Positions 1-46,474 of a DNA stretch of 46,474 nt are shown piece by piece. Both the position numbers and the translations under genes were made by a program. A model generated the notes under the pieces. That model was given only the letters and a program-made list of their open reading frames with translations. It did not search any database and was not told where the DNA came from. Numbering within the stretch: position 1 is the stretch's first letter; every line of letters begins with the position of its first letter. Source of the DNA: a virus (lineage: Duplodnaviria; Caudoviricetes); IMG/VR virus record IMGVR_UViG_3300017565_000025, positions 1 to 46,474 of that record; one strand, written 5' to 3'.

Positions 1-47
1 TCCACGCCCTTACACAGCCAGCTTCCGACGCCGGCTTCCGGCCTCGC

Positions 48-123
48 GAGCGCGTAGCTCAGCTGGTAGAGCAATTGACTTTTAATCAATAGGTCCTGGG
101 TTCGAGCCCCAGCGCGCTCACCA
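48..123 (+). tRNA. tRNA-Lys (anticodon UUU); probable prophage integration site
   Basis: Full cloverleaf: acceptor GAGCGCG/CGCGCTC, D arm GCTC/GAGC, anticodon arm ATTGA-CTTTTAA-TCAAT, T arm CTGGG-TTCGAGC-CCCAG, encoded CCA; 76 nt. Confidence 0.97.
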
Positions 124-178
124 AAAAGCCCAGACTTTTCCAACACTTACATCTTCCGCGAACGTCGCCATAGCCGAC

Positions 179-209
179 CGGTTTCCAATTTCAGCCTCGC
201 GGTTTCCAA
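179..209 (+). repeat. Direct repeat CGGTTTCCAA x2; candidate integrase arm-type sites
   Basis: Copies at 179-188 and 200-209 (21-bp period), partial TTTCCAA at 137-143, immediately after the tRNA. Confidence 0.55.
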
Positions 210-215
210 ACTCCC

Positions 216-230
216 GTTCACGCACCGTTC
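216..230 (+). promoter_or_regulatory. Alphaproteobacterial LexA (SOS) box
   Basis: GTTC-acgcacc-GTTC, exact GTTC-N7-GTTC. Confidence 0.6.
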
Positions 231-251
231 GGGGAACCCATTCTGCGCTTT

Positions 252-266
252 GTTCTCGTCTCGTTC
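252..266 (+). promoter_or_regulatory. Alphaproteobacterial LexA (SOS) box upstream of the 306-692 gene
   Basis: GTTC-tcgtctc-GTTC, exact consensus, 40 bp before ATG 306. Confidence 0.75.
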
Positions 267-305
267 TCATGCTAATTGGCCGGCCCTCTTTGTGAGCCCG
301 AGGCC

Positions 306-692
306 ATGTCCCGCCGCCGCAGTACCCCTCCGACCTACACCCGGACCAGCGAGCCGGGTGCGCATCACAGTTGCCCACCGCCTGCGCCACCGCCGCGCAA
401 GCCCTACCCTCACCACTATTCGCGGTCCGACATTGAGCGGATCGCACACCAACTGGCGATGGTCTGGGACGAGCAACACAACGTGCGCCTGGGGCCACAG
501 GTCGCCAAGCTGTGCGAGGCAGGATTGCGGATGCTGCTGTCGGAGCCGACGCGCAAAGAGGTGATGGACATCCTGCGGTGCGAGCGGTGCGCTCCGGACC
601 CTGACGGCCCCGCATGCGCGGCATGCGTGGCAAGGACGAACGAGATCGTCAGGATTTTTCAGGACCAACGGCGCAAAGACTGGAGCCTATAG
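306..692 (+). CDS. Hypothetical protein with CxxC...CxxC motif (possible Zn binding)
   Basis: GAGG before ATG 306; CERC...CAAC near the C terminus; follows two LexA boxes. Confidence 0.6.
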   Translation: MSRRRSTPPTYTRTSEPGAHHSCPPPAPPPRKPYPHHYSRSDIERIAHQLAMVWDEQHNVRLGPQVAKLCEAGLRMLLSEPTRKEVMDILRCERCAPDPDGPACAACVARTNEIVRIFQDQRRKDWSL

Positions 693-932
693 GACGCTCA
701 GATCGGTCGGCACGTCGCCATAGCTGCCCAGCACCTCGGCGTCGCCGAACTCGCCCAACGCTGGATCTCCCGTCCGGCCGAATGCGACGGCCCCGACATA
801 CTTGGGGTCACGCGCCAGGGCTTCGGCCCGGCGGATCGCCTGGGTGGGGCTCTGACACTCCGTGGCCTCGGCAGGGGCCGGGCCGTCCTCCGAATCAACG
901 AACGGGAGCGCGACGTAATAGGTGACCGACAT
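687..932 (-). CDS. Small hypothetical protein, probably SOS-regulated
   Basis: GGAGG RBS; natural-looking 81-aa sequence MSVTYYVALPF...GAVAFGRTGDP; LexA box upstream. Confidence 0.75.
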   Translation of the reverse strand: MSVTYYVALPFVDSEDGPAPAEATECQSPTQAIRRAEALARDPKYVGAVAFGRTGDPALGEFGDAEVLGSYGDVPTDLSVL

Positions 933-961
933 GGCGGGCCTCCACTGAGGCTGGGAAGGGA

Positions 962-976
962 GAACGAAATCGGAAC
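962..976. promoter_or_regulatory. LexA (SOS) box in a divergent promoter region
   Basis: GAAC-gaaatcg-GAAC, exact GAAC-N7-GAAC, between the genes starting at 932(-) and 1061(+). Confidence 0.75.
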
Positions 977-1060
977 TTCGTCAAGAGAAAGTGTGATCAG
1001 GCCAAATTCGCGGAACGAATCGCTTCGGCCCAGATTGAGTCCCGTCCGAGGAGTTCTGTG

Positions 1061-1432
1061 ATGCGTTCGTCCCCCTCGATCGTTCCCGGTCATGCCGGCG
1101 AGACGGTCTATCTGGTGCTGGACGATTTCGGCGCCCGCGGCCAGGTCTTCCGGGAGACCGATCCGCAACATGCTGATCTGGAAAGTACCATCGGCGATCT
1201 GATCGCCGGGCAATACAACGACCCCGTGGCCGTCATCGCGTTCAACGCGCTGGAAGGTTGGTCGCGAGACGTGTCCGCAGATATCGCCACAGAGATCCAG
1301 CGACGCGCGGACATGGCATTCGAAGACGTGTCGTCGTCGATTGAGCGCTTCGTGGACCGGCATGTCGGATGGGAGCGCCAGTTGACCCTGCGCCTCCCCC
1401 GCTCACCTCCGCGACTGCGCGTCGTCAGATAG
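1061..1432 (+). CDS. Hypothetical protein of a type I recall from rhizobial genomes
   Basis: GAGGAG RBS at 1048-1053; motifs VYLVLDDFG, FRETD, GQYNDP, AFNALEGWSRDVS. Confidence 0.75.
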   Translation: MRSSPSIVPGHAGETVYLVLDDFGARGQVFRETDPQHADLESTIGDLIAGQYNDPVAVIAFNALEGWSRDVSADIATEIQRRADMAFEDVSSSIERFVDRHVGWERQLTLRLPRSPPRLRVVR

Positions 1433-2150
1433 CCGCGCCACCATCTTCTTTTACACCTTTCGCCACGATCCGGAGGCTGCCGTCCGGCAGCGGCCGTTGC
1501 AGCCGCAGCGCCTCCTCCGCCGGCGCGGTGAGCCATGTCTCGATCTCATCGGGCTCCGTCAAGATCACCGGCATGGCCTTGGGATGGATGGCACCGACCT
1601 CTGCGTTGGGCTCGCAGGTGAGGAAGCCATAGAGGTCCGCGGTGACCTCGCCCTCCCGGATTTTGCGCACACTGGTCCAGTTGCACCACAAGCCGGCAAA
1701 CACCGCGAGCGGCCGCTCCTCGGCGAGCGCGAACCAGATATCGCCGCCGGCCTCCCGATTGAGCTCACTGAAGGACGTGAACGGCACCACGCACCGGTGC
1801 TCCACGCCCAGCCAGCGGGTCCAATGGCGGGATTTGACGTTGCGGATGTTGGTGGTGCCGCTGTCCGGCTCCTGCTTGACCAGCTTGGGGAGATCGACCT
1901 CTTGCCCTTTGGCCCGGAGCTTGTCCGCCCGGCGCATCGTGGCTTGGTAGAGCGCTTGGGCCGAAGACGGCATGCCCCAGCGGGCCATGGTCAGCTCGCG
2001 CGCACCGTCAGGGGCGTTGCGGACGATGGGGGCCGCGTAGTCCGGAAAGATGCCCGGCTGGGGCGGCAGGTTGCCCGTGGTGTCCCGCATGGCGCGGGTC
2101 AGCGCAACGATGGCGGCTTGCCCCTTGGTGAGGGAGTAGAGGTTGCACAT
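1425..2150 (-). CDS. SOS response-associated peptidase (SRAP/YedK/HMCES family; abasic-site processing)
   Basis: N-terminal catalytic Cys2 (MCNLY), ARWGMP, conserved Glu (FSE), IHPKAMPVIL. Confidence 0.92.
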   Translation of the reverse strand: MCNLYSLTKGQAAIVALTRAMRDTTGNLPPQPGIFPDYAAPIVRNAPDGARELTMARWGMPSSAQALYQATMRRADKLRAKGQEVDLPKLVKQEPDSGTTNIRNVKSRHWTRWLGVEHRCVVPFTSFSELNREAGGDIWFALAEERPLAVFAGLWCNWTSVRKIREGEVTADLYGFLTCEPNAEVGAIHPKAMPVILTEPDEIETWLTAPAEEALRLQRPLPDGSLRIVAKGVKEDGGAAI

Positions 2151-2941
2151 TAGGACTTGCCATCTTGGCCCGACAGAGCGAACTCGAAATTAGCCTTTCG
2201 TACTGCAAGAGTGGACGCCAGCGTACCTGGATCCGGATGACCATTGTTCGCCGCAGCAATACGGCTTGCGACCAAATTCAACTCGGAAAGCCACTCAACG
2301 AGATATTGCTCCCTAGCTTGATACAATGTGAACACTGTTCCGTAGTCGATACCTTCTTCAAACTTGGTTTCTATCGCAGAGGAGCTTGCCTTTGACAGCA
2401 CTCTTACGATGTCGGCACCCAAGCTAGGATTTATAATCCCGATTTTTGCGGCGTTCGCCTGGTAGATTGGCGCCTCAAAACCAACTTGCTTAAACACATT
2501 CCAACCAGCAGCCGGCCTACCTGCTTCCATAATTGATTTTATCATATAGCCCCATAGTCGGGTCGCTTGCACCTGTTCGGTAACCGCTGATTGAACTGCT
2601 ATTATTTCGGCCCAGAATGCCGATAACAATGCTCGTAGTTCCCTTTCGGCATTATCAGCATCAGCCTTCATTTGAAGGGCGAACGCATGCTCTCTGGATT
2701 CCCGATCTAGTTTAGCCTGAGCCGCTTGCGCCTTGACCAGATTTTTGAAGCCACGCTCCGTCTGCCATGCGACCACAGACAGACCGAAAAATGCACCGAA
2801 CAGTGTAGCGAGACCTTGATCTATATCCCAGCTCGACTGCTTCAGTGCCCAAAGCAGGTTAAAACAAGCCAGTACCAATGTTGAGGCTAGCGCGATCTTA
2901 AGCGCAGCAGGTAGCCGCCTAAAGTTGCAATATCGAAGCAT
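2150..2941 (-). CDS. AT-richer membrane protein (moron), function unknown
   Basis: 263-aa ORF with two N-terminal hydrophobic helices; visibly AT-richer; TAATG overlap with the SRAP start. Confidence 0.7.
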   Translation of the reverse strand: MLRYCNFRRLPAALKIALASTLVLACFNLLWALKQSSWDIDQGLATLFGAFFGLSVVAWQTERGFKNLVKAQAAQAKLDRESREHAFALQMKADADNAERELRALLSAFWAEIIAVQSAVTEQVQATRLWGYMIKSIMEAGRPAAGWNVFKQVGFEAPIYQANAAKIGIINPSLGADIVRVLSKASSSAIETKFEEGIDYGTVFTLYQAREQYLVEWLSELNLVASRIAAANNGHPDPGTLASTLAVRKANFEFALSGQDGKS

Positions 2942-2989
2942 TGTGACAGGAGGTTTGCTGTGGGCAGGCGTTTAGTATGCACGGGCTCC

Positions 2990-3029
2990 AAACAAAAAAA
3001 AGCCCCGCCACCCGTAAAGGTGGCGGGGC
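2990..3029 (-). terminator. Rho-independent terminator ending the late/lysis operon
   Basis: GCCCCGCCACC-loop-GGTGGCGGGGC (11-bp stem) followed by T8 on the minus strand. Confidence 0.9.
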
Positions 3030-3083
3030 AAGTCTGGGAGAAAACGCCCAGAGGGCTTCGAGCGGCGGGCGGGCCCGCCGAAC

Positions 3084-3428
3084 CTATCGCTGCTGGGCCT
3101 CCAGCCTGGCGAGCCGCCGATCGGTCTCGCCTTCCGCGTTACGGCGCATCAGCTCCGCAACCTCGGCAAGGGCTTCCGCTCCGCGCTCCTGAGCTTCGGC
3201 CACTCGGACCGTCGCCTCGGTTAGCCTCTTGACCTCGACGACCAGATTTCGGGCCGGCTGCATGTCGGCCACTGTCAGCGAATCCACGATCATGTCCGTC
3301 GTGCCGGTGGGTGCCTTGGCCTTGCGAAAAAAATTGAAGAACGTCGCTCCCACCACGCCGAAAAACAGCGCGATGTTGACGATCCATTGCTGAGCGGCTG
3401 AAAGCCCGGCGACATCAGACGGCTGCAT
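3084..3428 (-). CDS. Single-TM, coiled-coil lysis-associated protein (holin/antiholin candidate)
   Basis: TM segment WIVNIALFFGVVGATFFNFF; last gene of the lysis cassette. Confidence 0.6.
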   Translation of the reverse strand: MQPSDVAGLSAAQQWIVNIALFFGVVGATFFNFFRKAKAPTGTTDMIVDSLTVADMQPARNLVVEVKRLTEATVRVAEAQERGAEALAEVAELMRRNAEGETDRRLARLEAQQR

Positions 3429-3879
3429 CCGTGCGGGCCTTTCGCGCTTCGCCAGCGTCGCCGGCCGCCCTTACACAATTCCATGAGTCCAGCAGGAACA
3501 GGATCGGATACACCGCCAATCCCGTCGATGTGTTCGGGGCACCGATCAGTCCCAGCGTGATCTGCGCCCAGACGAAGCAGGCCAGAATAGACATGATGGC
3601 CCGCACATAGGGTGATGCCCGGCTGTATCCCGTGTCCGCAAAGGTGCCGTTGATGATCAGCGCCACAACCCGGACCAAGCCGACCGTGATCGCAGCAAGC
3701 CCCCAGGTACGCTCTGACGCCATCACCGCCATATGGGCGAATGATGGGGAGGCAGAGAACGTGTCTCCGGGCGACAGCAGAATCCACCCCCACGCCACCA
3801 GAGCGCCCGACAGGAACCACTCGCTCACCCGTGTCGGGAAGTGGCGCTTGATGCCCGTGGCGATGCGCACGATCATCAC
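3415..3879 (-). CDS. Four-TM membrane protein, putative holin
   Basis: Four hydrophobic segments; start overlaps the o-spanin stop. Confidence 0.6.
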   Translation of the reverse strand: MMIVRIATGIKRHFPTRVSEWFLSGALVAWGWILLSPGDTFSASPSFAHMAVMASERTWGLAAITVGLVRVVALIINGTFADTGYSRASPYVRAIMSILACFVWAQITLGLIGAPNTSTGLAVYPILFLLDSWNCVRAAGDAGEARKARTDAAV

Positions 3880-4130
3880 GGCGAGCCCCCATAAGATCGC
3901 CGGACATCGCCGTACCAGCCCCGGAATCGTCGGATGACGGCATTGGCCTGAAGCCGCCCCGCCCGCTCCCGCGCGGCAACCACCAGCACGTCCTCGCCGA
4001 CGCGGGGGTCCTGCACCGCCACCTCACGGGCGAAGGGGGGCTCCATCGGCAGGCTCCGGGCCAGCGGCTCCCTACCGCTTGAGGTGGAGCATCCTGCGGA
4101 CGCCATCACCAGACAGGCGACAGCGAGCAT
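3876..4130 (-). CDS. o-spanin (Rz1-like lipoprotein)
   Basis: Signal peptide with lipobox MLAVACLVMASAG-C, Pro-rich region; overlaps the i-spanin 3' end. Confidence 0.75.
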   Translation of the reverse strand: MLAVACLVMASAGCSTSSGREPLARSLPMEPPFAREVAVQDPRVGEDVLVVAARERAGRLQANAVIRRFRGWYGDVRRSYGGSP

Positions 4131-4434
4131 CCGCAGGTGCCTTATCGATCTCGGTTTGCAGGTCACGGATCTGCTCCTGGTTGGACTGATGCATCTGCTC
4201 AAGGGCTTCGGCGTCGCGCTGGGCGGACGCGGCCGCCTGCTCGGCGATATTGAGGTCCTGCCGGACGACGGCGATCTCGGCGCGGAGAGCGGCCGCTTCA
4301 CACTTGGCGGCCTCGTACCGCCGGCCAGTCTGGAAGATGCCGAGGACGATGATCCCGCCCAACGCGATGGCGGCGGCGTAGACCAGCACCGTGGCCTTGA
4401 TGCCGGCCACGCGCCCAAGCAGGGACTGGATCAT
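4072..4434 (-). CDS. i-spanin (Rz-like)
   Basis: N-terminal TM, coiled coil, C-terminal Cys (CRLSGDG); ATGA-coupled to the endolysin. Confidence 0.75.
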   Translation of the reverse strand: MIQSLLGRVAGIKATVLVYAAAIALGGIIVLGIFQTGRRYEAAKCEAAALRAEIAVVRQDLNIAEQAAASAQRDAEALEQMHQSNQEQIRDLQTEIDKAPADARCRLSGDGVRRMLHLKR

Positions 4435-5636
4435 GCGAGCCGGCCTTCCCGCTTCAGGTCCACGACGGACTGCTCGGCCCTCCGCTGGCTGGACCAGATG
4501 TAGAGGCCGGTGCCCATGGCGAGCGCGGCGTAGACCCACCACGGGACGGCGCCGATCACGTCAGTGATGGGCTCAAGCTGCTCCCGCACGTCGTCGAAGG
4601 CGGAGCGGAGCACACCCACGAACGCTGCCACGCCGGTGCTGACGGTGCCGATCTGGGCGACCAGACGGGAGCGGAAGGTCTCTTTCACCGCCGGCACGGT
4701 CGGAGCGATATCGGCGGCCGTGGCCTTCTCCCGCGCCTCGGCAATCGGCCGCTTCCACACCTCGGCACGGTGCGCCATGGTGGCCTTGGCGAGTTCCGTC
4801 TTGAGGTCTTCCGTGATGACAGGGGCACCATCGAGCCGACGGTCGTTCATAAAGGCCGCGATGCCGGCGGCGGTCTTGCCACCCCACTTCCCATCGGGAT
4901 CGCCGACCTCGAAGTATCCGAGGTCAATCAGCGTCCGCTGCACGGCCTCGATGTCGGATGACGTTTCCCCGTGCGGGACGGTCACACCAACCAGCGGCAG
5001 ACCAGCAACGGTCAACGCGCCCGTCGCCTTCGGATCATAGTGCGTGTCCGGAATCTTTGCCCACTTCGCATAGGCCGCGGCCAGCTTGGTGTCGTACTTG
5101 TTCGCCTTGTAGCTGGCGCCGTTATAGCCCCGAGCGAAGGCCGCCCAGTTGTGGTTGCGGATGTGGACGTCCAGCCCCTTGGCGATGATGAAGCGGATCA
5201 TGCCTTCCAGATGCGCGGCTTCGTCCTCCGCGAACGCATTGACCATGGCCTGCGGCGTGGGGTAGCCGGACAACCGATGGTTCTCGCCGAGGATCTGTCC
5301 AAGCCCCCATGACGCCGCCTTGAGCGCCGCCGTCTCGTCGATCTCCATGGCTTTCAGGAGCCGCGGATAGCTGTCGGCAGGATAGTCACGCTTCCACTTG
5401 GCATACGCGAGCCCGGCCTTCACGGCCCGATCCCGCTTCGCCCCAGACAGGTTGCGGTAGAAGACGTGGGGTTCGAACAGCATCTTCACCCGGCCCTGCC
5501 GGTCAAAGCCGCTGCCCGCAGCCTCCACGTCCATCACGGCGTGAATCTCGTCCTCGCCGACGCCGATCATGGCGCCAATGCGCGGCAGGTCGAGGTCGTC
5601 GATACGACGCCCCGCACCCTTGAAGGTGACGGTCAT
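4431..5636 (-). CDS. Endolysin: N-acetylmuramidase (DUF3380-like) + peptidoglycan-binding domain + hydrophobic C terminus
   Basis: VEAAGSGF, LFEPHVF, SWGLGQILGENH, WAAFARGYNG; PG-binding DGKWGGKT. Confidence 0.9.
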   Translation of the reverse strand: MTVTFKGAGRRIDDLDLPRIGAMIGVGEDEIHAVMDVEAAGSGFDRQGRVKMLFEPHVFYRNLSGAKRDRAVKAGLAYAKWKRDYPADSYPRLLKAMEIDETAALKAASWGLGQILGENHRLSGYPTPQAMVNAFAEDEAAHLEGMIRFIIAKGLDVHIRNHNWAAFARGYNGASYKANKYDTKLAAAYAKWAKIPDTHYDPKATGALTVAGLPLVGVTVPHGETSSDIEAVQRTLIDLGYFEVGDPDGKWGGKTAAGIAAFMNDRRLDGAPVITEDLKTELAKATMAHRAEVWKRPIAEAREKATAADIAPTVPAVKETFRSRLVAQIGTVSTGVAAFVGVLRSAFDDVREQLEPITDVIGAVPWWVYAALAMGTGLYIWSSQRRAEQSVVDLKREGRLA

Positions 5637-5650
5637 GATGGAATCCTGTT

Positions 5651-6073
5651 TCAGAGAGCGCGGAAGCCGATGGCCCCGGCGATTGAGCGCGGCCGCGTGC
5701 GGACGGCGTTGCTGTCGTTCCCGGAGTGCACTTCCCAGATGTTGCCGCGCACCTGCCGGACGAGTTCGCCGACATGGCCACGCCAGACGACCACCGCACC
5801 GGGCTTGGGACTCGTCGGTCGGCCGTAGTGCAGCCAGTGCCGGGCGAGGTTGAACCGCTTGTCGGCCACGTCACGCCTCTGGCGCATGTACCACCCGCAC
5901 CAGCGTTTCGGACGGGCATCGCGCACCACGCGACGGGCAGGCGCTCCACGGCCCGCTCTGGGGCGCTCAGGGGCCTTCTGGACGGCCTCCGTGATCTGGA
6001 CGGGCCATTCCGGGTTGGCGGCGGCCGGCGTCATTAAGACGCAAAGCAGCGCCGCTGCGATGAGTGGTCGCAT
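5651..6073 (-). CDS. Signal-peptide-bearing CHAP/NlpC-P60-like cysteine peptidase (TIGR02594-like)
   Basis: MRPLIAAALLCVLMTPAAA signal; WCG...PGAVVVW.GHVG...SGN motifs. Confidence 0.65.
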   Translation of the reverse strand: MRPLIAAALLCVLMTPAAANPEWPVQITEAVQKAPERPRAGRGAPARRVVRDARPKRWCGWYMRQRRDVADKRFNLARHWLHYGRPTSPKPGAVVVWRGHVGELVRQVRGNIWEVHSGNDSNAVRTRPRSIAGAIGFRAL

Positions 6074-6163
6074 CGGAGGTCTCATTTCGGTGCGCGTCAT
6101 TAACGCCTGGCTTGATCCAAACACTCGCGAACAAGCACGAGTGACCCGCTATTCGCCTGCGGC

Positions 6164-7171
6164 TCAATCCGCCAACATGGTTTCGACGAGAAGCGACTCT
6201 AGCGTCGCGGTGTCCGCCGTGTCGGCCAACTCCACCGTTAGTGAGAGCGTGATGTCGAGATAGGCAGACATGGCTCCTGATACCTGGGCAGAGGTTGACT
6301 GTCCGAAGGCCGTTGCATTCCCTGCATTAGTGCCGGCTATCAGGTAGTCGATGTTGTCCCGATAGAGGGCTTGGCTAAGCAAATGTGAGCGAGCTTGGGA
6401 TGCGGCCGCTACGTTTGCCACCACCAGGTTGTGCCCACCGTTACTCGCCCGGAGGCGGAGGGCCTTGGCATTGGCGTTGTTCGTATGGGACCAGTTGTGG
6501 GTGACGCGGAAGCCGCCCTTCGTGCCCATGGAGTTGGCGGGAATAATCACGCTCGCGACCACTGTTTCGGTGGTGGTGCCGGTCACGGAAACCGCACTGC
6601 CTCCGCCGCCGACGCGCCGCCAGACGCCTCGATAAATTTCCCAGGTCGCCAAGGCTTCTTGTTGTTCGGTCTGAGGCCTGTAGGGTTGTAGGTCGTCCAC
6701 ATCCAACTGGATGCCAGCGATGTAATAGAGGCCATCGGCTGATGGTGATTGGAATGGCGCAATCAGGAGGTTCCCGGTGGCATCGAGCGCCACGGCCGTT
6801 TCCACCGTGTGACGCTGCCACCCTCCCCCCATCCGCATCGTCGCAAAGGTGCTCCCCACGCCGGCATTGAACGATGTGCCGGCGGCCCCCCTTGCGTAAA
6901 AGGATAGCACCGCCCTTTTTCCGCGAAGAAGATAAGCGCCGTTGGCGATACGCCCACGCCATAGCGTCTCCGTAACGCCCGCAACGTCGCCCTCCACCGA
7001 TATTTCTGCCGAGTAGCGGATGGGGCTATTAGGCGGCACGTCGGTGGAGCGGCTGACAGTGTTGGTCACACCGGAGAAGCTGCTGAGATTGAATCCTGCG
7101 GCAGTCTCCCCCGGCGGCAGGTTGGCCGTGCCTCGTGGCCAGAGAAGCAGGCTGCCGTTTGGTACTTTCAT
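6164..7171 (-). CDS. Tail fibre/spike-associated protein with a carbohydrate-binding-module-like domain
   Basis: TAATG-coupled to the upstream spike gene; beta-rich, LSFYARG...WQRHTV pattern; tail-distal position. Confidence 0.55.
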   Translation of the reverse strand: MKVPNGSLLLWPRGTANLPPGETAAGFNLSSFSGVTNTVSRSTDVPPNSPIRYSAEISVEGDVAGVTETLWRGRIANGAYLLRGKRAVLSFYARGAAGTSFNAGVGSTFATMRMGGGWQRHTVETAVALDATGNLLIAPFQSPSADGLYYIAGIQLDVDDLQPYRPQTEQQEALATWEIYRGVWRRVGGGGSAVSVTGTTTETVVASVIIPANSMGTKGGFRVTHNWSHTNNANAKALRLRASNGGHNLVVANVAAASQARSHLLSQALYRDNIDYLIAGTNAGNATAFGQSTSAQVSGAMSAYLDITLSLTVELADTADTATLESLLVETMLAD

Positions 7172-8856
7172 TAGATGTTGCTCCGCCAAAGTACGGCATA
7201 GTGATTGACCGTTTCCGGCACGTCGTAGCCGAGGCGGTGGAAGAAGCTTTTGGTTGAGCCCCGGCTCATAAGCTGACCTCGGTTGGAACCCCAGCCGTCT
7301 ACGACAACGTCTTGCGTCTCCCCATAGGCTGTAAACTGGACGGTCCCGGTAGGAGCGCCGCTAAGAGTTAGTTTGACCTTGTTACCTTTGATCTCGGCGC
7401 TTTCGACCGTTGTGTTGGTTGGGCCGCTCCACCCATCGGCGGCGTACATTGTGAAGCCGCCATTTGGCACTGACCGGATGCGCTCGTACTCCCACTCAAG
7501 CGGGCCTTCTGGGACGGCAAACTCAATCTCTGCTGCCGAGCCATCTAGCTCGTAGTTGATGGGCCAGAGAGGCGTCCACGTCTGACCGAGAGTGCAGACG
7601 GTATGATAGGCGAGCGCGCACAACTCGGCGGTCGCCATACGGCCTTTGACCAACTGATGAATGGTGTCCCAAAAGGGGTTGTCGTACATGGGTCCCACGA
7701 GAGAAACTCCCGCCACCGTCTGCGCCACTTTCAGTTGGCCCAGCATTGCCCCTTGAATGTTTGTTCCGGTGTCACCGTGGTTCTCCTGCACAATGAAGAT
7801 GTGTGGCGCATCGCTTTGCCCGGTCGCTTCAACGATTCGGCTCTTGAGCGCCGCCACTATGCTCGTCAGAAGATCGATATAGGTACTCATGACATATGGA
7901 CCGGAAGGACCATGCACGATGAATACCGCGTCGTGGACGTAATCGCGGCCGTAGAGCGCCGCGACTGCCTTCGCGCGGGCAACGTTCTGGACCAGGTTCT
8001 CAAAGACCGGCTGGCCCTCCACGAAGTCGCCCAAAGGCGATCCGCCCTTGGCGAACGACTTGACGACATATCCGGGGCTGGCGCGGCCGGCGTCCCGGTT
8101 CTGCGCCTCGATGGCGAAGCCGGTCAGGGTGCTAATCCACGCGCCCTGCAATAGAATGTCGTGCTGAGGCTCGAAGTCCTGCAACGTCGCAGGATTCTCC
8201 ATGGTGGCGGAGCTACTATTCCGCGCTCCCTGAAACGTCATGACGTGGTGGGGAAACAGTGGCTCAACGAGCGTCGTGTTCTCGCCGCTCGCCATGGCGT
8301 TTGACTGGCCGTAGAACGATATCCCGCGCAGCGCCGCAGTGCTGGATAGCAGCGCCATGTTGGACGTACCAAGCACGCGCTGGATGACGGTCGAAACTGT
8401 TCCGTCCGCCTCCTGGACTTCGCCCTTCACCACATCCGTCGCAGCCCCGAACCTTAGGTTCGTTACGGGATAACCGCCGCGCATAGGACTGCTCGGAGCA
8501 AGCATCACGGCTGGCACTTGGCTCATCGGAAGGCGCGCGTCACCATCGAGAGCCGCGTAGCCGTGAGCCTGTCCTTTCTGGGTGAGCGATTGCCCACCAA
8601 TCTGGTTCAGCACCTCTCCGTGGGAGGGCGCGCCAAGTATGCCTCGCCCCACAGCAGTGAGCGCGGCCAAACCCATTGAGGAAGTTGTGTTGAAGTAGGG
8701 AACTTGCCCCGCCGCTGGCGCTACCTGATCCAGCAGCGCGAGCGGGCCGGTCAGTTCTACATCGTGCGCTTCGTTCCAATTCGATGGCTGAACGGCACCT
8801 TGCCAATTCCCATCCGCCGAAAGGGAAGTGAACAGATGCTTGACCTGAATACCCAT
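7171..8856 (-). CDS. Tail spike/fibre with SGNH-type (SASA/DUF303-like) O-acetylesterase domain
   Basis: Fibre-like N terminus (GYAALDGDARLP); GQSN, KGGS and DTIH motifs. Confidence 0.7.
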   Translation of the reverse strand: MGIQVKHLFTSLSADGNWQGAVQPSNWNEAHDVELTGPLALLDQVAPAAGQVPYFNTTSSMGLAALTAVGRGILGAPSHGEVLNQIGGQSLTQKGQAHGYAALDGDARLPMSQVPAVMLAPSSPMRGGYPVTNLRFGAATDVVKGEVQEADGTVSTVIQRVLGTSNMALLSSTAALRGISFYGQSNAMASGENTTLVEPLFPHHVMTFQGARNSSSATMENPATLQDFEPQHDILLQGAWISTLTGFAIEAQNRDAGRASPGYVVKSFAKGGSPLGDFVEGQPVFENLVQNVARAKAVAALYGRDYVHDAVFIVHGPSGPYVMSTYIDLLTSIVAALKSRIVEATGQSDAPHIFIVQENHGDTGTNIQGAMLGQLKVAQTVAGVSLVGPMYDNPFWDTIHQLVKGRMATAELCALAYHTVCTLGQTWTPLWPINYELDGSAAEIEFAVPEGPLEWEYERIRSVPNGGFTMYAADGWSGPTNTTVESAEIKGNKVKLTLSGAPTGTVQFTAYGETQDVVVDGWGSNRGQLMSRGSTKSFFHRLGYDVPETVNHYAVLWRSNI

Positions 8857-8880
8857 CGGATTGCCTCAATATAGGTGTGA

Positions 8881-9921
8881 TCAGTAGGCGATGCAGGCAA
8901 GACCGGCGAAGTTGCGCGGCCGGGTTTCGGCGCCCCCAAAGGGCGTGATCGTCGCGCCCGAGAAATTGCCAGCGCCGGCGTTCACAGCACCGTTGCCGAT
9001 CTTGCCGTAGTCAGCGCCTGCACCGGCCGTCACATAGCTGCCGCCAAGGTCCACGCCGTGTGTGTGCTGCTTGACCATGTCCGCCTGCGCAGCCCCGAGC
9101 GCGCGACCAGCATCGACACCAGAGCGACCATCTGCGAACATGCGCATGAACTCACCGCGCAGATCGGGAAGTCGGAAGGTGGACGTGCCATTGCCGGACG
9201 AATAGGCCGCCCATGAGTTTTGCCCGGCATCGAGCCAGACCGAATCCGTGACGATCCGGCCAGAGGCGGCTGCGTACTCCCAGAGAGCTGGATAATCGGC
9301 GCGGTTGATGACCTGCCCGTTGGCCTTGAGTGTGCCGGCCAGCGGAGCATTGCCAGTCGCGATGACCAGTTCGCCCGGCGCGTACCGCGACGCCCCGCCG
9401 CCTGTGGAGCCCAAGGAGCGTGACAGCAACTGGAACTTGGCACCATCGTAGACCGACATCGTGATCATGCCGGGCGCCAACGCTCCCGACGGGATCGGCG
9501 AGCCATCCGGCAACGACCAGTTCTTCGGTGCCATCGCATTGGCGGTCAGCGTCATGGGGCCAGTGTTGGCGTAGGCGACGCGGACCAGCACCGCGAGGCC
9601 AGCGCCGAGCGCCGTCACCGCCGGTGAGAACGTCACCACCGCAGCATTCACCGAGCCCGTGTCCTGCCCGTAGCGGAGGCCCACGGACTGCATGGCCCGC
9701 CAAAGCATATCGTCCGCGTTATTCCGGAGAATCCCGGAATAGTCGAATGCAACACGAAGCTGAGCCAGCACGTCATTGAGGAATTGCGCCGGGATGACGG
9801 TTCCGTCCTTCGCGGTCGGGGACGTGCAGTCCTTGAACCACGTATCAAGATCGCCACGCGGTTCTCCGGACGGGCGACTCGTGACAGCGTTCGTCGAACT
9901 CGGGCCAAGGATATCGGGCAT
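8881..9921 (-). CDS. Tail fibre protein with tail-collar domain
   Basis: LKANGQVINRADYPALW, TFRLPDLRGEF, ETRPRN, C-terminal CIAY. Confidence 0.88.
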   Translation of the reverse strand: MPDILGPSSTNAVTSRPSGEPRGDLDTWFKDCTSPTAKDGTVIPAQFLNDVLAQLRVAFDYSGILRNNADDMLWRAMQSVGLRYGQDTGSVNAAVVTFSPAVTALGAGLAVLVRVAYANTGPMTLTANAMAPKNWSLPDGSPIPSGALAPGMITMSVYDGAKFQLLSRSLGSTGGGASRYAPGELVIATGNAPLAGTLKANGQVINRADYPALWEYAAASGRIVTDSVWLDAGQNSWAAYSSGNGTSTFRLPDLRGEFMRMFADGRSGVDAGRALGAAQADMVKQHTHGVDLGGSYVTAGAGADYGKIGNGAVNAGAGNFSGATITPFGGAETRPRNFAGLACIAY

Positions 9922-9931
9922 CGGTTCCGCC

Positions 9932-10621
9932 TTACGAAACGAGGATGTAGTTCACTTCGAGGTGCGCATGGACCATGCGCTCGATGAGGCACCGCAAGCC
10001 GGTGATGTCGGGTGCGTCGCAGGCCATGGCCTCACCGGCGCTTATCAATCCGGTTTGAGGTTGGGTCTCGCCGCCGCCATAGAACGACGGGCTGTCGCCA
10101 AGGTAGACGACGATAAAGAAGCCGGATTTTCGGGAATAGCCCGTCTGTGCGTCACCAGCTTCGTCACAGCCTGTCTGCGCACCGCACTGAACGGTGCCGT
10201 CCATGCATTCGATGGCCCAGCCCGCCCTTGCGGCGACGGCCTGGTAGTATTCGCAGCGCGTGCCGCCGATGGCGGAGACCTTCGCGCAGAGGTCCGGAAA
10301 CGGGTCGCACGGGTCAGGAAGGCCATATTCGGCCATCCACTCGTTGTGGGTTTCCGTCTTGCTGGCGCACCAAAACTCCTCGCGGAGTGCACACAGGCGA
10401 GATTCCAACCACCAGCGCACGGCGCCGATGGCGGACCAGAAACGGTAGAGGATCGTCCCGGGCTTGTGCTCCGTCTGAAACCCAGGCGCGCTGAAGGCCA
10501 CCGGCATGAACGGCGGATCAACAAACTCCTGCGGCGTCGCCTCATGGTTCTGCCATGCGCGGCCGCGCGGCAGCAGCGCGACGGTCGCCGCGATGCTTTC
10601 TGGGAGCGTGGGGCAGCGCAT
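9932..10621 (-). CDS. Baseplate wedge protein (Mu gp48/YmfQ, DUF2313-like)
   Basis: ALLPRGRAW, WMAEYGLPD, LRCLIERMVHAH; follows baseplate J. Confidence 0.8.
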   Translation of the reverse strand: MRCPTLPESIAATVALLPRGRAWQNHEATPQEFVDPPFMPVAFSAPGFQTEHKPGTILYRFWSAIGAVRWWLESRLCALREEFWCASKTETHNEWMAEYGLPDPCDPFPDLCAKVSAIGGTRCEYYQAVAARAGWAIECMDGTVQCGAQTGCDEAGDAQTGYSRKSGFFIVVYLGDSPSFYGGGETQPQTGLISAGEAMACDAPDITGLRCLIERMVHAHLEVNYILVS

Positions 10622-11724
10622 CAGGCAAACGTCACAGTCCCGAGGGTGGCAATCTCTCCTGGGTTGAGCGTCACGTCAGCGGCGGGTGCCGTGACGATGT
10701 GACGTGTCTCCCCGGTCGCGTTCGCCACCGCCTGCCAGATCCACGACCGCGAGAACGACGTGGGGACGGAAAGGAAGGACATTCCGCCGTGAGTGGTGTC
10801 TGTCCCGGCTGGGCGAGACTCGCGCGCGAAGGCGTCCCGCAGTTCGGACAGGACGGCCTCCCGCACGGACGTCGTGTCGGGCTCAAGGCCGGTGATCGTG
10901 ATGTTGACCGGGACGGGCGTTGGAGCCGCCACCGTGACCATGGCCCCGGCTGGGCACACCGCCGCGATATAGTCCGCCACGCGCGCCACTTCGCCGTCTG
11001 GGGCGATGCCATGGGGATAGAGGTCGTCCATCAGCACGAAGATCCGCACGGTGCCGGCGCCGGCCCATAGCCGCTCGACGAATACGCGGGACACGCCGGA
11101 AACCGACTTGGCCCACATGACATAGTCGGAGGCTGATCCACCGTGAGGCGGATACCGCTTCCTGAACAGGATGCGCTGGCGATAAGCCTCGTCGTCCTCG
11201 ACATCGGCACCGCCGACGATCCCGCCCGCACCGACCACCGCAGTCGCCGGGCCCGTAACGCCGGCCACCAGTGCGAGCGGCGCGCCAGCGTCTAGCGATC
11301 CCGCCTTGCCATTGGCGACGGCAACCACCTCGACCTCAAGGGTGCCGGTCCCGCCGATGCTGGCAGGCGTGAGGCTGCGATACCGCACGCCATCGCCCCG
11401 CTCGAACACGGCGCTCGGCTCGACTGTCACCGGCCCCGTCGTCGTCAGCACCACCACGCCGCGTGCGGGCTCCGCCGGGAGGCGCGGCATCCCATATTCG
11501 TTCCCATGACGGTCAAGGCTGTCACCGTCGGCCGTCTGGGCGAACATCTGGCGCGAGATGTATTCCGCGAAAGCGAATACCTCGAACACGATGCCCGCGA
11601 ACACCTTCGCGACGACGTTCAGGTTGTTCGGCCACACCCAGGCGTCGGTGCCCGGCAGATTGGTGCGGAGCGATTGGCGCGACCGCTCCAAAAGCTGCGG
11701 CAGCGTCGGGATGGAAAAGCTCAT
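10621..11724 (-). CDS. Baseplate J-like protein (Mu gp47)
   Basis: Start MSFSIPTL, ATGA-coupled; TADGDSLDRHG, GGADVEDDEAYRQRI, GGSASDYVMWA. Confidence 0.9.
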   Translation of the reverse strand: MSFSIPTLPQLLERSRQSLRTNLPGTDAWVWPNNLNVVAKVFAGIVFEVFAFAEYISRQMFAQTADGDSLDRHGNEYGMPRLPAEPARGVVVLTTTGPVTVEPSAVFERGDGVRYRSLTPASIGGTGTLEVEVVAVANGKAGSLDAGAPLALVAGVTGPATAVVGAGGIVGGADVEDDEAYRQRILFRKRYPPHGGSASDYVMWAKSVSGVSRVFVERLWAGAGTVRIFVLMDDLYPHGIAPDGEVARVADYIAAVCPAGAMVTVAAPTPVPVNITITGLEPDTTSVREAVLSELRDAFARESRPAGTDTTHGGMSFLSVPTSFSRSWIWQAVANATGETRHIVTAPAADVTLNPGEIATLGTVTFA

Positions 11725-12260
11725 GTCGCCACCTGACGCCAGATATCTTCGAAGCGATGCTCGTATTTCCGGGTGCCATCCCGGCCATAAAGCTGGACGT
11801 ACAGATTGAGACGGTTGAGCGCCTGTCTGGCCTCGGCTTGCACGTCGATCCGGACCACCGCGCCCTGTCGGATCAGCGGCGCCAATGCTTCCTCGGCGAG
11901 CCTCTGAGCCCACCGGCGGGTGTCCTCGGTCAAGACCGCCCGCTCCAGCGTCCAGAGCAGCGAGCCCAATTCGTCCTCGAACAGATCGACGCGGACATCG
12001 ACGGCATCGCCCCACCAGCCCCGGGGATCGCCGTCTCCAACATACTTTCGCAGCGGGTGATCGTCCGGGCACCTGCGATCCGTGAACAGCGCCAGCACCA
12101 CCGCCGTGTGCAGCGCGGCCGTGGCTTGCAGGCCACCGCGGTTCAGCGTCTCGTTCGGCCCCGCAACCGCCCAATCGGCAAAGCCGTTCTCGGGCGACCA
12201 CACGCTGTCTATGAGCAATTGCGGCTGCGGATCGCTGCCCTCGCTGATCCGGACCCGCAT
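11721..12260 (-). CDS. Mu gp46-like baseplate protein
   Basis: LHTAVVLALFTDRR, RGWWGD, GSLLWTLER. Confidence 0.9.
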   Translation of the reverse strand: MRVRISEGSDPQPQLLIDSVWSPENGFADWAVAGPNETLNRGGLQATAALHTAVVLALFTDRRCPDDHPLRKYVGDGDPRGWWGDAVDVRVDLFEDELGSLLWTLERAVLTEDTRRWAQRLAEEALAPLIRQGAVVRIDVQAEARQALNRLNLYVQLYGRDGTRKYEHRFEDIWRQVAT

Positions 12261-12805
12261 CAGTCAATCCTTCCCCAGATCACGTCAGACGGACCGGCCT
12301 CTGTGACCATCTTATGGTCAGCCTGCTCGGTCGGCGTCTTCACTGCGAGATCGATGCGGTGCGGCCTGATCCGCACCCATCGCGTGCCGACGCCAATGGC
12401 TACGTCTTCGGCGCCTTCGATCCTGACGGTCGAGGCATTCTTGATCGTGACCGGCTTGCCGCCGGCGTCGAACTCGGTCGAGTCCTCGACCATCTTCAAA
12501 ATCTTGCCGTGCGCGTCGTAGAGGGCTGTCCCGCCCGAAGGCAGGCCCTTCGGACGGTGCTCCCGGTGCTCGCCGCCGAGCGCCACCTGACGGTCACCAG
12601 CCCCGCCCAGGCCCATCAGCACCAGTTCGGCGTCCGAAGGTGGATTGCTGGACAGCCCGTGCTGCTGGACGCGCAGGATGTTTCGAGGCTTGTCGGCTCT
12701 CAGCCCGGACAGATCGACAAATTGCTGCGTGCCGTCGTCATTGACCGCCGTGATGCGTGCGCGGCGGAGGACACCCCGCAACGCCTCGTCGATCTCAAAT
12801 GACAT
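12260..12805 (-). CDS. Baseplate spike (Mu gp45-like)
   Basis: QHGLSSNPP, RPKGLPSGGTALYD. Confidence 0.85.
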   Translation of the reverse strand: MSFEIDEALRGVLRRARITAVNDDGTQQFVDLSGLRADKPRNILRVQQHGLSSNPPSDAELVLMGLGGAGDRQVALGGEHREHRPKGLPSGGTALYDAHGKILKMVEDSTEFDAGGKPVTIKNASTVRIEGAEDVAIGVGTRWVRIRPHRIDLAVKTPTEQADHKMVTEAGPSDVIWGRID

Positions 12806-12808
12806 GTT

Positions 12809-13906
12809 TCACTCGGCGTCGCTGTCGTCCATCGACCACTCGTCGCCGGACTTGTTGCCCTTTCCGCCCTTCCCGCCATAGGCCCGTGGATCGACGAGCG
12901 CCAGCGCGGTAAGCGATCCTCCGGAGTCCTGCCCGTAGTCCACGCTCTCGACGAGCATGTCCTGCGCGATGTCGAGAAACGGGGACTCCACCCAGACCAG
13001 ATGGCCCGGCGTCCAGAGCGTGCCGGTGTCATCGCGAAAGCCCGGCACCGTGATCCGCGCTTTCAGGCCGTTACCCGCCGCGCGATCCTTTCGGTTCTTC
13101 GCCCGTGTCCTGGCGCGCTCCTTGGAAGTGTCTTCCCGCTCGATGATCACAACCGGCCGATTTCGACCAACTTGAGCGTCGCGGGCAATGGCTTCGATCT
13201 CCAGCGCATCCACACCGTGGTCCAGAGGCCGCTGCCCCCGCACAATGTAGCGGCTGTGGCGGTTGCTTTCGTTGTGATCCGACGAACCCGCTTTGATGTT
13301 CTTGCCTTCGAACAATCCTCCGGCGTGGCGCTCCTTGCCGGCCTTCGCCAGCTTGGCGTTCCCATCTGCCATCCCGGTGATAGTGAGACCCTGCTGGCGG
13401 GCCAGTTCCTCCACGGTGCGGAACACGCTCTTGCCCGGCGTCAATTGATAGCGCGGGATCTGCTCCAACTGCTCGTCTGTCAGGAACTTCGCGGATAGAC
13501 CGTCCGAAATCGCATTGCCGATCTCGTCCAGCGTCTCGTCCTCGAAGGACCCAGTATCGTGCATCGCACTGCTGTCGATCAGGTCCGCCGACTTGGACCG
13601 GCCACTCACGGCGATCGACGCGCTGTCAGCGTCGAAGTTGGGCTGCTTTTGCTCAATGAACCCATCGAGTACCAGGTCGCCGCCGATGAATATCTGCACC
13701 GGCGTGCCGGTCGCGAACACCGCGTTGGTCGCGCTGGCGCCCAGCTCGGCTGCAACCTCCAATCGGAACGACCGAGCCGCCTCGTCAAATGCAGCGCGCA
13801 CCTGCGTCCGGGTGAAGGCGGTGTACCGCTGTCCGCCCACCAGCACCGACACCACCTCGGGCTCGCCACGGATACCCGAGGCGAACGGATTGCGAGGGTC
13901 GAACAT
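12809..13906 (-). CDS. Baseplate hub (Mu gp44/gpP-like)
   Basis: SGRSKSADLIDSS, RHSRYIVRGQ, LWTPGHLV. Confidence 0.88.
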   Translation of the reverse strand: MFDPRNPFASGIRGEPEVVSVLVGGQRYTAFTRTQVRAAFDEAARSFRLEVAAELGASATNAVFATGTPVQIFIGGDLVLDGFIEQKQPNFDADSASIAVSGRSKSADLIDSSAMHDTGSFEDETLDEIGNAISDGLSAKFLTDEQLEQIPRYQLTPGKSVFRTVEELARQQGLTITGMADGNAKLAKAGKERHAGGLFEGKNIKAGSSDHNESNRHSRYIVRGQRPLDHGVDALEIEAIARDAQVGRNRPVVIIEREDTSKERARTRAKNRKDRAAGNGLKARITVPGFRDDTGTLWTPGHLVWVESPFLDIAQDMLVESVDYGQDSGGSLTALALVDPRAYGGKGGKGNKSGDEWSMDDSDAE

Positions 13907-15105
13907 CAGCGGGCAAGCGCCTCAAACTTCGTCGGCATTAATGATGGGTGCGGCACGAGATTCCGCGCCGCGATCTCCCGAGACCGCAGCGGGTCCCGGT
14001 ACAGCCGGAAGGCCCACCAGAGGCTCGGCAGAACCGCATTGGCCTCCACCGTCACCACCGGTGCGGCGTCGAGGATCGCCCGGGACAGATAGTCGATGGT
14101 CACATTCCGCAGGTCCACCAACGCCGTGTTCAGCGCCATGTCGCCACCGCGCAGGCCGTTCAGTTCACGCTCGAACATTTCCGCCACATCGGCGCGCAGG
14201 GTGATGCCGGCCGGCCGATCCGTGATCGACACTCGCACCACGGCCTCGGCATATGCGGTGATGCCGGCGAGCCGCGCAACACGATATCCGGCCACCCGAT
14301 TGGCGTCAGCCCGGCGGGCATTGCGCGTCGGATACGACGGCGCGCGCTCAGCCACCAAGGAGTCCACGACCGGCCCGAAGGCCCGCACTGCGGCCTCTCC
14401 GGACATGCCGTCGCCAATGGCCTGCGCAGAGCCCGTCAGGGCCGCTGCAACCGCCTCCGGATCGGACCCGACCAAGATGCCGGCCGTGTCATAGATCGCC
14501 TGTAGGGCGTCTCTCTGGGTCGCGCTGACGGCAACGTCCACGGGCTCCGAGGTCCGGAGAGCGTCGAACGTCGCAGCACCGTCCTGAATGGCCGACACCG
14601 CGGCCGAAACCACCTGTTCAGGCTGCCCCGCCACGGTGACGGACTGGGCATAGTTCGCGGACGCGATCCCGACCAGCGCATCGGCCGCGACGAACACCAG
14701 ATTCGCCAAAGACGCGACCGAGAGCAGCGATGACGCCGCGCCCTGCCGCAGGAATTTCAGGGTGAAGGCGACCTTGCCGGCCCGGTCCTTCTCCCGAGAC
14801 CGGGAAAACTCCAAGCACCGGACGGTGATCGGCCCTTCCAGCGGAAGGACAAGGATCGCCGGCCCGCGCTGCGAACATGCGGCGATCAGCGCCGCCGCCT
14901 CGCCGTCCGCATTGTCCGAGGCTACATAGGCAGTCAGATCGAACGACCGCTTCGACTCCCCCAGATCCTCGAGAAACGGGTCATCCCGCATCGGAAATTC
15001 GTGGGCGACAACACGGCGGCCGCCACCCACGGAATCCGTCTCGGTCTGGAACGGCACGCCCCTGAAAGACGCTGCCCAGAGCGTGGTGAGCCAGTTGCGA
15101 GCCAT
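13906..15105 (-). CDS. Mu-like DNA circularization protein
   Basis: ASFRGVPF, HEFPMRD, EDLG N-terminal signature; C-terminal RNLVPHP. Confidence 0.9.
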   Translation of the reverse strand: MARNWLTTLWAASFRGVPFQTETDSVGGGRRVVAHEFPMRDDPFLEDLGESKRSFDLTAYVASDNADGEAAALIAACSQRGPAILVLPLEGPITVRCLEFSRSREKDRAGKVAFTLKFLRQGAASSLLSVASLANLVFVAADALVGIASANYAQSVTVAGQPEQVVSAAVSAIQDGAATFDALRTSEPVDVAVSATQRDALQAIYDTAGILVGSDPEAVAAALTGSAQAIGDGMSGEAAVRAFGPVVDSLVAERAPSYPTRNARRADANRVAGYRVARLAGITAYAEAVVRVSITDRPAGITLRADVAEMFERELNGLRGGDMALNTALVDLRNVTIDYLSRAILDAAPVVTVEANAVLPSLWWAFRLYRDPLRSREIAARNLVPHPSLMPTKFEALAR

Positions 15106-15113
15106 GTCCGTTC

Positions 15114-17699
15114 CTACCGCGGGCCGACCGCACCGCCCCAGCTATTCTGCGGAGCGGCCGCGTCGGGCGATGACTTGCCTGTGCTGCCGGGGCCGTTGGC
15201 ATTGTACATGCCGCTGAGACCAATCGGCACCTGCCGCATGGTCTCCACGATCTGCAACAAGTTGCTGCTGGCCTGCACCTCGACCTTTAGGCTGGCCTCA
15301 CCGCGCACCTCGGCCGATCCGGTCAACTGCGCCTGCGTCGGGATTTGGCCGCCGCTCACCATCGCAGGCCATGCCGGTGCAGCACCAAGAGACGGCAACC
15401 CCAGCCGCGCGCGGTCGGAGTTGAACGCCTCGACCATGCCTCCGCGCCGGCGAGCGGCATTCCGAGCCCGAAGCGTGGCCTCCTGCGAAGCCCCTTCGGG
15501 ATCGAGATAGTTGATCAGCCGGGCACCGCCCAAGCCGCCAACCGCCACGCCACCGGCTATCGTTATCGGGTTGGTGAGGAACGGCACCGCAGCGCCACCC
15601 ATAGCGGCAAGCCGGGCACCCCAGCCAGCAGCGCCACCCGCGGCTCCGCCGGCAGCAGCAGCGCCGCCAGCACCCGCGGCACCAGCAGCCACTCCCCCGC
15701 CCTTGAGCGTCACAGCAGCGCCTGTCAGCGCCGCGGCAGCACCGTCGAGTGCAACAGCGGAGGCAGACAGCCCGAAGCCGTTCCAGAGCTTGTACATGGC
15801 CATGCCGCCGGCCGCGAGGCCGAGGCCGCCAGCCGTGAGCGACGCGCCTTGCATGACGGGCTTCGGCAGGTTGGACAGCCAGTCGAAGGCATTTCCGAGT
15901 TTGTCGAACGAGACCTTGAGGAGGCCCTCGTTTGCTTCACCGATCGACAAGGTCAGGTTTTCAATCGATCCCTTGAGGTTTTCGAGAGCACCGCCCAGGC
16001 CCGCCATGATCTCGTCGGCGCGGCTTTTCGCGAAGTTCGGATCATTGTCCGTTTCCCGCAATGCCCCGCGGGACTCGTTGTATTCGTCTCGCATCCGCTG
16101 GGTGACCGCAAAGCGGCCGCCCTGCCGATAGTCGAAGATCGAATTGATCTGAGCCAGACTCAGGTTCGACGCCATCAGCTTGTCGAGCAGCCCCTGCGCA
16201 TCGATGCTCTGCGCAGAAAAGTTGTGAAACGTCCCAGCCGCCTTGGCGATCTTGGCCCGGTCGGAAGCCGCAATCTTTCCTTTCTTGGTCACCGGGAACA
16301 GCGACGACGTCGCCTTGGTGACTGCTTCGGTGAATGCTCCCCGGTCCTCGATCGCCGCTGGATCGGAAAGGACCTTCTCAAGCCGTTTGCGAACCCGGTC
16401 ATTGAAGCTGATGCCGATGTCCTGCTTGAACTGCGTCTCAAGCCGGCCGACGTCCAGCCGATCCGGCATCCGGATATAGTTGTCATAGTTGATGCCGGCC
16501 GCGAGCATCGCGGAACGGCCCTTCTTCGTCGGCGCAGCCAGCTTGCCAGCGACCTGCCGCATGAACACGCCGGCCTCCTGGCCGGGAATGCCACCGCGCC
16601 GAGCCAGTGCACCAATGGAGAGGAATGCATCCTCGGACACGCCGACGACGCTGTTCGCACCGGCTCCATATTTCAGATACTGCGGCACGTCATCAGCCGA
16701 CATGCCACCCAGCTTCGCCATTCGCATGATGCGGTTGACCGCAAGCTGGCTTTCCCGGAGGGCCTTTTCCTTGGTGGAGATGTCCTTTCCGGTGGTCTGG
16801 AGATAGGTCCGAACCGTTTCCGCCGCCTGCTTCAGGTCGGTCTCCATGGCGATAGCGTAGTGCTTGACGTTCTCCATGATCCCGGCCGCGACCTCAGCCC
16901 GGATCTGTCCCGTTATGCCGGTCGGAAGGCCCTGCATCGACGCCGTCTGCGCCTGCACCACGTCGATATTCGTGAATTGCGTCTCCTGGCCGATCCGCTT
17001 CGCCTGCGGGATCAGAATGTCAGCCTGGGTCTGACGGCTGATGTTGCCCTCAGTCAGCTCCCGCTGCTTCCGAACGGCGATGTCGAACTCGGCCGCGCTG
17101 GTGACAGCCTTTTTCGCCACGTTGCGGGTCTGATAGCCGGCAGCAAGACCGCCCAGCATGCCAACGGTGCCGGCGACGTTGCCGGCGATCTGCCGAGTAC
17201 GGCCGAACCGCTCCTGACGGACCAGCGCAGCGTTCGTGCGCTCCACTGCGGCCCGCAATTGATCCTGCGCCTGCGCCGCCTTGCGGGCCGGGATACCCAT
17301 GCCTTCCAGAGCCCGGCGCGCGCCGGCAAAAGCCGTGCGCTGGGACTCGAACGCCTTCGCCGCATTCGACACGGCACGCTGTGCGCGCTCATAGTCCCGC
17401 GCCAGTTGCTTGGTCGGACCCTCGCCCGCTTTCATCGCTCGGGCCGCGCGCTCGACCGCGACCTGCATTTCGCGGAATTTGGTGTTCGCTGCGCTGAAGC
17501 CCGACTTGGCGGCCATGAACTTGTCGATGGCCGTCATCTGGGCCTGAACGCCCTTCAGGGAGGCCGAGACCTGATCGACCTGCTTGGCCATCCCCCTGTT
17601 CTTGCCGAGTTGGTCGAGCTTCTTCGACAACTTGTCGAGAACGGGAGACAGGGTCTCCTGACCGGTAATCCGCGCCTTGGCTTCAATGATCTTGGCCAT
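15114..17699 (-). CDS. Tail tape measure protein
   Basis: 861 aa, Ala/Gly-rich and helical; directly follows the chaperone genes. Confidence 0.88.
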   Translation of the reverse strand: MAKIIEAKARITGQETLSPVLDKLSKKLDQLGKNRGMAKQVDQVSASLKGVQAQMTAIDKFMAAKSGFSAANTKFREMQVAVERAARAMKAGEGPTKQLARDYERAQRAVSNAAKAFESQRTAFAGARRALEGMGIPARKAAQAQDQLRAAVERTNAALVRQERFGRTRQIAGNVAGTVGMLGGLAAGYQTRNVAKKAVTSAAEFDIAVRKQRELTEGNISRQTQADILIPQAKRIGQETQFTNIDVVQAQTASMQGLPTGITGQIRAEVAAGIMENVKHYAIAMETDLKQAAETVRTYLQTTGKDISTKEKALRESQLAVNRIMRMAKLGGMSADDVPQYLKYGAGANSVVGVSEDAFLSIGALARRGGIPGQEAGVFMRQVAGKLAAPTKKGRSAMLAAGINYDNYIRMPDRLDVGRLETQFKQDIGISFNDRVRKRLEKVLSDPAAIEDRGAFTEAVTKATSSLFPVTKKGKIAASDRAKIAKAAGTFHNFSAQSIDAQGLLDKLMASNLSLAQINSIFDYRQGGRFAVTQRMRDEYNESRGALRETDNDPNFAKSRADEIMAGLGGALENLKGSIENLTLSIGEANEGLLKVSFDKLGNAFDWLSNLPKPVMQGASLTAGGLGLAAGGMAMYKLWNGFGLSASAVALDGAAAALTGAAVTLKGGGVAAGAAGAGGAAAAGGAAGGAAGWGARLAAMGGAAVPFLTNPITIAGGVAVGGLGGARLINYLDPEGASQEATLRARNAARRRGGMVEAFNSDRARLGLPSLGAAPAWPAMVSGGQIPTQAQLTGSAEVRGEASLKVEVQASSNLLQIVETMRQVPIGLSGMYNANGPGSTGKSSPDAAAPQNSWGGAVGPR

Positions 17700-17702
17700 G
17701 CG

Positions 17703-17870
17703 TCACCGGCGAGGGTTCTTTTTGAGCCAGAGCACCGCGCGGTGGTGCCAATACTGCAATTCAGACAGCGTGAGCGGCATCACGCTGGCCAGCCCGACGT
17801 TCAAACCTCCGAAGACGAGCTCGTCGGCGAGGTCTCGGAGGCTTCTTCCTCCGTCGTGTCGGGTTGGAAA
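17703..17870 (-). CDS. -1 frameshift extension of the tail assembly chaperone (GpE'/gpGT-like)
   Basis: The -1 frame after G-GGT-TTT reads FPTRHDGGRSLRDLADELVFGGLNVGLASVMPLTLSELQYWHHRAVLWLKKNPRR* and stops 3 nt before the tape measure ATG. Confidence 0.75.
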   Translation of the reverse strand, partial: FPTRHDGGRSLRDLADELVFGGLNVGLASVMPLTLSELQYWHHRAVLWLKKNPRR

Positions 17871-18151
17871 AAACCCAGGAACTTCTGTTTCACCTCCCGG
17901 GCGACATAAGCGCTGGCCTGCGACAGCACCTCGACCTCTTTCGGCTCCACTAGGCAGACCGCGAAATACTGCTTGATGACCTCCGTATTCTCGACCACGA
18001 AGGGCGTACCTTCCGCGGACATCGCCACGGTTTGCGGATCTCCGATCTGGAGATATTCGTCGAAGGTCGGCTCGCGCATGACGATCCGATTGACCGGGCC
18101 GGCAGGCGAAGACAGAGGCTTCTTGAGCTGGATGGTGACCTGGTCCCGCAT
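17801..18151 (-). CDS. Tail assembly chaperone
   Basis: Between tube and tape measure genes; IVMREPT motif; slippery GGGTTTTTT at 17876-17868. Confidence 0.85.
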   Translation of the reverse strand: MRDQVTIQLKKPLSSPAGPVNRIVMREPTFDEYLQIGDPQTVAMSAEGTPFVVENTEVIKQYFAVCLVEPKEVEVLSQASAYVAREVKQKFLGFFQPDTTEEEASETSPTSSSSEV

Positions 18152-18152
18152 A

Positions 18153-18539
18153 TCAGCGCTCGATCACTTCGTAGGATTCCCCGGCCAGCGAGACGCCGGT
18201 GACCTCGCCGGTCGTCACGTTCTCGACCGGGTCCCCGACGAACGTCGCATTCGTGATGAGATGCTGCCGGCCGGTGTCCATTTCGACCACCACCACGCCG
18301 ATGTTGTTGGCGAGCAGCATCGTCTGGTCCCATTTGACGCGGCGACCGTTATTGTCAACCAGCCGGTCGAAGGAGCATTCCACCGATACCGGCTTCGGCG
18401 TCATGGTCTTGTACACCGAGCCGTCCTGATTGGTGCCGACCGAGCCCGTCATCTTCGCCGTGCTGATCGAAACCTCGCCGCGGGCGCGATACACGATGCC
18501 ATTGACCGTGATTGCGACGCGGCCGCCACTGATATGCAT
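18153..18539 (-). CDS. Tail tube protein (Mu-like)
   Basis: 128 aa, directly after the sheath; GGRVAITVNG N terminus. Confidence 0.8.
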   Translation of the reverse strand: MHISGGRVAITVNGIVYRARGEVSISTAKMTGSVGTNQDGSVYKTMTPKPVSVECSFDRLVDNNGRRVKWDQTMLLANNIGVVVVEMDTGRQHLITNATFVGDPVENVTTGEVTGVSLAGESYEVIER

Positions 18540-18575
18540 GAGAACCTCCTAAATCGAGATGGGGACGCGCCGCGC

Positions 18576-20084
18576 TCAGGCGGCGTATTCGAGGAAGGTG
18601 GTGACGTTGGCCGCGAAGACGCGGAGTTGGTTCACCACGTCGATCGGCAGGTACGCATTGACCCGATTCGGATCGGCGGACCGTTCAACGACCAGGCTCT
18701 CGGCGAACAAATCCGATTTCTCGACCAGACCACCGGCCTCGAGCATCTTGTAGGCGATGACACATTCAGCCTTGAGCATGCGCGGCGTGACGATGCCCGG
18801 CCGCCCCTCAGCCCCATCGCTGGCCAGCGCCATACGCCCATAGATCTGGGTGATCCTCTGCCGCATGAAGCGCGTGAAATAGACCACCTGCGCCCGGGTC
18901 TCGACGTCCAGCCAGGTGATGTCCTGCTGACCCCATGAATTGACCTGATAGGTCGTCAGGATGCGGTCGATCAGCACCTTTCCGTCGGCCGTCACCCGGA
19001 ACCCGCTGATGCCATCCTGGTAGAGCTGGTTGCGCTGCTGAATCGAGAACCAGTTGAACCGGGACTTCGGCGGGACAATGCCGAGCAATTCCAGCGTCTG
19101 AAGCGGCTGGCTGAGCCGGTACGCCTGATCGACTTCACCGCCAAGGTTCTTGTCGAACGCGATGCGGGCGGCCAGTGCCGAAGCCCAGCGCCAGGGTGGC
19201 GACGGGGAGTTCACCACGCCCATCACGGATACACTCGGATCGTTCAGCGCAGAGCCCGCGCTGGCGAGATTGCCGAAGCTGTCGAACAGAGAGGTGACGT
19301 AGTGGCCGTACAGTTGCTGGAGCGGCGACCACCGGCCGGACGTGGCATTGAGCAGCGACGCCACCGCGGCGAGCGAAGTCGGGTCCGCATAGGGCGCGCC
19401 GATCCAGTCGAATTCGGTATCACCCAGCGAGGCAAAGCCCGCGGAGAGCGAGGGCGTACCGGTCCCGGGGGCGCCGGCGGCAATGGTGGCATACTGCTGA
19501 AGCGGCCCCTCGTCGCCAACCAGGTCCTTGTCGATGCCGATCTTTCCGCCCAGCACACCCGCGTTCCGTGCGGTCAGAGTCACGACGTTGGACGCCACGG
19601 TGGCAATGACGGGGAAGGTCAGCGGCCGATCGAACTTGTGGTAGCCGGCATTGATGGCTGCGGCCAGGTTCGTGGCAACCGTTGCGTTGGTGTCGCTGGT
19701 GGTAACGGCCACCTGCACCTTCTCGCCGGCCACATACAGCACCAGAGTGCCCGACTTGCCCGCGATGCCGGCTGCGATCGTCACCGTGAAGGTCTGGGCG
19801 TCGCCGGCCGGATCGGCAATCGGCAGCAGCCAGATTTCGCCGAACGGATGGTTCTGCCGAGCCCAGATCGCCATCTCGGCGAGCATCGAGCCGGCGCCGG
19901 CCAGCGACTGGGGATCACCATCGAGACGGATCGGCGCATCCGCAGGGGCGGAACCGCCAGCGGTCTTCTGGCCGACAAGCAGGAGACGGCTGGGGCCTTG
20001 ATAGGGCGACTGACCTGCATTGATCTCGGCGTAGAACAGAGGGACGCGCAGGTTGGACGGGATCGTGTTGAAGGCAACGGCCAT
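18576..20084 (-). CDS. Tail sheath protein (Mu gpL-like)
   Basis: FNTIPSNLRVPLFYAE, GSMLAEM, DPNRVN...DVVNQLRVFA. Confidence 0.93.
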   Translation of the reverse strand: MAVAFNTIPSNLRVPLFYAEINAGQSPYQGPSRLLLVGQKTAGGSAPADAPIRLDGDPQSLAGAGSMLAEMAIWARQNHPFGEIWLLPIADPAGDAQTFTVTIAAGIAGKSGTLVLYVAGEKVQVAVTTSDTNATVATNLAAAINAGYHKFDRPLTFPVIATVASNVVTLTARNAGVLGGKIGIDKDLVGDEGPLQQYATIAAGAPGTGTPSLSAGFASLGDTEFDWIGAPYADPTSLAAVASLLNATSGRWSPLQQLYGHYVTSLFDSFGNLASAGSALNDPSVSVMGVVNSPSPPWRWASALAARIAFDKNLGGEVDQAYRLSQPLQTLELLGIVPPKSRFNWFSIQQRNQLYQDGISGFRVTADGKVLIDRILTTYQVNSWGQQDITWLDVETRAQVVYFTRFMRQRITQIYGRMALASDGAEGRPGIVTPRMLKAECVIAYKMLEAGGLVEKSDLFAESLVVERSADPNRVNAYLPIDVVNQLRVFAANVTTFLEYAA

Positions 20085-20086
20085 GA

Positions 20087-20302
20087 TCAATCCTCCTTCC
20101 GACGCGAGCGCGCCGCAGGTCGTTCGGAATCGTTCGGGATAGAAGACGGCGGCTCACTGACGACGACATCGCCGCCCAGGATAAGCCGCTCGTAATAGGC
20201 ATCGCGCTGAACGTGGTCGCCCTCCTCGGGCATAACGCGCCCCGCGCGTTCGGGCTGCCGCACACGCCCACCGGGTGCCGGCTTCACATAGACGGTGTCC
20301 AT
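20087..20302 (-). CDS. DUF2635-like small protein preceding the sheath
   Basis: VKPAPGGRVRQP...MPEEG...YYERLILGGDV. Confidence 0.8.
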   Translation of the reverse strand: MDTVYVKPAPGGRVRQPERAGRVMPEEGDHVQRDAYYERLILGGDVVVSEPPSSIPNDSERPAARSRRKED

Positions 20303-20310
20303 GATGATCC

Positions 20311-21060
20311 TCAGGGCTGGTCGAAGTCGGTCTTGCCGACCACGACGTGCTCGTCCTTGTCCTCGGTGCCGGCGTCGAAGCGCCAGTCGACCCCCTCGAA
20401 CGGGACGCTGATATCGGGCTGCGCGCTGATCGCAGCAGCCAGCGTGGAGCAGGTGTTCGCGCCACCGGAACCCGGCGGCAGGACGTGCGCCACCGTGCGG
20501 AGCGGTTCCGGCAGCCGGTCCAGACCGGTCGCCCCCGGCATCGGACCACCCTGATCGTCGCTGATCTCGCAGGTGAGGCTCAGGATGCGGCAGGCCATCT
20601 TGACGCCGGCGTCATCGGTCACCTGCCGATGTGCGGCGCGCCGCCAAACTCGGATGTGGCTCTGGAACGTCAGGGCGGCGTCGGTTGTGCCATTCCCCAG
20701 CACGTCGAGAACCTGATGCTCCAGCAGATCGAGCGATGCTTCCAGCCGAGCGTCTGTGTCGGGATAGCCGACAACATAGCCGTCCCCGACCTTGTGGCGC
20801 TCGACCATCGCCATCTCGATGACGAGTTCGATAAGGCGACGGAACGGCGGGCCCCCATTGGCGTCGCTCAACGCCTCGCCCGAATCCTCGTCAGTGAGGA
20901 CCAACAGGACCGGCTTTGCGTCCTCCGCGAACGTCTCCGGCGCGAGGTCGGATATCCGGCTGTCATAGACCCGAGGGCCCGCGATTGTCGGCCGCGCGCC
21001 ATCCGTCCCGGTCATCACGCCAACGGCCAGAAGCCGGACTGCGGTGCGGGCAAGGCTCAT
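20311..21060 (-). CDS. Putative tail completion/terminator protein
   Basis: TIAGPRVYDSR motif; lies between head-tail joining and sheath genes. Confidence 0.65.
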   Translation of the reverse strand: MSLARTAVRLLAVGVMTGTDGARPTIAGPRVYDSRISDLAPETFAEDAKPVLLVLTDEDSGEALSDANGGPPFRRLIELVIEMAMVERHKVGDGYVVGYPDTDARLEASLDLLEHQVLDVLGNGTTDAALTFQSHIRVWRRAAHRQVTDDAGVKMACRILSLTCEISDDQGGPMPGATGLDRLPEPLRTVAHVLPPGSGGANTCSTLAAAISAQPDISVPFEGVDWRFDAGTEDKDEHVVVGKTDFDQP

Positions 21061-21449
21061 TTCTTCGCCGTCAGCGTTAGAACCGTCCGCCCATAGCCGT
21101 CGGGTTGGACGCGAGCGATCTCATAGACCGCGCCATTGAACACTCTGGTCAGGAGGTCCCCATCCCGAGGCTGCCAGGTCAAAAGTGCATCATCAATGGT
21201 CGCGATAGGCTTCGACGCCGCGCGCTGGTAGGCATGATCGGAGGCGTAGCCGCGCGCGTTGGGATAAATCGTACCGGTTGCGTCATCGAATGTTCCGACA
21301 ACCAGCATCGGCAAGCGATCAGGGTCTTCGTCCCGTGGCAGGTTGACATCAGCCACCTGCCGGCGCCCGGCGAGGGTCAATGCCTCGCCGAACGCATTGT
21401 CGATTGCCCCGGACAGCTTCGCGTCGCGGGCCGCAAACGGAGACGGCAT
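21057..21449 (-). CDS. Head-tail joining protein (gpFII-like)
   Basis: PRDGDLL...YEIARVQPDGYGRTVLTL; position. Confidence 0.7.
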   Translation of the reverse strand: MPSPFAARDAKLSGAIDNAFGEALTLAGRRQVADVNLPRDEDPDRLPMLVVGTFDDATGTIYPNARGYASDHAYQRAASKPIATIDDALLTWQPRDGDLLTRVFNGAVYEIARVQPDGYGRTVLTLTAKK

Positions 21450-21739
21450 CAGTCCGCTTCCGCCGCCTCAAGCAGGGCCACGATCTCGGCCTTGGTCTTG
21501 GCCTCGGAGATGTCGACTCCGCGCTCGGCCGCCAGCGCCTCCAGATCGTCCTTCTTCAGCTTGGAGAGGTCGACTTCCTCGCCATCGCCCGCGGGCATAT
21601 CGACCGCCACGCCCACGCCGGATTTGACAATCTCCTTGGCGGTGTCATCGGCCAGGTTGAAGACGAAGCCCTTCGGCAGTCGCCGGCGGGTGTTCACGTC
21701 GACCGCGAACTCATGGTCGCGAAGCATTTTGATCCGCAT
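21449..21739 (-). CDS. Small protein with C-terminal HeH/Rho-N-like domain
   Basis: LSKLKKDDLEALAAERGVDISEAKTKAEIVALL; follows the major capsid gene. Confidence 0.7.
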   Translation of the reverse strand: MRIKMLRDHEFAVDVNTRRRLPKGFVFNLADDTAKEIVKSGVGVAVDMPAGDGEEVDLSKLKKDDLEALAAERGVDISEAKTKAEIVALLEAAEAD

Positions 21740-21760
21740 GGTGGGGCCTTTCTGATGGCT

Positions 21761-21796
21761 GAAACGCAACCGCCGGCGCGAGGCCGGCGGTTTGCG
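21761..21796 (-). terminator. Hairpin / weak terminator after the major capsid gene
   Basis: AACCGCCGGC/GCCGGCGGTT stem with only a short T tract. Confidence 0.5.
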
Positions 21797-21818
21797 AGGA
21801 CGTAGAGGTGGGTCCGGC

Positions 21819-22853
21819 TTAGGTGAGAGTGCCCTTCACCAGCAGCGCCGGGCGCTTCACAATCGGGAGCGGGTTGCTCTCGGTGTGGATTTCGATGCCC
21901 TTGTCGAACTTCATGCGCTCCTGCTTGGCGTACATCAGCTTGCCAGCGGGCGGAGCGATGTTCGCGTCGTCGAGGAAATCCGGCGGCGCGGTGTAGGTCT
22001 GGGTGGCGGTCGTGCCCAGCGGGACGAAGTGGCAATCGCCAGCGGCGACCGCCCGGCGGCTCACCGAACTGCCGTCGTCCTGAAGGTAGGAGAACACGTC
22101 GTGGTACTCCTCCCAGACGACGCCCTTGTGGACGAAGCCCTTGCGGACATCGTTCCGGAGCGGTTCCTGGGCGGAGGCGTACTTGTCATACGCCTCCTTC
22201 ACCTTCGGGTGGCTGATGAAGGCATCGAAGAACTCACGGGAGCACAGTGCGCGCACGCCGCTCAAGGTCTCGCCATTGAGGTTGTCCTCGATGTGGCGCA
22301 GCACCTCCACGATCTTGGCGCTGACATCGGAGTTCGCGTTGCCGAGGTCGAAGTCCACCACCTTCTGGGTGATTCCGAACTCGTCGAACAGATCGTAAAT
22401 CACCGTGCCGTCGGCGTCGATGATCTCGCCCTTGATCGCACCGACTCGCATATGTTCGAGGGTGCGGTAGTGCTTGGTGGTCATGTTCTCCAGAACCTCA
22501 TTCACGAGGTCCTGCGCGCGCTCGAAGGCCCCGGGCTCGCCGAGGCGGACGCGGTTCTGGATATCCAGCGCCATGACAGCATCGCCATGGGGGATGTGCG
22601 GGATGTCGAAGTGGATGAACTTCGGACCCCGGCGGGTATTTTTGGTCGACGGCGCACCACGCTCCCTAACCGGCAGGATGGTGATCTCACCATCGCGATA
22701 GGCAAGCCGGACATACGTCGTCGGGACCGGCCGGACGGGGAACAGCCCCATATTGCCGATCTTGTTGACGTTGTTCGGGACGACGTTGATGACCTCAGTG
22801 AGGACGCGAGCCGAAAACTGGTTGCTCGCGAAAATCTGGAGCACGGTGCTCAT
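21819..22853 (-). CDS. Major capsid protein (lambda gpE family)
   Basis: TLEHMRVGAIKG, FFDAFISHPKVKEAY, IHTESNPLPIVKRPALL. Confidence 0.92.
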   Translation of the reverse strand: MSTVLQIFASNQFSARVLTEVINVVPNNVNKIGNMGLFPVRPVPTTYVRLAYRDGEITILPVRERGAPSTKNTRRGPKFIHFDIPHIPHGDAVMALDIQNRVRLGEPGAFERAQDLVNEVLENMTTKHYRTLEHMRVGAIKGEIIDADGTVIYDLFDEFGITQKVVDFDLGNANSDVSAKIVEVLRHIEDNLNGETLSGVRALCSREFFDAFISHPKVKEAYDKYASAQEPLRNDVRKGFVHKGVVWEEYHDVFSYLQDDGSSVSRRAVAAGDCHFVPLGTTATQTYTAPPDFLDDANIAPPAGKLMYAKQERMKFDKGIEIHTESNPLPIVKRPALLVKGTLT

Positions 22854-22916
22854 GTTGGATTCTCCATAGATGGCCGCGAGCGGCCGCTTTCGCAGGAAGG
22901 TGGAGGCGAGCCGCTG

Positions 22917-23588
22917 TTACGCGGCGCGCCGGATGACGATGCCGCGCGCCTCAAGAGCAGCGATGGCGGCTGCTTTGTCGGCGTCGGTGATGGTGTCCGG
23001 CCAGATCAGACCGGTGTTCACCACTTCGACCGGACCGCGGGCAATGATCACGCCCTTGGCGTCGGCGCTGGTGGCGTCGACATTGCTGATCAGCACGCCG
23101 GCCGCCGACTTGGAGTTGGGGCCGGTGAGAGGCAGGCCGATGTAGTTGCCGCTGCCAACCGCCACGGTGATGTCAAAGCCGTCGCCGACCGCGAAGGGGG
23201 TCGCACCCTGGGTGACCAGCGCCTTGATCTGCTCGTCGATCGCGACGCTGTTGCCTGTGGTGCCGCCAATAGCGGTGTCGCCGAGGACGTTGCCATCCGG
23301 CCCTTCGAGCCGAATGCTCGTGGTCGTGGTGAACCGCGCCGAGTAGATGCCCGGCTTGGCACCCGCGAGAACCGGAGTCGTGGGGTCGAGAACGAACGTA
23401 CCGTTGCCGGTGTTGCCGCCGGATTTCGGTGCGGAGGACGCGCTGCCGACGGTCACACGCGCGAGGATAGTGCCCATTTCGAGCACGCCCTCACCGGAGG
23501 GAATGACAACTTCCTCCCGGGTATAGAGCGGGGTGTCCATCTTCACGACGTCGGTGACGCGCTTCGGGTTGTCGAGAACGAGAGCCAT
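22917..23588 (-). CDS. Head decoration protein (gpD-like) with internal insertion
   Basis: YTREEVVI...GTIL and AAGVL...IARG...LIWP...LEARGIVIR; between protease and capsid. Confidence 0.8.
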   Translation of the reverse strand: MALVLDNPKRVTDVVKMDTPLYTREEVVIPSGEGVLEMGTILARVTVGSASSAPKSGGNTGNGTFVLDPTTPVLAGAKPGIYSARFTTTTSIRLEGPDGNVLGDTAIGGTTGNSVAIDEQIKALVTQGATPFAVGDGFDITVAVGSGNYIGLPLTGPNSKSAAGVLISNVDATSADAKGVIIARGPVEVVNTGLIWPDTITDADKAAAIAALEARGIVIRRAA

Positions 23589-23628
23589 GTTGGCCTCCTA
23601 TGAGGTGGTTTCGGGGGTTTAGGAGGCG

Positions 23629-23991
23629 TCAGGCGACGCCGTAGCGCTGCTTGGCGCGGGCGAGGAAGTCCGGCTCGTCGGCTCTCTGCTTGGTGCCGCC
23701 CTCGGGCAGAGCCTCGGTGTGCTCGCCACCGACGCGGGCCGCGAGTGAAGCGGACGGGGCGGCGTTCTCCGCGACGAAAGCGCAGACGTCGTCGACCGAC
23801 ATCGAGGGAGACTTGCATGCCAGAGTCATGGCAGCGCGCTCGCGACCCTTCGTCCGATCATCGGCGAGAATGGCGGACAGACGGGCATGGGCAGCCTCGG
23901 TGCCGGCGCGGACGCCTTCATCACGAGCCGCTGAAACTGCGGCGGTGTGCGCTTCCTGGGTGATGCCGGCGGTCTGATTGTCATGGGACAT
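23629..23991 (-). CDS. Putative nested scaffolding protein (Nu3-like in-frame internal start)
   Basis: GGGAGA-ACACCT-ATG in frame within the protease gene, after a Thr-rich linker. Confidence 0.55.
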   Translation of the reverse strand: MSHDNQTAGITQEAHTAAVSAARDEGVRAGTEAAHARLSAILADDRTKGRERAAMTLACKSPSMSVDDVCAFVAENAAPSASLAARVGGEHTEALPEGGTKQRADEPDFLARAKQRYGVA

Positions 23992-24879
23992 AGGTGTTCT
24001 CCCGTTGGAGGTGGTCCGGGTCGAGCCCGTGGTGGTGGCCCGGAGGCCGGACAAAACTTCATCAAGCGTGGCGATACGGTCCGCGAGACCGAGCTTCACG
24101 GCATCGGCGCCCACGAATGTCTTGGCTTCGGTCGCCTGCGCAGCCTCTCGGCTGAAACGAGCGCCCCGCCCATCTGCTACGGTGTCGAGAAATTGGCCGT
24201 AGAACTTGCCGACGAAGGCTTGCATGTCGGCTTCAACTTCCTTCGACAGCGGGCCGAACGGGTTCCCATCGACCTTGTGTGCACCGGCATGGATCAGCGT
24301 CGGACGCACGCCCTTCTGGGCCAGTTCGCCAGAGCGGTCGACATGCAGCAGAACGACGCCGATGGAGCCGACAATCGAGGTTGGTGACACCACGATCTCC
24401 GTGGCCGCGCTGGCGATCCCGTAGGCGGCGGAGGCCGCCATGTCGTCGATGAACGCCACGACCGGCTTCTGCTGCTTCACCTGCTGGATCAGCTCAGAAA
24501 GTCGGAACATGCCCGTGGCCTCGCCGCCGGGGCTGTCGATGTCCAGCAGGATCGCATGGACGTCTTTGTCGGCGGCCGCGTCGCGGATCTGCGCCGCGAT
24601 GCCCTCGTAGGACGTCAAGCCCGAACTCGCGTTCAGCCACGCGCCTTTGTTCACCAGTGTGTCGGTCACCCGGACGAGAGCCACGCCATTGGCCGCGCGA
24701 GACAAACGAACACCGCCGTCCTCCCGGCGATGCGAACCCATGAAGGCGCTGGCGTCCGGAGACAGCGGCTCCGCTGATATTCCGATGCGCTCGTGCAGCA
24801 CATAGGCGAGCACTTCCGCCCGCAGCGGATGAACCAACAGCGGGCGGTTCAGCAGTCGCGTCGCTAATTCTGCACTCAT
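23629..24879 (-). CDS. S49-family prohead protease/scaffold (lambda gpC-like)
   Basis: DIDSPGG, MAASAAY, VGSIGV; start MSAEL is ATGA-coupled to gpW. Confidence 0.92.
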   Translation of the reverse strand: MSAELATRLLNRPLLVHPLRAEVLAYVLHERIGISAEPLSPDASAFMGSHRREDGGVRLSRAANGVALVRVTDTLVNKGAWLNASSGLTSYEGIAAQIRDAAADKDVHAILLDIDSPGGEATGMFRLSELIQQVKQQKPVVAFIDDMAASAAYGIASAATEIVVSPTSIVGSIGVVLLHVDRSGELAQKGVRPTLIHAGAHKVDGNPFGPLSKEVEADMQAFVGKFYGQFLDTVADGRGARFSREAAQATEAKTFVGADAVKLGLADRIATLDEVLSGLRATTTGSTRTTSNGRTPMSHDNQTAGITQEAHTAAVSAARDEGVRAGTEAAHARLSAILADDRTKGRERAAMTLACKSPSMSVDDVCAFVAENAAPSASLAARVGGEHTEALPEGGTKQRADEPDFLARAKQRYGVA

Positions 24880-25142
24880 GGACAAATCCTTCGCGCACCG
24901 GCGCGGATGGCGAAGCGACGCCGCGGCACCACCTGCCCGTTCTTGGCGGCACACTCCGCCTGGGCACGATCCATCTCCGCCCGGAGTACCGAGATGTTGG
25001 CTTGCGCGTATCGAACCTCCCGCTCACCGCTGTCGGTGCGGTAGCGGATCAGCGTTTCGGCTCCGCCGGTCTGGGCACGGTAATAGGCATCCCGCAGCGC
25101 CTCGTAGCGGGCGCAGGGATCACTCCAGTCCACGACAGGCAT
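24876..25142 (-). CDS. Head-to-tail joining protein (gpW-like)
   Basis: REVRYAQANISVLRAEM; adjacent to the portal gene. Confidence 0.75.
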   Translation of the reverse strand: MPVVDWSDPCARYEALRDAYYRAQTGGAETLIRYRTDSGEREVRYAQANISVLRAEMDRAQAECAAKNGQVVPRRRFAIRAGARRICP

Positions 25143-26731
25143 CAGGCCGCTTCTCGCTCTTCTTCAGGGTCTGGTAGCTGGACCTGTTGGCCATCGAGCA
25201 TCACCGGCGGGAGGCCGAGCCGTTCGCGATTGGCGATTTCGGCCGCCTCCTGCTCGTCGACGTCTTCCCAGTCCTGTCCGTTCTCGGCGCAGATTTCCGC
25301 CCGCGTGGTCACCTTCATCCGAAGGTTGATCTCGTTCGCCTTGGCGGACTTCAGCTCATCTGCGGTCGGCTTGGCCGGGCCGCGCCATGCAGCACGGGTC
25401 GCCAGCGCGCGCTTCAAAATGAACGCCTCGATGCCGCCGGGGAACGGGATGCGGCCCGCGTCGATCTCCTCCTCCAACCAAGCGCTATAGACCTGCTGGA
25501 GAAACCGCCCGGCGATCATCTCCCGGCGATACAGGATGACCTTCCACGCCTCGGAGGTCGCCATCCGGACCGAGGAATAGGTCGCGTTGGTGTAATCGCC
25601 CGTGAGGGTCTCATAGGTGACGCCGAGGCACCGGGCGACTTCCCGCAACAAGAACTTCGCGAACGCCTCATAAGTGCTGTTCGGATGCTCCGAGCGATTG
25701 AACTTCAGCTTTTCGCCCGGGAACATGTGAGCGAGTTTGCCGTGAACGCCGAGGTCGATCTGTGTCCCGTCGTACCAGCCAGCACGGGCGGCAATCAGGC
25801 CCTCAATGGTGGCGGGCCCCACGCCTTGCGTGGTCGCCTGCTCTCCCTCGTCCTGAAGTGCCTGAAGCACGTCCTGTGTCGGCGCCTCGCTCTCCACCGT
25901 GGCAGCAAAGATCGCCTGAATTAGCGCGGCGGTCAGCGTAGCGTCGGCCAACTGGTCATACTGGCGCACGACCTTCAGCGCCGGCGCCATGGGCGTGATG
26001 CCGCGCACCTGCTGCGGTGCGCCATCGAACACATGGATCACCAAGGGTCGGCCGAGCGAATCCCGCGCCGGGCGCTCGATTTCTTTCTCACCGAGGAAGC
26101 GATTCTTGACGTTGAACCGATAGGCGATCGGCATTCCGTCCGCGTTCATGCGGACGCCCTGAAACAGCCGGTTCAATGGCTCGGTGGTTTGTGTCAGCCG
26201 GTGTGGCTGAATCAACTGCACCTTCGTACCGGAGACCGCGCCTATGCGCTGGCGCCACGGCAGAACGGCAACGATCTCGCCAGTCGCGTACCAGGTCCGC
26301 AGCGCGGAGGCCGTCATCTGACCCAGCGTCATCCGCCCGGCCAGATCGCACTCCATCGGCGAGTTAGACCACGCCTCGAACCGTAATTCGACGTCCTTCC
26401 GCCATTCTGTCGCCTGCGCCTGGGTCCAGCCGATCGCGGCCGGATCGGGCCTTGCCATGAGCCCGAGGCCGGTGCCGATCGTCGACGCCACAGTCTGGTC
26501 GACACCACCGGACAACCAGCCGGAGTTCTGCAAGGCGTCGATAGCGCGCGCCGTCGCCGCAACCCACGCCACCTGCACGTCGTCCGCCGAATCCCGCAGG
26601 ACGGGACGCCAGCCGGCGAAGAACGAAGACATCTCGCCTTTCATGTAGGCTGCGCGCGGCGCAACCATCCCGCCAGTACGCGCCACGACGGCGCGCGCAC
26701 CGCGATTGATGAGGCGCGCCAGTCTCGACAT
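25142..26731 (-). CDS. Portal protein, lambda family
   Basis: QVRGITPMAP, LGVTYETLTGDYTNATYSSVR, TTRAEICAENGQDWEDV. Confidence 0.93.
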   Translation of the reverse strand: MSRLARLINRGARAVVARTGGMVAPRAAYMKGEMSSFFAGWRPVLRDSADDVQVAWVAATARAIDALQNSGWLSGGVDQTVASTIGTGLGLMARPDPAAIGWTQAQATEWRKDVELRFEAWSNSPMECDLAGRMTLGQMTASALRTWYATGEIVAVLPWRQRIGAVSGTKVQLIQPHRLTQTTEPLNRLFQGVRMNADGMPIAYRFNVKNRFLGEKEIERPARDSLGRPLVIHVFDGAPQQVRGITPMAPALKVVRQYDQLADATLTAALIQAIFAATVESEAPTQDVLQALQDEGEQATTQGVGPATIEGLIAARAGWYDGTQIDLGVHGKLAHMFPGEKLKFNRSEHPNSTYEAFAKFLLREVARCLGVTYETLTGDYTNATYSSVRMATSEAWKVILYRREMIAGRFLQQVYSAWLEEEIDAGRIPFPGGIEAFILKRALATRAAWRGPAKPTADELKSAKANEINLRMKVTTRAEICAENGQDWEDVDEQEAAEIANRERLGLPPVMLDGQQVQLPDPEEEREAA

Positions 26732-26748
26732 TCAGGTCTCTCAGGGGT

Positions 26749-28755
26749 TCAGCGATTGAAGCGCTGGGCCATTTCGCGGAATCGGTTCTTCTTCGCCTTC
26801 GCGGCTGCCGACATGGCTTTGCTGGCGACAACATCGGGCACGGTCACGACCACCGCCGCGTCCTCATCTGGAACGAAACGCCGCGCGCCGGGCCGGATCT
26901 GGTGGACGTTGAGCATGAACCCCGCCGCGGCCGCCATGGCCTCGGCATCGAGGAAGTGGTTCTCTTTCGACCGCTCGACCCACACCACCTTGCCGTTGTC
27001 GGTCACGGTGCGGGCTTCAGCCACAATCTGACGCAGGTAATCGTCCGTCACTTCGGCGTGGAAATGCCATGCACCAAGCTGCTCGGCCGGCCAGGCCATG
27101 CGCTCGTGGACGAAGGACTTCCAATAATCCGTATCCAGCCGGATCAGTTCGAGCCCATATTTCGAGGATGTGCCCTGCTGGGTGACCTCGATGTTCGATT
27201 TGACAAGTGGCCGCATCAGTGGACGCGACGACCCCTTGGACGGAAACACGAACCTCCGGTGGAGGCGGCAAAACTCATAGACCCGGTTCACCGGCACTTC
27301 GAACTTTTTGCCGGGCCGGAAACCAGAGTCGAGGAACGCCAGCTTGATGACCATGCCGTCGATAGGCTCGGCCAGCTTGTCGGCCAGCAGTTCCCAAACG
27401 TCCGGCTGGCTGGTGTCGCCCATCAGATCGCCGTGCTCGATCAGCCACGATGTGGCGCGAGCGCCCCAGCCACGGATGACGAACGGCAAGCGCCCCTTCT
27501 GCACGTCGATGCCGGCGGTGAGATAAAGCGCCCCCTCCGGCACGCGGCCGGCCAGATACGGGGCGACCTGCGTCCGCAAATTCTCCCACGCCGGCAGATC
27601 GCCGACATCGGGCGTCCACAGTTCGCCGGTCTTGTTGACCGCGCCCTGCCGCGCCTCGGCATCGCCGGTCATCTCGGCGAGCATCAACTCCTCAAGCCGC
27701 TCGCCCCACGTCACAAACGGGGACGCGAGCCCAGAAACCCAGAGCGACAGCATCGTGCTGTCCGGCGGATCGCCCTCGACCACCCCGTCAGCGTTGACGA
27801 TCTGGCCCGGCGCAACGAACCGGCCACGGGCATTCATCTCCACCTTGTGATCTTCCTCGATCACGCAGCCATGCGGACACACCAGCCAGGTGCTGCGTCG
27901 GGCCTGCGCCGGCGTCGCGTCCTTGTCGGTCTTCAGCATCGAGACGCGCGGAACGAACCACTCGTCGCAGGACGGACATTGCCACGCCCAATGATGCCGC
28001 GTGCCGGCCTGCCACTTCGCCCAGATCGGGCTTTCGAGGTCGCCAGCATCCGCCACGTCCCAGAACTCCAATCCGGAGCGCGGGTCGCGCTTCACCTCAA
28101 CCTTGCCGCGCTTCGGTGTCGAAGTGACCGCGATCTTGCGGTCCCGATAGGTGTCCGCGCGGGCCTTGGCGAGCGTGAAGGGATCGCCCTCGCCGCCCTT
28201 CCCGATGGACATCTTGTCGTATTCATCGACATAGACATCGCCGGCCTGATCAGACGCCAGCGAAGTCGCCGATCCTGCCCAGGCTAGACGGACGGACACG
28301 CCGTTCACCGTCTTCCGGGTTTTCTTGTTGCGCTTGCCCCGCGCCACCAGATCCTTCAGCCGCTCGGCCTCGTCGAACAGCTTCATGAGCCGGGGCTCGA
28401 ACTGCTCAGTCACGAAATCCTTGGATGGCCCGACATAAAGCTGCGGCCGCGGCTTCGTATCGAGCCGCCACCCCATCACGTCGAGGATGCCGTCAGTCTT
28501 GGACATCTGTGTCCCGGTGATCAGGGCGCAGACCTCATACCGCGGGTCGTCGAAGAACCGCTCAAAGGCAATGATGTACGGGGTCAGACCCGGATCACGA
28601 GGACCGGGGACGCCCGCGCTTGCCGGGTAGACCCGGTTTTCGGCAGCCCACACCTCGGGGCTTCGTCGCGGAGGCGACTGCCAGAGCTGATTGAGACGCT
28701 GGCACGCGGTCTGCCGCGTTGGCGGCCCGCTTTGCGGCCGCGTTGAAGGCTTCAT
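26749..28755 (-). CDS. Terminase large subunit (gpA family)
   Basis: TGTQMSKT Walker A-like, YVDEYD Walker B, STP motif, CPSC, LTAGIDVQ, NHFLD. Confidence 0.93.
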   Translation of the reverse strand: MKPSTRPQSGPPTRQTACQRLNQLWQSPPRRSPEVWAAENRVYPASAGVPGPRDPGLTPYIIAFERFFDDPRYEVCALITGTQMSKTDGILDVMGWRLDTKPRPQLYVGPSKDFVTEQFEPRLMKLFDEAERLKDLVARGKRNKKTRKTVNGVSVRLAWAGSATSLASDQAGDVYVDEYDKMSIGKGGEGDPFTLAKARADTYRDRKIAVTSTPKRGKVEVKRDPRSGLEFWDVADAGDLESPIWAKWQAGTRHHWAWQCPSCDEWFVPRVSMLKTDKDATPAQARRSTWLVCPHGCVIEEDHKVEMNARGRFVAPGQIVNADGVVEGDPPDSTMLSLWVSGLASPFVTWGERLEELMLAEMTGDAEARQGAVNKTGELWTPDVGDLPAWENLRTQVAPYLAGRVPEGALYLTAGIDVQKGRLPFVIRGWGARATSWLIEHGDLMGDTSQPDVWELLADKLAEPIDGMVIKLAFLDSGFRPGKKFEVPVNRVYEFCRLHRRFVFPSKGSSRPLMRPLVKSNIEVTQQGTSSKYGLELIRLDTDYWKSFVHERMAWPAEQLGAWHFHAEVTDDYLRQIVAEARTVTDNGKVVWVERSKENHFLDAEAMAAAAGFMLNVHQIRPGARRFVPDEDAAVVVTVPDVVASKAMSAAAKAKKNRFREMAQRFNR

Positions 28756-29149
28756 CGATCCCGTTCTCGATCTTCCGCCGAAGCGAGATGTCCGTGGTCA
28801 CGCGCGCCGGCAGCGCCATCAGGTCCGATTTCAGTGGCCCACCGAACTCATCGACGATCCGGAGCGTCTCGGCCTGGGCCTCGGCGATCATCCGGCCATC
28901 GCGCTCGGCCATCCGCTGCTCTATCTCCGCGGCGCGCGCGTCGCGCATCCGATCCGTTCCGGCAGATTTAGCGGCACGCCGGTCCTCGCCGCGCAGCCAA
29001 CGGATGTATCGGAGCCGGCAATCGTCGAGGTCGAACGATCCGTCCGCCAACCGGACCAGAATGCCCTCCCCAACCATCTGGGCGGCCCTCTGGCGGGTCA
29101 GATCAAGGTGTCCACCGACTATCGCGGCCGAAACGCCTGCTTTTGCCAT
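28595..29149 (-). CDS. Terminase small subunit (Nu1-like)
   Basis: N-terminal HTH (HLDLTRQRAAQMVGEG...FDLDDC..YIRWLR), coiled coil, LMALPARV. Confidence 0.8.
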   Translation of the reverse strand: MAKAGVSAAIVGGHLDLTRQRAAQMVGEGILVRLADGSFDLDDCRLRYIRWLRGEDRRAAKSAGTDRMRDARAAEIEQRMAERDGRMIAEAQAETLRIVDEFGGPLKSDLMALPARVTTDISLRRKIENGIDEAFNAAAKRAANAADRVPASQSALAVASATKPRGVGCRKPGLPGKRGRPRSS

Positions 29150-29215
29150 CGTCCCTCGGCTGACAAGGAAAACGCGTTTTTCAGGGAGGCAAAAACGCTC
29201 GAATTTCGGGCCGGA

Positions 29216-29252
29216 CTTCCGCCGCACCGTGAGGGTTCCAAAACACGGTCCC
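29216..29252 (-). other. Putative cos site (cosQ/cosN-like)
   Basis: GGGACCG...TCACG-GTGCGGCGGAAG resembles lambda GGGTCCT...TTACG-GGGCGGCGACCT; in the intergenic gap upstream of terS. Confidence 0.45.
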
Positions 29253-29345
29253 TTTTTGCTATTGCGACATTTCGGCAACACGTCATGGGGGCGGGGAGCG
29301 CGACACCGAGGTGGTGTTGCCCCCCTGCGTCAGTTGGCAGAGGCG

Positions 29346-29900
29346 TCAGAGGACGCGATACAGCTCGTGTGCGAGGCGTGCTGGCAGTTCGCGCTGCACC
29401 GTTTCGTAGAACGCAGCCTCGCTGTCCCCGGTCACCATCTCCTCTGGGATGAACAGGCCGCTCTTGACTGTCTGGAGGGGGAAGCGGCCTTTGCCTCTGC
29501 GCTTGAGGACAGCGCCACCGGTATTCAGGGCGACACGGTTGGGGAACAGGCCCCCTTTCGTGAACGTCCCTGCGTAGACCTTTCGTTGATTCCATGGAGC
29601 GGCGCTCACGCCTCGACGAGTTTCCCGGGCTCCGAAGAACATTAGGCGGACATTCCCGCCCCTGCTCTTGATCTCGTATGCGCCACTGCCGAATGCCCGC
29701 TTGGACTTCACGGCTCGGTTGATGGTCGTCGCCTTGAGGCCGGTCTGCTTGACCAGCACCCGGCGCATCTGGGTTCGGGCCTTGTCGCCCGTGTGGTTGA
29801 TGGCCCTCACCATGGCGAGGGGTGCCTGCTTTCCTGCGGCGCGCATCAGATTACCCATCCGATCGATGCCGGACGTGTCCACCTGAATACTCACGGCCAT
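29346..29900 (-). CDS. Minor tail/neck protein (lambda gpZ-like)
   Basis: Basic protein with AMVRAINHTGDKART and RGKGRFPL; GGAGAG RBS. Confidence 0.75.
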   Translation of the reverse strand: MAVSIQVDTSGIDRMGNLMRAAGKQAPLAMVRAINHTGDKARTQMRRVLVKQTGLKATTINRAVKSKRAFGSGAYEIKSRGGNVRLMFFGARETRRGVSAAPWNQRKVYAGTFTKGGLFPNRVALNTGGAVLKRRGKGRFPLQTVKSGLFIPEEMVTGDSEAAFYETVQRELPARLAHELYRVL

Positions 29901-29967
29901 ATCGACTCTCCGGCGGGCCCATGGTCTGATCCCCTGCCGGCCAGAGAGCCGCATTGGGGGGGGAAAC

Positions 29968-30120
29968 ATGACGAAACTGATCGGCACCGCTATGGCCGCG
30001 CTTCTGGCGATAGCCTCAATCTCGACAGCTTCGGCGCATGGTGGCGGCTGCCGTAAAAGCTCCCCGCCCGGGAAATGCTGCCACATGGACAACAGCACCG
30101 GCACGGTGCACTGCCACTAG
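29968..30120 (+). CDS. 50-aa secreted His/Cys-rich protein (YHYH-like); not in the ORF track
   Basis: MTKLIGTAMAALLAIASISTASA|HGGGCRKSSPPGKCCHMDNSTGTVHCH*; G8 tract as RBS. Confidence 0.75.
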   Translation: MTKLIGTAMAALLAIASISTASAHGGGCRKSSPPGKCCHMDNSTGTVHCH

Positions 30121-30296
30121 CGTCGCCCCAGCCTCTGGTGCGCTGCCGCTACCCTGCTGGTCAGGGCCTTGGCATCTTGGACCATGCTGGTGAGGATGAA
30201 CCGGCCTTGCTGCGCCGCACCCTTGACGTCCCCGGCTTTCAGCGCCCTGATACCAGCCACGGTGGCCTGTCCGCGCTCTTTGCACTGGCAGGGCAT
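30117..30296 (-). CDS. Small hypothetical protein
   Basis: MPCQCKERG...; co-oriented with the late genes; weak RBS. Confidence 0.45.
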   Translation of the reverse strand: MPCQCKERGQATVAGIRALKAGDVKGAAQQGRFILTSMVQDAKALTSRVAAAHQRLGRR

Positions 30297-30320
30297 CGGG
30301 ACAACCATCAGGGGGGAGTT

Positions 30321-30515
30321 ATGGCAGACGAGCAGTTCAAGCCCGGCGACGTGGTCCAACTGAAGTCAGGGGGGCCATGGATGACGGTTAAGAGCGTAAG
30401 CGCGAACGGGCACACCGAAGTTCAATGGTTCAACGAGAGTTCCGGCACCTTCGATTTGCGCTCGGTCATCCTACCCCAGCACTCGCTTGAAACGGTCAAG
30501 AAGCGGACCGATTAG
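30321..30515 (+). CDS. YodC/DUF2158 family protein
   Basis: FKPGDVVQLKSGGPWMTV...QWF signature; GGGGGAG RBS. Confidence 0.85.
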   Translation: MADEQFKPGDVVQLKSGGPWMTVKSVSANGHTEVQWFNESSGTFDLRSVILPQHSLETVKKRTD

Positions 30516-30524
30516 CGCGCTCCA

Positions 30525-31193
30525 TCACCCCTCCACCCCCAGCAGCTTCCGCCGCTTGGCCTCGCGCTCGGCTACCTTGCGCGAGTGCCTGCTGGCCTGC
30601 TTATCGGCCCAGGAGAAGTCTCGGTTTTCGGGAAGGTCGCTGGGCTGTTCGCCGGGTGCCAACCATGAGGTTGGCGACGTGGGCAGTTCGTCCAGCGTAG
30701 GCAAATCTATAGGCTGATCGCCCATGATCTGTCTCAGGTGAATTTCTCCCGGCAAATCTCGCGTTAGGCTCTCAATGTCAGCGGACCGTGAAACTTGCTC
30801 CAAAGCACGCTTGAGATGCCGATAGACGGTGGCTCGCGCCATGCCCGACCTGCGAATCCACAGGGCGAATGATTTGCCTGCCACGATGCTGAAGGCCCAC
30901 GTCCAGACGATGCGCCGGCTGTCTGGATCGGTGATGAAGTGCGCCGTCCAGTGCTCTAGGACCTCGTTGTGACGCCGGATCGCTGGCGCTGATGGCGGGA
31001 TGCGACGGATGCGCATCTCCCGCTCCTCTTTGAGCCTCGCGGTGCCCCAGCCGGCCTTGTCCTCGAAGGTGTGCTCGTATTCGGGCCAGCAACCGGACTT
31101 GTTGCCACCACCCCCTATCGGCAGGCGCATGTCAGTGTCGGCCGCTTCGAGCCAGCGGGCGCGGACGATATCAATCGGCTGGAGTTCAGACAT
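30525..31193 (-). CDS. DUF6362-like putative late-gene regulator with C-terminal HTH
   Basis: EAADT..RLP, WPEY, PSAPAI, SGMARATVYRHLKRAL; last early gene before packaging (Q-like position). Confidence 0.65.
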   Translation of the reverse strand: MSELQPIDIVRARWLEAADTDMRLPIGGGGNKSGCWPEYEHTFEDKAGWGTARLKEEREMRIRRIPPSAPAIRRHNEVLEHWTAHFITDPDSRRIVWTWAFSIVAGKSFALWIRRSGMARATVYRHLKRALEQVSRSADIESLTRDLPGEIHLRQIMGDQPIDLPTLDELPTSPTSWLAPGEQPSDLPENRDFSWADKQASRHSRKVAEREAKRRKLLGVEG

Positions 31194-31605
31194 CGAGGCG
31201 GCCCTGTCGGTTATCGCCGAAGATCGGCAGCAGCTTGTCGTTGATGAGCGTGCAGATGGCGGCGCGCGGCTGTGCGGCCGAACGGTTGCCCTTCGCTTTC
31301 TGCCTGATCTGAGGGAGGCTGATGCCGTCGAAAGCCTCAAGCCAGGCTAGCCCGGTATCTGGCCACTCGGGATGCGCTAGGATCAGGTCGGAGATGGCCC
31401 AGATCGTCGGCGCCACCAGTTCGGTCTTGTTGTTGGCGCTCTCCATGATGGTGCGCAGGACCATGATGAGGTGGCCCTCACCATGTTCGTTCATGATGCG
31501 CTCCATGGTCTTAACCGCGCGCGTCTGCCCGGGCCCCTGCGTCTGGTGGACCTCGATAATCTCGATGTCGAGATCGCGGCAGATGTCGCGGAGACGGTCG
31601 GTCAT
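31186..31605 (-). CDS. Phage hypothetical protein
   Basis: ATGA coupling; GPGQTRAV...HGEGHLIMVLRTI...WLEAFD. Confidence 0.7.
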   Translation of the reverse strand: MTDRLRDICRDLDIEIIEVHQTQGPGQTRAVKTMERIMNEHGEGHLIMVLRTIMESANNKTELVAPTIWAISDLILAHPEWPDTGLAWLEAFDGISLPQIRQKAKGNRSAAQPRAAICTLINDKLLPIFGDNRQGRLDV

Positions 31606-32045
31606 GGCACCCGAACCCAGCCGTTTATCAGCGTTAAAGCGCCAATGACGAGAAATCCGAGCGAAACCATCGCCGCACATAGTCCGACTGCGCCAGTAAT
31701 GCGGAGCCGAGCGCGATAGAACGATTCCGGTTTCAAAATCTCACCGCTAATCAAATTCTGTCTGATCGAGAGATAGCTCGCAGTTCTAACGGAATAATTC
31801 GCCCAAGTTGCCGCTCCCGCACTGAACGCACAAAGGATGCCGGCAACAAACGGCCAAAGCCGCGGAACATTCGATGGAGGCAAATTCCAGGCGTCTATCT
31901 TTGCCAATACACCGACGATTACGCCCGCGTGCATCAGCCAAAGTGCGTTAATGAGCCACTTGGCGATCGCAACCTGAGCAGCGTCGGCCTGCTGGTGCAG
32001 ATCCGCTAGGTGGTCAATCTCCTCGGCAACCCCATGATCTTTCAT
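31602..32045 (-). CDS. Three-TM membrane protein, AT-richer than neighbours
   Basis: Three hydrophobic helices; ATGA overlaps at both ends. Confidence 0.7.
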   Translation of the reverse strand: MKDHGVAEEIDHLADLHQQADAAQVAIAKWLINALWLMHAGVIVGVLAKIDAWNLPPSNVPRLWPFVAGILCAFSAGAATWANYSVRTASYLSIRQNLISGEILKPESFYRARLRITGAVGLCAAMVSLGFLVIGALTLINGWVRVP

Positions 32046-32224
32046 TTCGTCTCCCTCCGCGGCCCCCACCTGTTCGCCGCCCATTGTTTGATCCAAATCA
32101 TCAATTCCCACGAAATATTATCGCGCGTGGTGTCGATGATGATCCAGCCGTATTCGCGCCAGATCCGACGCTTTGTTTCCTCCGGGACCTCCCGGCTGTT
32201 CGGTGCAAAGCGGCCGAGGCTCAT
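32042..32224 (-). CDS. Small hypothetical protein
   Basis: MSLGRFAP...; TGATG-coupled to the HAD gene. Confidence 0.6.
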   Translation of the reverse strand: MSLGRFAPNSREVPEETKRRIWREYGWIIIDTTRDNISWELMIWIKQWAANRWGPRRETK

Positions 32225-32661
32225 CAGAAGTCCCCCGGAGCGACTTGGGCGCAGGGAATGCCCCGCGCGCGCCAAAGCCGAACGCATCGCGCTCGATCCT
32301 CAAAGGCCATGATCGGCCGATATCCTGCTGCGAGCACCTCGTCCAGAAGTTCGCCCTTCACGATGTCGTCGTCGCGGTGGTCGCCGAACCGCCGCATGAA
32401 CAGAGCATTGCCACCGAGGCCATGGCGTGAAAGCCATTCGCGAGTGGAGCCCCGAACGTGGTCTGAGCGGCCTGTCACGAACACCAGTTGAGCGTGCGCG
32501 CGGAGGATTTTCGCCAACCCCACGATATGCTCGAACGGCTTGTCGAGATGAATCTCCCCGTACCAGCCGTCCCAGTTCTTGGGCTGCTGCTGAAGGTGGT
32601 GGACCCGGTGGGTGCCGTCGGCGAGGGTGCCATCTATGTCAAACAAGTAGCAGGGTGTCAT
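32224..32661 (-). CDS. HAD-family phosphatase (T4 PseT/PNKP 3'-phosphatase-like)
   Basis: FDIDGTLA, FVTGRS, LFMR..DHRDDDIVK, FEDR, WRARGIPCAQV. Confidence 0.85.
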   Translation of the reverse strand: MTPCYLFDIDGTLADGTHRVHHLQQQPKNWDGWYGEIHLDKPFEHIVGLAKILRAHAQLVFVTGRSDHVRGSTREWLSRHGLGGNALFMRRFGDHRDDDIVKGELLDEVLAAGYRPIMAFEDRARCVRLWRARGIPCAQVAPGDF

Positions 32662-34007
32662 ATCTCCTCGAACCTCATGGTGGCGCCCTCAAAGCGCATT
32701 TCGCACTGCTCGAATGTCTTCTGGCGGCGGTGCTTGAGGACAATGGCCTCGGCCATTCCTGCCGCCTGCCGCATTTTTGCAGCCCAGTTGTCGCTCGCCT
32801 CCGCGCCGGCGCGCTCGTCCGGCTTGTTCCGGCGCATCCAGTTGATTTTCTGCCAGAGCCCCAGGACCCAGTCGGCATCGCGCTCGATGGACGGGGCGTC
32901 CGCATCAAGAATGCCGGGGACCGGATCGGGATTCCTTTGCGCTCCCCTGGTGCGTTGGGCGAGCACGATGGTGGGAACGTCGAGGGAAAGGGCGAGGCGC
33001 TTCAGGTCCGCCGTCAGTTCAGCCATGCGGTCGAAGCGGTTGGCGTGCTTCCCCACGGCTTGAATCTTGTCGAGCTGGTCCACGATCAGTAGCCCCAGCC
33101 CTCGGGTGCGCTTCATCTGGAGCGCCTGCACGCCGATTTCCCGGACTGTCACCTGCGGCGCGGCGACGACGTGGAAGGGCACCGTGTTGTACTGGCGCTC
33201 CACTTCCAGCAGTCGCTCCCGGTCAAAGGCGGTGAAAGCCCCCTCGTGGATCTGCCTGACGGTGATCTCGGAGAGGTTCGCCAGTTCGCGGGCGCCCATC
33301 TGCTCCCCGCTCATTTCCAACTGGACATAGAGGACGGGCCGGCCGCTGATGGCGGCGTGCATCCCGATCTGAGCAGCAAGGGCGGATTTTCCGTCGCCCT
33401 GCGCCGCAATGATGAAGCCGAGATCGCCGCCGGATATCACCCCGAGGATTTCGTCCAGCGAAGACAGGCCGGTGGTCAGATGGGACACCACGCCGCCGGA
33501 CTGCGCCGTTGTGGCCTGGCGGAGCGCCTTCCCCATCAACTCTCCGATAGGCACCGGGCGAAGCGGAGACGCGGTTGCCGCGATCCCCTGAAGCCGCTGG
33601 GATATCTCCCCGATGAGGTCGTCGGCCAACCGTTGACCGGCACGAGCCTCCTTGTCTGCCCACTGGAGAAGACGGCGCAAGCGGTTGTTCGAGGCATTCT
33701 CCGCGATGAAATCCGCGTAATCCGTGGCGGAGCCGGCTTCCATGGCGTTCGCATGGAGCGCTTGGAGGATGGCGTCGGTGGGCCCGACGTCGTCGTACTC
33801 CTTGTTCAGACGCCCCTTAAGCGCCGCCATGGTCGGCTGGCCGTTCAGGACCTCCGCCACCTCACGCATGGCGCTGAAGATGTCCCGGTGGTGCTGCACC
33901 GTGAACATGTCGGCCGTGACGATATTGTTGATCTGCCAGAATGTGTTCGGGGACCGCAGCAGGCAGCCGAGGAACATCTGCTCGTTGATGACGATGTCGC
34001 GGCTCAT
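32658..34007 (-). CDS. dnaB: DnaB-like replicative helicase
   Basis: TGLSSLDEILG, Walker A AQGDGKS, LEMS, IVDQLD, LAQ, IERDADWV; start MSRDIV is ATGA-coupled. Confidence 0.9.
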   Translation of the reverse strand: MSRDIVINEQMFLGCLLRSPNTFWQINNIVTADMFTVQHHRDIFSAMREVAEVLNGQPTMAALKGRLNKEYDDVGPTDAILQALHANAMEAGSATDYADFIAENASNNRLRRLLQWADKEARAGQRLADDLIGEISQRLQGIAATASPLRPVPIGELMGKALRQATTAQSGGVVSHLTTGLSSLDEILGVISGGDLGFIIAAQGDGKSALAAQIGMHAAISGRPVLYVQLEMSGEQMGARELANLSEITVRQIHEGAFTAFDRERLLEVERQYNTVPFHVVAAPQVTVREIGVQALQMKRTRGLGLLIVDQLDKIQAVGKHANRFDRMAELTADLKRLALSLDVPTIVLAQRTRGAQRNPDPVPGILDADAPSIERDADWVLGLWQKINWMRRNKPDERAGAEASDNWAAKMRQAAGMAEAIVLKHRRQKTFEQCEMRFEGATMRFEEI

Positions 34008-35065
34008 ACCGGCTCCAATTGGCTGGCGTTCCATAAGTCCAAGTAATCGGTGCCAGCGACCGGCTCGGCCGCGGTGATGCACTTGATCCGTGCCTGCATC
34101 ATCCGGGCTTGGAGCGCCTGCGCGGCCTTCCGGCCCGGAGGACAGGCGACGGGGACGTAATCCTCGCCCTGCTTCCGAATGCTGCGGTCTCCGTCCGGGA
34201 AGATCGTGATCTTGCCGACGCCAAGCGGCGGCTCGAACCCGGCCATGCCGCTGGTGGAGAGCGCCGCCCAAACCGGATAGCGCCGGCCGATCAGGCACCA
34301 CGCTCCCAAGGCCGTCTCAACGCCCTCGGCAATGCCGATATGATCCCCGCCGCCTCCGATCCGCACCGCGCCGCCAGATGCAGGCCCGAGTCCGAGCTTC
34401 GGGTTTGGAACGTCGGCCTTGGACCGACCGTCCGCCGAGAGATAGATTCGCCAGATCGCGGCGAACTCGCCTTCGAGATCGAGCACCTTGCAGACCAGCA
34501 CCGGGAGGACCGGGCCACGGAATCCATATTCGAGGTGGGTGAAGCGGAAGCAGTCCGGCCAGCCATCGTCGGGCGTCGGGATTCCGCGGGCGTTCAGGTA
34601 GACCTCGGCCAGCGTTCCGGCGATGGGCTTGGCACCGCGCCAGAACCCAGCCGCCTTTTCCTGCTGGCGCGTCTCGTCGGCCTCGTCCTGCTCCTCACGA
34701 GCCCGCTGGGCGGCTTCGTTCTGCCGCCTCCTCCGCTCCCTTGCTTGCTTCTCGGCATCGCTCAGGGGCTTCGCCTCGGCTCCTGGGGGCGGTTCACCGG
34801 TGAGGGTTTGGACAGCCTCCATGAAGGACACGCCGTCCAGATGCTCGACCATCTTGATGACGTCGCCGCCAACGGAGCCACGGCAGTTGAATATTTGCTT
34901 CACCACGTTGATGCTGAAGCGATCTCGCCCAGCGCAATGGACGCAAGGCCCGAAGTATTCCCGGCCGGCGCGCTTCAGTTGCGCCCCGCGCGCCACGGCG
35001 GCATCGAGGATGCTCACCTCCCGCGCGCGCTGCACCCATTGCTCGAACTCGGGGGAGCGGGTCAT
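34004..35065 (-). CDS. DNA primase (Zn finger + Toprim)
   Basis: GPCVHCAGRDRF...FNCRG zinc finger; YLNARGI; IAEGVET and FPDGD Toprim motifs. Confidence 0.88.
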   Translation of the reverse strand: MTRSPEFEQWVQRAREVSILDAAVARGAQLKRAGREYFGPCVHCAGRDRFSINVVKQIFNCRGSVGGDVIKMVEHLDGVSFMEAVQTLTGEPPPGAEAKPLSDAEKQARERRRRQNEAAQRAREEQDEADETRQQEKAAGFWRGAKPIAGTLAEVYLNARGIPTPDDGWPDCFRFTHLEYGFRGPVLPVLVCKVLDLEGEFAAIWRIYLSADGRSKADVPNPKLGLGPASGGAVRIGGGGDHIGIAEGVETALGAWCLIGRRYPVWAALSTSGMAGFEPPLGVGKITIFPDGDRSIRKQGEDYVPVACPPGRKAAQALQARMMQARIKCITAAEPVAGTDYLDLWNASQLEPV

Positions 35066-35271
35066 GGTGCTTCCCGCCAGAACACATAGGCCACGCCGGT
35101 GGGAATCGGCCGAGACGCTCGCTTGATCACGCCTTCGTCCACCAGCCGCCGGAGTACGGCGCCGACGCTGGATTCCGCCCACACGCCGTATCGCTTCCAT
35201 ATCTGCCGCGAGGTCTCGGCATTCGCCTCACCGACCGGGACAAAGCGGAGAACGTCGTCAATCATCGTCAT
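35062..35271 (-). CDS. Small winged-helix-like protein
   Basis: SSVGAVLRRLVDEGVI; ATGA overlaps on both sides. Confidence 0.55.
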   Translation of the reverse strand: MTMIDDVLRFVPVGEANAETSRQIWKRYGVWAESSVGAVLRRLVDEGVIKRASRPIPTGVAYVFWREAP

Positions 35272-35894
35272 GACGCCCGTTCCTCGAACAGATCGCCGGG
35301 ACGGACGAGACGGGCGGCCCTGATGTGCCCAGAGAGCCACCACGCCACACCCACTGACTCAGCGCAGTCGTTGTTCGGCACGTTGAGGCGCAGCAGCCTG
35401 CACTGCGCCATAGCCGCGTCCTTCAGGTACTTGCGACCGTCCTCCTCCTTCGCGGGAGACCGTGAGTACCCGAGGAACGCCTTGCGCCAATGATCGGCGG
35501 TGACGCTGATGGCGGGAATGTTCAGGCGGTGACAGATGCCGCAAAGGTCGCGTACCAATCCGAAGGTTCGGAGCATCGCGCCCGTGCTGGACGCTTTCTC
35601 GGTGACTTTGTGCACTACACCGTCGGCGTCGCGATATTTCTTAGTCCGTTCGAAGTCCTTTGTGCGGGGCTCCTCGAACGCGACGTGCTCGACGTTGTGC
35701 GCGACCAGAAGGGGCCGGACATGGTCCCGGAAGCTTTCCGCCATCCGGGCCTCGTAGTTCACGTCCACCTCGCTCCGAGCCAAACCATCGGGGCGCGGCT
35801 CCGGATAGCGCCAGCTCTCGATGTGCAGGAATTTGTCGCCCTCCATGATGGCGATGCCCGTGCGCGTGGCGACGTCGAAGCCTGCAATGATCAC
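35268..35894 (-). CDS. RuvC-like nuclease / Holliday junction resolvase
   Basis: IAGFDVATRTGIA, VAFEEP, WRKAFLG, NNDCAES. Confidence 0.75.
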   Translation of the reverse strand: MIIAGFDVATRTGIAIMEGDKFLHIESWRYPEPRPDGLARSEVDVNYEARMAESFRDHVRPLLVAHNVEHVAFEEPRTKDFERTKKYRDADGVVHKVTEKASSTGAMLRTFGLVRDLCGICHRLNIPAISVTADHWRKAFLGYSRSPAKEEDGRKYLKDAAMAQCRLLRLNVPNNDCAESVGVAWWLSGHIRAARLVRPGDLFEERAS

Positions 35895-36073
35895 GGTATC
35901 GCCCTCCCCGCTGCATCCTTCCCGGCCCGATATCCGGCGAGGTGAGCCCGCCGAAGCTGGACCGTGACGAGATCAATCAGCCGCCCATGATCGCGGGGCG
36001 CCGCGCTCTCGCGGTACAGGGCATCAATGACTTCCGCCATCTGCCGGTCACCATCAAAGGGGCGCCCCGCCAT
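35891..36073 (-). CDS. Small hypothetical protein
   Basis: Fills the operon gap; GTGA overlap with the RuvC-like start. Confidence 0.5.
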   Translation of the reverse strand: MAGRPFDGDRQMAEVIDALYRESAAPRDHGRLIDLVTVQLRRAHLAGYRAGKDAAGRAIP

Positions 36074-36076
36074 GGC

Positions 36077-36580
36077 TCAGTCCTCGTCGTCTTCGGAATC
36101 GTCGTCCTGCGGCTCCGGCATGGACAGGACGAGATCGCGTTCCGCCTTGCCTTCACGGAATCGCTTGAGCCACGACTGGCCTTTTGGGGATCCGGGATCG
36201 TAGGGATTCTGGCTCTCGTCGAAGCCGGCGCGGCCAGCGGCAAGTCCCTCGATGCCGGCCTTCTCGTCTTCCGGTGCCGACTGCGTCAGACCCTCGAACA
36301 TATCGAGTTGTTCCTTGGACACCGGCTTGCCGAGGAGCTTGAGGTAGAAGATCGTCTTCTCGAACTCCGTCACCATTTCCGAGACCTTGCCGGACTTGAT
36401 GACCTTCAAGGCGCGCTTGGCGGCCGGCAGATGCAGACCCGCAGCCTCGGCGCGGGAGAACACACTGCGGAGTGAACCGTTCTCCTTATGGAAGTTCTCC
36501 TGCGCCTCACGAATGCGGGAGAGATTCACGGCATCAATGGAAAACTGATCAGGCTCGTTCTTCCGCGCTACTTGCGCCAT
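36077..36580 (-). CDS. GapR (DUF2312)-like domain fused to an Rmf/CrpP-like domain
   Basis: LRSVFSRAEAAG...YLKLLG resembles GapR; GLAAGRAG...NPY...W..REG resembles the Rmf fold; AGGAG RBS. Confidence 0.6.
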   Translation of the reverse strand: MAQVARKNEPDQFSIDAVNLSRIREAQENFHKENGSLRSVFSRAEAAGLHLPAAKRALKVIKSGKVSEMVTEFEKTIFYLKLLGKPVSKEQLDMFEGLTQSAPEDEKAGIEGLAAGRAGFDESQNPYDPGSPKGQSWLKRFREGKAERDLVLSMPEPQDDDSEDDED

Positions 36581-36589
36581 GGGATGCTC

Positions 36590-37192
36590 CTATGCTGGCT
36601 GTTCTGCCGGGTCACGGTGAAGCCAGCGCGTTTCAGCGCGACCCTCGAAATCCTTGAGGAACACCAGCCAGCAATAGTCCTTGGTATCGCCGGACGGCTG
36701 TTTGCCCTGGGCCTCAAGCTGCATCGCCATTGGCCCCGGCGGCATCGACGGCCGCGGCGTTAGAAACCAAAGGCGATAGAACGGGAGTGCTGTGATCCAC
36801 GGCCACGCGGCATTGAGCCTGCGTGTCGGCATGATCATCGCAACCTTGCGCTGCGCCACATCGACGGCGTGCCGCGCAAACTCCTCGGACAGATCAAACG
36901 GGTGGTTGGAAACGACGTTCGTGTAGGGACCGGGATCGAGGAAGAAATCTCGGACGTCGTATCCGAAGCCTCGATCCCGCAGATCCGCGCCGGTTGCTTC
37001 GTGCCCGGCCGCGCGGGCGGCCTCGACTATGCGGCCAGAACCGCAGCAGGGATCGTGGATCGGCCCGTTGAACTTTTCCTCATCGAATAGACGGCGGGAG
37101 CACCAACGATTTTCGGTGTACCAGTCATCGTCCTGCCGATCATACGCATGGGCGGCGACGGCGCGGCGGCCGGGGGTCTCGATCACCGACAT
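36590..37192 (-). CDS. SAM-dependent amino (N6-adenine/N4-cytosine) DNA methyltransferase-like protein
   Basis: DWYTE, DPCCGSG (motif I), SNHPF (motif IV variant). Confidence 0.75.
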   Translation of the reverse strand: MSVIETPGRRAVAAHAYDRQDDDWYTENRWCSRRLFDEEKFNGPIHDPCCGSGRIVEAARAAGHEATGADLRDRGFGYDVRDFFLDPGPYTNVVSNHPFDLSEEFARHAVDVAQRKVAMIMPTRRLNAAWPWITALPFYRLWFLTPRPSMPPGPMAMQLEAQGKQPSGDTKDYCWLVFLKDFEGRAETRWLHRDPAEQPA

Positions 37193-37338
37193 TCCAGCAT
37201 CTCCCGCAGGAGTTCGTTGGCGGCCGTGCTCTCGTCGATGCCGTGTGCCCGGGCATATTCCTTGACGAGCCGCATCACGCCCTCGCTTAGCGTGACGGTT
37301 CGATCAGCGTCCTTGGGTGCAAACACGCCGCCGGTCAT
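37183..37338 (-). CDS. 51-aa ribbon-helix-helix-like protein; not in the ORF track
   Basis: MTGGVFAPKDADRTVTLSEGVMRLVKEYARAHGIDESTAANELLREMLECR*; ATGA-coupled to gcrA. Confidence 0.6.
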   Translation of the reverse strand: MTGGVFAPKDADRTVTLSEGVMRLVKEYARAHGIDESTAANELLREMLECR

Positions 37339-37877
37339 CGGAACGCCCTCACCTCGGGCTTGCTGCGCTCCATGGCGCGGCGGAGGGCCTGCTCTGCCCG
37401 GCTGGGCGGCTTTGGAGCGACGCGGTACGCGTTGGCCTCACAGGACGGGCAATAGGACTTGCCGGGCTTCGTTGGCTGGCCGCAGAAGAAGAACGGGCCG
37501 TCTCCTTCCGGAAAGCGGCACGTCCTCGGTTCCAGGTCCGCGAATGTCAGGCGGAGCGACTTCGCCGGTGCCCGCACCACCGGCGGCTTGGCACCCTTCG
37601 GCATCGGAGCCGCCTTGGGCTTCCCGATGACGGTGAGGATCGCTGGCGCCGCCTTGGGCTTCCGGTTGCGGTTCCGCTGCTGATACGCCCCGCCGCCCTT
37701 GTTCAGATTCTCTCTCGGCGCGGTGCGGCGCAGGCCCAGACGGTTGATCTTGCCGATGATGGAGTTGCGCGTAGTGCCGATCTCTGTCGCGATCTGGCTG
37801 CCGGTGGCACCTTCCGACCAACGGCGCTTCACCAGATCGACCCGCTCCTCGGTCCACTCAATCTGAGAGATCGGCAT
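37335..37877 (-). CDS. gcrA: GcrA-family cell-cycle regulator
   Basis: WTEERVDLVKRRWSEG...SQIA...TRNSIIGKINRLGL; CRFPEGD..FFFCG...YC. Confidence 0.9.
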   Translation of the reverse strand: MPISQIEWTEERVDLVKRRWSEGATGSQIATEIGTTRNSIIGKINRLGLRRTAPRENLNKGGGAYQQRNRNRKPKAAPAILTVIGKPKAAPMPKGAKPPVVRAPAKSLRLTFADLEPRTCRFPEGDGPFFFCGQPTKPGKSYCPSCEANAYRVAPKPPSRAEQALRRAMERSKPEVRAFR

Positions 37878-38082
37878 TGCCGGCCTCCCGCGCTTCCATC
37901 TTGATCGCCGAAACGATCATCATTTCGGAGACGGCGAAGGTGTCCTCCCGGCTAAACAGGCCCCGTAGGTGCTCCCATTCACGCCGGGACGGCGGGGCTT
38001 CCCGTGACAGCAGCTTGGAGAAGTGAGCCACCATGTGGGAGGCGTCACGAACCATGGCGGCGGTGACGGGGACGTCACTCAC
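37858..38082 (-). CDS. Small hypothetical protein
   Basis: GTGA-coupled to the upstream HTH gene. Confidence 0.5.
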   Translation of the reverse strand: MSDVPVTAAMVRDASHMVAHFSKLLSREAPPSRREWEHLRGLFSREDTFAVSEMMIVSAIKMEAREAGNADLSD

Positions 38083-38462
38083 GACGCCACCGCCTGGGCC
38101 GCCGCCGGCGCGGGCTCGAAGAACCACCGATCATCCCACGCAATGCCGCGCTCGTGCGCAGCACTGCGGATGCGCGCCATTTCCTCCCGGCTCGGCTCCA
38201 GTTCCCCCCGCTCCCAGCGGGAGACGGTGGCTTGCGTTACGCCGGCAATCTGCGCAAACGCCGATTGGGTGCCGCCGAAGACGTTTCGGCGGATGCTGGA
38301 CATAGGGAACGCGACGGCGGTCGCGATAGCGGGGCGGCGGCCATCCGGCTTGGACGATGGGGTCTCAAGCGCCCGAAGCCGCTGATGCAAACACCAAAGG
38401 GCGAACGCGATCAGGGCGAGCGCCCCGGCCTCCGCAATGGTGGAGATGATTTCGGCGCTCAT
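38079..38462 (-). CDS. XRE-family HTH protein with N-terminal TM extension (alternative start at 38303)
   Basis: TQSAFAQIAGVTQATVSRWERGELEP; N-terminal AGALALIAFALWCL. Confidence 0.75.
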   Translation of the reverse strand: MSAEIISTIAEAGALALIAFALWCLHQRLRALETPSSKPDGRRPAIATAVAFPMSSIRRNVFGGTQSAFAQIAGVTQATVSRWERGELEPSREEMARIRSAAHERGIAWDDRWFFEPAPAAAQAVAS

Positions 38463-38671
38463 GACGCCACCGCCTGCCGGGGCTCGGCGTCGTGCTCCGC
38501 GATGAATTTGCTGACGCGGGCCACCAGCCTGAGGCTGGGCATGCGGCCGTTTCGCAAATCACCGACGAGATTGGGATCGCCGACGGCGGCGCGCCCAAAT
38601 GCCGTGGGAGACATCCCCGCCTTAGCGAGGAAGTTTTCGATCTCTGAAAGGAATGCGTCGGATGTGAGCAT
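38459..38671 (-). CDS. cro: Cro-like regulator
   Basis: IENFLAKAGMSPTAFGRAAVGDPNLVGDLRNGRMPSL; divergent from cI. Confidence 0.8.
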   Translation of the reverse strand: MLTSDAFLSEIENFLAKAGMSPTAFGRAAVGDPNLVGDLRNGRMPSLRLVARVSKFIAEHDAEPRQAVAS

Positions 38672-38756
38672 TCCTACATGGTATAGGATTAACCCTACTT
38701 TGCAAGAGGAAAAATCCTATTTGTGTCCTATGTAGGCAATTTCCTACAATTAAGGA
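38672..38756. promoter_or_regulatory. Right operator/promoter region with three TAGG-N6-CCTA operators and divergent promoters
   Basis: Sites at 38684-97, 38706-19, 38733-46; TTGTGT-18-TACAAT for cI and TTGCAA-16-TACCAT for cro. Confidence 0.8.
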
Positions 38757-39491
38757 ATGAGCAACCTTGATCCAGTGCGCGCGACCATCCTCGCTGAGTC
38801 CGAGCGACAAGGTATTTCGCTGGCCGAAATATCCAAAGCGGCGGGCATGAACCACGCCTACATCCACCAGTTTATCCACCGAGGCACGCCGGAAGCGCTG
38901 TCCGAGAAGGTCCGCCGGGTTGTTGCGAAGAAGCTCAAGATTCCTGAGGACCGACTCATCATCAGCGACCCGCGGGTGGTTCCGCTCGGCGAAGAATTTT
39001 CTGAGGACCCGGACCCGGATCGCCCGCTGACCGAGGACGAGCGCCCCTTCCCCGACGCCTTGCCGCAGTTCGTCGGACGCATGGGTGGTGGCTCCACCGG
39101 GGCCGTGGTGACCTTCGACGTCGGCGACATGCAAGCCCGCGAGGAGGTCTACGATTGGTGGCGTGTCCCGCCAGCCGTGCTGCGCAACGTGGCCATGTCC
39201 GAAAGCGGCCGAACCGCTGCCTTCCCGATGAATGGCGACAGCATGGAGCCCACAATCCAGCGGACCGATATCGTGTTTATCGACACCGGCCGCCAGCAGA
39301 TCGAGCCTGACGGAATTTGGGCCATCGACTATGGGCTGGGTCGGACGCTGAAGCGAGTGGCGGTGAAGCGGACAGAACACGGCATCCGCTACGTCATCAA
39401 GTCCGACAACGAACGATACAAGGACGAAGAGTACTCGCCAGAGGAAGTGACGATCTTCGGCCGGTACGTCGGGCGGTTTTCGGTGTTCTGA
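38757..39491 (+). CDS. cI: CI-like repressor (HTH + S24 peptidase)
   Basis: SLAEISKAAGMNHAYIHQFI HTH; GDSMEPT (Ser) and LKRV (Lys) catalytic dyad. Confidence 0.92.
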   Translation: MSNLDPVRATILAESERQGISLAEISKAAGMNHAYIHQFIHRGTPEALSEKVRRVVAKKLKIPEDRLIISDPRVVPLGEEFSEDPDPDRPLTEDERPFPDALPQFVGRMGGGSTGAVVTFDVGDMQAREEVYDWWRVPPAVLRNVAMSESGRTAAFPMNGDSMEPTIQRTDIVFIDTGRQQIEPDGIWAIDYGLGRTLKRVAVKRTEHGIRYVIKSDNERYKDEEYSPEEVTIFGRYVGRFSVF

Positions 39492-39512
39492 GCACGAGAG
39501 GGGAAGCCAGCC

Positions 39513-39884
39513 ATGAGACGACTGATGTTCGCAACTCTGCTGTCTGGCAGCGCCATAGTGCTCGCGAATGCGGAACAGAGGCAGATTGCCGGTATCGATC
39601 TGGTCGTTGGCTTCCAGGAGATGGCCGGCCAACGCGTGGTGGTGTCCGACTGCCGGATTGGCGGAACGACCAGCGCGTTCGTCCGCTGCGAGACGTCCAA
39701 CGGATCGGCATCGTACGCCGTGGATGCAAAGTCGCTTTCGAGGGACGATTTCCGATGGGCTCTGGAGAATTGCCCAACCGGAAGCCGGCTGAAGCCGCAT
39801 TGCACGGTGACGATAGAGGGCGAGGTTGACCGTTACTCGATGCCGCGACTCAAGAACTCAAAAATCGTCAGAACGAAAAAGTAG
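39513..39884 (+). CDS. Secreted protein, four Cys, possibly OB-fold-like
   Basis: Signal peptide MRRLMFATLLSGSAIVLANA; GAGGGG RBS. Confidence 0.7.
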   Translation: MRRLMFATLLSGSAIVLANAEQRQIAGIDLVVGFQEMAGQRVVVSDCRIGGTTSAFVRCETSNGSASYAVDAKSLSRDDFRWALENCPTGSRLKPHCTVTIEGEVDRYSMPRLKNSKIVRTKK

Positions 39885-39906
39885 ACGGGCAACGGGGGAC
39901 ACAACA

Positions 39907-40173
39907 ATGAGACGGCTCGCGCTGGCAATCGGCCTCGCGATGTTTTCGCTTCCCTCCCCCTCTGATGCAGCTTGCGGCGACCGGAGCGGCCCAGGCTATC
40001 GCGGCCCGAACGGCAAGTGCGTCGGCTGGGCCGAACTCGGGCGGGTGTGTGGATCTCCACCTGAGACGCGCTGCACGCCTGAGAATGTTCAGGAAAACGC
40101 CCGTGCCGCGGCAGGCAAGGGCAAGGCCATCGAGGATATGCGGCCGCCGGTGCCCGCCAAGGAACGGAAGTGA
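39907..40173 (+). CDS. Secreted Cys-rich small protein
   Basis: Signal peptide, then ACGDRSGPGYRGPNGKCVGW...CG...RC. Confidence 0.75.
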   Translation: MRRLALAIGLAMFSLPSPSDAACGDRSGPGYRGPNGKCVGWAELGRVCGSPPETRCTPENVQENARAAAGKGKAIEDMRPPVPAKERK

Positions 40174-40445
40174 TGACGATTTTTCTTTTTGCCCTGTCAG
40201 AATCGACACCGTCCGCGGTGCTTCAGCGGGTGAAGGATGAGCTTTCTCAGCGGTTCCCTGAGCATGAGTTCAGCCCGCAAACGCTGGCCCATCCGTCGCT
40301 GGAAAATTCCATTCTGGCGATATCGGGAACTGTCAACGCCGATACGAACAAGCTGGTGATCGACACGCCGGCGGCCAACGCCGATGAAGTCCGCGAAGCT
40401 TTCCAAGACCTCATCACCGAATCGCATGGATGGAGGCTTTCGTGA
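40170..40445 (+). CDS. Hypothetical protein
   Basis: Coupled to the upstream stop (GTGATG); natural composition. Confidence 0.6.
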   Translation: MMTIFLFALSESTPSAVLQRVKDELSQRFPEHEFSPQTLAHPSLENSILAISGTVNADTNKLVIDTPAANADEVREAFQDLITESHGWRLS

Positions 40446-40467
40446 TGTACGAGACGGGGAGCACACC

Positions 40468-40641
40468 ATGAAGCTCGCACTGGCGGGGATCATCGCCCTG
40501 GGATTGGCCGGCGCCGCCGAGGCCCGCAACACGCCCTGCTCTGGCAAGAAGGGCGGTGTCGCCTACTGCACCAAGGACGGAAAGTTCATGTGCAAGGAAG
40601 GGACGACGAGCGCGTCGAAGCGGATCTGCACGGGGCGTTGA
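40468..40641 (+). CDS. YdcA-like secreted Cys-rich protein
   Basis: Signal peptide + PCSGKKGGVAYC..GKFMC..G..SASKRIC; GGGGAG RBS. Confidence 0.8.
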   Translation: MKLALAGIIALGLAGAAEARNTPCSGKKGGVAYCTKDGKFMCKEGTTSASKRICTGR

Positions 40642-40656
40642 TGAGGCCGGCGAAGG

Positions 40657-41181
40657 TTATTGTGTTTCGTACGCCCGCGAAAAGACGATGCTTGCGCGCT
40701 TGACAACCATCAGCAGCGTCAAAAAGAAATGAATGTATATGGCGAAGGCCGCCACCGATACAGCTGCACCTTTCAAATCCATCACGTATGCGGCCAAGAA
40801 CATGGTAACGAAACAGACGGACAGAAGAATCAGATAGGACACATTATCGTTCAGGTCCTTCATCAAGCCGTTTCGAGCTTTACTGATTTCAGTATAGCGC
40901 CGCTTTAGTCGGCCGTCCTCTGGCTCCGAGAGAGGCCGAAGCGACACGTTGTAGAGCGCCACCTGAACGCTTAGCAAAAGGGCGGCGAAGATTGAAAAAG
41001 CCGTGATTGATTGTCCAAAAGCGTCCTTACCAACGACGCCCCCAACCCAATAGAATGCGAGCCCAGAAAGAACAGGGATCCCACAAAACACAGCAACATC
41101 GGACCACAGAAATCTTCCACGGTCGTCACGCAGCGTTTGGAAATGGGCCGCGAAGATGCAGGCAATATTGACCTTTTGCAT
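40657..41181 (-). CDS. Four-TM membrane protein (candidate RexB-like effector)
   Basis: Four hydrophobic helices; 2 bp downstream of its partner gene; AT-richer. Confidence 0.75.
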   Translation of the reverse strand: MQKVNIACIFAAHFQTLRDDRGRFLWSDVAVFCGIPVLSGLAFYWVGGVVGKDAFGQSITAFSIFAALLLSVQVALYNVSLRPLSEPEDGRLKRRYTEISKARNGLMKDLNDNVSYLILLSVCFVTMFLAAYVMDLKGAAVSVAAFAIYIHFFLTLLMVVKRASIVFSRAYETQ

Positions 41182-41183
41182 CG

Positions 41184-42074
41184 TCAGTTCATCCCATGGA
41201 AGAACTCGTCCATCAACCCATCGACCAAAGAAACCATACTATCCCAGGTCGGGTGTCCGTTATCGGCTCGAACAACATCGTCGGTTACATCGATTAGGCC
41301 GACCTCAGAGCCTTGTCCATAGACACCAACTGACCGCTGCTTTCTACCGATCCGGACTTTCGCCCTGACATTCTCGAATTGCTGATCGGCAAACGTAATT
41401 AGGCCGCTCGGATCGTCGAAACGTTTTGTCAATTCGCCGTATGTTGAAATCATACCACTTCTCCGCCGGGCGCGAAGCGTCACTTCGTAATCAACATCCT
41501 CTATACTATGACCTAAGAGGTACTTGTCCGCCTTGTCGGCTGAGACCATGGGCCTCCAGAAAGTCACCGTTTTCACAGGCGCGTCGTCCATTAAAGCAGC
41601 TGCTGGCGTCACAATGCTGAATGACAAAGAATATTCGGGGTGTGCCTCTGAAAATTCTGCAATCATCGCTGGCCGAACGTGGGTGATGCAGGATCGGCCG
41701 GTAAATGATTGGAACGCGATGAGGGCAATTTGTGAGCCTTCTGGCGACCAGACTTGGAAATACAGCGGAATAATTTCTACGTCGGTCGCCTTTCTTTGAA
41801 ACTGCTCTTGTCTGGTGTTCACGTCAGTAAAGGTACTTTCAAATCCGTGCGTGCCATACTTTATGTAACCGTGGACGGCTCGGGTGCCTTCGTAAGGCCG
41901 CGGATCCATGTACCAAGTTCTCGTTGCTTCAGCGACGACTATTGGGTCAGTTTTCCGCGCCATAAAGTCCGCAAAAAACTCGTATAGGTCAGGCACAGGG
42001 CTTTTAACTTCAGACCCGTCTTGCCGGATGTGCATAGCGATCCGATAAAATCTCAACCCAATGGCGAACGACAT
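41184..42074 (-). CDS. Soluble 296-aa protein (candidate RexA/DUF4747-like sensor)
   Basis: GYIKYGTHG, IPLYF, FQSF, NGHPT; purine-rich RBS region; AT-richer. Confidence 0.7.
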   Translation of the reverse strand: MSFAIGLRFYRIAMHIRQDGSEVKSPVPDLYEFFADFMARKTDPIVVAEATRTWYMDPRPYEGTRAVHGYIKYGTHGFESTFTDVNTRQEQFQRKATDVEIIPLYFQVWSPEGSQIALIAFQSFTGRSCITHVRPAMIAEFSEAHPEYSLSFSIVTPAAALMDDAPVKTVTFWRPMVSADKADKYLLGHSIEDVDYEVTLRARRRSGMISTYGELTKRFDDPSGLITFADQQFENVRAKVRIGRKQRSVGVYGQGSEVGLIDVTDDVVRADNGHPTWDSMVSLVDGLMDEFFHGMN

Positions 42075-42185
42075 TCACCCTGCCCTCCCTCAAGACCTTT
42101 CCCCTGGAGGGCAGCGAAATGTGCAAATCGATTCGCGTCAATTGGCAGTTGCATCCTGGGCACAGGTGGAGCGGCATCGCTTTTT

Positions 42186-42650
42186 GGCAGCGTGTGCTGC
42201 CGCTAAACCTCCGACTTCAAGCCTTGGGTTTCCCTCTCACTCCCTCTCTGACTCAGTAATGAAGGTGTTTTTGCGCCTCTGATCTCGTGTTCTGACCCTG
42301 TGGTGAGGGCGGTGTTCTGGCATGACCCGACCAATCCCGGGGTCCAGACGCGCTGGAAACCCAGGTTGGTGGTCGGGCCGATGAGCCTTTGACCCTGCGG
42401 AGCCGGGCGGCGCACCGGGTCATGGCGGAGGACGTCGCCACAACAGCATCCAGCTACTTCACAGCCGATTCGCCTCGGCCGGCGCGCCCTGGGCTTCTGG
42501 ACCTATCCCTGCCCTTCCGGCGTATGCGCGCATCCCTGCACCGGTCTCGCCTGTCCGCGGCACGTTCCTGAAATCCGAACGCGGGAGGCAAAGCCGTCTC
42601 CGAGAGCCCGACGCATTCGCGCCTCGGCCACGGTGACGGCACCTCCGCGA
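42186..42650. ncRNA. Putative large structured non-coding element (strand uncertain, possibly minus)
   Basis: No credible ORF; several 8-9 bp perfect long-range complementarities. Confidence 0.4.
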
Positions 42651-42664
42651 ATAAATCTGCTGCG

Positions 42665-42718
42665 TAGGAAAGTCCATAGGTTTTTTCCTATTGACACCTG
42701 TCGGATATTTCCTATTAT
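42665..42718 (+). promoter_or_regulatory. Early promoter (PL-like) with three operators
   Basis: TTGACA(42691)-16-TATTAT(42713); TAGG-N6-CCTA-like sites at 42665-78, 42677-90, 42701-14. Confidence 0.85.
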
Positions 42719-42745
42719 CGCTCCTACACCACGGGAGACGATCCT

Positions 42746-43186
42746 ATGCGCCCCAGCCCCTTCCCCCTGAACATGCCCGAGGCCGAGCGCCGGAAGGTGT
42801 CCCAGCAGCGGTATGCGGTCCTCATGGGCCAGATCGGCACGCTGGCAAGCGCCATCGGCTGGGACGCCGCCTATGTGGAGCCGCACCAACGGGCGCTGGC
42901 TGAGTGCATCCAGAAGCTGGCTGGCTTGGACCTGCACCGGATCGGTCTCCCCGCCGAGGCTTGGGAAGGCGAGAAGATCACCTCGAACCTCTACGGGATT
43001 GCGGTGGCGGTTGATCCGCTGATCAAGGCCATCGGTGACGAGGCCGCCAGCAGCTTCAACATTCCGGCCGGCGAGCTGGCGCGCAATTTCGAGGATCAGG
43101 TTCTCGGCGCTCTCGACGGCAATGCCACCCACACCGTTGTGGAAGCCGCGAAGGCTTTCGTGGCGCAAGGCCGGGAGGTCGCGTGA
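42746..43186 (+). CDS. First early gene, hypothetical
   Basis: GGGAGA RBS; directly after the PL-like promoter. Confidence 0.75.
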   Translation: MRPSPFPLNMPEAERRKVSQQRYAVLMGQIGTLASAIGWDAAYVEPHQRALAECIQKLAGLDLHRIGLPAEAWEGEKITSNLYGIAVAVDPLIKAIGDEAASSFNIPAGELARNFEDQVLGALDGNATHTVVEAAKAFVAQGREVA

Positions 43187-43311
43187 TGCGCACCCTCCTT
43201 CTCGAACCACTGCGTGAACTGGCCCGTCCCGGCACGCTGGGCGAACTGGCCGCCCTCAGCCTGTTCTTCGCGATGGGCTTCGTCTGGCTGGCGCTGGGAG
43301 CGGTGCAATGA
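43186..43311 (+). CDS. 41-aa single-TM micropeptide; not in the ORF track
   Basis: MRTLLLEPLRELARPGTLGELAALSLFFAMGFVWLALGAVQ*; GGGAGG RBS; TGATG and ATGA coupling. Confidence 0.65.
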   Translation: MRTLLLEPLRELARPGTLGELAALSLFFAMGFVWLALGAVQ

Positions 43312-43448
43312 ACGCCACCCTCCCGCCCATGGACCTGCCTCGGGTCGCCTATCGCCGCCCTCGCTGGGAAGTCGCCGCCGTTGCTGGCGCGCTCGGCCTC
43401 GCTATCGGGCTCCTGGTTGCCGCCATCGTCATGAAGGGATGCTCATGA
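43308..43448 (+). CDS. 46-aa single-TM micropeptide; not in the ORF track
   Basis: MNATLPPMDLPRVAYRRPRWEVAAVAGALGLAIGLLVAAIVMKGCS*; GGGAG RBS; ATGA coupling on both sides. Confidence 0.65.
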   Translation: MNATLPPMDLPRVAYRRPRWEVAAVAGALGLAIGLLVAAIVMKGCS

Positions 43449-43699
43449 TGCATACGACGCTGGACCGCGTGCGCGCCGTGATCGCTGACACTATGGGCAC
43501 GACGCCCGACAAGATCGACGCAAATGCCCACCTCATCGACGACATCGGGTGCGACTCCCTCGACTACGTCGAGATCACGATCGGGCTCGAAAAAGAATTT
43601 GCAGTCCATATCCCCGACCGCGACGTCGAACATCTCCACCGCGTCAGCGAAATTGTGGCTGCCATTGATCGGCTGCTGGCTGAACGGGTGCCGGCATGA
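43445..43699 (+). CDS. Acyl carrier protein (phage-encoded)
   Basis: RVRAVIAD...DDIGCDSLDYVEITIGLEKEFAVHIPD; phosphopantetheine Ser in GxDSL. Confidence 0.9.
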   Translation: MMHTTLDRVRAVIADTMGTTPDKIDANAHLIDDIGCDSLDYVEITIGLEKEFAVHIPDRDVEHLHRVSEIVAAIDRLLAERVPA

Positions 43700-44610
43700 G
43701 CATCACCGTGAAGCAATGGGACGGGAAGCCGATCAGCGAGCCGGGGATATATGCCGGCGTGCCGATGTCGGCCTACCACGGCGCTCGCCTCTGCAATGCG
43801 CCCAGCGTGTCGTCATCGGGGCTACGGACGATCATGTCCAAGAGCCCGGCGCATTACTGGTGCGAGAGCCCATACAACCCGGATCGGATCGACCAGAAGG
43901 AAGTCGATGCGCTGGTGCTGGGCCGGGCCGCGCATCACCTGCTGCTAGGCGAGGACGACTTCTCAACGCAGTTCATCACCCGGCCGGACAAGTTCGATAG
44001 CTGGCGCACGGCCGCGGCGAAGGACTGGAAGACCGAGCAGGAAGCGCAGGGCCGCACGGTGCTGCTGCCGTCGCAGCTTGAGCAGATCCGGGGCATGGCG
44101 CGCGGCCTTGCCGGCAATGCTCTGGTGCGCGCCGGAATCCTCAACGGCGAGATCGAGCAGACCATCACATGGCGCTGCAAGGACACCGGGGTCTGGCTCA
44201 AGTCTCGGCCGGACGCGATCCCGAATGACTCGGGCGACTTCGCCGACCTCAAAACCACCACCAGCGTTCAGACCGCGGACCTCGCCCGGACCATCGCGGA
44301 ATACGGCTACCACCAGCAAGCCGCCCTGATCGCCTCTGGCTGGCACGCCCTCACCGGCCGAGACCTTGCCAGCTTCTCGTTCGTCTTCGTGGAGAAGGCT
44401 CCGCCCTACTGCGTCCGCATCGTCACCTTGCGGGACGAGGACCTGGCACGCGGGGAACGGCAGAACATGCTCGCGATCCGCACCTTTGCTCGCTGCATGG
44501 AGACCGGCGAGTGGCCCGGGCCCGGCTCGACCGATGCTGAATACCTCAGTCTTCCCGAGTGGAAGCAGAAGCAGATCGACCACCAGATTGAACAGGCGGA
44601 GGCCGCGTGA
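43696..44610 (+). CDS. RecE/exonuclease VIII-like PD-(D/E)xK nuclease (DUF3799-like)
   Basis: SSSGL..SPAHY, LGRAAH, KSRPD, DLKTT, YGYHQQAA, FVFVEKAPPY. Confidence 0.88.
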   Translation: MSITVKQWDGKPISEPGIYAGVPMSAYHGARLCNAPSVSSSGLRTIMSKSPAHYWCESPYNPDRIDQKEVDALVLGRAAHHLLLGEDDFSTQFITRPDKFDSWRTAAAKDWKTEQEAQGRTVLLPSQLEQIRGMARGLAGNALVRAGILNGEIEQTITWRCKDTGVWLKSRPDAIPNDSGDFADLKTTTSVQTADLARTIAEYGYHQQAALIASGWHALTGRDLASFSFVFVEKAPPYCVRIVTLRDEDLARGERQNMLAIRTFARCMETGEWPGPGSTDAEYLSLPEWKQKQIDHQIEQAEAA

Positions 44611-45716
44611 TGGCGTTTGATGTCGCCAAGATTCAGGACCGGATCGACTTGACGGCCGCGAGCGGCGTTGTCGTATCCGACGAGACCGGCGGAATTCGCT
44701 TCCAGAATATGCTGGAGGTGCTTGAATTCAGCAAAATGATGGCGGTTGCCGATACGGCAGTGCCAAAGCACCTGCGCGGCAATCCCGGCATGTGCCTTGC
44801 CGTCTGCGTGCAGGCACTGGAATGGCGGTTCTCACCCTTCGCGGTGGCGAACAAATCCTATGTCGTGAATGACCGGATCGGCTACGAGTCCCAGCTTGTC
44901 CATGCCGTCATCGAGCAGCGGGCGCCGATCACCGGCCGGCTCCGGCACAAGTTCGATGGCGAGGGTGACGACCGCCGCTGCATCGTCACCGCAACTCTGC
45001 GGGAGACCGGAGAGACGCTGGAATATGTCTCGCCGCCGATCAGCAAGATCAATCCGAAGAACTCCCCGCTCTGGAAGACGAAGCCGGACCTCCAGCTTTA
45101 CTACAACACCAGCCGCGACTTCTGCCGCGCCTATTTCCCGGACGTGCTGCTGGGTGTCTACAGCCAGGATGAGCTGCGCGACCACGTCGGCCCGGACAAC
45201 GCCAAGGACGTGACGGCAAAGCCGGACGTCGGCAGCCGGCTTAAGGGCAACAAAGGCCGCGGCTTCTCGGCGCAGCATGTCGAGCGCGAGACGCGGGGCG
45301 TGGTGGATCAGGCCGCCTCCGAACCGGCCACGGAAACATCAGAGGATGCAGCGTCCAATACCGTGGACGCAGGGGCGACGCAGGACTCGGAGCAGCCGGT
45401 CGCCCCCACCAATCAGGAATCGTCCGGACCAGATACCGGCGATGAGGGGCAGGCTGGCGATGGCACCGCAAGCGTCGCCGGCCTGCTGCCCGAAGGATGG
45501 GAGCGTTCCTATGCGGATGCGCTGCGGCAGGCCGCGAAGAAGGACTCGCTTGAAAAGCTGGGTAAGCGGTTCTGGGCCGATCACAGCACGACATGGGAGC
45601 AGGTGCGAGAGACCGAGCACGCGAACACTGCGTCTGCGATCTTCTCCGCCTTCTGGGATCACTTCGGGAAGCCAGAAGCCCTCGACGCCGTGCTCCGTGA
45701 ACTGGGAGCGGCGTGA
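44607..45716 (+). CDS. recT: RecT-family single-strand annealing protein
   Basis: VPKHLRGNPGMCLAVCVQA..W..SPFAVA, GYESQL, PLWKTKPDLQL, PDVLLGVY. Confidence 0.85.
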   Translation: MMAFDVAKIQDRIDLTAASGVVVSDETGGIRFQNMLEVLEFSKMMAVADTAVPKHLRGNPGMCLAVCVQALEWRFSPFAVANKSYVVNDRIGYESQLVHAVIEQRAPITGRLRHKFDGEGDDRRCIVTATLRETGETLEYVSPPISKINPKNSPLWKTKPDLQLYYNTSRDFCRAYFPDVLLGVYSQDELRDHVGPDNAKDVTAKPDVGSRLKGNKGRGFSAQHVERETRGVVDQAASEPATETSEDAASNTVDAGATQDSEQPVAPTNQESSGPDTGDEGQAGDGTASVAGLLPEGWERSYADALRQAAKKDSLEKLGKRFWADHSTTWEQVRETEHANTASAIFSAFWDHFGKPEALDAVLRELGAA

Positions 45717-46411
45717 TGAACCTGCTCTTTATCGACATCGAATCCTCCGATCTCCCCCGCCCGGGGGCCACCCAGCCGTGGATCGTGCAAGTCGCGGCAG
45801 AACTTGAATACGGCGACGGCTCGCCCTCGGAGATGATGTGCTTTCGCATCCGCGCCGATGGGCGGACAATCCGGCCCGGTGCGCAGAACGTCCATGGGAT
45901 CAGCACCGGCATGGCCGGCCGGTCTGGGATCAATGAGGGCCTTGTCCTGTCCAACCTCTGCGGCCTTGCGGCGGTCGCTGATGCGGTTGTCCATCACGGC
46001 AAGGACTTCGACCGGGACATGGTCGCAAGCGCCCTGACGCGGCTCCCAGAGCGCGAGACGGCCATTGGTGCGCTGGACTGGCTGGCAACGATCAAGTCCT
46101 GCGAAACCGGCGAAGCCATGGGGCGGGTGCTCCGAGCCTTCGTCAACGACTCCAGGATGCTTGAACAAGCGTGGCTGCGCCCCGGCTTGGAGTTCGTCTC
46201 AACGATGGACGCGGCAACGCCGTTCTGCCGGCTGCCCGGCACGCACGAGAGCGGCGGCTATAAATGGCCCAGCCTCGATGAGGCGTGCGAGCAACTGCTC
46301 GAAATGGAGCCCCGCGCCGGCCACCACAACGCCTGGGACGACGTCCAGCGTTGCAAGCGGCTCTATCACTGGCTGCGGGATCAGCGGGCATTCGAGAGGG
46401 CGGCGGCATGA
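45713..46411 (+). CDS. DEDDh 3'-5' exonuclease (DnaQ-like)
   Basis: FIDIES, VHGI, HGKDFD, YKWPSL, HNAWDDV. Confidence 0.85.
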   Translation: MMNLLFIDIESSDLPRPGATQPWIVQVAAELEYGDGSPSEMMCFRIRADGRTIRPGAQNVHGISTGMAGRSGINEGLVLSNLCGLAAVADAVVHHGKDFDRDMVASALTRLPERETAIGALDWLATIKSCETGEAMGRVLRAFVNDSRMLEQAWLRPGLEFVSTMDAATPFCRLPGTHESGGYKWPSLDEACEQLLEMEPRAGHHNAWDDVQRCKRLYHWLRDQRAFERAAA

Positions 46412-46474
46412 TGGCGCCATCCAGTTACCTCGGGCCAGGTGTCCGCGTTGGGCTTCTAACAATCATCGGAAGAA
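46408..46474 (+). CDS. Partial ORF truncated by the window end
   Basis: ATGA-coupled start, MMAPSSYLGPGVRVGLLTIIGR... Confidence 0.45.
   Translation, partial: MMAPSSYLGPGVRVGLLTIIGR

Follow-up and report, generated by a model that had tools for sequence, protein, structure and literature searches.

A conserved and probably structured RNA behind the left CI operator of lambdoid prophages

The GC-rich interval ahead of the early operon of the prophage analysed here contains a module of about 350 nt, conserved beside unrelated repressors, which is very probably a genuine structured RNA. The window, i.e. the whole stretch of DNA that was analysed (46,474 nt), is a lambdoid, contractile-tailed prophage adjoining a tRNA gene. 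Its gene order runs from helicase and primase (32658-35200, minus strand) through cro, cI and the cargo genes to a gap at 42075-42745, followed by the early operon, in which Pfam DUF3799 and RecT are recognised. At 671 nt this gap is indeed the largest between called genes, the runner-up being 363 nt in a gene list that starts at position 698, and its GC content is 65%. The interval from repressor to early-left operon, occupied elsewhere by rexAB or bstA, is a known accessory site according to the available part of PMC7067206. The principal features are:

42288..42641, minus strand: predicted structured ncRNA, family 1, about 350 nt (homologues, covariation)
38757..39491, plus strand: cI-like repressor (Pfam Peptidase_S24 and HTH; PHROG 4), towards which the RNA points
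34004..35200, minus strand: primase with CHC2 zinc finger, DUF7146 and Toprim; candidate partner of the RNA, with a tree that matches the RNA families
40657..42074, minus strand: cargo pair, a 296-aa protein and a membrane protein, 210 nt downstream of the RNA on the same strand

The initial annotation had proposed an element of about 450 nt at 42186-42650, forming a possible new structured RNA with long-range, mutually exclusive helices, its minus-strand promoter lying across a CI operator. A real element is present, but it is narrower (approximately 42288-42641) and lies on the minus strand. Homologues, covariation and operator geometry uphold the structured RNA and its promoter; the switch is the part left unsupported.

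Several other features of the prophage were recorded. A stand-alone acyl carrier protein gene (PF00550; 43448-43699, plus strand) lies in the early-left operon immediately ahead of the exonuclease, and an mmgR/suhB sRNA (2987-3063, minus strand) scoring 55 bits, above its gathering score, is another element within the prophage, on the downstream side of the late genes. The gene at 37335-37877 (minus strand), which we take to be GcrA-like from reading its sequence rather than from a family search, has homologues in the corresponding block of G791, G023 and G1102. The starts of cro (38671) and cI (38757) fall 6-7 nt past predicted -10 hexamers, a distance which suggests that both mRNAs are leaderless.

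Copies and limits of the module

Among 400 family genomes, one strong homologue of the module was found, in G180 (73% identity over 42290-42595); of the 56 other genomes at E ≤ 0.01, 55 were set aside because their matches spanned no more than 20-46 nt. Pattern scans, in which 2/2, 2/8, 4/72, 1/49, 2/5 and 2/9 matches were true, added copies on L037/L038 and L090. The remaining true matches are identical to known copies or to the window, and the whole collapses to four distinct copies (window, G180, L037 and L090). These constitute family 1, with identities of 73-97%, three of the four being 88-97% alike. The window's own genome contains a single copy.

The limits of the module are set by where similarity ends. 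Within 3.3 kb, only 311 nt can be aligned between the window and G180 and between the window and L037, the flanks being unalignable; G180 and L037 share 309 nt at 97%, and their operators and cargo differ. Short fragments from four other runs fall within 42293-42641, except for 35-nt matches near 42772-42806. One of these fragments follows the module over 42607-42641 and diverges beyond it, an independent marker of the 5' end. All four copies start directly behind OL and run against the direction of the PL operon, and three of them, namely all those with cI on the contig, face cI. The CI repressors of these prophages are 28% identical or unalignable, and the neighbours of the other three copies are unrelated to those of the window. 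Conservation across unrelated repressors suggests a conserved partner.

No homologues were detected in 100 relatives, in 400 genomes of the order, in 301 genomes of one large genus or in 14 congeners of G180, and phage and plasmid collections returned only short, weak matches to the module. The application of model R1 to 150 family genomes gave, besides the window, only G180 above 30 bits, with nine weak matches that were noise-like. A 21-bit match on L159 was rejected, as it lies within a long protein-coding gene. In agreement with the suggestion that the RNA is new, Rfam 15 contained no match over the element in the window, G180, L037 or L090, either at the gathering threshold or at the E-value level, and ARAGORN called no tRNA or tmRNA in the four loci. 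A CC2171-like sRNA is present in G180 about 60 nt past the element (L003:1861-2011, plus strand), with a score of 49 bits where the gathering score is 75. No description of the element was found in the available parts of the literature, and a match within the alignments of the largest viral RNA catalogue (PMC10690425) is possible.

A second family was found in five prophages (G182, G1090, G1102, G117 and G198), together with a GC-rich stretch in G023:

L202:8630-9040, minus strand: family-2 module, about 390 nt (covariation; also on L206, L207, L210 and L211)
L200:10770-11100, plus strand: GC-rich 330-nt stretch of G023 without a long ORF, its position matching families 1 and 2; single copy

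Family 2 is placed between the PL operon and cI, facing cI, in all five prophages. G182 and G1102 have only 396 nt (91%) and one 29-nt match in common within 3.4 kb, and the family covaries, with 7/123 pairs changed on both sides in three copies. The G023 stretch is directly followed by a strong ribosome-binding site and then a 66-codon ORF, and no homologue of it was found in seven congeners. Rfam contained no match for either family 2 or the G023 stretch. A 34-nt family-2 match in G236 was rejected as chance. Families 1 and 2 have only short words in common, and no significant homology links family 1 to the elements of G182 or G023, whose alignment scores were equalled by 26-281 of 300 shuffles; the two families may be remote homologues or analogues.

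Predicted promoter and conserved fold

The motif TAGG-N6-CCTA occurs in three copies in the cro-cI interval and in three at 42665-42714, and these triplets therefore define OR and OL, an assignment made from position. The sites adjoining the module are:

42648..42676, minus strand: predicted RNA promoter, TGGACT (42676-42671), 17 nt, TATTCG (42653-42648); its -35 abuts OL2
42665-42678: OL3-like operator, TAGG-N6-CCTA with 1 mismatch, covering the -35 of the RNA promoter
42677-42690: OL2 operator, perfect TAGG-N6-CCTA
42701-42714: OL1 operator, TAGG-N6-CCTA with 1 mismatch
42691..42718, plus strand: PL-like promoter TTGACA-16-TATTAT with 11/12 consensus matches, driving the early recombination operon

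The TGGACT-17-TATTCG site, described earlier as a weak minus-strand promoter, was located at 42676-42648; a consensus promoter scan did not pick it. Its geometry is PRM-like, with the -35 abutting the second operator, a 17-nt spacer and a -10 beginning 23 nt from OL2, 2 nt closer than in the phage's own PRM-like site (25 nt from OR2). By eye, -10 sites starting with TA can be seen 21-22 nt from the second operator in L037 and L090, and less clearly in G180. In lambda, back-to-back promoters lie around a CI operator, and CI activates PRM. The same arrangement is seen here, except that the back promoter sits at OL and is directed towards cI, and that what follows it is a conserved non-coding module instead of a protein gene. 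Were CI at OL2 to activate as at lambda PRM, the RNA would be expressed in the lysogen; as the OL3-like site covers the -35, CI may instead repress. By analogy, then, the RNA promoter may be under CI control, the sign of which is a prediction.

Substitutions in the module keep a chain of local hairpins, which comprises the following:

42593..42640, minus strand: P1, the 5' hairpin (pair probability 1.00; alignment)
42546..42592, minus strand: P2, a long hairpin with apical stem and 3' bulge (2 pairs changed on both sides)
42517..42544, minus strand: P3, bearing the invariant self-complementary ATGCGCGCAT at 42524-42533 (1 pair changed on both sides)
42462..42514, minus strand: P4, the invariant GGCGCGCC junction and P6 (1 pair changed on both sides, 1 wobble change)
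42323..42441, minus strand: 3' variable domain, with P7/P8, which have a strand in common, and the long hairpin P9 (each copy's own fold)
42293..42310, minus strand: P10, the 3' hairpin (alignment, fragments)

P1 is formed by GCCGTC/GACGGC in the window, where it is longer, and by GCCGCC/GGCGGC in L037 and L090. The self-complementary loop of P3 is a candidate pseudoknot or dimer loop. In the 3' variable domain the sequences diverge and the helices re-form in each copy, P7/P8 being weak in L090. Three copies of the TGACCC repeat noticed earlier were located (42293, 42323 and 42390). The GGGTCA end of P10 co-varies across homologues with a copy at 42390-42395: the repeats at 42390 and 42293 are both GGGTCA in the window, both GGGTAAT in L090 and both GGGGCAG in the fragments of run X8. 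The internal strand able to pair with these repeats stays unchanged across copies. That the repeats change together while this strand is constant suggests an outside partner reading both hairpins.

In the 150-nt core, for which a 37-pair structure was chosen with the alignment in view, four pairs are changed on both sides, a number equalled by 2/500 shuffles, and sliding the partners reduces pairing from 99% to 33-43%. As three copies are so alike, all four double changes stem from one comparison. A less biased test was to fold a single copy alone and apply the 25 substitutions of the other. With the fold of G180 only (span 70), one pair was broken against 5.7 expected (P = 0.003), with three double changes against 0.34 (P = 0.003); with the fold of the window only, three pairs were broken against 6.7 (P = 0.03), with three double changes against 0.57 (P = 0.013). 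At a span of 150 the broken-pair test was non-significant (P = 0.23 and 0.37). On the opposite strand this test was never significant, but double changes score there too.

A strand preference is apparent in all four copies: folding favours the minus over the plus strand by 11-27 kcal/mol with RNA parameters, but by only 2-8 kcal/mol with DNA parameters. Local-span z-scores range from -1.4 to -2.6 on the minus strand and from -0.4 to +0.5 on the plus strand. The global folding z-scores of the module (-0.14 and -0.98) are unremarkable, as are those against shuffles of the whole region first proposed (-0.33 plus, -1.55 minus).

The fold drawn in the initial annotation fares differently. All 14 of its helix arms are present exactly where they were placed, but most of its long-range, mutually exclusive helices are neither favoured nor conserved. 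The region contains four perfect stems of at least 8 bp, compared to 2.0 ± 1.4 in 500 dinucleotide shuffles, of which 13% reach four, and an equal number occurs in 23/99 tiles of that size across the window. The accompanying caution, that high GC makes some pairings likely by chance, was well placed: the stem count in this 65% GC gap is no more than chance. GGTCCAGA/TCTGGACC, CCCAGG/CCTGGG and CATGACCCG/CGGGTCATG have an ensemble pair probability of 0.00 on either strand. That of GGAAACCCA/TGGGTTTCC is 0.94 on the plus strand and 0.24 on the minus strand, and its 42225 arm lies outside the conserved module, as do the CT tract and the 42186 hairpin. Hence the switch as drawn is unsupported, because three long-range helices have zero probability and the fourth uses an arm outside the conserved part. 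Two other proposed helices are part of the conserved fold, namely GCCGTC/GACGGC (pair probability 1.00 on the minus strand) and CCCGACCA/TGGTCGGG (0.72 on the minus strand).

Possible association with the primase

All eight prophages whose contigs reach the replication genes carry the primase, with a distance of 7 to 37 kb between element and primase gene. Prophages with this primase were found in 4/200 family genomes; family 1 is present in none of these, three carry family 2 and the fourth is G023. In the primase tree, the two family-1 phages with the primase group together (54% identity versus 36-47%; support 93), a match between primase and RNA that rests on one informative phage pair. The helicases of this pair do not group (31%, versus 41-42% to family 2), and neither do the RuvC-like genes (24%) or the repressors. 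As to whether homologues track with primase and DnaB, a check proposed earlier, the RNA follows the primase tree in this one pair but not the helicase tree. In family 2, CI and helicase cluster with the RNA as well. The G180 assembly, in which the contig ends at cro, contains no match to this primase at E ≤ 1e-8. As the RNA family tracks the primase tree, a link to replication is still plausible; no other gene was seen to follow the RNA, and the primase is therefore the proposed partner.

Complementarity of the element to its own genome is not in excess (17 matches of at least 11 nt, versus 17.9 ± 4.9 in controls), and no antisense target common to the window, G790, G791 and G180 was found among perfect matches of at least 11 nt. 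An 11-nt complement to cro was rejected, as it is no more than chance would give and falls in P1, which varies between copies. P1/P7 C4 and P4 CI are prophage antisense immunity RNAs. The available part of PMC7067206 likewise ties STnc6030, an ncRNA of prophage BTP1, to immunity or superinfection exclusion. The element would resemble these as a prophage ncRNA possibly tied to immunity or superinfection exclusion, but differs in having no excess of own-genome complementarity, no gene overlap and no Rfam c4 match.

We tentatively favour, as one possibility, that the conserved stretch is a CI-controlled, stand-alone RNA, made from the minus strand and acting in trans, with the primase as its likely target. 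A role in cis is a poor fit: the gene that follows is in many cases convergent (L037, G182, G1090 and G198), and the distance to cI varies between about 250 nt in G023 and about 30 kb in G198. Minus-strand transcription of 42288-42641 from the promoter beside OL2 would give a multi-hairpin ncRNA, and activation of that promoter by CI at OL2, in the manner of PRM, would have it made in the lysogen. The folded RNA would bind the zinc-finger/Toprim primase and keep it idle. An idle primase would in turn damp leaky replication of the prophage and block related phages that have the same primase but another repressor.

Alternative roles and significance

The main rival to a trans-acting RNA is an origin or primer role, which we consider rather unlikely. 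CI would repress the back promoter, and induction would lead to an R-loop at which the phage primase reads the RNA or the displaced strand and loads the helicase. The agreement of RNA family and primase tree, the primase in every reachable prophage and the OL3-like site over the -35 all suit such an origin, as does the fact that no initiator gene was recognised beside the primase and helicase. ColE1 RNA II, to which the element had been likened, is a long structured primer RNA with a G-rich tract for R-loop formation. The element is also a long structured RNA, possibly linked to replication, but no antisense partner was found, Rfam and plasmid sequences gave no match, and the phage encodes its own primase. 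The window copy lacks a ColE1-type tract, its G runs reaching at most 3, compared to 5 in each of the other copies. Against an origin are also the CT tract, being outside the module, the 65% GC content with no conserved AT-rich unwinding stretch, the variable distance to the primase gene, and the skew, which has no extreme at the element and its minimum at 44427. Finally, the strand asymmetry suits RNA over DNA.

It is likewise unlikely that the RNA stands alone with a host protein as partner, or assembles with itself as ROOL and GOLLD do, the primase match then reflecting common phage ancestry. In the available part of bioRxiv 10.1101/2024.12.08.627333, ROOL and GOLLD are large multi-helix prophage ncRNAs of unknown function, some with self-complementary loops, and palindromic kissing loops bridge the chains of OLE and GOLLD. 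Such large structured prophage RNAs are the nearest known kind. The element is similarly a multi-helix prophage ncRNA with a self-complementary loop, and its invariant ATGCGCGCAT loop and GGCGCGCC junction are in keeping with such assembly; that CI and helicase also cluster with the RNA in family 2 is consistent with shared ancestry. However, it is about half the length (about 350 nt versus 600-800 nt or more), far shorter than the 659-nt ROOL and >800-nt GOLLD examples in the same source, and matches no family model. It is fixed behind OL at a CI operator, with no adjoining tRNA islands, and the primase alone tracks with family 1.

Improbable, too, is a put-like antiterminator acting in cis, in which the nascent RNA would let polymerase read through the cargo towards cI for cargo expression or cI antisense. 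HK022 put is a structured RNA of about 70 nt on the PL and PR transcripts. Like put, the element begins right at a predicted early phage promoter, and whenever the contig includes cI it is directed towards that gene; in L037, a hairpin resembling a terminator is found about 270 nt further downstream. However, at about 350 nt it is some five times the size of put and is on the strand opposite PL in all copies, and the convergent genes and the range of distances to cI noted above also speak against such a role.

A still less probable explanation is that there is no functional RNA, the module being a GC-rich junction at which immunity and early modules recombine, and which is conserved by exchanges inside it. 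The abrupt loss of identity on either side, at a module boundary, and the global folding z-scores near zero would be expected of such a junction, but helix-preserving substitutions, strand asymmetry in 4/4 copies and a second, covarying family with a similar pattern would not.

The earlier proposal of a leader or antitoxin RNA for the cargo pair has little to commend it beyond the 210 nt that separate them on the same strand, is contradicted by their distribution and is highly improbable. The pair has 33 homologues at varied accessory sites of prophages, those of the cargo protein being in Tardiphaga, Bradyrhizobium, Rhizobium and relatives, and it matches no Pfam family and nothing in PADLOC. 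Ten homologue loci were taken, two of them truncated, and in none of the eight informative ones (3 kb upstream complete) is the RNA present; nor is the pair found beside the other three copies of the module. A promoter-like motif, TTG..GAATC..TAGC, occurs in 4/8 of the upstream regions and is echoed at 42141 in the window, and the cargo pair appears from these sequences to bring its own promoter. The homologues of the RNA thus show no tracking with the supposed defence pair, which is independent of it. In L037 the cargo gene (909-1955, plus strand) is convergent with the RNA; its 348-aa product resembles a caspase-family peptidase.

Equally remote is a small protein gene, for which the candidate is a 24-codon AUG frame (42533-42459, minus strand) whose start codon, length and stop codon agree between the window and G180 and which is visible in L037 and L090: differences fall 1/6/6 at codon positions 1/2/3, with 7 non-synonymous against 3 synonymous codons, longer frames are all broken by indels, and the overlapping ORFs tested gave no PHROG or Pfam match, so that no conserved protein-coding pattern explains the module.

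For large phage RNAs such as ROOL and GOLLD, structures are available but no function is known. Here there is a fixed address at a CI operator, at least two covarying families and a candidate partner, which makes function directly testable. If the RNA does act on the primase in trans, it would add to the lysis-lysogeny switch a layer of control over replication made of RNA, and would give a prophage a means of excluding phages invisible to its repressor. A broader proposal, which we regard as doubtful, is that, throughout a clade of lambdoid phages of alphaproteobacteria, the primase is paired with a dedicated, co-evolving RNA of 330-400 nt made from the back of OL, which gates the primase or acts as its partner in origin recognition. 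Were this pairing to hold across the clade, the CI switch would control both replication and immunity across repressors through a ribonucleoprotein, rather than through a protein initiator.
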